From contig CAVPSB010000002.1 of the NCBI GenBank assembly GCA_963708025.1, positions 32,001 to 96,000 of the forward strand: DNA of 64,000 bases. Direction: 5' to 3'. The DNA is from an uncultured Candidatus Rokubacteria bacterium (lineage in GTDB: Bacteria; Methylomirabilota; Methylomirabilia; Rokubacteriales; DASRDR01). The notes below the pieces were generated by a model, which ran no database searches, was not told where the DNA came from, and saw only the letters and a list, made by a program, of their open reading frames with translations. Numbering within the stretch: position 1 is the first letter of the stretch; each line of letters starts with the position of its first letter. Positions 1 through 64,000 of this stretch are shown here, in pieces. The position numbers and the translations under genes are program-made.

Positions 1-289
1 GCCGATGGCGCCGCGCCATGACCTCGGCCAGCGCCTTGCCTTTCCGCGTCAGCGTGATCGCCTTGCTAGCGTCCAGCCGGAGGTACCCGGCCCGGACCAT
101 GCGCCGGAGGGCCTCGGTGACCGCCGGGGGCGAGACACGCATGTGCTTGGCGAGGCGGGCGCCGATGACCGTGTGGCCGCTGCCGCCCAGGTCGTAGATC
201 CCGGCCAGGTAGTCCTGGACGGACGCGCTGCTGTGCTCGGCCGACCGGGCCGCAGTTTTTAGCCTTGACAGAGGTTTCTTATTAGGCAT
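1..289 (-). CDS. DtxR/MntR/IdeR-family metal-dependent repressor, 5' part (runs off the window start; absent from the ORF track)
   Basis: Manual minus-strand translation from ATG 289: MPNKKPLSRLKTAARSAEHSSASVQDYLAGIYDL...ARLAKHMRVSPPAVTEALRRMVRAGYL...ITLTRKGKALAEVMARRHR. This is the typical DtxR winged HTH plus RRHR motif. Confidence 0.9.
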   Translation of the reverse strand, partial: MPNKKPLSRLKTAARSAEHSSASVQDYLAGIYDLGGSGHTVIGARLAKHMRVSPPAVTEALRRMVRAGYLRLDASKAITLTRKGKALAEVMARRHR

Positions 290-295
290 ACTTAA
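265..295 (+). promoter_or_regulatory. Sigma70-type promoter for the iron ABC operon, overlapped by a putative DtxR-family operator
   Basis: TTGACA (265-270), N16, CATACT (287-292). Imperfect palindrome TTAGGCATACTTAA (282-295) resembles TTAGG-N4-CCTAA boxes. The patch is AT-rich in otherwise GC-rich DNA. Confidence 0.7.
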
Positions 296-398
296 CGCCG
301 CGCACGTATCCGGCGCGCTGTCATTGTAGCCTTCCCGGGCGGCGGGCGCAAATCGCCAGTCGGGACGGCGCGATCTCATTCGAACTGGAGGACGGTCC

Positions 399-1424
399 AT
401 GCGGATCCCCGTGGCGTTCGTGGGAGTGGGGCTCACCCTCGCGCTGGCGATGGCGCCGGGCCTGGCGACCGGGCCGGCAACCGCGGCCGAGTCGAGAGAC
501 GTCGTCGTGTACTCGGCCCGGATCGAGGCGCTCATCAAGCCGATGTTCGACGCCTTCACGGCCAAGACCGGCATCAAGGTCCAGATCTTCAGCGCCGGCG
601 AAGCCGAGTTGTTCGAGCGCCTCAAGGCGGAGGGCGCCGGCACGCCGGCCGACGTGCTGATGACCGTCTACGTCGGCAACCTCTGGCTTGCCCAGCAGGC
701 CGGGCTGCTCCAGGGCTTCACCTCTCCTGTGATCGAGAAGAACATTCCCGCCCACCTGCGGGCCAAGGGGAACGACTGGGTCGGCCTGTCGGTGCGCGCC
801 CGCACCATCGCCTACACCACCGAGCGGGTCAAGCCGGCCGAGCTGTCCACCTATGAGGCGCTCGGGGATCCCAAGTGGCGGGGGCGACTCTGCCTCCGCA
901 CGTCCAAGAAGGTCTACAACCAGTCGATGGTCGCGACGATGATCAAGACGCTGGGCGAGCCGCGCGCCGAGGAGATCGTGCGGGCATGGATGGCGAACGA
1001 GCCGCGCATCTTCGCGAGCGACACCAAGCTCCTGGAGGGCGTCGCCGCCGGGCAGTGCGACGTCGGGCTCGTCAACACCTACTACCTCGCCCAGCTCAAG
1101 GCGAAGGAGGCCAACTTCCCGGCGGCCCTGTTCTGGCCCAACCAGGCGGACCGGGGCGTGCACGTCAACATCTCGGGGGCGGGGGTGACCCGGCACGCCA
1201 AGCACCGCGACCAGGCCGTCAAGCTGATCGAGTTCCTCAGCTCGACCGAGGTCCAGAACCTCTACGCCGACGTCAACTACGAGTACCCGGCCAACCCGAG
1301 CGTCAAGCCGAGCGCGCTCCTCGCCGCGTGGGGGAGCTTCAAGGCCGACCCCGTCGACGTGGCAGCCGCCGGCGAGTACCAGGCGGCGGCTACGAAGCTG
1401 ATGGATCGCGCGGGATGGAAGTAG
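399..1424 (+). CDS. Fe3+ ABC transporter substrate-binding protein (FutA/FbpA/AfuA family)
   Basis: Signal peptide, then VVVYSAR, TPADVLMT, VNTYYL and GVHVNISGAGV motifs; GGAGG SD. Confidence 0.9.
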   Translation: MRIPVAFVGVGLTLALAMAPGLATGPATAAESRDVVVYSARIEALIKPMFDAFTAKTGIKVQIFSAGEAELFERLKAEGAGTPADVLMTVYVGNLWLAQQAGLLQGFTSPVIEKNIPAHLRAKGNDWVGLSVRARTIAYTTERVKPAELSTYEALGDPKWRGRLCLRTSKKVYNQSMVATMIKTLGEPRAEEIVRAWMANEPRIFASDTKLLEGVAAGQCDVGLVNTYYLAQLKAKEANFPAALFWPNQADRGVHVNISGAGVTRHAKHRDQAVKLIEFLSSTEVQNLYADVNYEYPANPSVKPSALLAAWGSFKADPVDVAAAGEYQAAATKLMDRAGWK

Positions 1425-1452
1425 GCCGGACCCCCCGCCCGGTCGCCGCACC

Positions 1453-3099
1453 ATGAGCCGACCGGCGGCGGAGGCCAGCCCTTGGCCGCCCGCCGCCGGT
1501 CTGACCCGTGACCCCTGGCCGCTCGCGGCCGGCGCGGTCGCGCTACTGGTCGCTACGCCGGTGCTCCTCGTGGGCGCGTCCCTGGCGCGCCCGAGCGTGG
1601 ACGTCTGGCGGCATCTGTGGGCGACCCAGCTCCTGGAGCTGATCGGGAACACTCTCGCGCTGATTGCCGGCGTCGGCGTGGGGGCCGCGGTGATGGGGAC
1701 CGGACTCGCCTGGCTCGTGACGATGTACCGGTTCCCGGGCCGCGGCGTCTTCGAGTGGCTCCTCGTCCTGCCCCTCGCGATGCCGGCCTATGTCATCGGG
1801 TTCGTCTTCCTGGCGCTCTTCGACTACACGGGCCCGGTGCAGCGGGCGCTGCGCACCCTCACCGGCGGCCCCGCGCGCTGGTTTCCGGACATCGAGTCCT
1901 ACGGCGGCGTGGTCGTGGTCATGACCCTCGTGCTCTATCCATACGTCTACGTGCTGGCCCGGGTGGCGTTCCTGGAGCAATCGGAGAGCGCGCTGGAGGC
2001 GGCCCGCGCCCTCGGCGTGTCACGCCGCGCGGCGTTCTGGCGGGTGGCGCTTCCGCTGGCGCGTCCGGCCATCGTAGCCGGGGTGATGCTGGCGTTGATG
2101 GAGGCCCTGGCCGACTTCGGCACCGTCGCCATCTTCAATTACTCGACCTTCACCGTAGCGATCTACCGGGTCTGGTTCGGGCTGTTCAATCGTCACGCGG
2201 CGACCGAGCTGGCCACCCTGCTCGTGCTCTTCACGCTGACCCTGTACGGGGCAGAGCGGGCGCTCCGCCGCCGCGCCCGCTTCGATCCCCGAGGGCTCGG
2301 GGCGCGTCCCGTCCCGCGGATGGCGCTGACCGGCTGGCGGGCCGGGGGCGCCACGGGACTCGCCGGTGCCGTCGTCGGGGTGGCCTTCGTTCTCCCGGTC
2401 GTCCGGCTCCTCGCGTGGATCCCGGCCGGGGCCTCCGACGACCGCTATCCCGGGTTCGTCGGCAACACGGTGGCGGTGGCGGCGGTGGCCGCCGCCATCG
2501 TGGTGGTCGCCGCGCTCGTGGTGGCGTACGGGGTGCGCCAGAGCCGGCGGCCAGCCGTTGCGTTCCTGGCCCGGCTGGCCAGCATGGGGTACGCCCTGCC
2601 GGGGTCGGTGGTCGCGGTGGGGGTCCTGGCGCTCCTGGCCTGGCTCGATCAGGTCGTCGGGGGCTTGTTCCTGGTGGGATCGCTGGTTGGCCTCGTCTTC
2701 GCTTACTCGGTTCGGTTCCTGGCCGTCGGCTACCAGTCCGTCGAGGCGAGCCTGGCCCGGATCACACCCAGCATGGACATGGCCGCTCGCTCGCTCGGCG
2801 TCGCGCCCGGCGGTGTGCTGCGCCGGATCCACCTGCCGCTCCTCCGGCGCGGCCTCTTCACCGCCGGACTCCTGGTCTTCGTGGACGTGATGAAGGAGAT
2901 GCCGGCGACCCTGCTCCTCCGCCCGCTCGGCTACGACACCCTGGCCGTCCGGGTGTGGCAGTTCACCTCGGAGTCGTTGTGGGAGGCGGCGGCGCTCCCG
3001 GCCCTGACGATCGTCGCCGCTGGTGTGCTGCCGCTTCTCGTGCTCGTGCGGCAGAGCGCCGGTCCGCGCCGCCGCCCGCCATCCCGGCAGCGCCGTTGA
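1453..3099 (+). CDS. Fe3+ ABC transporter permease (FutB/FbpB family)
   Basis: Two TM halves with EAA loops (LEAARALG; MDMAARSLG); LPLAMPAYV and VDVMKEMPATLLLRP motifs. Confidence 0.9.
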   Translation: MSRPAAEASPWPPAAGLTRDPWPLAAGAVALLVATPVLLVGASLARPSVDVWRHLWATQLLELIGNTLALIAGVGVGAAVMGTGLAWLVTMYRFPGRGVFEWLLVLPLAMPAYVIGFVFLALFDYTGPVQRALRTLTGGPARWFPDIESYGGVVVVMTLVLYPYVYVLARVAFLEQSESALEAARALGVSRRAAFWRVALPLARPAIVAGVMLALMEALADFGTVAIFNYSTFTVAIYRVWFGLFNRHAATELATLLVLFTLTLYGAERALRRRARFDPRGLGARPVPRMALTGWRAGGATGLAGAVVGVAFVLPVVRLLAWIPAGASDDRYPGFVGNTVAVAAVAAAIVVVAALVVAYGVRQSRRPAVAFLARLASMGYALPGSVVAVGVLALLAWLDQVVGGLFLVGSLVGLVFAYSVRFLAVGYQSVEASLARITPSMDMAARSLGVAPGGVLRRIHLPLLRRGLFTAGLLVFVDVMKEMPATLLLRPLGYDTLAVRVWQFTSESLWEAAALPALTIVAAGVLPLLVLVRQSAGPRRRPPSRQRR

Positions 3100-3137
3100 G
3101 CGGACGTCGGTGGGTCTGCCGAGCCCCCCGATGCTCT

Positions 3138-3234
3138 TCAGTTCGGGACCGCCCGCCTACCCCCCCAACCCCCCTCCCCCACCCACCGGGGGGGAGGGGG
3201 GAGTCGGAGGACCCATTGCGTCACACGCTCTCAG
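3138..3234 (-). repeat. Repeat family A, copy 1
   Basis: Minus strand: CTGA-gagcgtgtga...ctccgactcccccctccccccc-ggtgggtgggggaggggg...gggtaggcgggcggtcccgaa-CTGA, flanked by a CTGA direct repeat. Confidence 0.85.
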
Positions 3235-3419
3235 CGGGATAGACCCTCGGGGTTGACCGGGTTCGCCGGCCGGGTCCCTTCGACGTCCGGCAGGTGGGCC
3301 GCCAGCTCCGCCTTGCCGAGCCGCCGATCCTCGGGATTGATCCGGACGGTGGCCCGGGCCCGGGCGAGGTCGAGCGCCTCCCGGGGGAGCTGTCGCGAGA
3401 TGAACAGGGTGCCTGGCAT
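3231..3419 (-). pseudogene. Internally deleted D-2-hydroxyacid (glyoxylate reductase/D-glycerate dehydrogenase-like) gene remnant, 62 aa
   Basis: N-terminus MPGTLFISRQLPREALDLARARATVRINPEDRRLGKAELAAHLPDVEG joins directly to a C-terminal-type TRPANPVNPE motif; the NAD-binding core is absent. Confidence 0.65.
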
Positions 3420-3562
3420 GAGGGGGCTGCCTCTCTCCGGGGCGGGCCCGTCTGGCGGAGCGGGCGAGCCGTTCCCGGGCCCGTCGCGTTGCGCAACTCG
3501 CGGTCGGTGCAGCAAGACCGGTGCTCCGACCGGCGCCACCCGATACCGTCGCCACTTTGCGG

Positions 3563-3591
3563 TTGACCGATCCCGAGGGCGCGGGTATATT
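3563..3591 (+). promoter_or_regulatory. Sigma70 promoter of groESL
   Basis: TTGACC (3563-3568), N17, TATATT (3586-3591). Confidence 0.85.
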
Positions 3592-3616
3592 AGCACTCGC
3601 CTCGATTGAGTGCTAA
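3590..3616. promoter_or_regulatory. CIRCE element (HrcA operator)
   Basis: Perfect TTAGCACTC-N9-GAGTGCTAA upstream of groES. Confidence 0.98.
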
Positions 3617-3696
3617 CATCACGGTGGGGCCCGGCTCGCATCCGGCCGACAACCTATCATCAAAACCGACAGGCCCGAGAAGGAGGAGGTCACGGC

Positions 3697-4002
3697 ATGG
3701 CAACCGCCACCAAAACCAAGCTTCGTCCGCTCCATGACCGCATTCTCATCAAGCGCGTCGAGGAAGAGGAAGTCCGACGCGGCGGCATCATCATCCCGGA
3801 CACCGCGAAGGAGAAGCCCCAGGAGGGCAAGGTGATCGCGGTCGGCACCGGCAAGGTGACCGAGGACGGCAAGAAGATCCCGCTCGACGTCAAGGCGGGC
3901 GATCGGATCCTGTTCGGGAAGTATTCCGGCAGCGAGGTCAAGATCGACGACGAGGAGTACCTCATCCTGCGGGAAGAGGACGTCCTCGGCATCCTCGACT
4001 GA
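3697..4002 (+). CDS. groES: Co-chaperonin GroES
   Basis: [12 protein letters not shown]...[28 protein letters not shown] before ATG 3697. Confidence 0.98.
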
Positions 4003-4037
4003 TTCCACCCCCCAGTCACCGATAAGGAGAGACGTGC

Positions 4038-5660
<1,623 letters not shown>

Positions 5661-5678
5661 GTCTTTCCCGAGGCCGTG

Positions 5679-5721
5679 GGGACGGCCCCCGCAGTGCGAG
5701 CTGCGGGGGCCGTCCCGCTTT
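5679..5721 (+). terminator. Intrinsic terminator after groEL
   Basis: Perfect 16-bp stem gggacggcccccgcag/ctgcgggggccgtccc with a 6-nt loop and a short T tract. Confidence 0.8.
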
Positions 5722-5736
5722 CCGGGGATTTGCGGC

Positions 5737-5834
5737 TTGCGCGCCGTCCGAGGTCGCTGCTATGCTAAAGCGCTTTGCCGATGGCCGCGGCTGGTCCTCC
5801 GGGATCGCCGGGGTCCGAGAGGAGGTGAGGAGCT
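5737..5834 (+). promoter_or_regulatory. rpsF promoter and structured leader (candidate S6:S18 autoregulatory leader)
   Basis: TTGCGC, N18, TATGCT with an extended TG. Leader cctcc (5796-5800) can pair with the SD ggagg (5821-5825) around an inner ggatc/ggtcc hairpin, with CCG adjacent. Confidence 0.55.
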
Positions 5835-6209
5835 CTGCATCTGTACGACGTGCTGATCATTGCCGACCCGCGCCTGACGGAAGAAGAGGTCGCCCAGCTC
5901 AGCACCCGGCTGGTGGAGGCCTGCACCGGCCTCGGGGGCGAGGTCGTCTCGACCGAGAACTGGGGTAAGCGGCGGCTGGCGTACGAGATCCGGAAACAGC
6001 GGGAAGGGACATACGTCCTCCTGCAGATCAAGGCCGAGCCGCCCGCTGTTCGGGAGTTCGAGCGGCAGCTGAAGCTCAACGAGGCGGTCCTGCGCTTCAT
6101 GACGACGCGCGTGATCGAAGGGCGGCGGAAGGCTCGGGCGCCGGTGCCCGAGGAGCCGCCGGCCGACCCGGAGCCGACGATGGACCGGACCGCTGGGGAG
6201 GTCGGCTGA
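5835..6209 (+). CDS. rpsF: 30S ribosomal protein S6 (probable CTG start)
   Basis: (M)HLYDVLII...WGKRRLAYEIRKQREGTY...VLRFM. An in-frame TGA at 5826 bounds the ORF, and CTG lies 7 nt after GGAGGTG. Confidence 0.95.
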   Translation: MHLYDVLIIADPRLTEEEVAQLSTRLVEACTGLGGEVVSTENWGKRRLAYEIRKQREGTYVLLQIKAEPPAVREFERQLKLNEAVLRFMTTRVIEGRRKARAPVPEEPPADPEPTMDRTAGEVG

Positions 6210-6619
6210 TGGCGAGCTTGAACAAGGTCTTCCTCATCGGCAACCTGACCCGCCCGCCCGAGCTGCGATACACTCCGAGCGGCACCGCGGTCCTCGATCT
6301 GCGGCTGGCCGTGAATCGGTCCTACACGACCCAGGGCGGGGAGCGCCGGGACGAGACCTGCTTCCTGACCGTGGTGGTGTGGGGCAAGCAAGCGGAGGCG
6401 TCGGCCCAGTACCTGGACAAGGGCAGCCCGGTCATGGTCGAGGGTCGCCTCCAGACCCGCGACTGGGAGGGCAAGGACGGCCAGAAGCGGAACGTGGTGG
6501 AAGTCGTGGCCGAGCGCATCCAGTTTCTGGGCCGAGCGAAGGGGCCCGTGGCCGCGCCCCCCGGCGAGATCGAGCCTGTCGAGGAAGGCGCCGGCCAGGG
6601 CGACGAGGTTCCCTTTTGA
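6209..6619 (+). CDS. ssb: Single-stranded DNA-binding protein
   Basis: MASLNKVFLIGNLTRPPELRYTPSG; acidic tail DEVPF. Confidence 0.97.
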   Translation: MASLNKVFLIGNLTRPPELRYTPSGTAVLDLRLAVNRSYTTQGGERRDETCFLTVVVWGKQAEASAQYLDKGSPVMVEGRLQTRDWEGKDGQKRNVVEVVAERIQFLGRAKGPVAAPPGEIEPVEEGAGQGDEVPF

Positions 6620-6644
6620 GGCGAATCGCTGAGGAGACGAGCAC

Positions 6645-6884
6645 GTGGTGAAGCCCGTGAAGCGGCGCCGGTTCGGCCGGCGCAAGGTCTGCAAATTCTG
6701 TGTCGACAAGATCGACACCGTCGACTACAAGGACGTCAAGCGACTCCGGACCTTCGTGACCGAGCGGGGCAAGATCATCCCGCGGCGGATCTCGGGGAGC
6801 TGCGCCCGGCACCAACGGCAGCTCACCGATGCGCTGAAGCGGCTGCGCACGGTCGCCCTCATCCCCTACGTCGTCGCCGAGTAG
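6645..6884 (+). CDS. rpsR: 30S ribosomal protein S18
   Basis: RRKVCKFC...DYKDV...[19 protein letters not shown]. Confidence 0.98.
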
Positions 6885-6890
6885 GATCGC

Positions 6891-7823
6891 GTGACCGCTC
6901 TCCAGGGGACGAGGGGCGTCGTCCTGCTGGGCGCGGGTCTGGGTGTCGTGTTGCTCGGGGTGGAAATCGGTGAGGCGCGCTTCGGCCTGGGGGGTGCCAC
7001 CGCCCTGGTGAGCCTGGTGCCCATCGCCCTCAGCGTCGTCCTCGGGGGCGCGCTGGCAGCCGGGGTGGCGGTGGCGACCACGGTGGCGGGGGTGGCTCTC
7101 TCGCTCGGGGCGTCGGCGGCCATCGTCGTCGGTGTCCGGGAGGTGCTGCCGGGGCTCGTCCTCGGCACGGTGCTGGTCCGGCGCCTTCACCTGCCGGCCA
7201 GCCTCCTGCTGGTCGGGACGGGCAACCTGCTCGGTCTCCTCGCGCTGGTCTGGGCGTACGTGCCGGCCCCGGCCGGCCTCCTCGCCCTCCTCCGGCGCCA
7301 GCTCGAGGCACACGTCGCCGACGTCGACCGATTGTCCAGCCTGCTCGGACTGAACCGCGACCCGGCCTGGGTCGCCGAGTCGGCCCGGGTGCTCGGCGCC
7401 ACGATGCGCATCGCCGGCCCGGCGATCTTCGCCGTGGGGTTGCTCGTGGTCGCCCTCACCAACTACGTCGGCGCCCGGCTCTGCCTGCGCGGCCGCGGGT
7501 TTCGCGCGTTCGCCGAGGAGGCGGTGCCCGACCACGTCGTGTGGGGCGTCATCGCGGCCGGGGCGATGCTCATCTCGCAACAGGAGGCGATCGAGCTGCT
7601 CGGCATCAACGTCCTGATCGTGCTCGCGTTCCTCTACGCCATTCAGGGGCTGGCGGTCCTGCGCCACTTCTTCCAGAAGGCGCGGGTGCCGCGCCCGTTG
7701 CAGGGCGTCAGCTTCGGGCTGTTTGCCGTGCAGCCGCTCCTTCTGATCGCGGCCGCGTGTCTCGGGCTGTCGGACCTCTGGGCCGACTTTCGAAAGATCA
7801 GGCGGGCCGCGACCCCGGCTTGA
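6891..7823 (+). CDS. YybS/DUF2232-family membrane protein
   Basis: Multi-TM protein with YAIQGLAV and GLSDLWADFRK motifs, in the conserved position between rpsR and rplI. Confidence 0.8.
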   Translation: MTALQGTRGVVLLGAGLGVVLLGVEIGEARFGLGGATALVSLVPIALSVVLGGALAAGVAVATTVAGVALSLGASAAIVVGVREVLPGLVLGTVLVRRLHLPASLLLVGTGNLLGLLALVWAYVPAPAGLLALLRRQLEAHVADVDRLSSLLGLNRDPAWVAESARVLGATMRIAGPAIFAVGLLVVALTNYVGARLCLRGRGFRAFAEEAVPDHVVWGVIAAGAMLISQQEAIELLGINVLIVLAFLYAIQGLAVLRHFFQKARVPRPLQGVSFGLFAVQPLLLIAAACLGLSDLWADFRKIRRAATPA

Positions 7824-7876
7824 CCCCGCCGTGCCGATACCCGCAATTCGACGGACATGATGGGAGAGACGGAGCC

Positions 7877-8320
7877 ATGAAGATCATCCTGATGGAAGAT
7901 ATCGCATCCCTGGGTCGGCGCGGGGAGGTGCGCGAGGTCGCAACCGGCTACGCGCGCAACTACCTGCTCCCGAAGAAGCTCGCGGTACCGGCCACCCCGG
8001 GCAACCTCCAGAACCTCGAGCATCTCAAGCGCCAGCGCGAGCGAATCGAGCAGAAGGCCCGAGACGAGGCCCAGGCGACCGCCCGGCGGATCGGCGGGCT
8101 GACCTTCGCGGTGGCGACCCGCGCGTCGGAAGACGGCCACCTGTTCGGCTCGGTCTCCGCCCAGGACGTCGTCCAGTTCCTGGAGGGGCACCAGATCGCG
8201 CTCGAGAAGCGCCGGGTGGGGCTGGAGGAGCCGATCAAGGCGCTCGGCGAGTACCAGGTGCCGATCCGGCTTCCCCACGACGTCACGGCGACGCTGGCGG
8301 TGACGGTCAGCCGGGAATAG
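7877..8320 (+). CDS. rplI: 50S ribosomal protein L9
   Basis: MKIILMEDIASLGRRGEVREVATGYARNYLLPK; LFGSVS; PIKALG. Confidence 0.97.
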   Translation: MKIILMEDIASLGRRGEVREVATGYARNYLLPKKLAVPATPGNLQNLEHLKRQRERIEQKARDEAQATARRIGGLTFAVATRASEDGHLFGSVSAQDVVQFLEGHQIALEKRRVGLEEPIKALGEYQVPIRLPHDVTATLAVTVSRE

Positions 8321-8350
8321 GCGGGACCGCCCGTCGCTCGGGAGGGCAGC

Positions 8351-9706
8351 ATGGCGGCGCTCGTCGAGCTCCCCGGCAAGATCCCGCCCCACAATCTCGA
8401 GGCCGAGCGGGCCGTGCTCGGCGCCATCCTCCTCGAGCCGGGCGTGCTCCCGCGCGCCATCGAGCTCCTGGCCGCCGACGAATTCTACAAGGACGCCCAC
8501 CGAAAGATCTACGGCGCCATGGTCCGGCTCTTCGAGCGGAGCGAGCCGGCCGATGTCCTCACGGTGACCGAAGAGCTGAAGCGGGCGGGCGAACTGGAGG
8601 AGGTGGGTGGGCAGGCGGCCCTGGCCACCCTGATGGAAGAGGCGACCGTCGCCACCCAGTTCGCCTCCTACGCGCAGATGGTCCGGGACAAGGCCCAGCT
8701 CCGCGAGCTGATCCGGGTCGCCCGCGAGATCACCGAGCACGGCTTCGACGAGTCGGAGGACGTCCGGGCGCTGGTCGATCGGGCCGAGCAGATGGTCTTC
8801 CGGATCTCGGAGCGGCGCCTGCACCGGTCGGCGGTGCCGGTGCGCGAGATCCTCACCCGCACCATCGAGCACATCGAGCTACTCTATCGCCGGAAGGAGC
8901 ACATCACCGGCGTGCCCACCGGGTTCAAGGAACTCGACCGGCTGACGGCGGGATTCCAGAAATCGGACTTCGTCATCATTGCGGGCCGGCCCTCCATGGG
9001 AAAGACCGCGTTCGCGCTCAACGTCGCCGAGGAGGTCGCGGTCACTGACGGCCGGCCGGTGCTGATCTTCAGCCTGGAGATGGCCAAGGAGCAGCTCGTG
9101 CAGCGGCTCCTCTGCGCGGAAGCCCGGGTCGACTCGCATCGGGTGCGGACCGGGTACCTGGAAGCGGCCGACTGGAAGCGGATCGGCGTGGCCGCCGGCC
9201 GCCTGGCCGACGCCCCTCTGTTCATCGACGACACCGCCAACCTGTCGGTGCTGGAGGCGCGCGCCAAGGCCCGGCGCATCCGGGCCGAGCACGGGCTCGA
9301 GCTGGTCGTCATCGACTACCTCCAGCTCATGCAGGGCCGCTGGCGCGCCGAGAACCGCCAGCAGGAGATCTCGGAGATCTCCCGCTCGCTGAAGGCGTTG
9401 GCCAAAGAGCTGGAGGTGCCGGTGGTGGCCCTGTCCCAGCTCTCCCGGGCGCTGGAGGCCCGCGGCGGCGACGCCTCCCCGCGCCTGTCCGACCTGCGCG
9501 AGTCCGGCGCGCTCGAGCAGGACGCCGACGTCATCGTGTTCCTCCACCGGCCGGGGCTCTACAAGGAGAACCCGTCCGACGCCGAGAAGAACCTGACCGA
9601 CGTGATCATCGGCAAGCAGCGGAACGGCCCGACCGACAAGCTCCAGCTCGTGTTCAAGCCGGAGTACACGCGTTTCGAGGACCTGTCGCCCCGCGGCCAG
9701 GCCTGA
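8351..9706 (+). CDS. dnaB: Replicative DNA helicase
   Basis: PPHNLEAERAVLG; Walker A GRPSMGKT; IDYLQLM; SDLRESGALEQDAD. Confidence 0.98.
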   Translation: MAALVELPGKIPPHNLEAERAVLGAILLEPGVLPRAIELLAADEFYKDAHRKIYGAMVRLFERSEPADVLTVTEELKRAGELEEVGGQAALATLMEEATVATQFASYAQMVRDKAQLRELIRVAREITEHGFDESEDVRALVDRAEQMVFRISERRLHRSAVPVREILTRTIEHIELLYRRKEHITGVPTGFKELDRLTAGFQKSDFVIIAGRPSMGKTAFALNVAEEVAVTDGRPVLIFSLEMAKEQLVQRLLCAEARVDSHRVRTGYLEAADWKRIGVAAGRLADAPLFIDDTANLSVLEARAKARRIRAEHGLELVVIDYLQLMQGRWRAENRQQEISEISRSLKALAKELEVPVVALSQLSRALEARGGDASPRLSDLRESGALEQDADVIVFLHRPGLYKENPSDAEKNLTDVIIGKQRNGPTDKLQLVFKPEYTRFEDLSPRGQA

Positions 9707-9734
9707 TCCCGGCGCCGTGAGGTAGCGTAGGGCC

Positions 9735-11569
9735 ATGTGGGTCCAGGCCCTCAAGCGGGTCCTGCTCGGCACGCCGATTCCCACCAGCCTGGCCAAGCAC
9801 GAGCGGCTCTCCCGCGTCACCGGGCTGGCCGTCTTCGCCTCCGACGCCCTCTCGTCGGTGGCGTACGCGACCGAGGAAATCCTGCTCATCCTCGTGCTGG
9901 CGGGAACGGCCGCGCTGTACCTCTCGGTTCCGATCGGGCTCGGGATCGCCGCGCTCATCGCCATCGTCGTGAGCTCGTACCGGCAAACCATCCTCGCCTA
10001 TCCGCAGGGCGGGGGAGCCTACATCGTGACCCGGGAGAACCTGGGCCGGTACCCCAGCCTGATCGCGGGCGGCGCGCTCCTGATCGACTACGTGCTCACG
10101 GTGGCGGTCAGCATCGCCGCCGGCATCGCCGCCATCACCTCGGCGGTCCCCGCCCTCTATCCCTATCGAGTCTGGCTCTGCGTCCTGGGGGTCGTTCTCA
10201 TCTCCATCGGCAACCTGCGCGGGGTGCGGGAGTCGGGGAAGCTCTTCGCCACGCCGACCTACCTCTTCGTGGGCGCTTACGCGCTGATGATCGGCTGGGG
10301 CGGGGTGGCCTGGCTCACCGGCGGGGCGGGCGGCCCCGGCGCGGGCCCACCCGGGACCGGGGGGCCCGACGCCCAGCAGCTGACGCTCTTCCTGGCGCTC
10401 CGGGCCTTCGCCTCGGGGTGCGCCGCCCTGACCGGGATCGAGGCGGTCTCCGACGGCGTGCCGGCCTTCCAGCCACCCGGAGGCGCGGAATGCGCGGGCC
10501 GTGCTCGTCTGGCTCGGCGTCATCCTGATCGCGCTCTTCCTCGGGATCACGTTCCTGACCCACCACTTCGCGATCCTCCCGGTCGAGGGCGAGACCGTGA
10601 CCTCGCAGCTGGCCCGGCGGGTCTTCGGGGACAGCTTCTTCTACTACTTCGTCCAGGCGGTGACGACCCTCATCCTGGTCCTGGCCGCCAACACCAGCTT
10701 CGCCGACTTCCCGCGGCTGGCCTTCTTCATGGCCCGCGACCGCTTCATGCCGCGGCAGTTCGCCAACCGCGGGCGATCGCCTCGCCTATCTCGAACGGCA
10801 TCCTGATCCTGGCGGTCCTGAGCGCGTGCCTGCTGGTGATCTTCCAGGGCGACACCCACGCGCTGATCCCGCTCTACGCGGTGGGCGTCTTCGTCTCGTT
10901 CACGCTGTCCCAGTCCAGCATGGTGCGCTACTGGCTCCGGCTCCGGACGCCGCTGCTGGCCCATGCGGGCCGCGCTGAACGGGGTGGGCGCGGCGGCGAC
11001 CGGGCTGGTGATGCTCGTCATCGCGACGACCAAGTTCACCCACGGGGCCTGGATCGTCATCGCTCCTGATCCCTTGCCTGGTCTTTCTCTTCCTCGCCAT
11101 CCACCGGCACTACGAGGACGTCGCGCTCCAGCTTTCTGTGGAGAACGCCGAGCCCCACCGGCCGCCGTCGGGGCACACCGTGCTGGTGCTCGTCGGCGAC
11201 GTACACCGCGGGATGCTCCCGGCCCTGGAGTATGCCCAGGCGCTCTCGCCGAGCGCCCGCGCCGTGTACGTGGAGGTCGACTCCGACTCCACGCGTCGCC
11301 TGGAGGATCGGTGGGGCAAGTGGGGGAGCGGCGTGCCGCTGGTCGTGCTCCGGTCGCCCTATCGTTCGGTGGTCGGGACCTTCCTGGAGTACCTCGATCA
11401 CCTCCAGCGGCAGGCGCCCGATCAGCTCATCACGATCATCCTGCCGGAGTTCGTGCCGGCGCGGTGGTGGCAGCACCTGCTGCACAACCAGACCGCGCTC
11501 CTGATCAAGGGCGCGCTCCTCTTCCGGAAGGGTGTGATCGTGACCAGCGTCCCCTACCACCTCAAATAG
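9735..11569 (+). pseudogene. APC-family KimA/YdaO-like K+ transporter, split by several frameshifts (probably sequencing errors)
   Basis: FASDALSSVAYATEEIL, YPQGGGAY, GCAALTGIEAVSDGVPAF, LAANTSFADFPRL, LIPLYAVGVF and PEFVPARWWQHLLHNQTAL lie in different frames, with shifts near 10475, 10770-10790, 10950 and 11060-11080. Confidence 0.85.
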
Positions 11570-12634
11570 CCTGACCCCCGGCGGGGTAGAAGAGGGCGTC
11601 GCGGAGCACGACGCCGATCGGCTCGCCCTCGGGCACCGCGCGGGTCGCGGTGGCGACGAGGTCGTGCGGGCCCAGCCGGATCCGGTACTCGAAGAACTCG
11701 CCGCGGTAGACGCGGGCGACGACCCGAGCCGGCATTCCGGTCCCGGGCGCCTCCAGCTCGACCCGGGCCGGCCGCACCGCGAGTACTCCGGCGCCGGTCC
11801 CGCCGGGAGGCACGCGGGCCTCGATGATCGGCCCCTCGGGCACCGCGGTCAGTCGGGCCCGCCCCGGACCAGCCACCTCGGCGGGGAGGAAGCCGACATA
11901 ACCCAGGAACTCGGCGACGAAGCGGTCGGCCGGGGTCCCGTAGACCGCTTCCGGCCGGTCGAGCTGGTGCAGCACCCCGGCGCCCATCACCGCCACCCGG
12001 TCGGCCAGCGCGAGCGCCTCGTCCTGGTCGTGGGTGACATAGAGAATGGCGGTCCCCACCCGCCGCTGGATCGCCTTCAGCTCGACGCGCATCTCCTGGC
12101 GCAGGCGGGCGTCGAGGTTCGAGAGCGGCTCGTCGAGAAGCAGCACGGCAGGCTCGGCGGCCAGCGCCCGGGCCAGCGCCACGCGCTGCTGCTGCCCGCC
12201 CGAGAGCTGGTGGGGATAGCGAGGGCCGAGCCCGTCCAGGCGCGTCAGCTCGAGGAGCGCCGCCACCCGCCGGGCGCGCTCGGCCGCCGGCACCCGCCGG
12301 AGCCGGAGCGGGTAGGCGACGTTCTGGACGACGGTCATGTGGGGCCACACGGCGTAGGTCTGGAAGACCATGCCGACGCGCCGGGCCTCGGGGGGAGGAA
12401 GACGGCACGGCGCGGCGCCGAGACGGTCACACCGCCGATCCGGATCTCGCCGGCCGATGGGTGCTCGAAGCCGGCCACCATCCGGAGCGTCGTCGTCTTG
12501 CCGCAACCCGACGGTCCCAGGATGGCGACGAACGCGCCGGGCGGCACGGTCAGCGTCACCCCGCGCACGGCGGCCGTCTCGCCGAAGCGCTTCTCGACGG
12601 CCTCCAGCTCGACGGCGTTCGGCCCCTCGCTCAC
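11562..12634 (-). CDS. ABC transporter ATP-binding protein (Fe3+/polyamine type), frameshifted near 12385-12430
   Basis: GTG 12634 overlaps the permease stop. Walker A GPSGCGKTT is in one frame; [15 protein letters not shown] and LLLDEPLSNLD are in another. Confidence 0.88.
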
Positions 12635-14316
12635 GCGTCCCGCACCGCCGGCGCCCCGGCCAGGTACCGCGCCACGAAGTGCCCGGCCAGCGAGACGGCG
12701 ACGATGAGCGTGGCCAGCGCCGCCGAGAGGAGGACCTTCCCCTCCTCGTGGAGATTGAAGGCCATCACGCCGATCGTCTCGTTGCCGGCCGACCACAGGA
12801 TGACGGAGAGCGTGAGCTCGGTCAGCGCCGGCACCGCCGCCAGGACCCAGGCGGCGAGCAGGCCCGACCGGAGGAGCGGCACCGTCACGTCGGCGAGGGT
12901 CCGCCCCAGCGACGCGCCCGAGACCCGCGCGGCTTCCTCCAGCACCGGGTGGAGCTGCGCGAGCGCCGCCGCCACCGGCCGGAGGGCCAGGGCCAGGAAG
13001 CGCGCGATGTAGGCGATCAGGATGATCCAGAAGGTGTTGTAGAGGCGGAGCCCGAAGACCGGCCGCAGGAACGCCAGCACGATGGCGAGCGCCAGCACCG
13101 TCCCCGGCACGGCGAAGGGGAGCGTCACCAGGGTCTCCAGGAGGCCGCCCCCTCGCACCCGCCGCCGCTCGCGCAGATAGGCCACGGCCAGAGCGAGGAC
13201 CACGCACACCGTGGCCGCCGAGGCCGCCAGCAGCAGGCTGTTCCGCGCCGCCCGCCAGACCGCCGGCAGCTGGAAGAGGAGGAGGCGGAAGTTCTCGAGG
13301 CCGAGGTTGTCCACCGAGAGCGGGCGGCCGTAAGCGCGCGTGAGGGCGGTCAGCACGACGGCGGCCAGCGGGATCGCCGACGTCAGCACCAGGAAGAGCA
13401 CCACCCCGGCGCCGCACCAGCCACGAGCGCGGCCGAGCGGGACGATGGGGGCCCGCCCGCGGCCGGTCATCACCGCGAAGCCGCGCTCGCCGAACCACCA
13501 GCGCTGGAGCGCGAGGGCCGCCCCGGCGACAGCGACCAGGAGGAGGGACAGGGCGGCGGCCAGGTGGAGGTTGTACGGCCGGTCGAAGTCGAGGACGGTG
13601 GCGTAGATCTTGGTGGCGAGCACGAAGTACCGGGCCGGGAAGCCGAGGATCGCCGGCGTGCCGAACTCGGCCATGGCGGAGAGGAACACGAGCGTCATGC
13701 CGGCTGCGATGCTCGGGCCCACCAGGGGCAGCGTCACGTCCCGCACCGTCCGCCACGGCCCGGCCCCGGCGCTGCGGGCGGCTTCCTCGAGGGCCGGGTC
13801 CACGCGATCCAGGCCCGCCAGCACCGTGAGATAGGCGATGGGGTACTTGTAGAGGGTCATCGCCAGCACGATGCCGCCGCTGCCGTAGATCCCGACCAGG
13901 GGCTCGGCGCTCCCGGAGAACGCCATCCACGCCTGGTTCAGGAGCCCGGCCGGGCCGAGCACGTAGAGGAGCGCCATGGCGCCGATGAACGGCGGCACCA
14001 GGTAGGGGACGATCAGCAGCCCCTGGAAAGCGGTCCGCGCGGGCAGGTCGGTCCGGCCCACGAGGAGGGCGAGCGCCGTCCCCAGCGTGCCGGCCAGCAC
14101 GGTGGTCCACGCCGACACGGCGAGGGTGTTGCGGAAGACGCGCCACGTGTCGGGGTCGGCCAGCACCGCGCCGAGGTTCGCGAGGCTGGGAAGGGTGTCG
14201 CGGGAGACGCCGTACCAGGCGAGTACGAGCGCGGGGTAGCATACCGCTCCCGCCAGGACGGCGGCCACCGGGGCGAGGGGGACGAGCGTGCCGAGCGGAA
14301 AGGGGTGGGCCCTCAG
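12631..14316 (-). CDS. ABC transporter permease (iron/thiamine-like); start probably CTG 14316 (or GTG 14268)
   Basis: Two EAA loops (LEEAARSAGA, LEEAARVSGA). An in-frame CTG follows a GGGAGGT SD supplied by repeat A. Confidence 0.88.
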   Translation of the reverse strand: MRAHPFPLGTLVPLAPVAAVLAGAVCYPALVLAWYGVSRDTLPSLANLGAVLADPDTWRVFRNTLAVSAWTTVLAGTLGTALALLVGRTDLPARTAFQGLLIVPYLVPPFIGAMALLYVLGPAGLLNQAWMAFSGSAEPLVGIYGSGGIVLAMTLYKYPIAYLTVLAGLDRVDPALEEAARSAGAGPWRTVRDVTLPLVGPSIAAGMTLVFLSAMAEFGTPAILGFPARYFVLATKIYATVLDFDRPYNLHLAAALSLLLVAVAGAALALQRWWFGERGFAVMTGRGRAPIVPLGRARGWCGAGVVLFLVLTSAIPLAAVVLTALTRAYGRPLSVDNLGLENFRLLLFQLPAVWRAARNSLLLAASAATVCVVLALAVAYLRERRRVRGGGLLETLVTLPFAVPGTVLALAIVLAFLRPVFGLRLYNTFWIILIAYIARFLALALRPVAAALAQLHPVLEEAARVSGASLGRTLADVTVPLLRSGLLAAWVLAAVPALTELTLSVILWSAGNETIGVMAFNLHEEGKVLLSAALATLIVAVSLAGHFVARYLAGAPAVRDA

Positions 14317-14408
14317 TTGGGAACCTCCCGCCTACCCCCCCACCCCCCCTCCCCCACCCACTGGGGGGAGGGGGGCGCCGGAGTCACCCATTCCTTTCGG
14401 GCGGTCAC
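14313..14408 (-). repeat. Repeat family A, copy 2
   Basis: GTGA-ccgcccgaaaggaatgggtgactccggcgccccctccccc...gggtgggggagggggg...gggtaggcgggaggttcccaa-CTGA. Confidence 0.85.
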
Positions 14409-15394
14409 TTGGCTTCGAACAGCTCGCGGTACTTCGCCTTCAGCTCCTCGCGGTGAGTGGCGATGTAGCCCTCGTCGGTCTGCAGGATGTCGAGCGCCTC
14501 GGCCGGCATGCCCTTCGGCCCCTCGATGCCCGGGAGGACCGATATGTAACCCTGCTGGACGAACAGGCGCTGGCCGTCGGAGGAGTAGAGGTAGCGCAGG
14601 AAGGCCTGGGCCGCCGCCACGTTCCGCGATCCCTGGACGATCCCGATGGGCGTTGGGATCAGGATGGCGCCCTCCCGCGGCCAGACGTGGTCGACCGGCG
14701 AGCCCTTCGCCTTCATGTCCCGGAGGAAGAAGTCGACGACGGAAGCGACCTGGAACTCACCGGTGGCCAGCTTCTGGGCCACGGTGCCGTTCGACTGCTC
14801 GACGACGGCCCCGTTGTCCTTGAGCCGGCGGAAGAAATCCCACCCGAAGCCGGGATGGGGAACGAGGGTGCCGAGGGTGGAGAAGGCGGCGCCGGAATAG
14901 AAGGGGCTGGCCATGCCGATCTTGCCCTTGAACCGGGGGTCCGCGAGGTCCTTCCAAGAGGTGGGCCGCTCCTTCACCCGCAGCGTGTTGTAACCGACCG
15001 TGTTGAAGATCAGGCGCACCTCGTGATAGCGGCCGCCCTCGTAGCGGAACTTGGCCGGCGCGCGCTCGGCCTCGGGCGGGGTGTACGCCTGGAGCAGGTT
15101 CTTCCGGGCGAGCTGGGCGAAGAAGTCGACGTCGGCCATCCAGATGAGGTCGGCCTGGATGGCGGCCGCCTGGATCTCGGCCTGAAGCTTCCCGATGACG
15201 ACCTGGGTGCCCGAGCGGTAGATGTTGACGGTGGTCCCCGGCTGCCGCTTCTCGAAGTCGGCCTTCATCTCGTTGACCTTGTCCAGTGACTCCGAGGTGT
15301 AGAGGGTCAGCGTGCCCTGGGCGGCGGCGGGGCCCGCTCCCGCCAGGAGCGCGGTCCCCAGGCACAAGAGCAGCAAGACGCGTGACAGGCTCAT
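14405..15394 (-). CDS. ABC transporter substrate-binding protein (AfuA-like)
   Basis: Signal peptide, GTLTLYTS, PTSWKDLADPRFKGKI, WPREGAILIPTPI. Confidence 0.88.
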   Translation of the reverse strand: MSLSRVLLLLCLGTALLAGAGPAAAQGTLTLYTSESLDKVNEMKADFEKRQPGTTVNIYRSGTQVVIGKLQAEIQAAAIQADLIWMADVDFFAQLARKNLLQAYTPPEAERAPAKFRYEGGRYHEVRLIFNTVGYNTLRVKERPTSWKDLADPRFKGKIGMASPFYSGAAFSTLGTLVPHPGFGWDFFRRLKDNGAVVEQSNGTVAQKLATGEFQVASVVDFFLRDMKAKGSPVDHVWPREGAILIPTPIGIVQGSRNVAAAQAFLRYLYSSDGQRLFVQQGYISVLPGIEGPKGMPAEALDILQTDEGYIATHREELKAKYRELFEAK

Positions 15395-15550
15395 CGGATG
15401 CACCTCTCGTCCTCGCGCCGGTCGGCTACGCGGCGGCGCGACGCTCTCGGCGGGAGACTTGGCGAAGCCTCGCAGATGCCATGGGAAGCTCCGTATGCTA
15501 GACTCGAAGGTCGGTTGACGCGGCGCGATTCCGCCGCACGATATCAAAGA

Positions 15551-16492
15551 ATGCTCAGCACATCAAACGGCGGAGCGCGACTCTCGCTCCGACCGGATCC
15601 GCCGCTCGATTTCGATCTGACCCTGCAGCGCTACCGCCTCTGGGGGATCGACCCGGCCAACGTCTACGTGGACGGCGCCTTCCATCGGGTGGCCCGGGCC
15701 GGCGCAGCGGTGGTGCCGTTCAGGCTCACGGCGTCGGGGTCGGCCGACCGGCCGGCGGTGACGGTGACCTTCGTGGGCCCGGACACGCCGGAGCGCCGCC
15801 AGGCGGTGCGGGCCGAGAGCCGGCGCCTCCTGGGTCTGGACGCCGACCTCGGCGGTTTCTACGCGCGCGCGGCCGGCGATCCCGTCCTGGCCCGGCTCGT
15901 GGAGCCGCTCTTCGGGCTCCGGCCGTCCGTCACGCCCGATCCCTTCGAGATGCTGGTCGGCGCGATCGCGGCCCAGCAGGTCAACCTGACCTTCGCCTTC
16001 GCCACCCGCGCCCGGCTCGTGCGCCGCTTCGGCGAGCCGTGGACGATCGACGGCGTCACCGTCCACGCGTTCCCCTTGCCAGAGGCCGTCGCCGGGGCCG
16101 ACGTCGCCACGCTCCGGGCGATGCAGTTCTCGACGCGGAAGGCCGAGTACCTGATCGGCCTGGCTGGGGCCGTCGCCGACGGCAAGCTGGACCTCGCCGG
16201 CCTGGCCCACGTGCCGGATGACGAGGTGATCGCCCGCCTGACGGCGCTCCGGGGCCTGGGCCGGTGGACCGCGGAGTGGTTCCTGGCCCGCGGGCTCGGC
16301 CGTCCCGACGTCTGCCCGGCCGGGGACCTCGGGGTGCGCCGCGCCGTCGAGGCGCTCTGCTTCCGCGGTCGGGCCTGCGACACTGCGCGCGTGCGGCGGC
16401 GCGCGCTCGCCTGGCGGCCCTACCGGAGCCTGGCGGTGCACTACCTGCTGGCGGGGCTGCGCCGGGCCCGCGCGGCGGCGGCGGCCCAATGA
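15551..16492 (+). CDS. alkA: DNA-3-methyladenine glycosylase II (AlkA, HhH-GPD family)
   Basis: DPFEMLVGAIAAQQV; HhH LTALRGLGRWTAE; PAGDLGV; WRPYRS. Confidence 0.85.
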   Translation: MLSTSNGGARLSLRPDPPLDFDLTLQRYRLWGIDPANVYVDGAFHRVARAGAAVVPFRLTASGSADRPAVTVTFVGPDTPERRQAVRAESRRLLGLDADLGGFYARAAGDPVLARLVEPLFGLRPSVTPDPFEMLVGAIAAQQVNLTFAFATRARLVRRFGEPWTIDGVTVHAFPLPEAVAGADVATLRAMQFSTRKAEYLIGLAGAVADGKLDLAGLAHVPDDEVIARLTALRGLGRWTAEWFLARGLGRPDVCPAGDLGVRRAVEALCFRGRACDTARVRRRALAWRPYRSLAVHYLLAGLRRARAAAAAQ

Positions 16493-16652
16493 GCCATTCT
16501 GGGTCAGCCCTGTCGCCCCACCGACCTCGCGCTGCGTCGGGACTGCGGGCCGCCTCCCCTCCCCCCGTCCAAAGGCCGGAGGCCGTCGACTGGTGGGGAG
16601 GGGTCGCCAAAGGCCGAAGGCCGTCAATGGGTGGGGGTGGACCCGAATGAGC
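16488..16652 (+). repeat. Repeat family A (subtype with 21-bp modules), copy 3
   Basis: Flanked by an AATGAGC direct repeat; shares ccgacctcg...cgtcggga.tgcggg and aggccgaaggccgtc with the 42722 copy. Confidence 0.85.
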
Positions 16653-16988
16653 GCTTCGAAGGGCCTGCTGCCGATCATCGGGCCCGATCCCAACGCGCCG
16701 CGCGACGTGCACCTGGTCGGCCGCTATGCGCTGGGGGTCGACTGGCAGGACGGCCACTCGAGCATCTTTCCCTTCGACCTCTTGCGCGAAGCCTGTCCGT
16801 GTGAGGCCTGTCGGGCGCCGACGGCGGCGGCCGGCCCGCCGAGCGAGGCGCAGAGCTGGCCGGTCGAGATCAAGAAGGCGGGGACCGGGCTCCGGATCCG
16901 CTGGCAGGACGATCATGTGAGCTCGTTCGGCGGCCGGGATCTGCGCGAGCGCTGCCGCTGCGCCAGCTGCACGACGGGGAGCCGATGA
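16647..16988 (+). CDS. Tandem DUF971 (GBBH N-terminal-like) protein
   Basis: Two units of W-QD-x-H-x-S...LRExCxCxxC (CPCEAC; CRCASC). Confidence 0.8.
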   Translation: MSASKGLLPIIGPDPNAPRDVHLVGRYALGVDWQDGHSSIFPFDLLREACPCEACRAPTAAAGPPSEAQSWPVEIKKAGTGLRIRWQDDHVSSFGGRDLRERCRCASCTTGSR

Positions 16989-18592
16989 GGTCGCCCGGGG
17001 GCCCGCCAGCGCGGTCGGCGCTCGAGGCCGGGCTGCGGGAGGGGCCGGCCGCCGCAGGTACTCCCCCGCGGCGCGCCATCGTCTTCGGGGTGATGCTCGG
17101 TCTCTTCCTCGGCGCGATGGAGTCCACCGCGGTCGCGACGGCGATGCCGACGGTGATCGCGACCCTGGGCGGGCTGTCGGTCTATTCCTGGGTCTTCTCA
17201 GGCTACATCCTGGCGGCCACCATCGCGATGCCGCTGTGGGGCAAGGCGGCCGACCTCTATGGTCGGCGGGCGGCGTACCTGGCGGGGCTCGCGATCTTCC
17301 TGGGCGGGTCCATCCTCTCCGGCCTGGCCACGTCGATGACGGGGCTCATCGTCTTCCGCACGATCCAGGGCGCCGGCGGCGGGGCCCTGATCCCGCTCGG
17401 CCACACCATCATCGCCGACCTCTACGGGCTCGAGCGGCGCGCCAAGATGCAAGGCTACTTCTCCTCCACCTGGGGCCTCGCCTCCATCGTGGGTCCGCTC
17501 ATCGGCGGCTTCCTGACCGACCACGCCTCCTGGCGCTGGGTGTTCTTCGTCAACGTGCCGTTCGGCCTCCTGGCCGGCGGCGTCCTCGGCTGGGCGCTCG
17601 GCGGCGGCGGCCGGCGGGCCGGGCGCGTGCAGGTCGACCTCAAGGGCGCCGCGCTCCTCACCGGCGGCCTGGCCGCGTTGCTGGTGGCGCTGGTCGAAGG
17701 AGGGCGGAGCGGGACCGGCCTCGACATGACGCACGGGGCCTTGCTGGCGCTGGCCGGCCTGCTGCTGGCCGCCTTCGTCCTGTGGGAGCGCCGTGCCCCC
17801 GAGCCGCTCCTGCCGCTTCGGCTCTTCGCCAACCGGATGTTCCGGGCGGCGGCCGTCACCGGCCTCCTGGTCGGGATGGCGATGTTCGGCACGATCTCCT
17901 TCGTCCCGCTCTTCGTCCAGGGCGTGCTGGGGGGCTCCGCGACCGAGGCCGGCACCGCGCTGACCCCGTTCGTGCTGGGCTGGGTCACGTTCTCCGTCAT
18001 CTCGTCACGGCTCCTGCTGAAGGTGGGGTACCGGTGGCCAGTCCTGGCCGGCATGGTCTGCCTGGCTCTGGCCTTCCTGCTCCTGAGCGGCATGGGGCCC
18101 GGCACGACGTGGTGGGTGGTGGCCCGGAACATGCTGCTGGCCGGCACCGGGATGGGCTTGATCATGGTGCCCCTCCTCATCGCCGTGCAGAACGCGGTGG
18201 GGAAGCGTGACCTCGGCGCCGCGACCTCGGCCACCACGTTCTTCCGGTCGATCGGGGGGGCGGTCGGGGTGGCGGTGATGGGCGCGATGCTCTCCCACGA
18301 GCTGGCCGCCCAGATCGTGCGCCTGGGCGGGCTGGCCGACGGTCTTCCGTCCGGCCAGCTCCAGGCTTTGATCGCGCATCCCGACATCATCGTGCATCCG
18401 GCGCTCCGCCTCACCCTGCCGGCGCCGGTCCTGGCGGCGTTCAGCCAGGCTCTCGCCAATGCCCTGCACGCCGTCTTTCTGGTCGGTCTCGGCATCGCGT
18501 CCCTGGCCCTCGCCTCCGCGTTCCTGGTGCCCGCCGGCCGGGCCCAGGATCTCGCCGTTGACGAGGGCCGGGTTCCTCGGCCGTCGTCCTGA
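16985..18592 (+). CDS. MFS drug-resistance transporter (14-TM, EmrB/QacA-like)
   Basis: GKAADLYGRR motif A; WRWVFFVNVPFG; EPLLPLRLF. Confidence 0.9.
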   Translation: MRSPGGPPARSALEAGLREGPAAAGTPPRRAIVFGVMLGLFLGAMESTAVATAMPTVIATLGGLSVYSWVFSGYILAATIAMPLWGKAADLYGRRAAYLAGLAIFLGGSILSGLATSMTGLIVFRTIQGAGGGALIPLGHTIIADLYGLERRAKMQGYFSSTWGLASIVGPLIGGFLTDHASWRWVFFVNVPFGLLAGGVLGWALGGGGRRAGRVQVDLKGAALLTGGLAALLVALVEGGRSGTGLDMTHGALLALAGLLLAAFVLWERRAPEPLLPLRLFANRMFRAAAVTGLLVGMAMFGTISFVPLFVQGVLGGSATEAGTALTPFVLGWVTFSVISSRLLLKVGYRWPVLAGMVCLALAFLLLSGMGPGTTWWVVARNMLLAGTGMGLIMVPLLIAVQNAVGKRDLGAATSATTFFRSIGGAVGVAVMGAMLSHELAAQIVRLGGLADGLPSGQLQALIAHPDIIVHPALRLTLPAPVLAAFSQALANALHAVFLVGLGIASLALASAFLVPAGRAQDLAVDEGRVPRPSS

Positions 18593-18617
18593 CCGCATCC
18601 CGATCGAGGAGAGCGCC

Positions 18618-19247
18618 ATGGGTCGCCCCGCTCGCGCCGCCGATCTGAAGGTCAAGCAGGAGGTCCTGATTCCCGCCCGGACCGGGGCCGGCTTCCGGAT
18701 GGAGGCTGGCGAGTTCGTCCAGGTGCTCGACGTCTCCGGCCAGCAGTGCGCGGACTTCTTCGCGTTCCGGGCCGACGACCCCCGCGAGTACCTGTCCGCC
18801 TCGCACACTCGGGTCCAGGTTGACCGGCTGTTCCCGCAGGTCAACCAATCGTTCTTCTCGAGTCTTCGCCGCCCGATGTTCCAGCTCGAGGAGGACCACT
18901 CGCCGGGCGTCCACGACATGCTGTTCGCCGCCTGCGATGCGGCCCGGTATGTCCAATACGGCGTGGGCGACCACGCCTCGTGCGCCGACAACCTGCGGGC
19001 GGCGGCGGGCAGGCTGGGCTTCGAGCCGACCCACGTTCCCCAGCCCGTGAACTTCTTCATGAACGTCGCGGTCCGCCTGGACGGGCGCTGCGAATTCGGA
19101 TCGCCGCCGACCAGCCCGGGTGACTACGTCCTGCTCAAGGCCTTCGAGGACTGCCTGGTCGTGATCTCGGCCTGCCCGCAGGAGTGGAATCCCGCCGCCA
19201 ACTACCACCCGTCGGATCTGCTGGCGCGGGTCCTGGTGGCCGCCTGA
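18618..19247 (+). CDS. DUF1989 urea carboxylase-associated family protein
   Basis: GQQCADF, GVHDMLFAACD, HASCADNL, PVNFFMNV, VISACPQ. Confidence 0.85.
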   Translation: MGRPARAADLKVKQEVLIPARTGAGFRMEAGEFVQVLDVSGQQCADFFAFRADDPREYLSASHTRVQVDRLFPQVNQSFFSSLRRPMFQLEEDHSPGVHDMLFAACDAARYVQYGVGDHASCADNLRAAAGRLGFEPTHVPQPVNFFMNVAVRLDGRCEFGSPPTSPGDYVLLKAFEDCLVVISACPQEWNPAANYHPSDLLARVLVAA

Positions 19248-19251
19248 AACC

Positions 19252-19620
19252 ATGACGTTCATCCGCGAGGTCGGCGACGACGAGCTCCGGCGCGAGAAGG
19301 CGAAGGCGCGCGAGCTGCGCCAGAGCCCGTGGTGGAAGCGACGGCTGGCCGCCGGGCGGTGCGCCTACTGCGACCGGCCGACCCCTTCGCGCGAGCTGAC
19401 GATGGACCACCGCGTCCCCCTCGTGCGGGGCGGCCGCTCGACGAAGGGCAACGTGGTGCCGGCCTGCAAGGCGTGCAACACGGCCAAGAAGTACCTCTTG
19501 CCGATCGAGTGGGAGGCGTACATCGCGCGGCTTGCCGACCCGGCGGAGTCGGAGGAGCACCCGCCGTCATTGCCCGTGCGAAAAGAATTGGACAAGCGAG
19601 CGGAGCCGGATTTAGGATGA
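19252..19620 (+). CDS. Stand-alone HNH endonuclease
   Basis: CAYC...LTMDHRVPLVRGGRSTKGNVVPACKACN. Confidence 0.9.
   Translation: MTFIREVGDDELRREKAKARELRQSPWWKRRLAAGRCAYCDRPTPSRELTMDHRVPLVRGGRSTKGNVVPACKACNTAKKYLLPIEWEAYIARLADPAESEEHPPSLPVRKELDKRAEPDLG
19589..19618 (+). promoter_or_regulatory. Putative sigma70 promoter inside the HNH 3' end
   Basis: TGGACA, N18, TAGGAT, preceded by an A-rich tract. Confidence 0.5.
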
Positions 19621-19624
19621 GACA

Positions 19625-19975
19625 AATCGATCGGGGGTCACACAGCCCCCTGGCGCGCCGATCCTGGCAGTGGAGCCGGGCGGGGCGGATCGAGCCGCGG
19701 GCCGGGAGTCGGCGGCCGGCCGGCGGTGGCGGGATCGTGGGCCCGCGTGGTGCGTGCGCCGAGAAAGGAGGTGGTCCAGCCGTGTGTACAACCCCGGTGA
19801 TTTTCTGTGAGGTGGTGACCTCCTAGGTCGCGCGCACCCGGTTCCATCTGAGGGTGGCCCGCCTGGGAGGATCCCCAGGCACCACCGGCCCCGAGGGTCC
19901 TGCACTTCACCTGCAGGGCGGCCCGAGCCTCCGACAGCGAGGTGGGTCGCAGACGCCCTCGGGGCTCCCTTTTTG
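19625..19975 (+). ncRNA. Putative structured RNA/sORF transcript with extended complementarity to 16S rRNA
   Basis: AGAAAGGAGGTGGTCCAGCCG-TGTGTACAA (19762-19791), several hairpins, and a closing stem gccccgaggg/ccctcggggc followed by T5. Confidence 0.55.
19782..19826 (+). CDS. Possible 14-aa sORF MCTTPVIFCEVVTS (alternative: GTG 19784, MYNPGDFL)
   Basis: GTG lies 10 nt after GGAGG of the extended SD. Confidence 0.3.
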   Translation: MCTTPVIFCEVVTS

Positions 19976-20054
19976 CGGAGATCCCGGTCCCGGATCCTGG
20001 GAACTCACGCCCGCCGGCTTCTGGCAATCCTCTGACTCTGGCCGCCCTGGCGTT

Positions 20055-20131
20055 CCACTTCGAGCCGCGGCTTCGCCGCGGCCTGCGCGGGGGGGCCTCG
20101 GGGTCTTCCCAGACCCCCCCGAAGATCCTAG
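20055..20131 (-). repeat. Repeat family B copy (starts at a CTAG stop)
   Basis: CTAG-gatcttcgggggggtctgggaagaccccgaggccccccc...ccgcggcgaagccgcggctcg; similar to 31744-31822 and 44284-44368. Confidence 0.75.
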
Positions 20132-20613
20132 TTGAGCATTCCGACCAGGCGGTGGAGCTCGGCGCGGGCGGGGCGGTAGTCGGGTTCGATGTCGAGAGCC
20201 TGCCGCAGCTCGGCGATCGCCTCGTGGACCTTGCCCTGCTTGGCGTAGACGCGGGCCAGGTTCACGTGTGGGTAGTGGCGCGGCTCGTAGCGGGAGGCGG
20301 CCATCGCCTTCTGGAGCCAGGGGATGGCGTCCTGGTGGCGGCCGAGCTTGATGAGATAGGAGCCGATGTCGTTGTAGGGGTTGCCGAAGTCCGGATCGAT
20401 ACGGATCGCGGTGCAGCACTCGCGGATCGCCGCCTCGAGATCGCCGTTGAAGCTGTAGGTCCAGCCGAGGAAGGTGTGGGCCTCGGCGGTCGGCAGGCAC
20501 TCGATGGACTTCCGGTAACCGGCGATCGCGCTCTCGAGGTCCCCTCTCATCTGGGCCTCGTACGCCGCCTCGAAGTACCGCTGGGCCTGGTCGCGCGCGC
20601 TCGCCTCGTCCAT
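20128..20613 (-). CDS. Tetratricopeptide repeat protein
   Basis: TPR helices: PTAEAHTFLGWTYS, DPDFGNPYNDIGSYLI. Confidence 0.85.
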   Translation of the reverse strand: MDEASARDQAQRYFEAAYEAQMRGDLESAIAGYRKSIECLPTAEAHTFLGWTYSFNGDLEAAIRECCTAIRIDPDFGNPYNDIGSYLIKLGRHQDAIPWLQKAMAASRYEPRHYPHVNLARVYAKQGKVHEAIAELRQALDIEPDYRPARAELHRLVGMLN

Positions 20614-20641
20614 GGCCGGTCCGGCGCCGTCGGGTTGACCG

Positions 20642-20956
20642 CTAGCCCACGATCTCGCTGATCTGGATCTGCGGGGCGATGTCCGTGTAGTTGGGGATGT
20701 CGCCCATGATCTCCTTCCCGTGAGCCGCGACGCCCTTCGGGAAGTCGCCCGGCGCGTTGAAGTAGAGGTGGCAGGCGGCGACGAACGGGGCGGGAGTGCC
20801 CGGCGCCCCGCCGGCGATCCCCTTGTCGATCTCGTAGCGGGCCAGGCCGAAGCCCCGGAGTCGCTCCGCCACCATCGGCAGGTGCTTCCGCGCGTAGTAG
20901 TCGTGATCGAACCGCGCGCCGTCCTTTCGTGGATAGAGCACAGAGACCCGGATCAT
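20642..20956 (-). CDS. EthD-family protein
   Basis: MIRVSVLYP...FDHDYY...H...DIPNYTDIAPQIQISE. Confidence 0.88.
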   Translation of the reverse strand: MIRVSVLYPRKDGARFDHDYYARKHLPMVAERLRGFGLARYEIDKGIAGGAPGTPAPFVAACHLYFNAPGDFPKGVAAHGKEIMGDIPNYTDIAPQIQISEIVG

Positions 20957-21288
20957 GGGGATGCCTCCTTCCGGTCGAGACGTCGGAGGAACACCTCGAT
21001 CTCTTTCTTCGTCTGCAGATCGCCGGTCTGCGTGGCCACCTCCAGCCCCTGGCGGTACGCCGCCCTGGCCTCCTCGAGTCGGCCCGCGCGCTCCAGGGAG
21101 CGGCCCAGGCCGCGGTGGGCGGCGGAATAGTCGGGCTTGAGCCGGATCGCCTCGCGGTATTCCCGGATGGCGTCCTCGGCCTCGTCGGCGTCGAGATGGG
21201 CGCCGGCCAGACCGAAGCGCACCACCGGGTCCTCGGGCATGAGCGCGGCGACCTCCTTGAACTCGGCCAGGCGGTCAGCGTCCGGCAC
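20953..21288 (-). CDS. Small TPR protein
   Basis: PEDPVVRFGLA; PDYSAAHRGLG; GDLQTKKEIEVFLRRL. Confidence 0.8.
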   Translation of the reverse strand: MPDADRLAEFKEVAALMPEDPVVRFGLAGAHLDADEAEDAIREYREAIRLKPDYSAAHRGLGRSLERAGRLEEARAAYRQGLEVATQTGDLQTKKEIEVFLRRLDRKEASP

Positions 21289-21333
21289 CGGTGGAACCCT
21301 CCGTCCCGAGCATGGTCCGCGGGTCCGGGCCTG

Positions 21334-22368
21334 TCAAGCTGCCGCGGATCCGATCGGCTTCGTCACCAGGCGGCTGCCGTTCCGCGTCGCCAGCCAGCCG
21401 GGCAGCGCGCAGGAGAAGCGGCCGGCCCGGCCGCCGGCCACCACGACGAAGATCTCGCCGGGCGAGGGGAACTTCGGCACCAGCGCGTCCGGTGCCGGCG
21501 GATCCGGCCGGAACCGGAGGATCGAGGACTCGCCCCCCCGGGCGTCGGGCAGGCACTCCCGGTAGGGGCGCCGGATCGTCTCGAACAGGAAGCGGCGAAG
21601 GTCGTCCTTCGACCAGCCGTCGGCGGCCAGCGTGGCCGCGTGCTCGGGCCCGACGACCAGCATCGTCTCGCAGTAGAGCGGCCAGTGCTTGTCGTTCCAG
21701 AGCCCGGTCATCGACCAGCCGAGCGAGGCGGCGAGGTCGCGCGGGCTGCGGCTCGCGTGGTCGGAGACGCCGTGGGGCGCCTCGCAGGCGAAGGCGGTCA
21801 CCGTGCTCTCGCCGGCGGCGTACCCGCGCTCCACGTGGAGCGGCGGCCACGGCGAGTCTTCCTGGGCCTCGGCGATGCAGTAGGCGTAGCGGCCGGGATG
21901 GCCAAAGGTGGACATCGAGATCTCACCGGGCCGGGCGCCCCCCAGGTTCACGAGGCAGAGCCGGAGCGCGCGGCCGATCGTGGCGTTGGCCCGGAAGCCC
22001 GGCCCGAACACCCCGGCCCCGGCGTGGAGGCCGATGGCCTGGCGGATGGGCCCGTTCACGACGAGGAGCGGGGCGGCGAAGTGCGTCGTTGTCATCACCC
22101 CGTGCAGGTTGAAGACCGGGTCGAGCACCGCGTCCACTGCCGCCAGCACGACGGGCAGGTACTCGGGCCGGCAGCCGGCCATGACCGCGTTGATCGCGAT
22201 CTTCTCGACGGTGGCCCGACCGTAGTTGGGCGGGACGAGCCCCACCAGCTCGTCGGGCGACCGGCCGGGCACGGCGGCCAGGAAGCGATCCACGCGCTCC
22301 CGGGTCGGCGGGACGACCGGGAGCCCGTCGGTGACGCCACGCTCGAAGAGGTGCTCGAACTCGTCCAT
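21334..22368 (-). CDS. Conserved hypothetical protein (TDGLPVVPPT family)
   Basis: TDGLPVVPPT, ATVEKIAINAVMAGCRPEY, RANATIGRALRL; ATG 22368. Confidence 0.75.
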   Translation of the reverse strand: MDEFEHLFERGVTDGLPVVPPTRERVDRFLAAVPGRSPDELVGLVPPNYGRATVEKIAINAVMAGCRPEYLPVVLAAVDAVLDPVFNLHGVMTTTHFAAPLLVVNGPIRQAIGLHAGAGVFGPGFRANATIGRALRLCLVNLGGARPGEISMSTFGHPGRYAYCIAEAQEDSPWPPLHVERGYAAGESTVTAFACEAPHGVSDHASRSPRDLAASLGWSMTGLWNDKHWPLYCETMLVVGPEHAATLAADGWSKDDLRRFLFETIRRPYRECLPDARGGESSILRFRPDPPAPDALVPKFPSPGEIFVVVAGGRAGRFSCALPGWLATRNGSRLVTKPIGSAAA

Positions 22369-22409
22369 GCCTTCCCAGCGTGGCGCGATTTTGCCATACT
22401 CTGTGAGGC

Positions 22410-22539
22410 CGTGAATGAATCGAGTTTTCCGGCTCCCCCCCCGGCCACAGGCCGAAGGCCGTCGAACAGTGGGGGAGGGGGGCCACAGGCCGAAGGCCGT
22501 CGAAGGATCGGGTAGGCGGGAGGTCCGGAACACGCGATG
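22410..22539 (+). repeat. Repeat family A, copy 4 (two 21-bp modules), upstream of leuC
   Basis: tccggctcccccc-ggccacaggccgaaggccgtc...gggggagggg-ggccacaggccgaaggccgtc...gggtaggcgggaggtccggaa. Confidence 0.8.
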
Positions 22540-23796
22540 GGCCTGACCATCACCGAGAAGATCCTGGCCGCGCACGCCGGCCGGTCCGGCGTCGAGCCCG
22601 GGGAGTTCATCGTCGCGCGGGTCGACGTCGTGATGGGCAACGACGGCTCCACCGCCGGCGCCCTCCGCGTCTGGCGGGAGATCGGCGCGGCCCGCGTGTT
22701 CGATCCTGATCGGGTCGCCATCGTCTTCGATCACTTCGTCCCCAACAAGGACATCCAGGCGGCGGACCTGCTGCAGCCCGTCCGCCGGTGGGTGCGCGAG
22801 CAAGGGATCCGCCACTTCTTCGCCGAAGGGCGGAACGGGATCGCCCACACGATCCTTCCCGAGCAGGGGCTGGTCGGTCCCGGCGACGTCATGGTCGGTG
22901 GTGATTCGCACTCGTGTACGAACGGCGCGGTCGGCGCCTTCGCCACCGGTGTCGGATCGACCGATCTCGCCTCGGTGCTGGCGCTCGGCGAGGTGTGGTT
23001 GAAGGTCCCGGCCTCGCAGAAGTTCGTCTACCACGGAACGCCGGGCCGCTGGGTGATGGGGAAGGATCTGATCCTCGCCACCATCGGGCGGATCCGCATC
23101 GACGGCGCCCTCTATCAGGCCATGGAGTTCGCCGGTCCCACCATCGCCGGGCTCTCGATGTCCGACCGGCTGACGATGTGCAACATGGCGATCGAGGCCG
23201 GCGCGAAGTCGGGCATCATCGCGCCCGACGCGGTGACCCTCGGGTACGTCGAGGGCCGCGCCAAGCGGGCGTGGACGCTCCACGCGTCGGATCCGGACGC
23301 CCGCTACGCGGCGGTCCACGAGCTGGACGTCGCCGGGCTGCCGCCTCAGGTCGCCAAGCCCTTCTCGCCCGACAACGTCGCCCCGGTCGAGGAAGTCGCC
23401 GGCACTCCGCTCGATCAGGTTTTCCTCGGCTCCTGCACCAACGGCAAGCTGGAGGACCTCCGGGTCGCCGCCGGCATCCTCCGGGGTCACACCGTCCACC
23501 CCTACACGCGCCTCATCGTGATCCCGGCCAGCCAGTGGATCTACACCCAGGCCCTGAAGGAAGGCCTCCTGGAGGTCTTCGCCGAGGCCGGGGCGGCCGT
23601 CTCCACCCCGACCTGCGGCGCCTGCTTCGGCGGGCACATGGGCGTCCTGGCGGCCGGCGAGGTCTGCGTCTCGACCACCAACCGTAACTTCGTTGGCCGC
23701 ATGGGCCACCCGACCGCCCGGGTCTACCTGACGAACCCGGCGGTGGCGGCGGCGAGCGCGATCAAGGGCGTGATCGCGCTGCCAGACCAGGTCTAG
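22537..23796 (+). CDS. leuC: 3-isopropylmalate dehydratase/homoaconitase-family large subunit
   Basis: [39 protein letters not shown]; substrate not certain. Confidence 0.88.
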
Positions 23797-24050
23797 GGGG
23801 CGGGGCCGATGAGCTTCGCAATGTTGATCCCGGTCGGGACGCGCTCGGCCTGCGGCCTCGCGGCCGTCCCGACCTATGGTCGTCCTCGGTCGAGCCGATC
23901 CTCGGCGTACTAGGAGTACGCCTGCGGTCGGCTCCTCCCTGCGTCCTAGCGCTGCTCGCTCCTCGGCCCCGCCCGGGAACTTGACTGGTCTACCACGACT
24001 CTGGGGCCCCAACCCACTGTTTGCCATGAGCTGTGGCGCTTCGAGGAACC
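23797..24050 (-). repeat. Repeat family C copy between leuC and leuD
   Basis: The reverse complement of 23878-23974 closely matches 51492-51587. Inverted ends gggcggggccga/tcggccccgccc. 24021-24050 matches 51461-51488 in reverse. Confidence 0.88.
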
Positions 24051-24055
24051 TGCGG

Positions 24056-25761
<1,706 letters not shown>

Positions 25762-25780
25762 GAGCCCCGGGGGGCTCCGC

Positions 25781-26632
25781 ATGCTCGAGTTGTGGATTCG
25801 CTACCGGAAGTACTCCCGGCTGCTGATCGTCCTCCTGGCCTCCTTTGCGCTCCTCGCCTTTCAGCAGACGCGTCCCGAAGGCCGTTGGCTCGCCGAGGGC
25901 GTGGCCACGGTCACCGCACCGGTCCAGGCCGCCTTCGCCCGGATACACCGGGTGGCGCTCGCGGGGTGGACCACCTACCTGGAGTGGAAGGCGTTGCGCG
26001 CGGATGCCGCGCGACTGCGAGCCGAGGTGACGGCGCTGCGGCTCCGCCAGCTCCGTCAGGACGAGCTGGACGCGGAGAACGAGCGACTTCGGGCACTCCT
26101 GGCGCTCCGGGAGCGGCTCGCCGTGCGGACGATCGGCGCCGAGGTGGTGGCCCGCGAATGGAACGGCTTCACCCGCGGCCTGACCATCACTCGCGGCCGG
26201 ACCGACGGGCTCGAGAAGCTGGCCCCGGTCATCGTTACCCGGGGCGTGGTCGGTCGGGTGATGGAGCTGCGGCGGGACTCGGCGGTCGTCCAGCTCGTCA
26301 CGGATCCGGCCTCGGGCATCGGCGGCGTGGTCAATCGGACGCGCGCCCAGGGTCTGGTGGAGGGCGTGGCCGGCGGCCGGATGCGCCTCAAGCTGGCCGC
26401 CCGTGAGGAAGGCGTGATCGTCGGCGACATGGTCTTCACTTCCGGCATCGGGGGTCTGTTTCCCAAGGGGCTGCCCCTGGGGCGGGTCACGCGCGTGCAG
26501 CCGGCCAACGGGCTCTTCCGCCTGGTCGATCTGGAACCGGCGGTCGACCTCAGCACCGTGGAGGAGGTTCTCGTCCTCCCGCGTGGCGCGGCCGAGGACC
26601 TGAGCACCGCCTTCCCGGGTGACACGCGGTGA
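25781..26632 (+). CDS. mreC: Rod shape-determining protein MreC
   Basis: TM plus coiled coil (ENERLRALL); TSGIGGLFPKGLPLGRV. Confidence 0.93.
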   Translation: MLELWIRYRKYSRLLIVLLASFALLAFQQTRPEGRWLAEGVATVTAPVQAAFARIHRVALAGWTTYLEWKALRADAARLRAEVTALRLRQLRQDELDAENERLRALLALRERLAVRTIGAEVVAREWNGFTRGLTITRGRTDGLEKLAPVIVTRGVVGRVMELRRDSAVVQLVTDPASGIGGVVNRTRAQGLVEGVAGGRMRLKLAAREEGVIVGDMVFTSGIGGLFPKGLPLGRVTRVQPANGLFRLVDLEPAVDLSTVEEVLVLPRGAAEDLSTAFPGDTR

Positions 26633-27105
26633 AGCTGCCCCTCTACTTCCTCGCCGTGGGTGGCGGCACGCTCGTCCAGAGCACGGTCGTCCCGGCGTTC
26701 GGCTTCTGGGGCGTCGTCCCCGACCTGCCGATCGTCCTGGTCGTCTTGCTGGCGCTCCGGCGCGGTCCCGAGGTGGGCTGCGTGACGGGCTTCGCCCTCG
26801 GGCTCGCCCAGGACGTCGTCGCCGGGGGGCCGCTCGGCCTCCAGGCGCTCTCCAAGAGCGTCATCGGCTTCATCGCCGGGGACCTCCCGCGCTGGTGCCT
26901 CCTGTCGAACCCGCTGGTGCCGATCACCGCCACCGTGGTGGCCACGGTGGTCGACGGCGCCCTCCGCTTCGCGGTCCTCCAGCTCTTCCACTACCCGGCG
27001 GCTTTCAGCGAGCTGCTCGGGGGCGTGATCCTGCCGCAGGCCGCGTACAACGGCGTCCTCGCCGCGGTGATCATCGCCGTGCCCGCCGCTCGCGTCCGCG
27101 CATGA
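26629..27105 (+). CDS. mreD: Rod shape-determining protein MreD
   Basis: Hydrophobic; VPDL and GLAQD motifs; operon position. Confidence 0.9.
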   Translation: MKLPLYFLAVGGGTLVQSTVVPAFGFWGVVPDLPIVLVVLLALRRGPEVGCVTGFALGLAQDVVAGGPLGLQALSKSVIGFIAGDLPRWCLLSNPLVPITATVVATVVDGALRFAVLQLFHYPAAFSELLGGVILPQAAYNGVLAAVIIAVPAARVRA

Positions 27106-28916
27106 ACGGCCGGAGGCGCCCGCGGCCGCACGACCACCGGCGGCGGCTGGCCGGCCTGGCCCTCGTGCTGGGCGCCGGCTTCCTGGCCCTCACGTCCCAG
27201 CTCGTCTACCTGCAGATCCTCACCGGCGACCGGCTCGCCGAGCTGTCCGAGAAGAACCGCATCCGCCTTCGCACGGTGATGGCCCCCCGTGGCATCCTCT
27301 TCGACCGCAACGGGCTCCCGCTCGTCGAGAACCGGCCGGCGTTCACCCTGGCGGTGGTGCCGCGGGACGCGGCCGAGGACCTCCCGGCCGTGCTCGATCG
27401 GCTGGCTGGCCTGCTCAAAGTCCCCGTCGCCGAACTGCAGGAGCGGTTCGCCCGCGTGTCCGCCGATTCACCCTGGCCCGTGCGGCTCCAGCGCGGACTC
27501 ACGCTGGACGAGATCTCCCGCCTGGAGGAGTGGAAGCTCGAGCTGCCGGGCGTCACCATCGAGGTGGAATCCCAGCGGGCCTACCCGTCCCTGCGCTTCG
27601 CGGCCCACCTGCTCGGCTACGTCCGCGAGGTGTCGGAGGCCGACCTGGCTCGCGGGCGCTTCCGGCGCGGCGACCTCGTCGGCCAGTCGGGGCTCGAGCG
27701 GCTCTACGACGAGCACCTGCGCGGCCGGGACGGGGCCGAGCAGATCGAGGTCGACGCCTACGGGCGGCCGATCCGGGTCCTGCAGCGTCAGGAGCCGGTA
27801 GCGGGCGCCCATGTCTACACGACCATCGACCGCCGGATCCAGGAGGCCGCCGAGCAAGCGCTGGGGCCGCGGAACGGGTCGGTCGTGGTCCTCGATCCCC
27901 GGAACGGTGACGTCCTGGCCCTCGTCTCGAACCCGGCCTTTCCGGTCGAGCGCTTCTCGGGCCCGATCGACCGGGAGACCTGGCTGGCGCTGGTCCAGGA
28001 TCCCGCCCGGCCCTTGCTGAACCGGGCCGTCCAGGGAGAGTACGCGCCGGGGTCGCTCTTCAAGGTCATCGTCGCCGCCGCCGCCCTCCAGTCCCAGGTC
28101 TTCACGCCGTTCGACCGGCTCTCCTGTCCGAAGGAGTGGTGGTTCGGAGGCCGCGCCTACCACAACTGGGAAGACCGGGATCGGGGCGCGCTGAATCTCC
28201 ACGAGGCGCTCCAGGTCTCCTGCAACACGTTCTTCTATCAGCTCGGGCTCAAGGTGGGTCCGGAGCGGATCGGCAAGATGGCCGAGGAGTTTGGCCTCGG
28301 GCGAGCCACCGGCAGCGGGCTCGTCGGCGAGCGCCCCGGCCTGGTGCCCTCGCCGGCGTGGAAGAAGAAGGCCCTCAGGGACAACTGGTATGCCGGGGAT
28401 ACCGTGAGTCTCTCCATCGGTCAGGGCCTCATCACGGTCACGCCGCTCCAGGTGGCGCGCTTCATGGCCGCCGTGGCGAACGGCGGCGTCCTCTGGAAGC
28501 CCCGGATGGTCATGCGCGTGAAGGCGCCGGACGGCACGCCGCTGGTCAGCGAGACCGAGGTGGAGGAACACCGCCTGAACGTCGCGCCTGTGGTCTTCGA
28601 CTTCCTGCGCGAGGCCCTGGTGAACGTCGTCGCCAACGGCACCGGGAAGGGCGCCCAGGTCCCAGGCATCACCATCGCGGGCAAGACGGGCACCGCCCAG
28701 ACCCGCGAGTTCAAGAGTGACGCCGACCGCAAGCGCCGCGACCAGGACAACGCCTGGTTCGGCTCGTTTGCCCCGGCGGAAGATCCCCGCTTCGTCGTGG
28801 TGATCTTCGCCGAGCGCGCTGGGCTCGGCGGCCAGGTGGCGGCGCCCATCGCGCGTGAGATCTACCGGGCGATCTTCCTGGAGAAGGTGGCGTCCGCCGG
28901 CGGGCCGACGGGCTGA
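27102..28916 (+). CDS. mrdA: Penicillin-binding protein 2
   Basis: PRGILFDRNG; SxxK (PGSLFK), SxN (SCN), KTG (GKTGTAQ). Confidence 0.95.
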   Translation: MNGRRRPRPHDHRRRLAGLALVLGAGFLALTSQLVYLQILTGDRLAELSEKNRIRLRTVMAPRGILFDRNGLPLVENRPAFTLAVVPRDAAEDLPAVLDRLAGLLKVPVAELQERFARVSADSPWPVRLQRGLTLDEISRLEEWKLELPGVTIEVESQRAYPSLRFAAHLLGYVREVSEADLARGRFRRGDLVGQSGLERLYDEHLRGRDGAEQIEVDAYGRPIRVLQRQEPVAGAHVYTTIDRRIQEAAEQALGPRNGSVVVLDPRNGDVLALVSNPAFPVERFSGPIDRETWLALVQDPARPLLNRAVQGEYAPGSLFKVIVAAAALQSQVFTPFDRLSCPKEWWFGGRAYHNWEDRDRGALNLHEALQVSCNTFFYQLGLKVGPERIGKMAEEFGLGRATGSGLVGERPGLVPSPAWKKKALRDNWYAGDTVSLSIGQGLITVTPLQVARFMAAVANGGVLWKPRMVMRVKAPDGTPLVSETEVEEHRLNVAPVVFDFLREALVNVVANGTGKGAQVPGITIAGKTGTAQTREFKSDADRKRRDQDNAWFGSFAPAEDPRFVVVIFAERAGLGGQVAAPIAREIYRAIFLEKVASAGGPTG

Positions 28917-28937
28917 CGGGGTCGGAGTTCTGGCGAG

Positions 28938-30014
28938 ATGTTCCGCATCGATCGACGCCTCCTGCTCCACTTCGACTGGCTCCTCATCGGGCTGGCCGCG
29001 CTCCTGATCGGCGCCAGCCTCCTGACCCTCGGGAGCCTGGTGCCGCGGCTGCTCATGCGGCAGCTCGCCTGGCTCGGCATCGGCGTCGTCTGGGTCCTCG
29101 TCCTCATCTCGATCGACTACCGGATCCTGGCCCGCTGGGCCTACGTCGGCTACCTGGCCGGGCTCGGCGTGTTGGCGGCGGTCCTGGTGCTCGGGCGCTC
29201 CGCCCAGGGCGCCCGGCGCTGGCTCGCGGTCGGCCCCTTCACGGTGCAGCCGTCCGAGCTGTTCAAGCTGGTGCTGCTCACGACGGTGGCCGCCTACCTC
29301 GCCGGCCGGGAAGACCAGCGGCCGGGCTGGGACCGGGTCGTCTTCCCGCTCCTGCTCGTCGCGCCCGGCTTCGGCCTGATCGTCAAGCAGCCGGACCTCG
29401 GGACGGCGCTGGTCCTGATCCCGGTGGTCATGGCGCTCCTGTTCGTCGGGGGCGCGCGCTGGCGGGACCTGGCGGTCCTGATGGGGGGCGGCCTGGCGGC
29501 CGCCCCGGCGTTCTGGTTCGTCCTTCGCGACTATCAGCGCGAGCGGCTCCTGGTCTACCTCGACCCGTTCCGGGATCCGCTTGGCAGCGCATGGAACGTG
29601 ATTCAAGCCAAGATCACGATCGGCTCCGGCCAACTCGTCGGCAAGGGACTCTTCGGGGGGACCCAGAGCCGCCTCGCCTTCCTGCCGGAGCGGCACACGG
29701 ATTTCATCTTCGCCGCCTTCGCTGAATCGTGGGGCTTCATCGGCGCCGTCGGTCTGCTCGCCGTCTACGGTCTGCTCGCGCTCCGGGGCCTGGAAGTGGC
29801 GGCCACCGCGCGGGACACGCTCGGCAGCCTGCTGGCCACCGGCGCCACCGTCCTCCTCACGAGCCAGGCCCTCGTCAACCTCGGGATGGTCACGGGCCTG
29901 CTCCCGATCGTCGGCATTCCGCTCCCCATGGTCAGCTATGGCGGCTCGGCCCTGTTGACGGCGCTGGGCGCCGTCGCTCTGATCGAGAACGTGCGGATGC
30001 GCCGGTTCGCGTGA
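28938..30014 (+). CDS. rodA: SEDS peptidoglycan polymerase RodA
   Basis: QPSELFK, KQPDLGTA, LPERHTDFIF, SYGGS. Confidence 0.95.
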   Translation: MFRIDRRLLLHFDWLLIGLAALLIGASLLTLGSLVPRLLMRQLAWLGIGVVWVLVLISIDYRILARWAYVGYLAGLGVLAAVLVLGRSAQGARRWLAVGPFTVQPSELFKLVLLTTVAAYLAGREDQRPGWDRVVFPLLLVAPGFGLIVKQPDLGTALVLIPVVMALLFVGGARWRDLAVLMGGGLAAAPAFWFVLRDYQRERLLVYLDPFRDPLGSAWNVIQAKITIGSGQLVGKGLFGGTQSRLAFLPERHTDFIFAAFAESWGFIGAVGLLAVYGLLALRGLEVAATARDTLGSLLATGATVLLTSQALVNLGMVTGLLPIVGIPLPMVSYGGSALLTALGAVALIENVRMRRFA

Positions 30015-30108
30015 TCATGCGCCACCCTCCTGCCGTCGTCCCGGTCCTCTCCGGCCAGGGTGCGCTCCGTCACCGATCCGGTCGTGATCCATGGGGAGCG
30101 ACTGCTAC

Positions 30109-31644
30109 ATGGGACGGACGATCGTCATCAATGCGGGGATCAGCGAAACCCGGGTGGCCGTCCTCGACGGCGGCATCCTCACCGACCTGTCGCTCGAGCG
30201 GAAGCGCCACCGCTCCATCGTCGGCAACGTCTACAAGGGAGTCGTCACGAACGTCCTGCCGGGCATGCAGGCTGCGTTCGTGGACATCGGCCTGACCAAG
30301 GACGCCTTCCTCTACGCCGGCGACTTCACCGCCAACGTCGGCGAGTACGAGCGCCTGATGCTCGCCGACGACGAGGCGGACATCGATCTCGGGGAGGGTG
30401 AGGAGCAGGAGCAGCCCCCCGAGCGCGACCGCCGCGAGATCCCGCCGATCGAGGACGTGCTGCGGAAGGGGCAGACGATCCTCGTCCAGGTCTCCAAGGA
30501 GTCTCTGGGGACCAAGGGCGCCCGCATCACGTCGTTCATCAGCCTGCCCGGTCGCTACCTCGTCTACATGCCGCAAGTCTCCCACGTCGGCGTGTCCCGG
30601 CGGATCCGTGACGCCGCCGAGCGGGACCGGCTCCGCCGCCTGATCAAGGCCCTGCGGCCACCCGGCGGCGGCGGGTTCATCATCCGGACCGTCGGGGAGG
30701 GGCGGGGCGAGGAGGAGTTCAAGGCCGACGTCGAGTTCCTGGTCCGCCTCTGGCAGCAGATCCAGGCCCGCTTCGCCCAGGCGGCGCCGCGCTCGGCGCT
30801 CCACGAGGAGGGCGACCTGGTCTTCCGGGTCATCCGGGACCTGTTCACCACCGAGGTCAACGAGATCCTCATCGACGCCGAGGAAGAGTACCGTCGGGGG
30901 CTGGAGTACGCGGAGAGCCTGGTGCCGGCCCTGGCCCATCGGGTCCACCTCTACGAGGGCCGGGACCCGGTCTTCGAGGCGCGCGGGATCGAGAAGGAGA
31001 TCGAGAAGGCGATCCGGCGCAAGGTGTGGCTCAAGTCCGGCGGCTACCTGGTGATCGACCAGACCGAGGCCCTCGTCTCCATCGACGTGAACACCGGCAA
31101 GTACGTCGGCAAGCGGGACTTCGAGGAGACGATCCTCAAGATCAACGTGGAGGCGGTGAACGAGGTCGTCCGGCACATCCGGCTACGCGACCTGGGCGGC
31201 ATCATCATCATCGACTTCATCGACATGGAGCGCGAGGAGCACCGGCAGCAGGTCTTCCGGGCGCTCAAGAAAGCCCTCGGCGAGGACAAGTCGCGGACGA
31301 ACGTCCTCGAGATCTCGGAGCTGGGCATCGTCGAGATGACGCGCAAGCGGGTCCGGCAGGGCCTCCAGTCCTTGCTCATGACCCAGTGCCCGACCTGCAA
31401 GGGGAGCGGCGGCGTGAAGGCGCCGGCCGCGATCACCGCCGAGATCTACCGGAAGATCCAGGCGGCGGTGGCCGACGTGGGCGGCCAGGAGGTCCTGATC
31501 CGGGTGAACCCCGAGATGGCCGCCTACTTCCAGGACGAGGAAGGCGAGGGGCTCGAGCTCCTCCAGCGCCGGATCCAGCGCAAGGTGACCATCCAGGCGG
31601 TGCAGGCCCTTCACAAGGACGAGTACGAGATCATCACGCGCTAG
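30109..31644 (+). CDS. rng: Ribonuclease E/G family (RNase G-sized)
   Basis: GNVYKG, PGMQAAFVDIG, IDVNTG, RLRDLGGIIIIDFIDM, CPTC. Confidence 0.92.
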   Translation: MGRTIVINAGISETRVAVLDGGILTDLSLERKRHRSIVGNVYKGVVTNVLPGMQAAFVDIGLTKDAFLYAGDFTANVGEYERLMLADDEADIDLGEGEEQEQPPERDRREIPPIEDVLRKGQTILVQVSKESLGTKGARITSFISLPGRYLVYMPQVSHVGVSRRIRDAAERDRLRRLIKALRPPGGGGFIIRTVGEGRGEEEFKADVEFLVRLWQQIQARFAQAAPRSALHEEGDLVFRVIRDLFTTEVNEILIDAEEEYRRGLEYAESLVPALAHRVHLYEGRDPVFEARGIEKEIEKAIRRKVWLKSGGYLVIDQTEALVSIDVNTGKYVGKRDFEETILKINVEAVNEVVRHIRLRDLGGIIIIDFIDMEREEHRQQVFRALKKALGEDKSRTNVLEISELGIVEMTRKRVRQGLQSLLMTQCPTCKGSGGVKAPAAITAEIYRKIQAAVADVGGQEVLIRVNPEMAAYFQDEEGEGLELLQRRIQRKVTIQAVQALHKDEYEIITR

Positions 31645-31747
31645 TGCCGTTCCAACTGCATGAGCCAAAATGGGCAAGCGATTCTTGAAGCACGGACGTG
31701 CCCCCTTCCTCGAAAGCACTAGCTGGAACAAGTTGGAACGGCGCTAG
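31641..31747. mobile_element. 107-bp MITE-like element with terminal inverted repeats at the rng stop codon
   Basis: CTAGTGCCGTTCCAACT ... AGTTGGAACGGCGCTAG (16/17 inverted match), CTAG at both ends, lower-GC interior. Confidence 0.8.
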
Positions 31748-31822
31748 TCTTTTCGGGGGGTCTCGGAAGAACCCCCCCGAGGCCCCCCTCGGTTGCGGCG
31801 GCGGAGCCGCCGCTCGGAAGCC
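31744..31822 (+). repeat. Repeat family B copy
   Basis: CTAG-tcttttcggggggtctcggaagaacccccccgaggcccccc...gcggcggcggagccgccgctcgga. Confidence 0.75.
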
Positions 31823-31893
31823 CTCGCCGCCATGCTCTTGGCCACCATTCGGGGTGGATCCATAGGCTGGACCCGGGGTGGGCTGCCGCGCGT

Positions 31894-31936
31894 TTGACAG
31901 CGCGGCGATCGGGGGTATGATACCCCCCGAGGGTAT
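31894..31936 (+). promoter_or_regulatory. Copper operon promoter with CsoR operator
   Basis: TTGACA, N16, TATGAT; ATACCC-N5-GGGTAT palindrome (31920-31936) with the C/G tracts typical of CsoR/RcnR boxes. Confidence 0.85.
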
Positions 31937-31939
31937 CCG

Positions 31940-32242
31940 ATGCCACCCGCCCACCTGAACCCGATGGATGCGGACGCCAAGGCGACCTTGCTGCGGCGGC
32001 TCAAGCGCGTCGAGGGTCAGATCCGCGGCCTCCAGCGGATGGTCGAGACCGAGGCCTACTGCGTCGACATCCTCCACCAGGTGGCGGCGGCCCGGGCCGC
32101 ACTCCACGAGGTGGGCCGCGCGCTCGTGGGCGGGCACGTCGAGCGGTGCGTCGTGGACGCGGTCCGATCCGGGAGCCGCCGCGACCGCGAGCGCAAGGTC
32201 GCCGAGCTGCTGCGGGTCCTCTCGCAGCTCGACGGGGGCTGA
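31940..32242 (+). CDS. csoR: Copper-sensing repressor CsoR (start may be ATG 31964)
   Basis: [28 protein letters not shown] (Cys-His-Cys ligands). Confidence 0.93.
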
Positions 32243-32343
32243 TGGGCATCCTGTTCGTGACCGGGGTGATGAGCCTCCTGCTGGCGCTCGTCGGGGGCGG
32301 CCTCGTGGTGCTGGCCCGGGCGGCCGGGCTGGCGGGTCGCTGA
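32242..32343 (+). CDS. 33-aa single-TM small protein
   Basis: [38 protein letters not shown] overlap with csoR; ends 2 nt before the copA ATG. Confidence 0.65.
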
Positions 32344-32345
32344 CG

Positions 32346-34817
32346 ATGGCCGCCGAGACCCGGTCGACCGTTGATCTCCCGCTCCGCGGGATGAGCTGCG
32401 CCGCCTGCGCGGCCCGGATCGAGCAGGGGCTGGCGACCCTCCCCGGCGTGACGAGTGCCGCGGTCAACTTCGCGGCGGAGCGGGCCACCGTGAGCTTCGA
32501 TCCCGCCGCCGTCCACGTGGACCGGCTGATCGGCCGGGTCACCGAGCTGGGCTACGAGGTCCCGCTGGCCCGGCTGACGCTCCCGGTGACCGGGATGAGC
32601 TGCGCCGCCTGCGTCGGCCGGGTCGAGAGCGCGCTGCGCCGGGTGCCGGGGGTCACCGAGGCGTCGGTGAACCTTGCCACCGAGCGAGCCCGCGTGGTCT
32701 TCCCGGAGGGACGCGTCGCGTTGGCCGACCTCCGGCGGGCCGTGCGGGCGGCGGGGTACGACATCCCCGAGAGCGCGGAAGACGCCGCGGCCGCCACGGC
32801 GCCGGACCGCGAGCAGGCGGCGCGCGCCCGGGAGATCGGCCGGCTCCGGCTCAAAGTGATCGTCGGCGCTGCCCTCACGGTCCCGGTGCTGCTCGGCAGC
32901 TTCCCGCAGCTCTTTCCGTGGGTGCCGGTGGTCCTGGTCGACCCCTGGGTGCAGCTCCTCCTCACGCTCCCCATCCAGGCCTGGGTGGGCTGGGGCTTCC
33001 ATCGTGGCGCCCTCACCGCGCTCCGGCACGGCGCGGCCGACATGAACACGCTGGTCTCGCTGGGGACCAACGCCGCCTTCGCCTTCAGCGTGGCGGTGAC
33101 CGTGTGGCCCCACGCGCTGATGGCCGCCGGCGGCATGCCCTACTACGACACGGCGGCGGTCCTCATGACGCTGATCGTGCTCGGGCGCTACCTGGAGGCG
33201 CGGGCGAAGGGGAAGGCCTCCGCGGCCATCCGCGCCCTCCTCCACCTGGCGCCCCGGACCGCCCGGGTCGTCCGCGAGGGACGCGAGCTCGACGTACCGA
33301 TCGAGGACGTCGTCCCCGGCGACCTCGTCCGCGTGCGGCCGGGCGAGAAGGTCCCGGTGGACGGCGAGGTGGTCGAGGGCCGCTCGACGCTCGACGAGTC
33401 GATGCTGACCGGCGAGAGCCTCCCGGTGGCGAAGGGGCCGGGCGACCGGGTGATCGGGGCCACGCTCAACCGGACTGGCGGCTTCACCCTCCGGGCGCAG
33501 CGGGTCGGCCGCGACACCGTGCTCGCCCAGATCATCCGGCTGGTCGAGGCGGCGCAGGGCTCGAAAGCCCCGATCCAGCGCCTGGCCGACCGGGTGGCGG
33601 CGGTCTTCGTTCCGATCGTCCTGGTGCTGGCCGGTCTCACGTTCGCCGGGTGGTGGCTCGCGGGCCCGGCGCCGGCGCTCCTGTTCGCGCTCTCCAACGC
33701 GGTCGCGGTGCTGGTCATCGCCTGTCCCTGCGCGATGGGCCTGGCCACGCCGACCGCGATCATGGTGGGCACCGCCGCCGCCGCCGAGCACGGCATCGTG
33801 GTGAAGAGCGCGGGCGCGCTGGAGCTGCTCCACCGCGTGCGGACGATTGTCCTCGACAAGACCGGGACGCTGACCCGGGGCCGTCCCGAGGTCACCGACG
33901 TCCTCCCGCGGGACGGCACGACGGCGGCCGATCTCCTCCGGTGGGCCGCCGGGGTCGAGCGCGGCTCCGAGCACCCGCTGGCCGAGGCGATCCTGGCCCG
34001 TGCCGCCGCCGACGGCGTGACCCCGGCCGGGGCCGAGGACTTCGAGGCGCTGCCCGGACACGGGGTGACGGCGCGGGTCGAGGGCCGGCCGGTGGTGCTG
34101 GGTCACGCGCGGCTGATGACCGATCGGGGGCTCGCGCTCGACGCCCTGGCCAAGGAGGCGGAGCGGCTCGAGGCCGAGGGCAAGACCGCGGTGTTCGTCG
34201 CCGTGGAGGGCGAGGTCCGGGGCCTGGTCGCGGTCGCCGACGTCCTGAAGCCGGAGGCGGCGGCGACGGTGGCCGCGCTCCGCCGGCTCGGGATCGAGGT
34301 GCTGATGCTCACGGGCGACGCTCGCCGGACGGCGGAGGCGATCGGTCGCCAGGCCGGGGTCGATCGCGTGCTGGCCGAGGTGCTGCCCGAGGGCAAGGCG
34401 ACGGAGGTCGAGCGGCTCCAGGCCGACGGCCGGCTGGTGGCCATGGTGGGCGACGGGATCAACGACGCGCCGGCGCTCGCCCGGGCCGACGTCGGGATCG
34501 CGATGGGCTCGGGAACCGACGTGGCGCTGGAGGCGGCCGACGTGACCCTCCTCTCGGGCGACCTTCGGGCCGTCGTCGCCGCGATCGCGCTCTCGCGGGC
34601 GACGCTCCGCGTGATCAAGCAGAACCTCGGCTGGGCGTTCGGCTACAACCTCCTGCTGCTCCCGGTGGCCGCGGGCCTGCTCTACCCTCTGCTGGGCGAG
34701 GCCGGACTGCTCTCGCCGATCTACGCGGGGGCCGCCATGGCGCTCTCCAGCGTGTCCGTCGTCACGAACTCGCTGCGGCTCCGGCGGTTCCGGGCGCCGG
34801 CCGCCCGGCCGGCATGA
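32346..34817 (+). CDS. copA: Cu(I)-translocating P1B-type ATPase
   Basis: Two GMSCAAC HMA domains; [27 protein letters not shown] and MxxSS. Confidence 0.96.
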
Positions 34818-36401
34818 CGGCGGCGCTGGTCCGCGCCCTGCTGGTCGCGCTCGCCCTCACCCCGGCCGTCGTCGCCGACGCGTCCCACGTCGTCTACGAC
34901 GACTCGCTGCGCGGCCAGGTCACGCTGGCCCCGGTGGTGGCCGGCGGGGCCGGCGCCCCCGTGCGGGTCGAGGTCCGCTTCCCCGACGGCGCCCCGGCCT
35001 CGGGGCTCGCCGTGCGGGCCGAGGTGTTCCACGGCTTCGCCCGCCGGGTCGCGGTGGCGTTCCTCCCCGATGGTCCGGGCGGGTACGCCGCTCGCCTGCC
35101 GGTGGACGGCGCGGACGGGCTCTGGCAGGGGGTGATCCGCGTCGAAGGTGGGCGCCGCCCCCTCGTCGCCGACATCGCCTTCATTGTGCGGCGCGAGCTC
35201 GAGGCCGACGTCGCCGTGCTCCGGCGCCCGATGGGCTTCCGGCCGGCGGGGGTGTACACCTCGCCGCCCTGGGTCGATCACCTGGTGTGGGCCGGCGTCC
35301 TCGGCATCATGCTGGGCTGCGCGCTGGTCGTCTCCGTGCGGTGGCCGCCGCTGCGCCCGCCATCCTCCGTGCTCCAGCTCCCCGCGTGGGCGACCGCGAT
35401 CGGCGTGGCCGGGGCCCTGGCCGGCGCCGTCGGCGCGTACTGGGACGTCGCCTGGCACGTGGACCAGGGCCGCGAGACATTCTGGAGTCCGCCCCACCTG
35501 CTCCTCTACGGCGGCATCCTCTCGGTCGTGGCGTCGATCGGGCTCGCCCTCCTCCTGGCCCCCGGCGCCTCCCGGCGCGCGGCGCTCCGGCACCGCGGGC
35601 TCCGCTTCGCCGCGATCGCGGGCGCGGCGACGCTCCTGTCGGCGCCGTTCGACGAGGGGTGGCATCGCCTCTTCGGGCTCGACGTCTCGATCTGGTCGCC
35701 CCCCCACCTCGTGCTGCTCTTCGGGTCGGCGCTGGCGATCCTGAGCCTGGCCCTCCTTAACTGTCCGACAGGGGGGGAGTCCCAACGCACTCCCCCCCTG
35801 GACCCCCCCACCTGGGGGTCGGACGGCCCACGGTCACCCGTTCGCGCTCGTGCTCATGGGCGCCGTCGCGCTCCTGATCGTGAACATTTTCGTGCTGGAG
35901 TTCGAGTTCCCGAGCCTCGAGGGCTGGCACGTTCTCCTGGCGCGACCCCGCGGGCTCTACCCGCTGTTCACGACGGTGCTGGCCCTGCTCGTGCTCGGCA
36001 GCGTGGCGCGGGCGGGCGGGCGCTTCGCGGCCACGCAGGCGGCGGCCGCCGCCTGGCTCCTGCGCGCGGCCCTCGGGGTCGCGCTGCTCCCGGCGCTCGG
36101 CCGGAGCGCGCCGCTCTGGCCGCCGCTCTACGTCCTGCCCGCGCTGGCGCTCGACCTCGCGCTGGCGGCGGCGCCGGCGGCCTGGTCGCTCCGGCGGCGC
36201 TACCTGGTGGGCGGGCTGGCGGCGACCGCGGTGGCCTACCTCGGGCACAACGGCGTGGCCGCCCTGCTGCCGGCCCGCGGCGTCCCTCCCGCCGAGCTGT
36301 GGGCCTGGTTCCCGCTCGCGCTCCTCGCCGGCGCCGCCGCCGCGCTGCTGGGGCTCCGCATCGGGATGCTGGCACGGCCCGAAGCCGGGACGCCGGCGTG
36401 A
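34814..36401 (+). CDS. Uncharacterised membrane protein (exported N-terminal domain plus duplicated DxxWH...PPH TM domain), interrupted by a hairpin insertion and a +1 shift near 35760-35830
   Basis: ATGA overlap with cop[20 protein letters not shown] and [20 protein letters not shown]. The hydrophobic continuation is in the frame of ORF 35850-36401. Confidence 0.7.
35761..35826. repeat. Palindromic insertion inside a CDS
   Basis: ctgtccgac...gtcggacgg outer arms; inner cagggggggagt/actccccccctg and gaccccc/gggggtc hairpins. Confidence 0.7.
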
Positions 36402-37925
36402 GCACCGTCCCGCTCGGTGGCGCCCTGAGCCTCGACGACGTCGTCGGGGTCGCGCGCGCCGGCTGGCCCCTCACGCTTCCCGACGAGGCGGAGCGGCGCG
36501 TGGGCCGCGGGCGGGCCTTCGTGGACCGGCTGGCCGACGGCGACGCGCTCGTCTACGGGATCACGACCGGCGTCGGGAAGCTGAAGGACGTCCGCATCCC
36601 GCCCGACGAGCGGCGCGCGCTTCAGCTCAACCTCCTGCGAAGCCACGCCGGCGGGCTCGGTCCCACGATGTCGGCGGCGGAGACGCGCGCCATGTGGTGC
36701 TGCCTCGCCGGGTCGCTCGCGCGCGGGCACTCCGGGGTCCGCCCCGCCGTCGTGCGGCTCCTCGTCGAGTGCCTGAATCGCGGCGTCACCCCGGTGGTGC
36801 CGGAGTGGGGCTCGCTCGGCGCCTCGGGCGACCTGATCCCGCTGGCGCACGCGGCGCTCGTCCTGGTCGGCGAGGGGGAGGCGTGGCACGACGGCCGGCG
36901 CCTGTCGGGAGCCGCCGCGCTCGCTGCGGCGGGCCTCAGCCCGCTCGTCCTCGAGACCAAGGAGGGCCTGGCCCTCCTGAACGGCACCCACCAGATGGCG
37001 GGCGTCGGGGCGCTTCTCCTCGCGGACGCGGTCGCCACGGCGCAGCTCGCCGACGTCACGGGATGCATGAGCCTGGAGGCGCTCATGGGGACCAACTCCG
37101 CGGCCGACCCGCGGATCCACGCTCTGCGGGCCCATCCCGGCCAGGTGGCGGCGGCCGCCAACGTTCGCCGGCTCACCGCCGAGAGCGAGATCATCGCCTC
37201 CCACGCCGACTGCCACCGCGTCCAGGACGCCTACAGTCTGCGCTGCCTGCCCCAGGTCCACGGCGCGACCCGCGAGGCGTGCAGCGTTCGCCCGCTCGAT
37301 CCTCGCCCGGGAACTGGCGAGCGTGACCGACAACCCGCTGGTCTTCGCGGACGACGAGCAGGTCCTCACCGGGGGCAACTTCCACGGCCAGCCGATCGCC
37401 CTCGCGTTCGATGCCCTCGCGCTCGCGCTCGGCTACCTGGCCGGCATCGCCGAGCGACGGATCGACCGGCTGGTCAACCCGCTGGTCTCGGAGCTGCCGG
37501 CCTTCCTCGCCGCCGACCCCGGGCTCGAGTCCGGCTACATGCTCGCCCAGGTCCAGGCGGCGGCGCTTGCCTCGGAGGTCAAGGTGCTCGCCCATCCGGC
37601 CTCGGCCGACTCGATCCCGACGTCCGGGAACCAGGAAGATTTCGTCCCGATGGGGGCGGCGGCGGTCCGGAAGTGCCGGGAGGTGCTGCAGCGGGTCCGC
37701 GCCGTGCTGGCGATCGAGGCGGTGTGCGCGGCCCAGGCCCTGGATTGCCGGGCCCCCCTCCGTCCCGGGCGGGGAAGCGCCGCCGCCCACGCCGCGCTGC
37801 GGCGCCGCGTCCCGCGCCTCGCCGGCGACCGCGTCATCCGCGACGACTTCACCGCCGCCCTCGCGCCGATCGAGGACGGCAGCCTCCTCGCCGCCGTCGA
37901 GGCGGCCGCCGGACCCCTGGACTGA
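36398..37925 (+). CDS. hutH: Histidine ammonia-lyase, frameshifted near 37275-37320
   Basis: VYGITTGVG, NLLRSH, MIO motif GASGDL and VQDAYSLRC in one frame; TDNPL, GGNFHG and NQEDFVPMG in the next. Confidence 0.9.
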
Positions 37926-37990
37926 CGGCGCTTGGATTGATGGACTGGCCTCACTCCCGTTCGCCGATGACCCGGAGGGGATTCGTGCCA

Positions 37991-38383
37991 ATGAACATGC
38001 AGCGAGTCGCCGCGGCGATTACCGGGACCAATCTGGTGCTCCTGTTCGCCATCCTGGTGCAGGGAGGGCCGACGGCGGCGCAGACCGGCGCTCCGATTCT
38101 CCGCGGGCGTGCGCTGGAGCTGGTGGACGATCGCGGGCAGGTCCGCTCACGACTCGATGTGGAGTCGGACGGCGAAGTGGTCCTCCGGCTTCTCGACAGG
38201 AACGGGACCATTCGCGTCAAGCTGGGCGCCGGCGAGGGCGGCTCCGGGCTGCTCCTGCTCGACGAGGCGACGCAGCCCGGTGTCCAGATCATCGCGAGAC
38301 GGACCGGCGCGGCCGAGCGGCCGACCACCACCAGCGTCACGCTGACGGGGGTGGATGGCCAGCAACGAGTGATCAAGCCGTAG
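37991..38383 (+). CDS. Hypothetical exported protein
   Basis: N-terminal hydrophobic segment; repeated L-x-L-x-D-xx-G-xx-R units; GGAGGG upstream. Confidence 0.65.
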   Translation: MNMQRVAAAITGTNLVLLFAILVQGGPTAAQTGAPILRGRALELVDDRGQVRSRLDVESDGEVVLRLLDRNGTIRVKLGAGEGGSGLLLLDEATQPGVQIIARRTGAAERPTTTSVTLTGVDGQQRVIKP

Positions 38384-38412
38384 CGTTCCGGCGCTCACGC
38401 CGATCAGGGGAC

Positions 38413-38892
38413 ATGGACAAGGTCTTCTGGCTCCTTCCGGGGAGACTGGCCGGCCGCCCGGGGCCGGATCGGGAGCCCTGGGACCTCGGCTCGCTGCGCG
38501 AGGGCGGCATCGAGGCGATCCTGTCCGTGAACGATGGGCTCGCGTGCCATCTCGACGACTTCGCCGCGTTCGGCATCGCGTACGCCCGCGTGTCCCTGTC
38601 TCCCAATGCGCCGCCCCAGCCCGGCGACGACGAGGTCTGTCTGGGCGCACTGCCGCGGGCCTACGCGTTCGTGCAGGCGCAGATCGCCGAGGGGCGCGGG
38701 GTCCTCGTGCACTGCTCGTCGGGCAAGGATCGGACGGGCCTCTTCCTCTGCTATTTCCTGATGCGCCAGGCAGACCTGTCCCCCGTGGATGCGATCGAAG
38801 CGGTGCGTCGAGTGCGACCGATCGCCCTGAGCGCCGTCGGCTGGGAGGAGTTTGCCGTGCGGGTGCTGGCGTCCGCGGACTCACGCCTCTGA
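38413..38892 (+). CDS. Dual-specificity/tyrosine protein phosphatase family
   Basis: VHCSSGKDRTG (HCx5R). Confidence 0.88.
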   Translation: MDKVFWLLPGRLAGRPGPDREPWDLGSLREGGIEAILSVNDGLACHLDDFAAFGIAYARVSLSPNAPPQPGDDEVCLGALPRAYAFVQAQIAEGRGVLVHCSSGKDRTGLFLCYFLMRQADLSPVDAIEAVRRVRPIALSAVGWEEFAVRVLASADSRL

Positions 38893-39260
38893 GCCCCGCG
38901 TGAGAAAAGCCGACGCCCCGGGGGGGCCGGGGCGCCGGTGACCTGCCCGGTTTGCCGCGTGGTCGGGAACGCGTCAACGCGGGCAGGCGTTGCGGCCACG
39001 AACAGGAGCAACCGCCGTGCCGAGCGCGCTGCCGCCACCGGACCTCGGCGCGGCGCGCACTTGGCGATGGCCCTCCCGGCCGAGGCGCCGGCGAGCGGAT
39101 GGGCATCTGCCCCGCGAGGGGAAAAGCCCTCGAGTCGGTCGGAGCCGGGTGTCCAGAGCCTCGCGTGCGCTATACTGGGACCGCTCGCCGATCGGCCTCC
39201 CGCCGCCGGCCCCGATTGGGGACGCGATCGCAGCTTCGGCCACGAACGAGGACTCGGCTC

Positions 39261-40265
39261 ATGACGTTGCCCGTCGGCAAGCTCCGGGGAAGCTTCCTCG
39301 CGAGCCTCTTCGATAAACACGTCATCCTCGACCAGCGGGTCGTCCTCGGCCCCCGGGTCGGCGAGGATGCCGCCGTCATCGACATGGGCGACCGGTATCT
39401 GGTGGCCACGACCGATCCGATCACCTTCGTGACCGAAGACCTCGGCTGGTACGCGCTGGTGGTCAACGCCAACGACGTCGCCGTCCGTGGGGCGGCGCCC
39501 CGCTGGTTCCTGGCCACCTGCCTCCTGCCCGAGGGTGGCGCGAGCGAGGAGTCGGTCGAGGCGCTGTTCGCCCAGCTCGGCGCCGCCTGTCGCGAGCTGG
39601 GCGTCTCGCTGGTCGGTGGCCACACCGAGGTCACTCACGGCCTCGATCGGCCGCTGGTGATCGGGACGATGCTCGGCGAGGTCGGCCGGGACCGGCTGGT
39701 GACCACGAGCGGCGCCCGGGCCGGCGACGCGCTGCTCCTCACCAAGGGCATCCCGCTCGAGGGGACCTCGATCATCGCCCGGGCCCGGGCCGCCGAGCTC
39801 CGGGCCCGGGGTCACGCCGAGGCGCTCCTGGTCAGGGCTCGGGGCTACCTCACGAAGCTGAGCGTCGTCCCCGAGGCGCTTCTCGCCGTCGAGCTGGCAC
39901 CGGTCCACGCCATGCACGACCCGACCGAGGGTGGTCTCGCCACCGCGCTGTGGGAGCTGGCGGAGGCGGCCGGGGTCGGGCTCGCGGTGGAGGCCGAGCG
40001 GATCCCCGTCCTTCCCGAGGGTCGCGCGCTGTGCGCCGAGTACGGACTCGACCCGCTCGGCACGATCGCCTCCGGCTCGCTCCTGCTCGCGCTGGCGCCC
40101 TCCGACGCGGGGGTGGTATTGCACGCGTGCGCGCGCGACGGCATCGACTGCGCGTACATCGGGCGCGTCCAGCCGCGGGAGTCGGGCGCGACCATCGTGG
40201 TCGGCGGTCGGGCCCGCGAGCTGCCGCAGTTCTCCCAGGACGAGATCACCCGCCTGTTCGCCTGA
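39261..40265 (+). CDS. AIR synthase-related (PurM/HypE/ThiL-like) protein
   Basis: GPRVGEDAAVI, TDPITF, NANDVA, GGHTEVT, MHDPTEGG. Confidence 0.85.
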   Translation: MTLPVGKLRGSFLASLFDKHVILDQRVVLGPRVGEDAAVIDMGDRYLVATTDPITFVTEDLGWYALVVNANDVAVRGAAPRWFLATCLLPEGGASEESVEALFAQLGAACRELGVSLVGGHTEVTHGLDRPLVIGTMLGEVGRDRLVTTSGARAGDALLLTKGIPLEGTSIIARARAAELRARGHAEALLVRARGYLTKLSVVPEALLAVELAPVHAMHDPTEGGLATALWELAEAAGVGLAVEAERIPVLPEGRALCAEYGLDPLGTIASGSLLLALAPSDAGVVLHACARDGIDCAYIGRVQPRESGATIVVGGRARELPQFSQDEITRLFA

Positions 40266-40271
40266 GCCGCG

Positions 40272-41888
40272 ATGGCCCAGCCCGGCTACGCGTATCGCCC
40301 GGTCGCCTACGGCGCCCAGGGTCTCGTCGCCGCCGCCCATCCCTCCGCCACGCTCGCCGGCCTCGAGGTGCTCAAGGGCGGGGGCAACGTCGTCGACGCC
40401 GCCCTCGCCGTGAACGCGGTCCTGGCGGTCGTGCAGCCGCACATGTGCGGCCTCGGCGGTGACCTCTTCGCGCTCCTGTACCACGCGCCGACCGGCGAGG
40501 TCGTCTTCCTCAACGGCGCCGGCCGGTCCGGCTCCGGCGCCGGCGTGGAGGCGATCCGGGAGCGCGGTCTCCCGGCCATCCCGTTCATCGGGCCTCTGGC
40601 GGTCTCGGTGCCGGGCTGCGTCGATGCCTGGGCTGCCCTCGGCGGCCGCTACGGCACCCTCGGCCTCGGTGAGCTCCTGAAGCCGGCGATCGCCCTGGCT
40701 GCCGACGGCTTCCCGGTGAGCGATCTCCTCGCCCAGACAATCCGCGAGCGTGCCCCGGTGATCGAGGATCCGGAGTGGCATCGCATCTACGCCCCGGGCG
40801 GCGAGGCCCCGAGGGCCGGGGACCGCCTGCGCCAGCCGGACCTGGCGCGGAGCCTGTCCCTCGTCGCCGAGGGCGGCGCCGACGCGCTCTACCGGGGGGA
40901 GCTGGGGGCGCGACTGGTCCACCACGTCGCCGCCGGTGGAGGCTTCCTCACGCCGGAGGACCTGGCCGGCCACGCGAGCCGCTGGCAGCCGCCGATCGCG
41001 ACGAACTACCGGGGGGCCACGGTCTGGCAGACACCTCCGCCGACCCACGGCCTGACCGTGCTCCAGGCGCTGAACCTGCTGGAGGGGTTCGACCTCGGCG
41101 CCATGACCCACCATTCGCCCGCGCACCTCCACCTGCTCGTGGAGGCGATCAAGGTCGCCTACGCGGACCGCGACCGCTTCATCGGCGACCCCGACCACGT
41201 GGAGGTTCCCGTCGCGGGCCTCCTCGACAAGGGGTACGCCGCGCGGCGGCGGGCCCTGATCGATCCCCGGCGGGCAGCGGCGGGCGTCGCGTGCGGCGAC
41301 CCGGTCGGGGACACGACCGGGTTCGTGGCCGCCGACGCGGGCGGCTCGGTGATCGCTGTTATCCAGAGCCTCTACTTCGGCTTCGGCTCCGGCGTGGTCC
41401 CGCCCGGCACCGGGATCACGCTCCACAACCGGGGCGCGGCGTTCTCGCTCGACGCGGCGTCCCCGAGCGTGCTCGCGCCTCGGAAGCAGCCGTTCCACAC
41501 GCTGATCGCGGCGCTCGTCGTCCGTGGCACGGCGCCGGTGGCGGCGCTGGCGACGATGGGTGGCCACGCCCAGCCGCAGACCCACGTCCAGGTCCTCACG
41601 AACCTCCTCGACTTCGGGATGGATCCCCAGGAGGCGATCGAGCGCCCCCGCTTCGTCCAGGGCCGGATGCGCCCGACAGACCCCGCCGACCGGCTGCGCA
41701 TTGAAGCGCGCGTGCCGGCGCGGGTGCGGGCGGCGCTGGCCCGGCGGGGCCACCTGCTCGACGTCGTGGCCGACCGGGCCGTGACGATGGGCCACGCCCA
41801 CGGGCTCACGGTGAGCGACCGGGCCGACGGCCGGGTCCTGGCCGGCGGCGCCGATCCGCGTGGCGACGGCCTCGCCCTCGGCTACTGA
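40272..41888 (+). CDS. ggt: Gamma-glutamyltransferase family protein
   Basis: GGNVVDAA, PHMCGLGGD, catalytic GDTT, PFHTL, MGG, ADPRGDG. Confidence 0.92.
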   Translation: MAQPGYAYRPVAYGAQGLVAAAHPSATLAGLEVLKGGGNVVDAALAVNAVLAVVQPHMCGLGGDLFALLYHAPTGEVVFLNGAGRSGSGAGVEAIRERGLPAIPFIGPLAVSVPGCVDAWAALGGRYGTLGLGELLKPAIALAADGFPVSDLLAQTIRERAPVIEDPEWHRIYAPGGEAPRAGDRLRQPDLARSLSLVAEGGADALYRGELGARLVHHVAAGGGFLTPEDLAGHASRWQPPIATNYRGATVWQTPPPTHGLTVLQALNLLEGFDLGAMTHHSPAHLHLLVEAIKVAYADRDRFIGDPDHVEVPVAGLLDKGYAARRRALIDPRRAAAGVACGDPVGDTTGFVAADAGGSVIAVIQSLYFGFGSGVVPPGTGITLHNRGAAFSLDAASPSVLAPRKQPFHTLIAALVVRGTAPVAALATMGGHAQPQTHVQVLTNLLDFGMDPQEAIERPRFVQGRMRPTDPADRLRIEARVPARVRAALARRGHLLDVVADRAVTMGHAHGLTVSDRADGRVLAGGADPRGDGLALGY

Positions 41889-42071
41889 GAAAGCCGCGGG
41901 GCGGCGGAGGGGGGCGGCGGCTCGGTTACGGACACGGAGCACAGGAAACAAGGACAGGAACAAGCACCGGGAACAAGTGAATGTTCTCCGGCTCCTCCTC
42001 CCCGGTGGCACCGGGGGGACGGGACGTGCGAGGGCGCGCGTCCTCCGAGCCGTCCCGGCGATCCTGGTCGA

Positions 42072-42116
42072 ACAGGGGAGGGGGCTGGGGGGGTGGGCGG
42101 GAGGTCCCGAACGATG
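42072..42116 (+). repeat. Repeat family A, partial 3' copy 5, providing the SD of the acuB-like gene
   Basis: ggggagggggctgggggggtgggcgggaggtcccgaacgATG. Confidence 0.75.
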
Positions 42117-42725
42117 CTCTCGGTCCGCGACGTCATGTCCACGGATCTGGTGACGGTCGGCCCCGGCGAGTCAGCGCGCCGCGCCTACGAGGTGATGCGG
42201 GATCGGCGGATCCGCCATCTGCCGGTCGTCGACAACGACCGGTTGGTCGGCATCCTCTCCGATCGCGACCTCCGGCCGGTCCTTCTCTCGCCCGGGCTCG
42301 CCGGCGCCGCGGTGTCGGAGCTGATGAGCGAGCAGCCCACCACGATCGCCCCCGGGGCCCCGGTGGAGGACGCGGCGAGCGTGCTCGTCGTCCGGAAGAT
42401 CGGCTGCCTGCCCGTCGTCGAGGACGGCCGGCTGATCGGCATCGTGACCGAGACCGACCTCCTGGCCGTTCTCGTCGAGCTGCTGGGACTCTTGAGCCAT
42501 TCGACCCGCCTCGACGTCGTCGTGCCGGGCGGCCCCGACGCCTACGAGAAGGTCGTCGAGGTGATCCGGGGGCACCAGGGCCAGATCATGAGCGTCGGCG
42601 CCGTGCCCGGCTCGGGCGGCCAGACGATCTTCAGCGTGAGGCTCGAGCCCTGCGACACGCGGCCACTGGTCGTCGCGCTGAGCCGCGCGGGGTTCGAGGT
42701 GCTCTCGCCGCGGCCCGGGGCATGA
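42114..42725 (+). CDS. CBS-pair plus ACT domain protein (AcuB-like)
   Basis: VRDVMS, IRHLPVV, GILSDRDL, IGCLPVV, GIVTETDLL, then an ACT-like tail. Confidence 0.88.
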   Translation: MLSVRDVMSTDLVTVGPGESARRAYEVMRDRRIRHLPVVDNDRLVGILSDRDLRPVLLSPGLAGAAVSELMSEQPTTIAPGAPVEDAASVLVVRKIGCLPVVEDGRLIGIVTETDLLAVLVELLGLLSHSTRLDVVVPGGPDAYEKVVEVIRGHQGQIMSVGAVPGSGGQTIFSVRLEPCDTRPLVVALSRAGFEVLSPRPGA

Positions 42726-42933
42726 GCCGAATGAGGCGCACGGTGTCGCCTCCCTCGTTCCGCCGACCTCGTGCCCCGTCGGGAGTGCGGGTCGCCCCCC
42801 CTCCCCCGGCCAGAGGCCGGAGGCCGTCGGCCAGAGGCCGGAGGCCGTCGGCCAGAGGCCGGAGGCCGTCGGTTGGTCGGGAGGGGTCGCCCAAGGCCGA
42901 AGGCCGTCAAAGGGTGGGGGTGGACTCGAATGA
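42722..42933 (+). repeat. Repeat family A, copy 6, with three exact tandem 21-bp modules (42808-42870)
   Basis: ATGA at both ends; (ggccagaggccggaggccgtc)x3. Confidence 0.9.
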
Positions 42934-43808
42934 CCGTCCGGCTGCGGCGAAGCCTCCTGTTCGTTCCGGGCAGCACCCCGGAGCGGATCGCCAAGGCGGC
43001 CGCCACCGAGGCCGACGGCATCATCCTCGACCTGGAGGACGCCGTGGCGCCCGGCGAGAAGGCGCGGGCCCGCGAATGGGTCGTCGCGGCGCTCCGCACC
43101 GTCGACTTCCGAGGGCGCGAGCGGATCGTCCGCGTGAACGCGCTGGACGGCCCCCACGGGGGGGACGACTTGGCCGCCGTGGTCCCGGGCGCTCCGGATG
43201 CCGTGCTCATCCCGAAGGTCGGGGCGCCGGACGAGGTGGCCCGCCTGGACCAGGCCCTGGCTCGACTCGAGGGGGCGGCGGGGCTCGAGGCCGGCCGGAT
43301 CCGCGTGCACCTGCTGATCGAGACCGTGGCCGGCGTGCTCAACGCCGTGGAGATCGCTCGGGCGTCGTCCCGGACGGTCGCGCTGCTCTTCGGCGCCGGC
43401 GACCTGATCCGCGAGACCCGGGGCCGTCTCGTCCCCGGCCGCGCCTCCGAGCTCTTCGCGCTGAGCCAGGTCCTCCTGGCCGCGCGCGCGGCGGGTCTGG
43501 CGGCCCTCGACACGCCGTACTTCGAGCTGGAGAACCCGGCCGGGCTCGACGTCCATACCCGGTTCGCGGCGGATCTGGGCTACGATGGCAAGGCGGTGAT
43601 CCACCCCAAGCAGATCGAGGTCGTGAACCGGCACTTCACCCCGTCGCCCGAGGCGGTGGCCGACGCCCGGCGGATCCTGGGGGCCTACGAGGAAGCGGCT
43701 GCTCAGGGGTCGGGGGCCCTGTCCCTCGACGGGCGGTTCATCGACGCGGTCCACGTGACCATGGCGCGCCAAACGCTCGAGCGGGCGCGTCTGGCCGGAG
43801 TGGCCTGA
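42930..43808 (+). CDS. CitE-like CoA ester lyase (HpcH/HpaI aldolase/citrate lyase family)
   Basis: RRSLLFVPG, DLEDAV, VRVN, IET, GYDGKAVIHPKQI. Confidence 0.92.
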   Translation: MTVRLRRSLLFVPGSTPERIAKAAATEADGIILDLEDAVAPGEKARAREWVVAALRTVDFRGRERIVRVNALDGPHGGDDLAAVVPGAPDAVLIPKVGAPDEVARLDQALARLEGAAGLEAGRIRVHLLIETVAGVLNAVEIARASSRTVALLFGAGDLIRETRGRLVPGRASELFALSQVLLAARAAGLAALDTPYFELENPAGLDVHTRFAADLGYDGKAVIHPKQIEVVNRHFTPSPEAVADARRILGAYEEAAAQGSGALSLDGRFIDAVHVTMARQTLERARLAGVA

Positions 43809-44287
43809 TGGCCCGCAGCCTCGCCGCCGCCGCCTCGGGGCTGGTGCTGCTGGCCTGGGCGGTCCTGGCGGGGGCGGCGGGCTGGGGGGGAATCACCCCC
43901 GGGCAGACGCTCCGGCGCGAGGTCGAGGCGCGCTACGGCAAGCCCAGCCGGGAGCGCACGGTCGCCGAGGAGGGCCGCACCACGGCCGAGTGGACGTATA
44001 CCGGCGACCAGGCCCCGCGGGGGATCGATCGCATGGTGGTGAGCTTCGGCCTCATCAAGAGCGGCCTCTTCCAGCCCGACGTCGTCCGCGCGCTCACCCT
44101 GCACACCCGGCGGGGAGTCTTCCCGATGAAGATGATCGCGGCGGGCTGGGGGAAGCCCGACGCCATCGGCACCGACGAGCAGACCGGCCGGCCGGCGTTC
44201 CGGTACGAGGCCAAGGGCCTGCTCGTCATCCTGGACAAGACCGGGGCGTGGGCGGAGATGATGGTGTTCGCTCCCGAGCGCCCCTAG
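43808..44287 (+). CDS. Hypothetical exported protein
   Basis: Signal peptide then WGGITPG; TGATG coupling to the upstream gene. Confidence 0.7.
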   Translation: MARSLAAAASGLVLLAWAVLAGAAGWGGITPGQTLRREVEARYGKPSRERTVAEEGRTTAEWTYTGDQAPRGIDRMVVSFGLIKSGLFQPDVVRALTLHTRRGVFPMKMIAAGWGKPDAIGTDEQTGRPAFRYEAKGLLVILDKTGAWAEMMVFAPERP

Positions 44288-44585
44288 GAGCTTCGGGAGG
44301 GTGTCGGAACACCCCCCGATTCCCCCCCGCCGTTGCGCCGGCAAAGCCGGCGCTCGGACGCTCTTCGCGACTCCCCCGCCTGAACGCGACAGGGCATGCT
44401 CCGACAGATCCCCAGACCAAGGAGCCCGTCGGAGTATGTCGTGTCGCTGGCCGTGCGCCGTGAGCCATGAAGAGCCTCCGAGCGGCCACCCCACGCGGAG
44501 GCGCTTCGCGCCTCTGGCGTGGGTACCCCGGCTGCCGCCACGACGGGGGGATCGGGGGGTCTTCAGAGACCGCCCGAAGGATCCC
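44284..44585. repeat. Repeat family B, inverted pair (REPIN-like, ~300 bp)
   Basis: Left arm cttcgggagggtgtcggaacaccccccga...cgctcggacgctcttc; right arm gaagagcctccgagcg...tcggggggtcttcagagaccgcccgaag; internal ctccgac/gtcggag stem. Confidence 0.75.
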
Positions 44586-44650
44586 CGGCGGGGCCCCGCG
44601 AGGCGCATTGTTCGCGGGTGGGTCGTGGTGATAGGCTGGAGGCGCCTTCT

Positions 44651-45547
44651 ATGACCCTCCCCCACGATCCGATCGAGAGCCTCTGTGCGCTCGACGCCGC
44701 CGGCCGCGGCATCGCGCGGCTCCTGGTCCCCGGCGACATGGCCGCCGCCGCGCGCAGCCTGGCGCGCGCCCGGCGGGTGGCGCTCGTCACCGGCTTCGTC
44801 CCCCGTGCGGAGTGGGCCGCCGAGACCGACGGGCCCTCCGGCACGGTCGTGCTCGGCCGCGCGCTCCGGCAGCTCGGGGCCGACGTCGTCTACGTGGCCG
44901 ATCCGCCGGTGCTGCCGCTCGTCGAGGCGTGCCTCAAGGCGCTAGGAGAGCCGCTCGACCTGGTCGCGGTGCCGGCCGATCCAGTCGCGGCGGTCGCCGC
45001 CGCCCGCCGGGCCCTGGGTGACTTCGGCCCCACGCACCTCGTCGCGGTGGAGCGGCCGGGGCGGGCGGCGGACGGCGGCTACTACAACGCCCGCGGCGGC
45101 TCCGTCGCGGCTCTCAACGCGCCCCTCGACGCGCTCTTCCGCGGGCGCCGCAACGGTGCGGTGACGGTCGGGGTCGGCGACGGGGGCAACGAGATCGGGA
45201 TGGGGCGGGTCCGGGCCCGGGTCGTGCGCGACGTCCCGCACGGAGCGAAGATCGGCTCGATCGTCCGCACCGACCACCTGGTCGTGGCCGGCACGTCGAA
45301 CTGGGGCGCCTGGGGCCTGGCCGCCCACCTCTCGCTCGGGGCCGGCCGGAGCCTGCTCCATGGCTCCGAGGAGGAAGCCCGGCTGACCCGGGCCATGGTG
45401 GCGGCGGGCGGTGTCGACGGGCTCACCGGCGGCGCGGTGCCGACCGTTGACAGCCTGCCCCTGACGCTGCACCAGACGTTCCTGGAAACGCTCCGCGAGC
45501 TGACCGCGTACCTCATCACCCGACGCGCTGAAAGGGAGACGACCTGA
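44651..45547 (+). CDS. DUF4392 / D-glutamate cyclase-domain protein
   Basis: TGF...ETDGP, VERPG, GVGDGGNEIGMG, SNWGAWG. Confidence 0.85.
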   Translation: MTLPHDPIESLCALDAAGRGIARLLVPGDMAAAARSLARARRVALVTGFVPRAEWAAETDGPSGTVVLGRALRQLGADVVYVADPPVLPLVEACLKALGEPLDLVAVPADPVAAVAAARRALGDFGPTHLVAVERPGRAADGGYYNARGGSVAALNAPLDALFRGRRNGAVTVGVGDGGNEIGMGRVRARVVRDVPHGAKIGSIVRTDHLVVAGTSNWGAWGLAAHLSLGAGRSLLHGSEEEARLTRAMVAAGGVDGLTGGAVPTVDSLPLTLHQTFLETLRELTAYLITRRAERETT

Positions 45548-46860
45548 TGGCCGAGACCGTGATCGAGCGCTACCGGAAAGCCTGTCCGGGCTCCTGGGCC
45601 CAGTGGGAGAAGGCCTGTCGCGTGATTCCCGGCGGCATCACCCATGACGGCCGCTACCTGACGCCGTTCCCGCTCTACGTGAGCCGGGCGGCCGGGCCGC
45701 GGAAGTGGGATGTTGACGGCCGCGAGTACGTCGACTACTGGATGGGGCACGGCGCCCTCTTCCTGGGCCACGCGCACCCCACGCTGGTCGAGGCCGTCAC
45801 CCGGCAGGTGGCGCGCGGCACGCACTACGGCGCCTGCCACGAGCTGGAGGTCGAGTGGGCGGAGTGGATCACGCGGCTCATCCCCTCGGCCGAGATGGTG
45901 CGCTTCACGATGTCGGGCACCGAGGCGACGCACCTGGCGCTGCGGCTTGCTCGTGCGGCCACCGCGCGGCCGAAGATCGTGAAGTTCACGGGCCACTTCC
46001 ACGGCTGGCACGACGGGGTCTCGACCGCGGTGAACCCGCCGTACGAGATCCCGATGTCGGCGGGGATCCCGGGCGCGGTCCTCGGCGAGGTCCTCGTCTC
46101 CCCGGCCAACGACATCGCGGCGCTGGAGCGCCTCCTGGGGGGCCGGCAGGACGTGGCCGCGGTCATCCTCGAGCCGAGCGGCGCCCAGGCCGGCACCGTC
46201 CCGGTCGATCCGGGGTTCCTGAAGGACCTCCGTCAGCTCACCGCCGACCGGGGCGTCGTGCTCATCTTCGACGAGGTCATCACCGGCTTCCGGTACGCGC
46301 CCGGCGGCGCCCAGGAGTACTACGGCATCACGCCCGACCTGACGACGCTGGCCAAGATCGTGGCCGGCGGTCTGCCCGGCGCGGCGGTGTGCGGGAAGCG
46401 GGCGCTGGTCTCCCTCATGAAGTTCGGCGATGACGCCGCGTGGAACCGGACCCAGCGGGTCGCCCAGAACGGCACCTACAACTCGAACCCGGTCGTTTCC
46501 GCCGCCGGCATCGCCATGCTGTCCCAGATCGCGGACGGCAAGCTCCACGAGCGGGCCAACGCGTTGGGCGCCGAGCTGCGGGGCGGTCTGAACGAGGTGT
46601 TCCGGAAGGCGGGCGTCCCCTGCGTCGCCTACGGCGACGTGTCGATCTGCCACATCTCGCTGGAGGGGCCGCCGGCCGCGGGCAAGGCGAAGAACCCCAA
46701 GCTCTACCACACCTGGCGGTGCGCGCTCATCCTCCACGGCGTGGACATGTCCGCGTACCACGGCTGGGTCTCGGCGGTGCACGGGGAGCGGGAGATCGAA
46801 GAGACCATCCATGCGGTAGCTGGGGCGGTGACCGACCTCCAGGCCGAAGGAGCCCTCTGA
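45547..46860 (+). CDS. Class III PLP aminotransferase (GSA-aminomutase-like), paralog 1
   Basis: WDVDGREYVDY, SGTEAT, FHGWHD, FDEVITGFR, Schiff-base K in TLAKIVAGGLP. Confidence 0.9.
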   Translation: MAETVIERYRKACPGSWAQWEKACRVIPGGITHDGRYLTPFPLYVSRAAGPRKWDVDGREYVDYWMGHGALFLGHAHPTLVEAVTRQVARGTHYGACHELEVEWAEWITRLIPSAEMVRFTMSGTEATHLALRLARAATARPKIVKFTGHFHGWHDGVSTAVNPPYEIPMSAGIPGAVLGEVLVSPANDIAALERLLGGRQDVAAVILEPSGAQAGTVPVDPGFLKDLRQLTADRGVVLIFDEVITGFRYAPGGAQEYYGITPDLTTLAKIVAGGLPGAAVCGKRALVSLMKFGDDAAWNRTQRVAQNGTYNSNPVVSAAGIAMLSQIADGKLHERANALGAELRGGLNEVFRKAGVPCVAYGDVSICHISLEGPPAAGKAKNPKLYHTWRCALILHGVDMSAYHGWVSAVHGEREIEETIHAVAGAVTDLQAEGAL

Positions 46861-46867
46861 GGCGGGG

Positions 46868-47185
46868 ATGCTCGCGGCCGACGACAAGCGACGCGAGCTC
46901 CGCCGAATCTACGAGCTGGCGCACCAGTCCGACGCCTTCGAGGGCGGTGTCACCTTCGAGGATGACTCCGAGATCCTGATCGTGGGAGACTGGGCCCTGC
47001 TCGCCTACGACGAGGAGGACGAGCTGGCGCTGTCGTTTCACCTGAACGCCCATCCGGTGGAGGTCGCCCGCTTCACGCGGTTTCTCGTCGAGCACGAGGT
47101 GGAGTTCGTCCTCTTCGAGGCGTTCGTCATCAACGACAAGGACGAGATCGTCTTCGAGTCCGACCTGGAGGGACGCGCGGGGTGA
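46868..47185 (+). CDS. Acidic hypothetical protein
   Basis: 105-aa D/E-rich ORF with typical codon bias, overlapping the next gene (GTGA). Confidence 0.7.
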   Translation: MLAADDKRRELRRIYELAHQSDAFEGGVTFEDDSEILIVGDWALLAYDEEDELALSFHLNAHPVEVARFTRFLVEHEVEFVLFEAFVINDKDEIVFESDLEGRAG

Positions 47186-48027
47186 GACGGCTGGCGGGCA
47201 TCATCGTGGGACTCCTGCTGGCGGGGCTGGTAGGAGGGAGCGCGACGCGGGTGATCGGGCAGCCGGCCAGGGCCATGGCGACGCATCCCGGGAAAGCCAC
47301 CTACGACCAGTACTGCGCGACCTGTCACGGCGAGACCGGCCAGGCCGACGGCCCGGGGGCCGGAAACCTCCCCATCAAGCCGCCCCCGTTCACCGACGGG
47401 CGGCTCATGAACCCGCTGCCCGACGAGTTCCTCTTCAAGGTCATCAGCGAGGGCGCCGGCTCGGTGGGCCTGGCCCCCCAGATGCCGGCGTTCCGCCCGC
47501 CGCTCACGGACCGCCAGATCCAGGATGTGATCGGCTACGTCCGGACGTTCGCCCAGCCGCCCTACCAGTCGCGGCCGGTCGCCGCCGTGAAGCCGTGGGC
47601 GGCGCCGCCGGCCCAGCCCATCGAGTTCAGCCACGTCGTCCACGCCGGCTCCTACCGGATCGAGTGCCAGTACTGCCACGCCGACGCCCGGCGCTCCACC
47701 TACGCCGGCCTGCCGTCCGTGGAGCGCTGTATGGGCTGCCACAAGATCGTCGCCGCCCAGGGCAATCCCGAGATCCAGAAGCTCCACGAGCACTGGAACC
47801 AGAAGCAGTCCATCCCCTGGGTCCGGATCCACAAGGTGCCGGGCTACGTGTACTTCCCTCACAAGCGGCACGTCGCGGCCGGCCTCGCCTGCCAGGAGTG
47901 CCACGGGCCCGTCGAGCGGATGCAGCGGGTGGCGCAGGTCTCGCCCCTGTCGATGGGCTGGTGCGTCGAGTGCCATGCCCGGCGCCAGCCGGCCGCTTCA
48001 CTCGACTGTGTGATCTGCCACCACTGA
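47182..48027 (+). CDS. Hexahaem c-type cytochrome (class I monohaem domain plus ActA/c3-like pentahaem domain)
   Basis: CATCH, CQYCH, CMGCH, CQECH, CVECH, CVICH; QPIEFSHVVHAG and LSMGWC motifs. Confidence 0.88.
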   Translation: MRRLAGIIVGLLLAGLVGGSATRVIGQPARAMATHPGKATYDQYCATCHGETGQADGPGAGNLPIKPPPFTDGRLMNPLPDEFLFKVISEGAGSVGLAPQMPAFRPPLTDRQIQDVIGYVRTFAQPPYQSRPVAAVKPWAAPPAQPIEFSHVVHAGSYRIECQYCHADARRSTYAGLPSVERCMGCHKIVAAQGNPEIQKLHEHWNQKQSIPWVRIHKVPGYVYFPHKRHVAAGLACQECHGPVERMQRVAQVSPLSMGWCVECHARRQPAASLDCVICHH

Positions 48028-48118
48028 CAGCGTGTGAACGGATCGGGTCCTCCGGCCCCCCCTCCCCCCCGGTGGGTGGGGGAGGGGGTGGGGGGGTGGG
48101 CGGGAGGTTCCGAATTGA
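48025..48118 (+). repeat. Repeat family A, copy 7
   Basis: TGA-cagcgtgtga...cctccggcccccc...ggtgggtgggggaggggg...gggcgggaggttccgaat-TGA. Confidence 0.88.
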
Positions 48119-48522
48119 GGCCAGTCATGAAAACGGCGGTTCGGCGCGGCGAGGGTGAGCTCCTGATGCTCGGTGGCCGGAGGCCGATCGAGATCCTGGT
48201 GGAGCGGGCGACCACGGCGACCCGGGCCTTCACCATGGGGGCGCAGACGATCGCCCCCGGCGCCGAGGTGCCAGAGCACAAGCACGCGGAGGAGGAGATC
48301 CTCTTCGTTTACGCGGGGAGCGGGCGGATCACGGTCGGCGGCGTCGCCCACGAGGTCACCCCGGAGACGGCGGTCTTCGTCCCCGGCGACACCTATCACC
48401 GGATCGAGAACACCGGCCCGGACGAGCTCCGGATGACCTTCACGCTCTCGCCCCCGGGCTACGAGGAGTTCTTCCGAAACCTCGCGCACACGCAGACCGA
48501 TCACGCCCCCACGCCGGCCTGA
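48115..48522 (+). CDS. Cupin-2 domain protein (start TTG 48115 or ATG 48127)
   Basis: PEHKHAEEEILFVYAGSG...VFVPGDTYHRIEN. Confidence 0.85.
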   Translation: MRPVMKTAVRRGEGELLMLGGRRPIEILVERATTATRAFTMGAQTIAPGAEVPEHKHAEEEILFVYAGSGRITVGGVAHEVTPETAVFVPGDTYHRIENTGPDELRMTFTLSPPGYEEFFRNLAHTQTDHAPTPA

Positions 48523-48615
48523 CGCCACCCCGGCGTCGGCTCTGCACGGCGCCGGCTCGTGGACGTCTCCAGTGGAACGGAATGCGCCGGGTGGGGTCCC
48601 TCCGGGAGGCGACCA

Positions 48616-49974
48616 GTGAGCGTGGCCGAAGACGTCGCGCGATTCGTGCGTGACGCGACGCTGGACGGGCTGCCGCCGGTGGCGACCGCGCGGGCGAAGG
48701 AAGCGCTGGTCGACACCCTGGGCTGCGCGCTGGCCGGCGGCGAGACGCCGGCCAGCCGGGCCACGCTCGCCCTCCTCGACGGCGCGCCCACCTCCGGCGC
48801 CGCCACGGTCCTCACCACCGGCGGCAAGGCCTCCGTGGCGCAGGCCGTCTTCGCCAACGCGGTGATGGCGAGCGCGCTGGACTTCGACGACGGCCACTAC
48901 TGGTCGATGAACCATCCCGGGGCGGCGGTCGTCCCGGCGGCCCTCGCCGCGGCCGAGGCCCGGCGCCGCCCCGGGCGCGACCTGCTGGCGGCGGTGGTGG
49001 CCGGGTACGAGATCGCGATCCACGCGGGCGCGATCCTCAACGCCCACCCGCGCGAGCGCCTGTACGGCTCCGGCGCGTCGGGCGCCTATGGCGCCGCGGC
49101 GGCCGTTGCCCGGCTGCTCGGCCTCGACCTGACCCGGATCGTTCACGCCCTCGGCGTCGCCCGGTGCCACCTGCCGGTCTCCCCGGTGCTGGACAGCATC
49201 CCGCATGGGGCCGCGACCAAGGAGAGCCTCGGCTGGGGGGCCCTGACCGGTACCGTGGCCGCCCTCCTGGCCGAGAAGGGGTTCAGCGGCCCGCCGAACG
49301 AGCTCGACGAGCCGCACCGCGGAGCCGGATCGGGTGTGGAGGCGCTGGCCGGGCTGGGCCGCCGGTTCCGGATCACCGAGACGTACATCAAGCGGTTCCC
49401 GGCCTGTCTGTGGACGCATGCCGCCGTCGACGCGGCGCTCCAGCTTCGCGGGGACCATCGGCTGACGGCCGGAGACATCGGCGAGGCGACCGTGTGGACC
49501 CACCAGCGCGCGGTCGCCATCGACAACCCGGCGCCAAGGTCGATCGAGGCGGCCCAGTACAGCCTGCCCTACACGGTGGCCGCCGCGCTGGTGGACGGGG
49601 AGCTGGGGGTGGCCCAGATGCGGGACGAGCGGCTCCGCGATCCCCGGATCCTCGATCTGGCGGCCCGGGTGCGGCTCGCCCTCGACCCCCGGCTGGACAC
49701 GATGTATCCCGCCCGGCGCGCCGCTCGGGTCGAGATCCGGACGGTGGACGGCCGGAAATGCGAGCGGGAGGTTCTGGCGATCAGGGGATCGGCCGACGAT
49801 CCCCTGACCTCCCGGGAGGTGGACGACAAGTTCCGGCGACTGGCGGACCCGGTGCTCGGCGAGCCGGCGGCCCGTCGCGCGCTGGCGCTGTTGCGGGAGA
49901 TCGAGCACCACGACGACCTCGCGCCGCTCTGGGCCGCGCTGTCAGCGCGTCAAGCCGGCGCGGCGCGATGCTGA
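48616..49974 (+). CDS. MmgE/PrpD-family protein
   Basis: VDTLGCALAG, ALDFDDGH...HPG, GYE, YIKRFPAC..TH, AQYSLPY. Confidence 0.92.
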   Translation: MSVAEDVARFVRDATLDGLPPVATARAKEALVDTLGCALAGGETPASRATLALLDGAPTSGAATVLTTGGKASVAQAVFANAVMASALDFDDGHYWSMNHPGAAVVPAALAAAEARRRPGRDLLAAVVAGYEIAIHAGAILNAHPRERLYGSGASGAYGAAAAVARLLGLDLTRIVHALGVARCHLPVSPVLDSIPHGAATKESLGWGALTGTVAALLAEKGFSGPPNELDEPHRGAGSGVEALAGLGRRFRITETYIKRFPACLWTHAAVDAALQLRGDHRLTAGDIGEATVWTHQRAVAIDNPAPRSIEAAQYSLPYTVAAALVDGELGVAQMRDERLRDPRILDLAARVRLALDPRLDTMYPARRAARVEIRTVDGRKCEREVLAIRGSADDPLTSREVDDKFRRLADPVLGEPAARRALALLREIEHHDDLAPLWAALSARQAGAARC

Positions 49975-50066
49975 GAACGCCCGAAAGACTCGCCGCTCCG
50001 ACTCCCCCCTCCCCCCCGGTGGGTGGGGGAGGGGGGTTGGGGGGGTAGGCGGGAGGTTCTCAATGA
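49972..50066 (+). repeat. Repeat family A, copy 8
   Basis: TGA-gaacgcccgaaag...ctccgactcccccctccccccc-ggtgggtgggggagggggg...gggtaggcgggaggttctcaa-TGA. Confidence 0.88.
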
Positions 50067-51412
50067 CCATCGAGGAGACGTTCATCCGGCAGTACCCCCG
50101 GTCGAAGGCGCTGTGGGAGCGGCAGTGCGGCGTGACCCCCGGGGGCATCACGCACACGGGGCGGGCCCTCGCCCCGTTTCCGCTCTTCATCACGGCCAAT
50201 CGCGGGTCCCACAAGTGGGATGCCGACGGCTTCGAATACGTGGACTATTGGCTCGGCCACGGCGCCATGCTGCTGGGGCACGCCCACCCGGCCGTGGTCG
50301 AGGCGGTGGCCAGCCAGGGGGCCAACGGCTTCCACGCCGGCGGCGAGTCGCCGCTGGCCGTCGAGTGGGGGGAGCTCGTGCAGTCGATGGTGCCGTCCGC
50401 CGAGCGGGTCCGCTTCGTCGCGTCGGGCGGCGAGGCGACGCAGATGGCGATCCGCGTCGCCCGCGCGCACGCCGGGCGGGACCGCATCCTCAAGTTCCAG
50501 GCGACGTATCACGGCTGGCACGACGCGGTCTGCCTCGGGGTCCTGCCGCCCTACGACGTGCCGTTCTCGCTGGGCGTGCCCAAGGCGATCCAGGAGACCG
50601 TGACCACCCTCCCGTTCAACGACCTGGACGCCGTGGCCCAGGCGCTCGACCGGTACGACGACGTCGCCGGCGTCATTCTCGAGCCGGGGGGCTGCTTCGA
50701 CGACACCATCCCGACCGACCCCGCCTTCCTCCGGGGGCTGCGGGAGCTGACCGCGCGGAAGCGCGTGCTCCTCATCTTCGACGAGGTGGTGACCGGCTTC
50801 CGCTACGCGCGGGGCGGCGCCCAGGAGTACTTCGGGGTGACGCCGGACCTCACCGCGCTGGGGAAAGTCGTGGCCGGCGGGCTGCCGGGCGGCGCCGTCG
50901 TCGGGAAGGCCGACGTCATGGAGGTCCTGGCCTGGCGCCCGGATCCCGAGTGGATCCGCTACCGGATGGTGCCCCACCCGGGAACCTGGAACTCGAATCC
51001 GGGGGTGGCCGCCGCCGGCATCGCGACGCTCAAGCTCGTGCGCGACACCGACGTCGTGGAGCGCGCCAAGGCGCAGACGCGGAAGCTCATCGACGGCTTC
51101 AACGAGGTCTGCCGGCGCCTCGGCGTCGAGGCGGTCGCGTACGGGCGCGCCTCCATCTTCAAGTTCCGCAAGGGGCCGGCGCCGCGGATGCTCTCCGGCG
51201 ACTACTCCGATCACCGCGCGGAGACGGACCGGCTCCTGGCCGGGTGGGGCGCGACCGCCGGGAAGATCCGCAAGGCGATGCTGTTCGAAGGCGTCGACCT
51301 GATGCGGACCGAGGGATTCCTGTCGGCGGTTCACGGAGACGACGACATCGAGAAGACCTGTCGCGGCCTCGAGCGCGCGCTCCAGCGGATCCGTGACGAA
51401 GGCGGAGTCTGA
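50063..51412 (+). CDS. Class III PLP aminotransferase, paralog 2
   Basis: WDADGFEYVDYW, YHGWHD, FDEVVTGFR, ALGKVVAGGLP. Confidence 0.9.
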   Translation: MTIEETFIRQYPRSKALWERQCGVTPGGITHTGRALAPFPLFITANRGSHKWDADGFEYVDYWLGHGAMLLGHAHPAVVEAVASQGANGFHAGGESPLAVEWGELVQSMVPSAERVRFVASGGEATQMAIRVARAHAGRDRILKFQATYHGWHDAVCLGVLPPYDVPFSLGVPKAIQETVTTLPFNDLDAVAQALDRYDDVAGVILEPGGCFDDTIPTDPAFLRGLRELTARKRVLLIFDEVVTGFRYARGGAQEYFGVTPDLTALGKVVAGGLPGGAVVGKADVMEVLAWRPDPEWIRYRMVPHPGTWNSNPGVAAAGIATLKLVRDTDVVERAKAQTRKLIDGFNEVCRRLGVEAVAYGRASIFKFRKGPAPRMLSGDYSDHRAETDRLLAGWGATAGKIRKAMLFEGVDLMRTEGFLSAVHGDDDIEKTCRGLERALQRIRDEGGV

Positions 51413-51456
51413 GCAGGGACACGGCCGGGCGGCGATTGACACGCCTGCACGGTTGC

Positions 51457-51613
51457 CCTAGCTTCCTTGAAGCGCCACGGTCGTGTCAAAAGGGCGGGAC
51501 CGAGGAGCGAGCAGCGCTAGGACGCAGGGAGTCGCCGACCGCAGGCGTACTCCGAGTACGCCGAGGATCGGCGACGACCGAGGACGACGCGATGCGACGC
51601 TCATCGGCCCCGC
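51457..51613 (+). repeat. Repeat family C copy
   Basis: gggcgggaccgaggagcgagcagcgctaggacgcagggag...gcaggcgtactccgagtacgccgaggatcggc...ctcatcggccccgcc. Confidence 0.88.
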
Positions 51614-51629
51614 CACGGGAGACGGAGCC

Positions 51630-52520
51630 ATGGTCGGTCCGGTCGGCTTCATCGGGTTCGGGGAGGCGGCGAAGGTCCTGGCGGGCGGGCTGAAGGAGGC
51701 CGGGCTCTCGCTGCTGGCGTACTGCCGCGGCACGCGGCACGCCCCCCCGTACACCGCGGAGTTCCGGCGGGAGGCGGCGGCGCTCGGGGTCCAGCTGGTC
51801 GACACGCTGGAGGAGCTGGCCCGGGACGCCGAGGTCCTGATCTCCGCCGTCTCGCCGGGGGCGGCGGGGACGGTGGCGGCGGAGAGCGCGCGGCTCCTGG
51901 GCCCTCGGCACCTCTTCGTCAACCTCAACGCCGTCGCGCCGGCGACGAAGGACGCCATGGCGGCCGGCGTCGCGGCGGTCGGCGCCCGCTTCGTCGATGC
52001 CGAGCTGATGGGGGCCGCCTCGCTCTACGGCGCGGCGGTGCCGCTGTACGTCTCGGGGAGCGGGGCGGAGGGCTTCAGACAGGCGTTCGCGCCGCTCGGG
52101 CTGAACGTCACCCTCGTTCCGGGGGCGCCGAGCGCGGCGGCCGCGCTCAAGATGCTGCGGAGCGTGGTCACCAAGGGCATGGAGGCCGTGATCGTCGAGG
52201 CGATGTTCGCGGCGTTCCGGGCGGGGGTGGCGCGGGAGGCCTTCGCGGCGATCACCGAGCCGATGGACGCCGTGAAGTTCTCGGACTTCGCCAAGATGTG
52301 CCTCACCTCGGACCCGATCCATTCCGGCCGCCGGGCCGAAGAGATGCGGAGCGTCAGCGAGGTGGTCCGCCGCCTGGGCGTCGAGCCCATCATGACGGAC
52401 GCCGCCCAGCGGCGGCTCGCGTGGTCGGCGGCCCTGGGGGGCCGGCCGGCGGCGCCGACGCCGGCGATGACCGACTACCTCGAGGTGCTGACCTGGTACG
52501 ATCGGTGGGACCGCCAATGA
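51630..52520 (+). CDS. NAD(P)-dependent oxidoreductase (beta-hydroxyacid DH-like, DUF1932 type)
   Basis: VGFIGFGEAA; AAALKMLRSVVTKG; HSGRRAEEM. Confidence 0.85.
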   Translation: MVGPVGFIGFGEAAKVLAGGLKEAGLSLLAYCRGTRHAPPYTAEFRREAAALGVQLVDTLEELARDAEVLISAVSPGAAGTVAAESARLLGPRHLFVNLNAVAPATKDAMAAGVAAVGARFVDAELMGAASLYGAAVPLYVSGSGAEGFRQAFAPLGLNVTLVPGAPSAAAALKMLRSVVTKGMEAVIVEAMFAAFRAGVAREAFAAITEPMDAVKFSDFAKMCLTSDPIHSGRRAEEMRSVSEVVRRLGVEPIMTDAAQRRLAWSAALGGRPAAPTPAMTDYLEVLTWYDRWDRQ

Positions 52521-52582
52521 CCGGCGCTGGCCGCCACCGGCGCCGGCGCACATCCGAACCGCTTTCAGACAGGGGGCGTTTC

Positions 52583-53566
52583 ATGACCGGAAGATTCGTG
52601 ACGCTGGTCGTCCTGGCCGTCGCGGCGATGATCGGGGTCGGCACGATCGCCAACGCGGCGCCGAGCGTGGACTTCGCCGCCGCGTGCACCTGGTACGGGC
52701 ACGTGCCGATCATCACCGGCATCGAGAAGGGCTGGTTCAAGGAGGCGGGGGCCGACGTGAAGCTCCAGACCATCGTGAGCAGCGCCGACCGCATGCTCGC
52801 CCTCACCAGCGGGGCGATCGGTTGGACGAACACCGGGCAGCTGGCGACGATCGCCGAGATGGCCAAGGGGAACCGCACCTTCTACTGGGTCGGCATGATC
52901 GACGAGGTGGCCGGCCAGGAGGGGCTGGCGGTGCGGCCGGGGATCACCCGCGTCGAGGAGCTCCGGGGCAAGAAGATCGGGGTGCCGAGCAACTCGAGCG
53001 CCGAGGTCACCGCGTCCCTACTGCTGCAGGATGCCGGCCTCACCCGCAAGGACGTGGAGATCATTCCGCTCACCGTCACCGACATCACGACCGCCTTCGC
53101 CCGGGGCCAGATCGACGCCTACGCGGTCTGGCAGCCCACGCTGTCCTCGGCGCTGGCCGGGCAGCCGGGGGCGAAGATCCTGGCGACGAACGCCGACACC
53201 AACCTCTACAAGAAGGAAGGGACCATCGCCGCCGGCGACGTGGTGGTCATGCGGCGCGACCTCGTCAACGGCAACCCCCAGCTGGCCGGCGCCATCCTGA
53301 AAGGGCTGACGAAGGCGCTCGCCTACGTGAAGACCAACCCGGCGGACGCCGCCGCCGCCGTCGCCTCCTGCTACCGCACGGAGCCCGCGAAGGCGCTGGA
53401 GAGCCTCCGCACCTTCACGTACTACGAGGGCACCCGGCAGAAGACCATGGCGCCCAACGTGCTCCGGGTGCTGAACCAGCTGGTCGAGTGGGCGCACAGC
53501 TCGGGGCGCATCGCCACCCGACCGGATCCGGCCGAGTGGATGAACCCGAAGCTCTGGCCGGAGTAG
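52583..53566 (+). CDS. ABC substrate-binding protein (SsuA/TauA/NMT1-like)
   Basis: Signal peptide; ELRGKKIG; GQIDAYAVWQP. Confidence 0.85.
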   Translation: MTGRFVTLVVLAVAAMIGVGTIANAAPSVDFAAACTWYGHVPIITGIEKGWFKEAGADVKLQTIVSSADRMLALTSGAIGWTNTGQLATIAEMAKGNRTFYWVGMIDEVAGQEGLAVRPGITRVEELRGKKIGVPSNSSAEVTASLLLQDAGLTRKDVEIIPLTVTDITTAFARGQIDAYAVWQPTLSSALAGQPGAKILATNADTNLYKKEGTIAAGDVVVMRRDLVNGNPQLAGAILKGLTKALAYVKTNPADAAAAVASCYRTEPAKALESLRTFTYYEGTRQKTMAPNVLRVLNQLVEWAHSSGRIATRPDPAEWMNPKLWPE

Positions 53567-53610
53567 GCGGCGCTCCGGGCGCGGGGCGGGCGGGCCGGGG
53601 GGCGACCGGG

Positions 53611-54438
53611 ATGGGTGCCGTCGAGGCGGGAATCGAGAGAGCCACGCCGGCGCCCGGCGGGCGGGCGGGGAGTCAACGCTGGCGCTACGCCCTGGTCAGC
53701 GTCGCCTCGGCGCTCGGGTTCTTCGCGGTCTGGCAGCTGGTGACCGCCACCGAGCTGATCTCGCCGCTCTTCCTGCCCTCCCCGGCCGCGGTGTGGGCGG
53801 AGGCGCGGAAGCTGGCGGTGAGCGGGGAGCTGCCGACCCACATCCTGACCAGCGCCCGGCGCGTCTTCATCGGCTACCTCCTGTCGGCGGCGGCGGCGAT
53901 CCCGCTCGGCATCCTGATGGGCACCTCCCGCATCGCCAAGGCGATCGTGGACCCCGTGCTGTCGCTCATCCGGCCGCTCCCGTCGCTCTCCTGGATCCCG
54001 CTGAGCATCCTGTGGTTCGGGATCGGGGAGTCGCAGAAGTACTCGATCGTGTTCATGGGCACGTTCGCCACGCTCCTCCTGTACGTGGCCGAGGCGACCA
54101 AGCAGGTCAACCCGCTCCTGGTGCTGGCCGCCCGGAACATGGGCGCCAACAGCCTCGACGTCATGCGGGAGGTCGTGCTCCCGGGGGCGCTGCCGGGCAT
54201 CGTCAGCGGGCTCAAGGTGTCGCTGGCAGTCTCGTGGACCGTGGTGCTGAGCGCCGAGATGGTGGCGGCGAACCGGGGGCTGGGCGCCCTGATCTGGTTC
54301 GGCAAGGACTGGAACAACCTGGCGCTGATCATGGTCGGCATGGCGCTCATCAGCACGACGGTCTTCCTCATCGACGCCGCCGTCCGCAGCGTGGAGGACC
54401 GGATCATCCCCTGGGAGCGGCACCGGGTCAAGAAGTAG
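53611..54438 (+). CDS. ABC permease (SsuC/TauC-like)
   Basis: FLPSPAAV, RPLPSLSWIPL, WFGIGE, SAEMVAA. Confidence 0.9.
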   Translation: MGAVEAGIERATPAPGGRAGSQRWRYALVSVASALGFFAVWQLVTATELISPLFLPSPAAVWAEARKLAVSGELPTHILTSARRVFIGYLLSAAAAIPLGILMGTSRIAKAIVDPVLSLIRPLPSLSWIPLSILWFGIGESQKYSIVFMGTFATLLLYVAEATKQVNPLLVLAARNMGANSLDVMREVVLPGALPGIVSGLKVSLAVSWTVVLSAEMVAANRGLGALIWFGKDWNNLALIMVGMALISTTVFLIDAAVRSVEDRIIPWERHRVKK

Positions 54439-54442
54439 CGGC

Positions 54443-55237
54443 GTGCCCATCCTCTCCGCCGAGCACGTGACGAAGGTCTTCGCCGCCGGCCGGGGCCGCC
54501 AGGTGGTGGCGCTCCAGGACCTGAGCCTGACCGTCGAGGAGGGGGAGCTGGTCTGCCTGGTCGGCAGCTCCGGCTGCGGCAAGAGCACCTTTCTCTACCT
54601 GCTGGCCGGCTTCGTCCAGCCGACGGCCGGGCGGATCCTGCTCCACGGCCAGCCGGTCGTCGGCATCGAGCGGCGGTGCGGCATCGTGTTCCAGAGTTAC
54701 GCCCTGTTCCCGTGGAAGACCGTCCGCGGGAACGTCGAGTTCGCGCTGCGACTCAAGGGACTGCGGCCGCCGGCCGTCGCCGAGCGGTCGGCGCACTACA
54801 TCGCCATGGTGAACCTCCGCGGCTTCGAGGACCTCTACCCGGCCCAGCTCTCGGGCGGGATGCAGCAGCGGGTCGCGCTGGCGCGGGCCCTGGCCGGCGA
54901 TCCCGAGGTCCTCCTGATGGACGAGCCCTTCGCGGCGCTGGACGCGATGACCCGGCAGGTTCTCCAGCAGGAGTTCCTGAAGATCCATCAGCAGAGCCGG
55001 AAGACGACGGTGTTCGTCACCCACAACATCGACGAGGCGCTCCTCCTGTCGGACCGCATCATCGTGCTCCGCGCGAACCCCGGCCGGGTCCACGCCGTCA
55101 TCCCCAACGACCTCCCGTCACCCCGGAGCCTCGATCTGCAGGGCCACCCCGGCTACGCCAAGCTCAAGGGCATGGTCTGGGACGGCGTGGCCCAGGACGT
55201 CCACCAGCAGATCGAGGGCTCGCGGACGCCGTCGTGA
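54443..55237 (+). CDS. ABC ATP-binding protein (SsuB/TauB-like)
   Basis: [34 protein letters not shown]. Confidence 0.93.
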
Positions 55238-55336
55238 GAGCGTGTGAAGGAATGGGTTCTCCGACTCCCCCCTTCCCCCCGGCCAAAGGCCGAAGGCCGT
55301 CGGACAAATGGGGTGGGCGGGAGGTCGCGAACTGAG
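55235..55336 (+). repeat. Repeat family A, copy 9
   Basis: TGAG direct repeat flanking agcgtgtgaaggaatgggttctccgactcccccc...ggccaaaggccgaaggccgtc...gggcgggaggtcgcgaac. Confidence 0.88.
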
Positions 55337-56636
55337 CGCCGCCGGCCCGCTCCCAGACCAGGCGGACGTCGTGATCGTCGGCGGCGGGATCACCGGGGCC
55401 GCCTGCGCGGCGGAGGCCGCCCGGCGGGGCGCGGCGGTCCTCCTCCTCGAGAAGGAAGGCGACCTGGCGGGGGAGGCGTCCGGCCGGAGCTTCGGCAGCC
55501 TGAGGCTCCAGGGGCGTCACCCGGCGGAGCTGCCGCTGGCGCTCGACGCCCTGGAGCTCTGGGCCCAGGCGTCGCGGGACCTGGGTGCCGACTTCGACTT
55601 CGTGCAGGGCGGGAACCTGTACGTCGCGGAGACCGCGGCCGAGGTCGCAGAGCTCCGGGAGCAGCTCGAGCGCGCCAAGGCGGCCGGGTTCACCGACGTG
55701 CGCCTGCTCGGTCCCGAGGAGACCCGGGAGATCATCCCGACGCTGGCCCGGGGGTTTGCGGGGGCCCTCTACAGCCCGCGCGACGCGCACTGCGACCCGG
55801 GCAGGGCGGTGCGGGCGTACGCGGGCGCGGCCGTGTGTCGCGGCGCGCGGATCGCCCTCGACACGAAGGTGACGGACGTCCGCGTGGCCGGCGGGGTGGT
55901 GCGGGGGGTGCGGACCGCGCGCGGCGACGTGACGGCGGCGCGCGTGGTCGTCGCCGCCGGGATCTGGACGCCCCGGCTGGTGCGCGATCTCGGGATCCGC
56001 ATCCCCATCACGCCGATCATCTACACGAACGGCGAGACGGCGCCGTTGCCGCCCTTGCTGACGGCCACCCTGCGGGCCTTCCGCTTCAGCTGCCGGCAGC
56101 GGCCCAGCGGCGAGCTGCTGTTGGGCGCCGGGCTCGACGCCCGGGTCGCGCACCGGCTGTCCCTCGAGGATCTCCGGGACCTCGGGCTTTGGCTGCCGCG
56201 CTACTGGGCCAACCGGCGCCAGATCCGGCTGCGGGTCGACGGCGCCGGGCTGTGGCGGGAGCTCCGGGGCCTGGGTCGGCCGTCAGCCTCGGGGATCCCG
56301 GTTGGCGCCCACCCCGCTGCCGACGCGCGCGTCCTGGCTCCCGCGCTGGCCGCGCTCCAGACATGGCTCCCGGTCGCCCGCGGCGCCTCGATCGCGCGCA
56401 GCTGGGCGGGCGTCCTCGACCTCTCCCCCGACGGCCTGCCGGTGATCGAGCGGACGGCGCGACCCGACGGCCTCGTGCTCCTCACCGGCCTCAGCGGCCA
56501 CGGCCTGGCGCTGGCCCCCGTGCTCGGGAAGATCCTGGCCGACCTCGCCCTGGATGGGCGCACGGGCCACGATCTGTCACCCTTCCGGCTGGCCCGGCTC
56601 GCGGGCGCCGTGCCGCTGCCGCCCCGCCTGGTGTAG
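55332..56636 (+). CDS. FAD-dependent oxidoreductase (DAO/sarcosine oxidase-like), probable CTG start
   Basis: VVIVGGGITG, EASGRSFG, SWAGVLDLSPDGLPVI, GLSGHG. Confidence 0.9.
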   Translation: MSAAGPLPDQADVVIVGGGITGAACAAEAARRGAAVLLLEKEGDLAGEASGRSFGSLRLQGRHPAELPLALDALELWAQASRDLGADFDFVQGGNLYVAETAAEVAELREQLERAKAAGFTDVRLLGPEETREIIPTLARGFAGALYSPRDAHCDPGRAVRAYAGAAVCRGARIALDTKVTDVRVAGGVVRGVRTARGDVTAARVVVAAGIWTPRLVRDLGIRIPITPIIYTNGETAPLPPLLTATLRAFRFSCRQRPSGELLLGAGLDARVAHRLSLEDLRDLGLWLPRYWANRRQIRLRVDGAGLWRELRGLGRPSASGIPVGAHPAADARVLAPALAALQTWLPVARGASIARSWAGVLDLSPDGLPVIERTARPDGLVLLTGLSGHGLALAPVLGKILADLALDGRTGHDLSPFRLARLAGAVPLPPRLV

Positions 56637-56646
56637 GAGGTTCCTC

Positions 56647-58851
56647 GTGGACGGAGCGGGAGCGCGGGAGCGCCGGGAGGGGATGGACGCGGAGGCGGGA
56701 GAGGCCTTCCCGCCGATGGTAGACGCGGCGGCGCGCTGGCCCGTCGTGGAGCGCGCGCTCGCAGAGGGCCGCCTGGTGCTGGCCGAGCCGGAGGCCGCCG
56801 AGCTGCTCGCCGCCTACGGCGTGCCCCAGCCCCGGGAGAGCCTGGCAACGAGCGGTCAGGCCGCCGTGGACGCGGCCCGGCGCCTCGGGTACCCCGTCGT
56901 CCTGAAGGCGTGCTCGCCCGACCTGCTCCACAAGTCGGATGTCGGCGCCGTGCGGCTCGGGCTCGGCGACGACCGGGCGGTGGCCGCGGCGTTCGAGGAG
57001 CTCCGGTCCCTCGTGGCGGCGCGCGGTGGCCGCTGGCTCGGCGGGCTCGTCCAGGAGCAGGTGGCGGCCGACCTCGAGCTGATCGTGGGCGCCCGCTTCG
57101 ACGTGACGTTCGGGCCGGTGGTCCTGGTCGGCTTCGGCGGGACGCTGGCCGAGCTCCTGGAGGACCGCGCGGTCCGGGTCGCGCCGGTCGGCCCGGGGAC
57201 GGCCCGGCGGATGCTGGCGGAGCTCCGCGGCTCGCGCCTCCTGACCGGGTATCGGGGGCGGCCCGCGGCCGACCTCGAGGCGCTCGCCCGGCTCATCGCC
57301 GCCACCAGCCGGCTCGTGAACGAGGTGCCGGTCGAGGAGCTGGATCTCAACCCAGTCCTGGTCCGGCTGGGCGCGCGCGGGGTGGTGGCCGTCGACCGCC
57401 GGGTGATCCTGAGACGGGCGGAGCCCGTGTCGGCGCCGCCTCGGCCCGGCGACGCGCGGGAGGCGGTCCGGCGCCTCCTCAATCCCGCGTCGGTGGCGGT
57501 AGTGGGCGCCAGCCGGGATGCCGTGAAGATCGGGAGCCGGGTGCTCCGCAACCTCACCCGGGCCGGGTTCCCCGGCCGGATCTTCGCGGTGAACCCGCGG
57601 GGGGAGGCGGTGCTCGATTCCGTCCCGACCGTGAAGTCGGTCGGCGAGCTGCCCCGGGACCTCGACCTCGCCTGCATCGCGGTGCCGCCCGAGGCGTGCG
57701 AGTCGGTCATCCGGGCCTGCGGGGAGCAGGGCATCCCGTCCGCGATCGTGTTCACCTCCGGGTTCGCCGAGGCCGGCCAGGCGGAGGCCGAGCGCCGGCT
57801 CGTCGAGGCCGCCCGCGGCGCCGGGGTGCGCTTCTGCGGCCCCAACACCCTCGGCATCCTGAACCCGGACGCCCGCTTCTACGGCACCTTCAGCGGGGCG
57901 CTCGCGATGACGCCGCCGACCGGCGGCGAGATCGCCTATCTGTCGCAGAGCGGCGCGCTGGGCGGTGCCTTCATGACCCGGTTGTGGGAGCGGGGCATCG
58001 GGATCTGCCGCTTCGTGTCGGTCGGGAACCAGGCGGATCTCGACCTGGCCGACTACGTGGACGCGCTCGTGGAGGACGCGGCGGTGCGGGTCCTCGCGCT
58101 CTTCGTCGAGGGCGTGGCCGACGGGCGGAAGCTCGGCCGGGCCCTCGGGCGGGCCCGGGACCGGGGCAAGCCGGTGGTCGTCTACAAGGCCGGCCGCACC
58201 CGGGAGGGCCAGTCCGCCATCCGCTCGCATACCGGCGCCCTCGCCGGTGACGACGTGGTGTGGTCGGCCGCGCTCTGGCAGGCGGGGGCGATCCGGGTGA
58301 CCGACATGCAGACCCTGTTCGATGCGGCGCTCGCGCTGGCGTGGCAGCCCCGCCCGGCCGGGCGGCGGGTGGGGATCGTCTCGACCTCCGGCGGCGCCTG
58401 CGGGATCCTCGCCGACGAGTGCCGCCTTCGCGGCTTCGAGGTGCCGGAGCTGCCTCCGGCCTCCCGGCAGCGGGTCGAGGCCGAGATCCCGAGCTTCGGG
58501 GCCTCGAAGAACCCGATCGACGTCACCGCGCAGATGCTCAGCCGGCCGGAGATGTTCCGGAACGTGCTCCGGATCCTGGGCGAGGAGCCGGAGATCGACG
58601 TCATCATCCTGATGCTGACCACACTGGCCGACCCCGTCGCCGAGGAGGTCGCCGAGCAGATCGCGGCCACGACCCGGGGCCTCGCCAAGCCGGTCCTGGC
58701 GAGCTGGATCATCGCGCGGTCCCTGGCGGCGAAGGGGATGGCCCGGCTGATGGACGCTCGCATCCCGCTCTACGACACCCCCGAGCGGGCCGTCGCGGCG
58801 CTGGCCGCGCTCGCCGACTGGCCGGGCCCGGGGGAAGGGGAAGGGGTCTGA
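56647..58851 (+). CDS. ADP-forming acyl-CoA synthetase, fused with the ATP-grasp domain first
   Basis: N-terminal GYPVVLK, HKSDVG, FGPVV, LDLNP; C-terminal VAVVGAS, GPNTLG, SQSG, SHTGALAG, NPID. Confidence 0.9.
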   Translation: MDGAGARERREGMDAEAGEAFPPMVDAAARWPVVERALAEGRLVLAEPEAAELLAAYGVPQPRESLATSGQAAVDAARRLGYPVVLKACSPDLLHKSDVGAVRLGLGDDRAVAAAFEELRSLVAARGGRWLGGLVQEQVAADLELIVGARFDVTFGPVVLVGFGGTLAELLEDRAVRVAPVGPGTARRMLAELRGSRLLTGYRGRPAADLEALARLIAATSRLVNEVPVEELDLNPVLVRLGARGVVAVDRRVILRRAEPVSAPPRPGDAREAVRRLLNPASVAVVGASRDAVKIGSRVLRNLTRAGFPGRIFAVNPRGEAVLDSVPTVKSVGELPRDLDLACIAVPPEACESVIRACGEQGIPSAIVFTSGFAEAGQAEAERRLVEAARGAGVRFCGPNTLGILNPDARFYGTFSGALAMTPPTGGEIAYLSQSGALGGAFMTRLWERGIGICRFVSVGNQADLDLADYVDALVEDAAVRVLALFVEGVADGRKLGRALGRARDRGKPVVVYKAGRTREGQSAIRSHTGALAGDDVVWSAALWQAGAIRVTDMQTLFDAALALAWQPRPAGRRVGIVSTSGGACGILADECRLRGFEVPELPPASRQRVEAEIPSFGASKNPIDVTAQMLSRPEMFRNVLRILGEEPEIDVIILMLTTLADPVAEEVAEQIAATTRGLAKPVLASWIIARSLAAKGMARLMDARIPLYDTPERAVAALAALADWPGPGEGEGV

Positions 58852-58853
58852 CG

Positions 58854-60032
58854 GTGGATTTCAAGTTCAGCGACGCGCAGGAGACGTTCCGGAAGGAGAT
58901 CCGGCAGTGGCTCGAGTCCAACCTGCCGGACGACCTGCGCCAGCGCGCCTTCGCGTCGTCCCGGTGCGATCCGGACGAGGTCCGGAAGCTCCGCGCGTGG
59001 CAGAAGCGGATGTGCGAGGCCGGCTACGTCGGGCTCGACTGGCCGCCCCGGTTCGGCGGGCGCGGCGCGTCGCTCGTCGAGCAGATCATCCTCTACCAGG
59101 AGATGGCGCGGGCGGGATCGCCCCAGTTCGTCAATCGTGGCGGGGTCTCGATGCTGGGGCCCACCCTCATGAAGCACGGCACCGCCGCCCAGCAGCAGCG
59201 CTTCCTGCCGCACATCCTCACCGCCGACGAGCTGTGGTGCCAGGGCTTCTCCGAGCCGAACGCCGGCTCCGACCTGGCGAACCTCCAGACCCGGGCCATC
59301 CGTCGCGCCGACGGCTTCGTCGTGAAGGGCCAGAAGGTCTGGACGAGCATGGCCCACGTCGCCGACTGGTGCTTCCTGTTGACCCGCACCGACCCCGGCG
59401 CCCCGCGCCACAAGGGCCTCGGCTTCCTCCTGGTCGACATGCGCTCGCCGGGGATCACGGTCCGGCCGCTCCGCCAGATCACCGGCGAGGCGGAGTTCAA
59501 CGAGGTGTTCTTCGACGACGTGGTGGTGCCGGCCGAGAACCTGGTCGGCGCCGAGAACGGGGGCTGGGGCGTCGCCCTGACGACGCTGGCCTACGAGCGC
59601 GACCTGCTCACCTTCATCCGCCACATCTCGCTGCAGAACGCCCTGCAGCGGCTCCTCCGCCTCGCGCGGGAGCGGGGCGCGGCCCGGGATCCGGTCGTGC
59701 GCCAGAAGCTCGCCGCGCTGGTGATCGGCGAGCAGGTGCTCCAGCTGAACGGGTACCGGAGCCTGACGAAGATCCTCCGCGGGGGCGAGCCGGGCCCGGA
59801 GGGGTCGACCTCCAAGCTCTTCTGGAGCCAGCTCGACCAGGACCTGGCCGAGCTGGCCGCCCAGATCCTCGGGCCCCACGGCCAGCTCCTCGGCACGCTG
59901 CCGTCCGCGCCGGACGGCGGGCAGTGGGCGTTCTACGAGCTCCTGGCGCAGGCCAGCGGCATCCGGGCCGGGACCTCCGAGATTCTCCGGAACATCCTCG
60001 CCGAGCGGCTCCTCGGCCTGCCGAAGGATTGA
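58854..60032 (+). CDS. Acyl-CoA dehydrogenase
   Basis: WCQGFSEPNAGSDL, GQKVWTS, FNEVFFD, AGTSEILRN. Confidence 0.95.
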   Translation: MDFKFSDAQETFRKEIRQWLESNLPDDLRQRAFASSRCDPDEVRKLRAWQKRMCEAGYVGLDWPPRFGGRGASLVEQIILYQEMARAGSPQFVNRGGVSMLGPTLMKHGTAAQQQRFLPHILTADELWCQGFSEPNAGSDLANLQTRAIRRADGFVVKGQKVWTSMAHVADWCFLLTRTDPGAPRHKGLGFLLVDMRSPGITVRPLRQITGEAEFNEVFFDDVVVPAENLVGAENGGWGVALTTLAYERDLLTFIRHISLQNALQRLLRLARERGAARDPVVRQKLAALVIGEQVLQLNGYRSLTKILRGGEPGPEGSTSKLFWSQLDQDLAELAAQILGPHGQLLGTLPSAPDGGQWAFYELLAQASGIRAGTSEILRNILAERLLGLPKD

Positions 60033-60137
60033 GAGTCACAATCGGGTTCCTCCGGCTCCCCCCTCCCCCGGCCAAAGGCCGAAGGCCGTCCATGGGTGGG
60101 GGAGGGGGGTTGGGGGGCGGGCGGGAGGTCCCAAATG
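60030..60137 (+). repeat. Repeat family A, copy 10
   Basis: TGA-gag...cctccggctcccccctccccc-ggccaaaggccgaaggccgtc-catgggtgggggagggggg...gggcgggaggtcccaa-ATG. Confidence 0.88.
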
Positions 60138-60917
60138 TCAGAGCTCCTCTACGACGTGGCCGATCGGATCGCGACGATCACCCTCAACCGACCGGACAAG
60201 CTGAACGCCTTCACCGCGGGCATGATCGCGGCGTGGGCCGAGGCCCTCGCCGAGGCCCAGCGGGACCCCTCCGTCAACGTGGTGGTGGTGACGGGGGCCG
60301 GCCGCGCGTTCTGCGCCGGCGGCGACGTGGGGCGGATGGGGGAGGGCCAGCCGAGTGCGCTCGAGCACAAGGACCAGCTCTGGGAGCACATCCACCGGAT
60401 CCCCAGGACGCTCGAGGCGATGGACAAGCCGGTCATCGCCATGGTGAACGGCCTCGCCGTCGGCGCCGGCATGGGCATGTGCCTGATGTGCGACGTCCGG
60501 GTCGCCTCCGACGCGGCGCGCTTCTCGACGGGGTATGTCGGGGTGGGGCTGGTCCCCGGGGACGGGGACACCTACTTCCTGCCCCGGCTGGTGGGCTCGG
60601 CCAAGGCCCTGGAGCTGTTCTGGACCGGGGACTTCCTCGACGCCCCCGAGGCGCTGCGCCTCGGGATCGTCAACCGGGTCGTCCCGCCGGCGGAGCTCCG
60701 GCCGGCGACCGAGGCGCTGGCGCGCCGGATCGCCGACGGGCCCCAGGTGGCGATCCGGATGATGAAGCGGCTCGTCTACCAGAGCGCGAGGCTCGACCTC
60801 CGGACGCACCTCGACCTCGTCTCCTCGCACATGGCCATCGTCCGCCAGACCGCCGACCACGCCGAAGGCGTGGCAGCCTTCCGCGAGAAGCGCCCCCCGC
60901 GGTTCCAGGGCCGCTGA
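60135..60917 (+). CDS. Enoyl-CoA hydratase/isomerase family
   Basis: TLNRPDKLNA, FCAGGD, KPVIAMVNG, AFREKRPPRF. Confidence 0.93.
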   Translation: MSELLYDVADRIATITLNRPDKLNAFTAGMIAAWAEALAEAQRDPSVNVVVVTGAGRAFCAGGDVGRMGEGQPSALEHKDQLWEHIHRIPRTLEAMDKPVIAMVNGLAVGAGMGMCLMCDVRVASDAARFSTGYVGVGLVPGDGDTYFLPRLVGSAKALELFWTGDFLDAPEALRLGIVNRVVPPAELRPATEALARRIADGPQVAIRMMKRLVYQSARLDLRTHLDLVSSHMAIVRQTADHAEGVAAFREKRPPRFQGR

Positions 60918-61009
60918 GGCTTTCGCTCGCCCGGTGCGAGGGCTGGGATCGAGGAGCGAGCGCAGCCGAGAGTGACGATCGAGCCGAATGGGCGAGTGGG
61001 GGGCCGGGG

Positions 61010-61046
61010 AGAACCGATGGACTTGACCCAACCGGTTCTATATACT
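61010..61046 (+). promoter_or_regulatory. TA promoter/operator, probably leaderless transcript
   Basis: TGGACT, N17, TATACT ending 7 nt before ATG 61054; inverted repeat agaaccg/cggttct. Confidence 0.6.
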
Positions 61047-61053
61047 GCAGGCA

Positions 61054-61299
61054 ATGAAGCAATTGCTGATCGAGATCGATGCCGAGACGGCGGCGCGGCT
61101 CGACCGGGTGGCGCCGTCCCGCTCGCGGCGCCGGTCCGAGTTCATCCGGGCAGCGATTCGCCGGGCGCTCTGGGAGATCGAGGAACGAACGACCGAGCAG
61201 GCATACCGGCACCAGCCCGACTCCGCCGATGACGCCCACGTCGATCCCGCCGTCTGGGAGAGCCAGGCGCCACGGCGCAAGCGAGGTCATCGGCACTGA
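61054..61299 (+). CDS. Ribbon-helix-helix antitoxin
   Basis: IEIDAETAARLD...RSEFIRAAIRRAL; upstream of the toxin. Confidence 0.8.
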   Translation: MKQLLIEIDAETAARLDRVAPSRSRRRSEFIRAAIRRALWEIEERTTEQAYRHQPDSADDAHVDPAVWESQAPRRKRGHRH

Positions 61300-61625
61300 G
61301 GCAGTACGAGATCCGCTGGGCGAGCATGCCGGTTCCGATCGGTCGCCGCCCGGTTCTGCTGCTCACCCGGACGCCGGCGTACCAGTACCTCGCCAAGGTG
61401 ATCGTGGCGGAGGTGACGACGACGGTCCGGGGGATCCCGCAGGAAGTACCGCTCGGCCGCCGCGAAGGGCTGGCGCGTCCGTCAGTGGCGAACCTCGACA
61501 ACCTGCACGTCGTCGCCAAGGCCCGACTCGGCGACGTCGTTGGACACATCGACGCGAGCCGTCACCGGGAGATCAAGCGCGCGCTGGGCTACGCCCTCGA
61601 CTGGCCCGAGCTCAAGATCCTCTGA
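61296..61625 (+). CDS. mazF: PemK/MazF-family toxin, probable CTG start
   Basis: (M)RQYEIRWASMPVPIGRRPVLLLTR...VAEVTTT...SVANLDNL; CTGA overlap with the antitoxin stop. Confidence 0.9.
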   Translation: MRQYEIRWASMPVPIGRRPVLLLTRTPAYQYLAKVIVAEVTTTVRGIPQEVPLGRREGLARPSVANLDNLHVVAKARLGDVVGHIDASRHREIKRALGYALDWPELKIL

Positions 61626-62013
61626 GTCGGCTCCTCGTGGGGCTCGGCGGGCGGCCAGCCAGACGTCCCAAGCCGGTCCGAGCACCGGACGACGGTCGAG
61701 AGACGCGGCGGATATCACACTGGCGAAGCAGGCCCAGTTGAAGCTGCCCATCGCCTTCCACCCGGGGCACTCAAGTACTTCGCGGAGAAGGGCGTGCGCA
61801 TCGGGATGTAGCTCCCTGGGCGCGCCGAACGGAGAATGGGCCTCTGTGTCAGCTACACGCCCAGGTTTGTTCGGAAGCCTACGGGGAGAGCATCATGGAG
61901 CGGCCCCGTCACCAGGAGATCAAGCGCGCCGGGCTACGCCCTCGACTGGCCCGAGCTCGAGATCCCCTGAGGCGGCTCCTCATGGGGTTCAGCGGGGGGC
62001 CAGCCAGACGTTC
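61559..62013 (+). repeat. Imperfect ~105-bp direct repeat (61559-61668 and 61906-62013)
   Basis: ccgtcacc.ggagatcaagcgcgc...gggctacgccctcgactggcccgagctc.agatcc.ctgag.cggctcctc.tgggg...ggccagccagacgt occurs twice. Confidence 0.9.
61697..61810 (+). pseudogene. Probable 3' remnant of a TAXI-family TRAP solute-binding protein gene
   Basis: RDAADITLAKQAQLKLPIAFHPG, then a frameshift, then ALKYFAEKGVRIGM*. This resembles the TAXI C-terminal PFHPGAxxYxxExG motif. Confidence 0.55.
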
Positions 62014-63563
62014 CAGAAGAAGGGCCGGTAGCGGTTGGCGTAGCCCCCGACGCCCTTCTGCTTGATGCGCAGGCTGAAGAAGTCGCCGAACTTGACGACC
62101 GGGACCTCCTGCCAGAACCAGCCCTGGATCTCCCGCCAGAGGGCCATGCGCTTGGACGGGTCGGTTTCGGCGGCCAGCCGGGCCATCATGGCCTCGAGCT
62201 TCGGGTCGCAGGTCCAGCCCGGCCAGTCGCAGCTCAGGATGACCTTGAACGCGGGGTCGGCGTCGAATCCGATGCCGGTCGTGAAGATGTCGTAGAGCTT
62301 GGGATCGCTCCGGCGCTGGACGACGGTCGCCCATTCGAGGACCTGGAGGTCGATCGTGAACCCGACGTCCTCGAGCTGCTGCTTGGCGGCCAGCGCCGAC
62401 TTGTACATCCAGTCGTAGAACTGGGTGCACATCCACCGGACCGGCTCGCCCTTGTAGCCGGCCTCCTGCATGAGCCGCTTGGCCTTCGCCCGATCCGGGT
62501 GGTTGTAGACGTCCTTGCCGACGTCCGCCCACCAGACCTGCTCGCGGAACTGGAGGCTCGGGTCCAGCCGGTAGAACTCCGGCCGGCCGACGGCGGCCTT
62601 CATGATCGGCTCCATGTCGAGCGCGGCCACGACGGCCTGGCGGAGGGTGCGGTTGGCGAAGAGCCCCTGCTTCTTGTTGAAGACGCCGCTGATCCACTCG
62701 TTCGGCTTGACGATCATCACGTCGAGCCGGGGGTTCTGGCCGAGCCGCTCGTAGGAGTCGGGCGCGATCCAGTCGCTGAAGTGGTACTCGCCGGACTCGA
62801 CCCCGGCGGCCCGGGTGGCGACGTCGGGAACCGGGATGAACTGGATCTCGTCCACGTGGGCGGTGCGCTTCCCGCCGTAGCCGCTCGCCGGCTCGGGCCG
62901 GGCGGCGTAGCGGTCGAAGCGGGCCAGCCGGACGTGACGGTCGGGGATCCGCTCGACGAAGCGGAAGGGGCCGGTCCCGACGAAGTCCTTGATCTGCCCG
63001 TCGCCCGCCGCCTCCACGACCTCCTTCGGGTAGATGGCCGGGAACTGGCTGGCGTTGGCGAGCGCCGAGACCACGATGCCGGAGGGGCTGGCCAGGCGCA
63101 GCTCGACGGTGTAGCGGTCCTTGGCCTGGATCGACTGGACCGACTTGAAGAGGAGCTTGCCGACGGTGGCGATCCGGCCCCACCGCGAGAGGGACGCCAC
63201 GACGTCCTCGGCCGACAGCTCCTTGCCGTTGTGGAACGGCACGCCCCGCCGGAGGCGGATCGTGTAGAGCTTGCCCCCGTCGCCGACCGCGTGGCCCTCG
63301 GCCAGCATCGGCACGACCGCGTACCGCTCGTCGAGGGTGAACAGGGGCTCGTAGAGGTGCGAGGTGACGTCGTAGGTCAGGCTGGCCGTCGTCCAGTGGG
63401 CGTCCAGCGCCGGGGGCTCGCCGATGATCGCGACCTTGAGGACCCCGCCCGCGCGCGGGGCCTCCTGCCCCCGGGCGGCGCCGCGGAGCACGAAGGGCCC
63501 GGCGGCCGCCGCGGTGAGGGCGCCCGTGAGAAACGTCCGGCGTGAGGTGGCTGCGCTCGCCAT
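61989..63563 (-). CDS. Family 5 (peptide/nickel) ABC substrate-binding protein with Tat signal
   Basis: SRRTFL twin-arginine signal; LRRGVPFHNG, VGTGPFRF. Confidence 0.92.
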   Translation of the reverse strand: MASAATSRRTFLTGALTAAAAGPFVLRGAARGQEAPRAGGVLKVAIIGEPPALDAHWTTASLTYDVTSHLYEPLFTLDERYAVVPMLAEGHAVGDGGKLYTIRLRRGVPFHNGKELSAEDVVASLSRWGRIATVGKLLFKSVQSIQAKDRYTVELRLASPSGIVVSALANASQFPAIYPKEVVEAAGDGQIKDFVGTGPFRFVERIPDRHVRLARFDRYAARPEPASGYGGKRTAHVDEIQFIPVPDVATRAAGVESGEYHFSDWIAPDSYERLGQNPRLDVMIVKPNEWISGVFNKKQGLFANRTLRQAVVAALDMEPIMKAAVGRPEFYRLDPSLQFREQVWWADVGKDVYNHPDRAKAKRLMQEAGYKGEPVRWMCTQFYDWMYKSALAAKQQLEDVGFTIDLQVLEWATVVQRRSDPKLYDIFTTGIGFDADPAFKVILSCDWPGWTCDPKLEAMMARLAAETDPSKRMALWREIQGWFWQEVPVVKFGDFFSLRIKQKGVGGYANRYRPFFWNVWLAPR

Positions 63564-63566
63564 GAT

Positions 63567-64000
63567 CTATCCTCCCGTCGAGGTGAGCCGGCGGAGAAGG
63601 TCCTGCTGCCGGTCCAGCATCTCACGCACGCGACCGTCGAGATCGCGCCCCGCGGCGCGGCGGTCGCTCGCCACCAGGTCGAGCCACTGCCGCTCGCGCG
63701 CGGCCCACACCGCCTGCACGATGGGCGTCCGACCGGCGGGGTCGGTCATCACCGCGTCCCCGAGCGCTTTCATCCGCCACCAGGCCGACGCCGGGTCGGG
63801 CTCGCCGGTCCCGGTCGCCAGCGGCGCCGAAAGCGGCTCACCGAGCGGCACGGCGATGGGCACGAACAGGCTGGTGCAGGGCGTGGTGAGGCTGCACCAG
63901 GCGACGACCGGGAGGTGCCCGTCGCGGGGCAGCTCCGCCACCATGCCGGCCGCCGTGGCACCGGTGGCCGGCTCCGGGTGCATGCACACGGACCAGCCGA
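63567..64000 (-). CDS. Peptidase C69/secernin-like protein, 3' part (runs off the window end)
   Basis: VCMH...TAAGMVAEL...PCTSLFVP...SAWW. Confidence 0.65.
   Translation of the reverse strand, partial: GWSVCMHPEPATGATAAGMVAELPRDGHLPVVAWCSLTTPCTSLFVPIAVPLGEPLSAPLATGTGEPDPASAWWRMKALGDAVMTDPAGRTPIVQAVWAARERQWLDLVASDRRAAGRDLDGRVREMLDRQQDLLRRLTSTGG

What the first reader, a model, noticed from the sequence alone, without database searches (positions are those of the whole stretch)
19625..19975. Candidate ribosome-targeting RNA: fused antisense to two separate regions of 16S rRNA
Seen: in a gene-free gap, 19762-19782 reads AGAAAGGAGGTGGTCCAGCCG, and GTGTGTACAA-c-CCCGG (19782-19797) follows immediately. 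The unit has an upstream sigma70-like promoter and a multi-branched 3' structure closed by gccccgaggg/ccctcggggc plus T5. Knowledge: the common bacterial 16S 3' end is CGGCUGGAUCACCUCCUUUCU, so all 21 nt can pair (one G-U). That is far longer than an SD and reaches into the 3' strand of helix 45. GTGTGTACAA complements UUGUACACAC (E. coli 1390-1399, h28/P-site), and CCCGG matches the adjacent CCGGG. Inference: one RNA could clamp both flanks of h44, acting as a 30S sponge, hibernation factor or maturation chaperone, or as an extremely strong stalling sORF leader. I know of no named family that fits.
Basis: partly seen in the sequence, partly recalled or inferred. Interest (0 to 1): 0.85.

Follow-up and report, generated by a model that had tools for sequence, protein, structure and literature searches.

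The report
Conserved RNA with oversized Shine-Dalgarno
The gap holds a conserved, separately transcribed RNA of about 350 bases with a ribosome-binding site far longer than normal in front of a 14-codon reading frame, making it a long, unannotated relative of the little-understood rreB and Ms_IGR-5 RNAs rather than a two-site antisense clamp on ribosomal RNA.

Summary
The 21-mer at 19762-19782 is real. It pairs with the end of this genome's own 16S gene at 20 Watson-Crick positions plus one G-U. Outside the two 16S genes, its 15-base core occurs nowhere else in the 8.2 Mb genome. The second motif, GTGTGTACAA, is chance: E 0.42, and it is present in 1 of 37 relatives.

The locus is a single-copy RNA gene of about 350 nt (19625-19975, + strand). 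It has a conserved promoter and a covariation-supported fold: 29 of 84 pairs show changes on both sides, and 0 of 500 shuffles reach that. It was found in 38 of 41 related genomes. The long SD ends on the G of a GTG that opens a conserved sORF ending ...CEVxxx-stop. Frame, start and stop are kept in 37 of 37 relatives and 116 of 119 loci from other lineages.

Actinobacterial copies are Rfam Ms_IGR-5 (6 of 6). The window scores 20.6 bits against a cut-off of 45. The architecture matches rreB/rreR of alpha-proteobacteria, and rreB binds 30S subunits (PMC5711450).

Verdict: a new long variant of a known but functionally unexplained kind.

The parts
19589..19618 (+). Sigma-70-like promoter, TGGACA - 18 nt - TAGGAT
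   Evidence: 1 site found, 0 expected in 50 shuffles. Both hexamers are conserved in the relatives' alignment. Conservation of the transcript begins about 6-9 nt downstream.
19625..19975 (+). The whole RNA gene, about 350 nt (ends approximate)
   Evidence: Conserved from AAATCG (19625) to the T-run in 35 aligned relatives. 84 predicted pairs are 96.9% paired against 33-51% for slid controls. 336 of 2938 pair cells are G-U, which would be mismatches on the other strand. Zero-difference contigs from RNA libraries span 19656-19969.
19627..19727 (+). 5' domain: helix 1 (19627-19632 with 19688-19693) encloses two hairpins, followed by helix 4 (19694-19706 with 19715-19727). The first hairpin loop carries an invariant ACACAG
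   Evidence: Helices 1-4 have 13 pairs with changes on both sides. The domain is absent from the actinobacterial short form and present in Binatia, Thermodesulfobacteriota and other loci.
19731..19762 (+). 5' strand of helix 5 (19731-19735, pairs with 19833-19838) and the hairpin of helices 6/7 (19738-19762) just upstream of the SD
   Evidence: Helix 5 has 3 of 5 pairs with changes on both sides but only 88% of cells paired.
19762..19782 (+). Extended Shine-Dalgarno: 21 nt complementary to the 16S 3' end. Its last base is the G of the GTG start codon
   Evidence: Duplex energy is -21.2 kcal/mol with the last 13 nt of the 16S and -39.8 with 21 nt, against -9.2 for AGGAGG alone.
19782..19826 (+). 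sORF of 14 codons plus stop (GTG ... TAG), peptide (M)CTTPVIFCEVVTS
   Evidence: One search gives the peptide. An in-frame start 3-15 nt after GGAGG and a stop exactly 18 nt after TGT are found in 37 of 37 order-level and 116 of 119 other loci. Control frames give 0 and 16 of 37, and 6 and 12 of 119. Length changes are in whole codons.
19806..19815 (+). Invariant TGTGAGGTGG (codons Cys-Glu-Val-G), a second SD-like GAGGTG 9 nt before the stop codon
   Evidence: Invariant columns in alignment A1. It is shared with Ms_IGR-5. Its role as a second ribosome contact is inference.
19811..19824 (+). 3' strand of helix 8, GGTGGTGACCTCCT, an anti-SD-like stretch predicted to pair with 19766-19781
   Evidence: 13 pairs, 99.1% of cells paired, but 0 pairs with changes on both sides. 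Internal duplex -24.3 kcal/mol. A composition-controlled test of its distal half was not significant for this sequence: 21 of 100 shuffles were as low.
19853..19886 (+). Hairpin GGTGG ... CCACC (helices 9-11)
   Evidence: Nearly invariant, so without covariation.
19887..19974 (+). 3' three-way junction (helix 12, 19887-19898 with 19955-19966, enclosing helices 13 and 14), then CCC and T5 (19970-19974). Presumed terminator
   Evidence: Helices 12-14 have 11 pairs with changes on both sides. The motif CACC..GGCCCCGAG...CTCGGGG is shared with Ms_IGR-5 (alignment). RNA-library contigs end at 19957, 19958 and 19969.

Best explanation
This is an rre-type, 'ribosome-regulated' small mRNA embedded in a larger structured RNA.

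Shown by sequence and comparison:
- It is a single-copy gene with its own promoter and a branched terminator-like 3' end.
- It makes a transcript of about 350 nt.
- An SD complementary to the whole free 3' tail of 16S rRNA, and beyond it, runs up to the first base of a GTG codon.
- That codon opens a 14-codon sORF whose frame, start and stop are conserved across several phyla.
- The start codon lies inside a predicted helix formed between the SD region and the end of the sORF.

Inferred by analogy with rreB of Bradyrhizobium, where these points were measured:
- The over-long SD docks the RNA very tightly on 30S subunits.
- Translation of the sORF is kept weak, because a fully zipped duplex abuts the start codon.
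- Ribosome engagement at the start codon governs the turnover of the RNA.

My own inference:
- The 5 free bases AGAAA upstream of the paired part act as the toehold for the 16S tail, which then displaces the internal anti-SD-like strand.
- The invariant GAGGTG, 6 nt before the last sense codon, can re-pair with the 16S tail when the stop codon is in the A site. The ribosome would then be held at both ends of the sORF.

The physiological output is not known for any member. The variable peptide and the invariant RNA motifs make an RNA- or ribosome-centred role more likely than a peptide effector.
For: - 16S match: 21-nt complementarity to the genome's own 16S genes. The 15-mer core is unique outside the rRNA genes.
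- Presence in relatives: 38 of 41 related genomes, one copy in most (two matches each in G006, G021 and G024). This is 37 of 40 without the unpublished G038.
- Exact SD...TGTGAGGTGG pattern: found in 169 of 251 genomes of the phylum sample, with 0 hits for the reversed control. This is 165 of 247 without the unpublished G038, G074, G113 and G244.
- Promoter: and the alignment.
- Fold: 29 of 84 pairs changed on both sides, 0 of 500 shuffles reach this, and slid controls give 5-15. 11% of pair cells are G-U, which fixes the strand.
- sORF: frame, start and stop are kept in 37 of 37 and 116 of 119 loci, against 0-16 of 37 and 6-12 of 119 in the other frames. There are 81 distinct peptides of 12-14 aa among the 116, all three start codons and all three stop codons.
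- RNA libraries: zero-difference contigs from three studies cover 19656-19969.
- Published analogue rreB: 17-nt complementarity including the first base of GTG, a 14-aa sORF, co-sedimentation with 30S, weak translation, and start-codon-dependent stability (PMC5711450: abstract, Results parts 1 and 3, Discussion).
- Ms_IGR-5 homologues carry ribosome footprints in two mycobacteria (passage in PMC4974804).
Against: - No experiment exists for this RNA or for any member outside alpha-proteobacteria. 30S binding is carried over by analogy.
- The RNA is twice as long as rreB and has a 100-nt 5' domain that rreB and Ms_IGR-5 lack. Its purpose is unexplained.
- The SD-sequestering helix has no covariation: 0 of 13 pairs changed on both sides. 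A shuffle test of its distal half was not significant.
- The proposed AGAAA toehold is not conserved in the sister family, which has ATAGGAGG, AATAGGAGG or AAAGGGAGG. The one 16S tail assembled in that family is unchanged.
- Pairing beyond the free 16S tail would need helix 45 to open.
- Contigs cannot show strand, ends or abundance, and no DNA control was laid.
- Overexpressing rreB gave no growth phenotype (PMC5711450 Discussion), so even the model system has no known function.
Confidence: 0.6

Rival explanations
1. It is simply the gene for a 12-15 residue micropeptide. The peptide (...CEVxxx) is the effector, and the RNA structure and long SD only tune its synthesis.
For: The reading frame, the start-codon position and the stop position are conserved across phyla, while start and stop codon identities vary. 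Length differences are in whole codons. RreB and RreR peptides are conserved within their clades (PMC5711450).
Against: Only Cys-Glu-Val is invariant, and those codons are invariant at wobble positions too (TGTGAGGTGG), which points to an RNA-level constraint. The rest of the peptide is highly variable: 81 distinct peptides in 116 loci, and position 3 is T, N, S, K or R within one family. The 250 or more non-coding, covarying nucleotides are not needed to make a 14-mer. The synthesised RreB and RreR peptides were unstructured, and putative RreB overproduction gave no phenotype (PMC5711450).
Confidence: 0.2
2. It is a trans-acting ribosome regulator. The RNA titrates or parks 30S subunits, or chaperones the 16S 3' end during maturation or hibernation. 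The sORF would be incidental or serve only to clear the RNA.
For: The pairing potential is very high, -21 to -40 kcal/mol against -9 for a canonical SD, and the SD core is conserved in 37 of 37 relatives. In this family the complementarity reaches into the 3' strand of helix 45, which is only free in immature or unfolded 16S. rreB sits on 30S subunits. Small RNA libraries yielded contigs of it.
Against: The two-site clamp is refuted. In Bradyrhizobium, overproduction of the ribosome-binding RNA did not slow growth, and ribosomes far outnumber the RNA (PMC5711450 Discussion). Complementarity beyond CCAG is specific to this order and overlaps the start-codon context and the internal helix. A pure sponge would not need a conserved frame and stop. 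Abundance cannot be read from contigs.
Confidence: 0.12
3. It is a cis-acting leader: a leader peptide with an attenuator, or a riboswitch, controlling a downstream gene.
For: The layout of short ORF followed by a terminator-like structure resembles attenuators, and the structured 5' domain resembles an aptamer.
Against: The next gene (TPR, 20128-20613) is on the opposite strand. Flanking genes differ between the two main families (HNH in one, an unrelated gene in the other) and in mycobacteria. No Rfam riboswitch matches.
Confidence: 0.03
4. It is a 16S-derived remnant or a chimeric assembly artefact.
For: Two stretches match the 16S antisense.
Against: Nothing beyond the 21-mer exceeds chance similarity to the 16S. 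The locus is conserved with compensatory changes in 35 aligned genomes and recurs in RNA-library contigs of three studies.
Confidence: 0.01

Closest known systems
rreB / rreR ('rre') small mRNAs of alpha-proteobacteria (Hahn et al., RNA Biol 2016, PMC5711450)
   Same: A free-standing small transcript with its own promoter and terminator. It has 16-17 nt or more of perfect complementarity to the 16S 3' end, and the last base of that stretch is the first base of a GTG start codon. The sORF has 14-18 codons. Most of the SD region and the start codon lie in a predicted helix, with about 5 free bases at the 5' side. The genomic context is not conserved between clades.
   Different: This RNA is about 350 nt rather than 165 nt and has an extra covarying 5' domain of about 100 nt. 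Its complementarity is 21 nt. It has the conserved ...CEVxxx-stop sORF with an internal GAGGTG. I could not compare peptides, because the RreB and RreR sequences are in figures and supplements that are not held. It is found in Methylomirabilota/Rokubacteria and other non-alpha lineages, whereas the paper reports alpha-proteobacteria only. 30S binding was measured for rreB, not here.
Rfam RF02471 Ms_IGR-5 (Actinobacteria sRNA, function unknown)
   Same: The same GGAGGTGRTCC SD, the same TGTGAGGTGG block with a stop 18 nt after TGT, and the same CACC..GGCCCCGAG...CTCGGGG 3' hairpin. The model aligns end to end (1-184) on 19757-19974. It also aligns on 5 of 8 non-actinobacterial relatives at 21.9-41.3 bits. 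All 6 actinobacterial pattern hits tested are true members at 62-176 bits.
   Different: The window scores 20.6 bits against a cut-off of 45. Ms_IGR-5 starts about 10 nt before the SD, so it has no 5' domain. Its sORF has 12 codons. In it, the SD 3' half pairs with the codons just before TGTGAGG, not with a CCTCCT stretch.
Rfam RF01867 CC2171 (Caulobacter and alpha-proteobacterial sRNA, function unknown)
   Same: The model begins GAAAGGAGGUGAUCCAGUG, the same long SD abutting GUG (alignment). By that feature it is probably the Caulobacter rre gene, which is my inference. It has been confirmed by Northern blot in Methylorubrum (passages of bioRxiv 10.1101/2022.01.24.477521).
   Different: The score is 17.3 bits against a cut-off of 75, E 0.31. 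There is no TGTGAGGTGG block in its consensus.

Membership tests
rre small mRNAs (rreB/rreR, PMC5711450) | At least 16 nt of complementarity to the 3' end of the organism's own 16S rRNA, upstream of an sORF | tested here: met
   21 nt, 20 Watson-Crick pairs plus 1 G-U, against both 16S genes of the genome. The mature 16S end is assumed.
rre small mRNAs (rreB/rreR, PMC5711450) | The last base of the complementarity region is the first base of a GTG start codon of an sORF of about 14-18 codons | tested here: met
   G 19782 ends the 21-mer and starts GTG. The sORF is 14 codons with TAG at 19824-19826. In the sister family the start is ATG, one base after the block.
rre small mRNAs (rreB/rreR, PMC5711450) | Free-standing small transcript with its own promoter and terminator | tested here: inconclusive
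   A promoter was found and is conserved. A branched 3' stem plus T5 is present, but the simple terminator rule found 0 sites. RNA-library contigs span 19656-19969 but cannot prove the ends. The length is 350 nt against 165 nt.
rre small mRNAs (rreB/rreR, PMC5711450) | Strong physical association with 30S subunits, weak translation, and start-codon-dependent stability | not testable with these tools
   Only duplex energies could be computed.
Rfam RF02471 Ms_IGR-5 | Covariance-model score at or above the gathering score of 45 bits | tested here: not met
   20.6 bits, E 0.021, and no hit at gathering threshold.
Rfam RF02471 Ms_IGR-5 | SD GGAGGTGRTCC, the TGTGAGGTGG block, a stop 18 nt after TGT, and a GGCCCCGAG-type closing hairpin | tested here: met
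Rfam RF01867 CC2171 | Covariance-model score at or above the gathering score of 75 bits | tested here: not met
   17.3 bits, E 0.31.
16S rRNA fragment or pseudogene | Collinear similarity to 16S beyond a short motif | tested here: not met
   Only the 21-mer is significant. All other matches are 8-10 nt at E 0.42 or above and are scattered.
Leader-peptide attenuator or riboswitch | A co-oriented regulated gene downstream, conserved across relatives | tested here: not met
   The downstream gene is convergent. The neighbours differ between families.

The most novel reading that the evidence does not exclude
The alpha-proteobacterial rre genes (CC2171), the actinobacterial Ms_IGR-5 and this long form may be one multi-phylum class of 'ribosome-clamping sORF RNAs'. 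In this reading a single ribosome is held twice. At initiation it is held by an SD that consumes the whole 16S tail. At termination it is held by a second SD-like GAGGTG placed 6 nt before the last sense codon. The RNA would then report, or buffer, the pool of free, mature 30S subunits. The extra covarying 5' domain of the long form would be a sensor module, for a ligand or a protein, that gates access to the SD.
Probability: 0.15. Interest if true: 0.85.

Novelty: new variant of a known kind. Interest (0 to 1): 0.6.

Why it matters
The rre genes were described once, in alpha-proteobacteria only, and their function is still called elusive. Ms_IGR-5 is listed in Rfam and in transcriptome papers as an actinobacterial sRNA with no assigned function.

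This locus suggests that the design is much more widespread. The design is a maximal SD that ends at or next to the start codon of a tiny conserved reading frame. By contig labels it reaches Methylomirabilota/Rokubacteria, Actinomycetota, Binatia, Thermodesulfobacteriota, Nitrospiria and Terriglobia. It comes in a long form with additional structured domains.

That gives the open question 'what are these ribosome-bound mini-mRNAs for?' a rich comparative data set: invariant RNA motifs, a variable peptide and a fixed stop position. It also offers genetically tractable hosts such as Streptomyces and Mycolicibacterium smegmatis. For genome annotation, it is a conserved RNA gene that Rfam 15 does not detect.

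Tried and rejected
- **Rfam at gathering thresholds over the whole window:** 0 hits.
- **Earlier-findings index:** nothing. The first try failed on a word format.
- **16S remnant or chimera:** rejected.
- **Second 16S site, GTGTGTACAA:** chance level and not conserved. Its duplex energy in this genome alone (-25.2) is not evidence.
not possible. The tail is invariant, and only 1 of 5 sister-family genomes searched had an assembled 16S 3' end. That end is identical to this genome's, although the RNA's 5' SD extension differs there.
- **Families of the class without a pattern hit (f7 0 of 21, f13 0 of 20, f10 0 of 6):** a BLAST of the whole RNA in 5 complete genomes of f6, f7 and f13 gave only short weak hits. 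The three 21-mer hits that I inspected are the antisense of their 16S genes. Absence is not shown.
- **Idea that the last three codons pair with the SD in all forms:** not supported. For the 56 of 86 distinct SD and tail pairs that lack a CCTCCT-like tail, the mean z was +0.65 and 0 of 56 were significant. This window's own sequence had 21 of 100 shuffles as low. The subgroup with a CCTCCT-like tail was defined by the feature itself, so its z of -1.5 is not a test.
- **Simple terminator scan:** 0 sites.
- **RNA-library contigs:** the lack of cover on the flanking genes is not evidence. Contigs show neither strand, ends nor level. The adapter sequence joined at 19656 in one contig is not a mapped 5' end.
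- **Literature searches that found nothing relevant:** ncRv-style names for the mycobacterial locus, the peptide tails (the one hit is unrelated), and follow-ups on rreB/rreR. Within the held library I found no paper that links Ms_IGR-5 to an sORF or to rre genes. Subscription journals and supplements were not searchable. Fig. S1 of PMC5711450 and Dataset S2 of PMC4974804 could bear on peptide comparison and ribosome footprints.
- **Taxon labels of MAG contigs:** several are doubtful. L142, L144, L161 and L139 carry near-Rokubacteria sequences, and L119, labelled Gammaproteobacteria, carries a mycobacterial one. The phylum spread rests on the divergent copies L124, L048, L083, L093, L105, L110, L121 and L078.
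Full report
**1. What is in the sequence**

The interval 19621-20127 lies between an HNH-endonuclease gene (19252-19620, +; Pfam HNH, E 6e-12) and a convergent TPR gene (20128-20613, -). At 19762-19782 the + strand reads AGAAAGGAGGTGGTCCAGCCG.

Both 16S genes of this genome (located) end ...GCGGCTGGATCACCTCCTTTCT. The 21-mer is therefore their reverse complement apart from one A>G, which still gives a G-U pair (21 nt, E 2.8e-05).

- The 15-mer AAGGAGGTGRTCCAG occurs only here and antisense to the two 16S genes in 8.17 Mb.
- The 12-mer alone is not unusual: 15 sites against 19 for a reversed control.
- GTGTGTACAA follows directly and does match the 16S antisense. A 10-mer match has E 0.42 in that comparison, and two unrelated 10-mers score the same.
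- The mature 16S 3' end is assumed, not known. The Rfam model alignment ends two bases earlier.

**2. It is a conserved RNA gene**

A DNA search with 19740-19980 found the element in 38 of 41 related genomes of five families. Most carry one copy; G006, G021 and G024 gave two matches each. The three misses are 70-88% complete. The count includes the unpublished G038; without it the figure is 37 of 40.

I fetched 37 copies: 20 loci and 17 by place. Conservation starts about 6-9 nt after a conserved TTGGAC/TAGACA-N17-18-TAGGAT promoter and runs to a T-run. The promoter scan found that one site, with 0 expected.

For the structural alignment A1 I used 35 of the 37 copies. I dropped L026, which is cut by a contig end, and L043, which carries a large insertion.

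RNAalifold predicts 84 pairs in 14 helices. On that structure:
- 96.9% of cells pair, against 33-51% when partners are slid by 1-3 columns.
- 29 pairs have changes on both sides, against 5-15 for slid controls.
- 0 of 500 column shuffles reach any of the five measures.

The structure was derived from this same alignment, which favours it. 336 of 2938 pair cells are G-U and would be mismatches on the other strand. Together with the promoter, the T-run and the sORF, this fixes the + strand.

Window coordinates of the helices are:
- a 5' domain (19627-19727);
- a connecting helix (19731-19735 with 19833-19838);
- a small hairpin (19738-19762);
- the SD-sORF helix (19766-19781 with 19811-19824);
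- a hairpin (19853-19886);
- a three-way junction closed by GGCCCCGAGGGT/GCCCTCGGGGCT (19887-19966), followed by T5 (19970-19974).

**3. Expression**

The run index listed 20 rows from 12 studies that hold part of the stretch, 13 of them recorded as RNA. I laid contigs of four metatranscriptome runs from three studies.

Zero-difference pieces cover:
- 19656-19784, 19755-19958 and 19874-19969 (study P1);
- 19759-19957 (study P2);
- 19779-19942 (study P3).

Other pieces carry the substitutions and three-base changes seen in relatives. This shows the sequence is present in RNA libraries. Contigs cannot show strand, ends or level, DNA may contaminate such libraries, and no DNA control was laid.

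**4. The long SD belongs to a conserved small ORF**

The last base of the 21-mer is the G of GTG 19782. From there, 14 codons run to TAG 19824-19826, giving (M)CTTPVIFCEVVTS.

In relatives the N-terminal half varies in sequence, and it varies in length by whole codons (a 3-nt TTT here, a 3-nt insert in one genus, 6 nt in L031). The block TGTGAGGTGG and the stop 18 nt after its first base are invariant. The sister family uses ATG one base further from the SD and keeps 13 codons.

I analysed all 119:
- 116 have a start codon in the TGT frame 3-15 nt after GGAGG, open to the block. The other two frames give 6 and 12.
- The same 116 have a stop exactly 18 nt after TGT.
- The three exceptions (L052, L056, L071) look like chance hits inside genes.
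- Among the 116 there are 81 distinct peptides of 12-14 residues.
- Start codons: TTG 60, ATG 38, GTG 18. Stop codons: TAG 99, TGA 12, TAA 5.
- For the 37 order-level copies the figures are 37 of 37, against 0 and 16.

The pattern fixes Cys-Glu-Val by construction. Frame, start and stop are not fixed by it. Only CEV is invariant, and it is invariant at wobble positions too, so an RNA-level constraint overlaps the coding one.

**5. Relatives and named families**

Rfam gives no hit at gathering scores. With E-value reporting, the best hit on the element is RF02471 Ms_IGR-5, aligned end to end on 19757-19974 at 20.6 bits (cut-off 45, E 0.021). RF01867 CC2171 scores 17.3 bits (cut-off 75). Both models begin with GAAAGGAGGUG(A/G)UCC.

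- All six actinobacterial pattern hits that I tested are true Ms_IGR-5 members at 62-176 bits. None of the eight non-actinobacterial ones reaches any cut-off.
- With E-value reporting, Ms_IGR-5 aligns full-length on five of those eight at 41.3, 39.7, 35.7, 34.7 and 21.9 bits.
- A profile of alignment A1 finds the full long form, including the 5' domain, in further Methylomirabilota/Rokubacteria contigs. It also finds it in contigs labelled Binatia (L124, a 952 kb contig), delta-proteobacterium (L105), Thermodesulfobacteriota (L048) and Desulfuromonadales (L121). It finds parts of it in L110, L078 and Nitrospiria L083.
- Actinobacterial copies start about 10 nt before the SD, directly after a promoter, and so lack the 5' domain.
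- Several MAG labels are doubtful because the sequences are near-identical to Rokubacteria or Mycobacterium copies.
- Within the phylum sample, the exact pattern is in 169 of 251 genomes with 0 reversed-control hits. Among high-quality genomes the figure is 82 of 104. Without the four unpublished genomes it is 165 of 247. Three families have none (0 of 21, 0 of 20, 0 of 6). I could not show absence there.

**6. The published analogue**

Hahn et al. 2016 (PMC5711450; I read the abstract, Results parts 1 and 3 and the Discussion) describe rreB of Bradyrhizobium:
- a 165-nt mRNA with its own promoter and terminator;
- a 14-codon sORF;
- a predicted helix covering all but the five 5'-most bases of that region and the start codon;
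- co-sedimentation of the full-length RNA with 30S subunits;
- weak translation, impeded by the SD extension and by GTG;
- a longer half-life when the start codon is replaced;
- no growth effect of overexpression; the authors call the function elusive.

They found analogues (rreR and others) only in alpha-proteobacteria, with unrelated peptides and unconserved context. The window's RNA meets the two sequence criteria of that class (section 4). It is twice as long and lies outside that taxon.

CC2171 is reported as an alpha-proteobacterial sRNA of unknown condition dependence, confirmed by Northern blot in Methylorubrum (passages). That it is an rre gene is my inference from its consensus.

Ms_IGR-5 is reported as expressed in Streptomyces (passages) and as carrying ribosome footprints in two mycobacteria (passage). 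The original descriptions of Ms_IGR-5 and CC2171 are recalled, not seen. My searches found no paper linking Ms_IGR-5 to an sORF, or linking either Rfam family to rre genes. Subscription journals and supplements were not covered.

**7. Mechanism**

*Shown.* The SD can form -21.2 kcal/mol with the last 13 nt of 16S and -39.8 with 21 nt, against -9.2 for AGGAGG. The SD region (19766-19781) is predicted to pair with GGTGGTGACCTCCT at the end of the sORF at -24.3 kcal/mol, and 13 pairs are kept in 99.1% of cells.

*Weak points.*
- That helix has no pair changed on both sides.
- A shuffle test of its distal half is not significant here: 21 of 100 shuffles were as low.
- Actinobacterial copies lack the CCTCCT strand. 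In them, the 3' half of the SD pairs instead with the bases just before TGTGAGG. Own partners average -7.9 against -7.05 for swapped partners, and 0 of 500 permutations reach that. These are 62 of 77 elements, chosen by a sequence criterion, and relatedness is not controlled.

The common theme, as in rreB, is an SD whose 3' half and start codon are in a helix and whose 5' end is free.

*Inferred.*
- The 16S tail seeds on AGAAA and displaces the internal strand.
- If only the free tail pairs (to about 19776), the GTG lies 5 nt downstream and can be decoded. If the duplex zips to 19782, it abuts the start codon and blocks it. This would give tight binding with weak translation.
- GAGGTG lies 6 nt before the last sense codon. 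A terminating ribosome could therefore re-pair there.

*Against the toehold.* The sister family has ATAGGAGG, AATAGGAGG or AAAGGGAGG, while the one 16S tail assembled there is unchanged.

**8. Verdict**

The second site, and hence the two-site clamp, are not. The element is a conserved RNA gene that present annotation does not detect. It is a long-form member of a broad, functionally unexplained class whose published representatives are rreB/rreR and, as I infer, Ms_IGR-5 and CC2171. It is a new variant of a known kind, with interest 0.6.

Noticed in passing
window 20008-20127: Directly after the RNA's T-run lies an element of about 120 nt with two G+C-rich hairpins. It is repeated at least 39 more times on many contigs of this genome at 77-91% identity, on both strands. 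It looks like a REP/MITE-like intergenic repeat and is not part of the RNA.
   Followed up: partly
window 19252-19620 (+): A 122-aa stand-alone HNH endonuclease gene ends 5 nt before the RNA's conserved start. Its C-terminal coding sequence is upstream of the RNA in many genomes of the window's family. In the sister family a different gene sits there. No functional link is shown.
   Followed up: partly
L043 (G024:C401), about 2616-2710 of the locus: One relative carries an insertion of roughly 70 nt in the RNA just after the sORF. There are two separate BLAST pieces, and extra sequence appears in the alignment. This copy was left out of the structural alignment.
   Followed up: no
G192:C9:872364-875000: One genome of the sister family has two exact copies of the SD-sORF pattern in opposite orientation, 2.5 kb apart. 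Every other genome row listed has at most one match.
   Followed up: no
window 19656: In run X2 a contig that begins at 19656 is preceded by Illumina adapter letters, and a contig of X1 begins at 19657. This may be a fragment end or a processing site inside the 5' domain. Contigs cannot decide.
   Followed up: no
window 19634-19652 and 19805-19810: The loop of the first hairpin carries an invariant CACAG that is complementary to CTGTG at the start of the invariant sORF block. Actinobacterial copies have ACACA at their 5' end and TGTG in the block. A tertiary pairing is possible, but both sides are invariant, so it is untestable by covariation.
   Followed up: partly
L093 3720-3870: A Terriglobia contig that carries a copy of the element also has a long hairpin about 3 kb away that draws many sub-threshold microRNA-precursor hits. 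It is probably just an inverted repeat.
   Followed up: no
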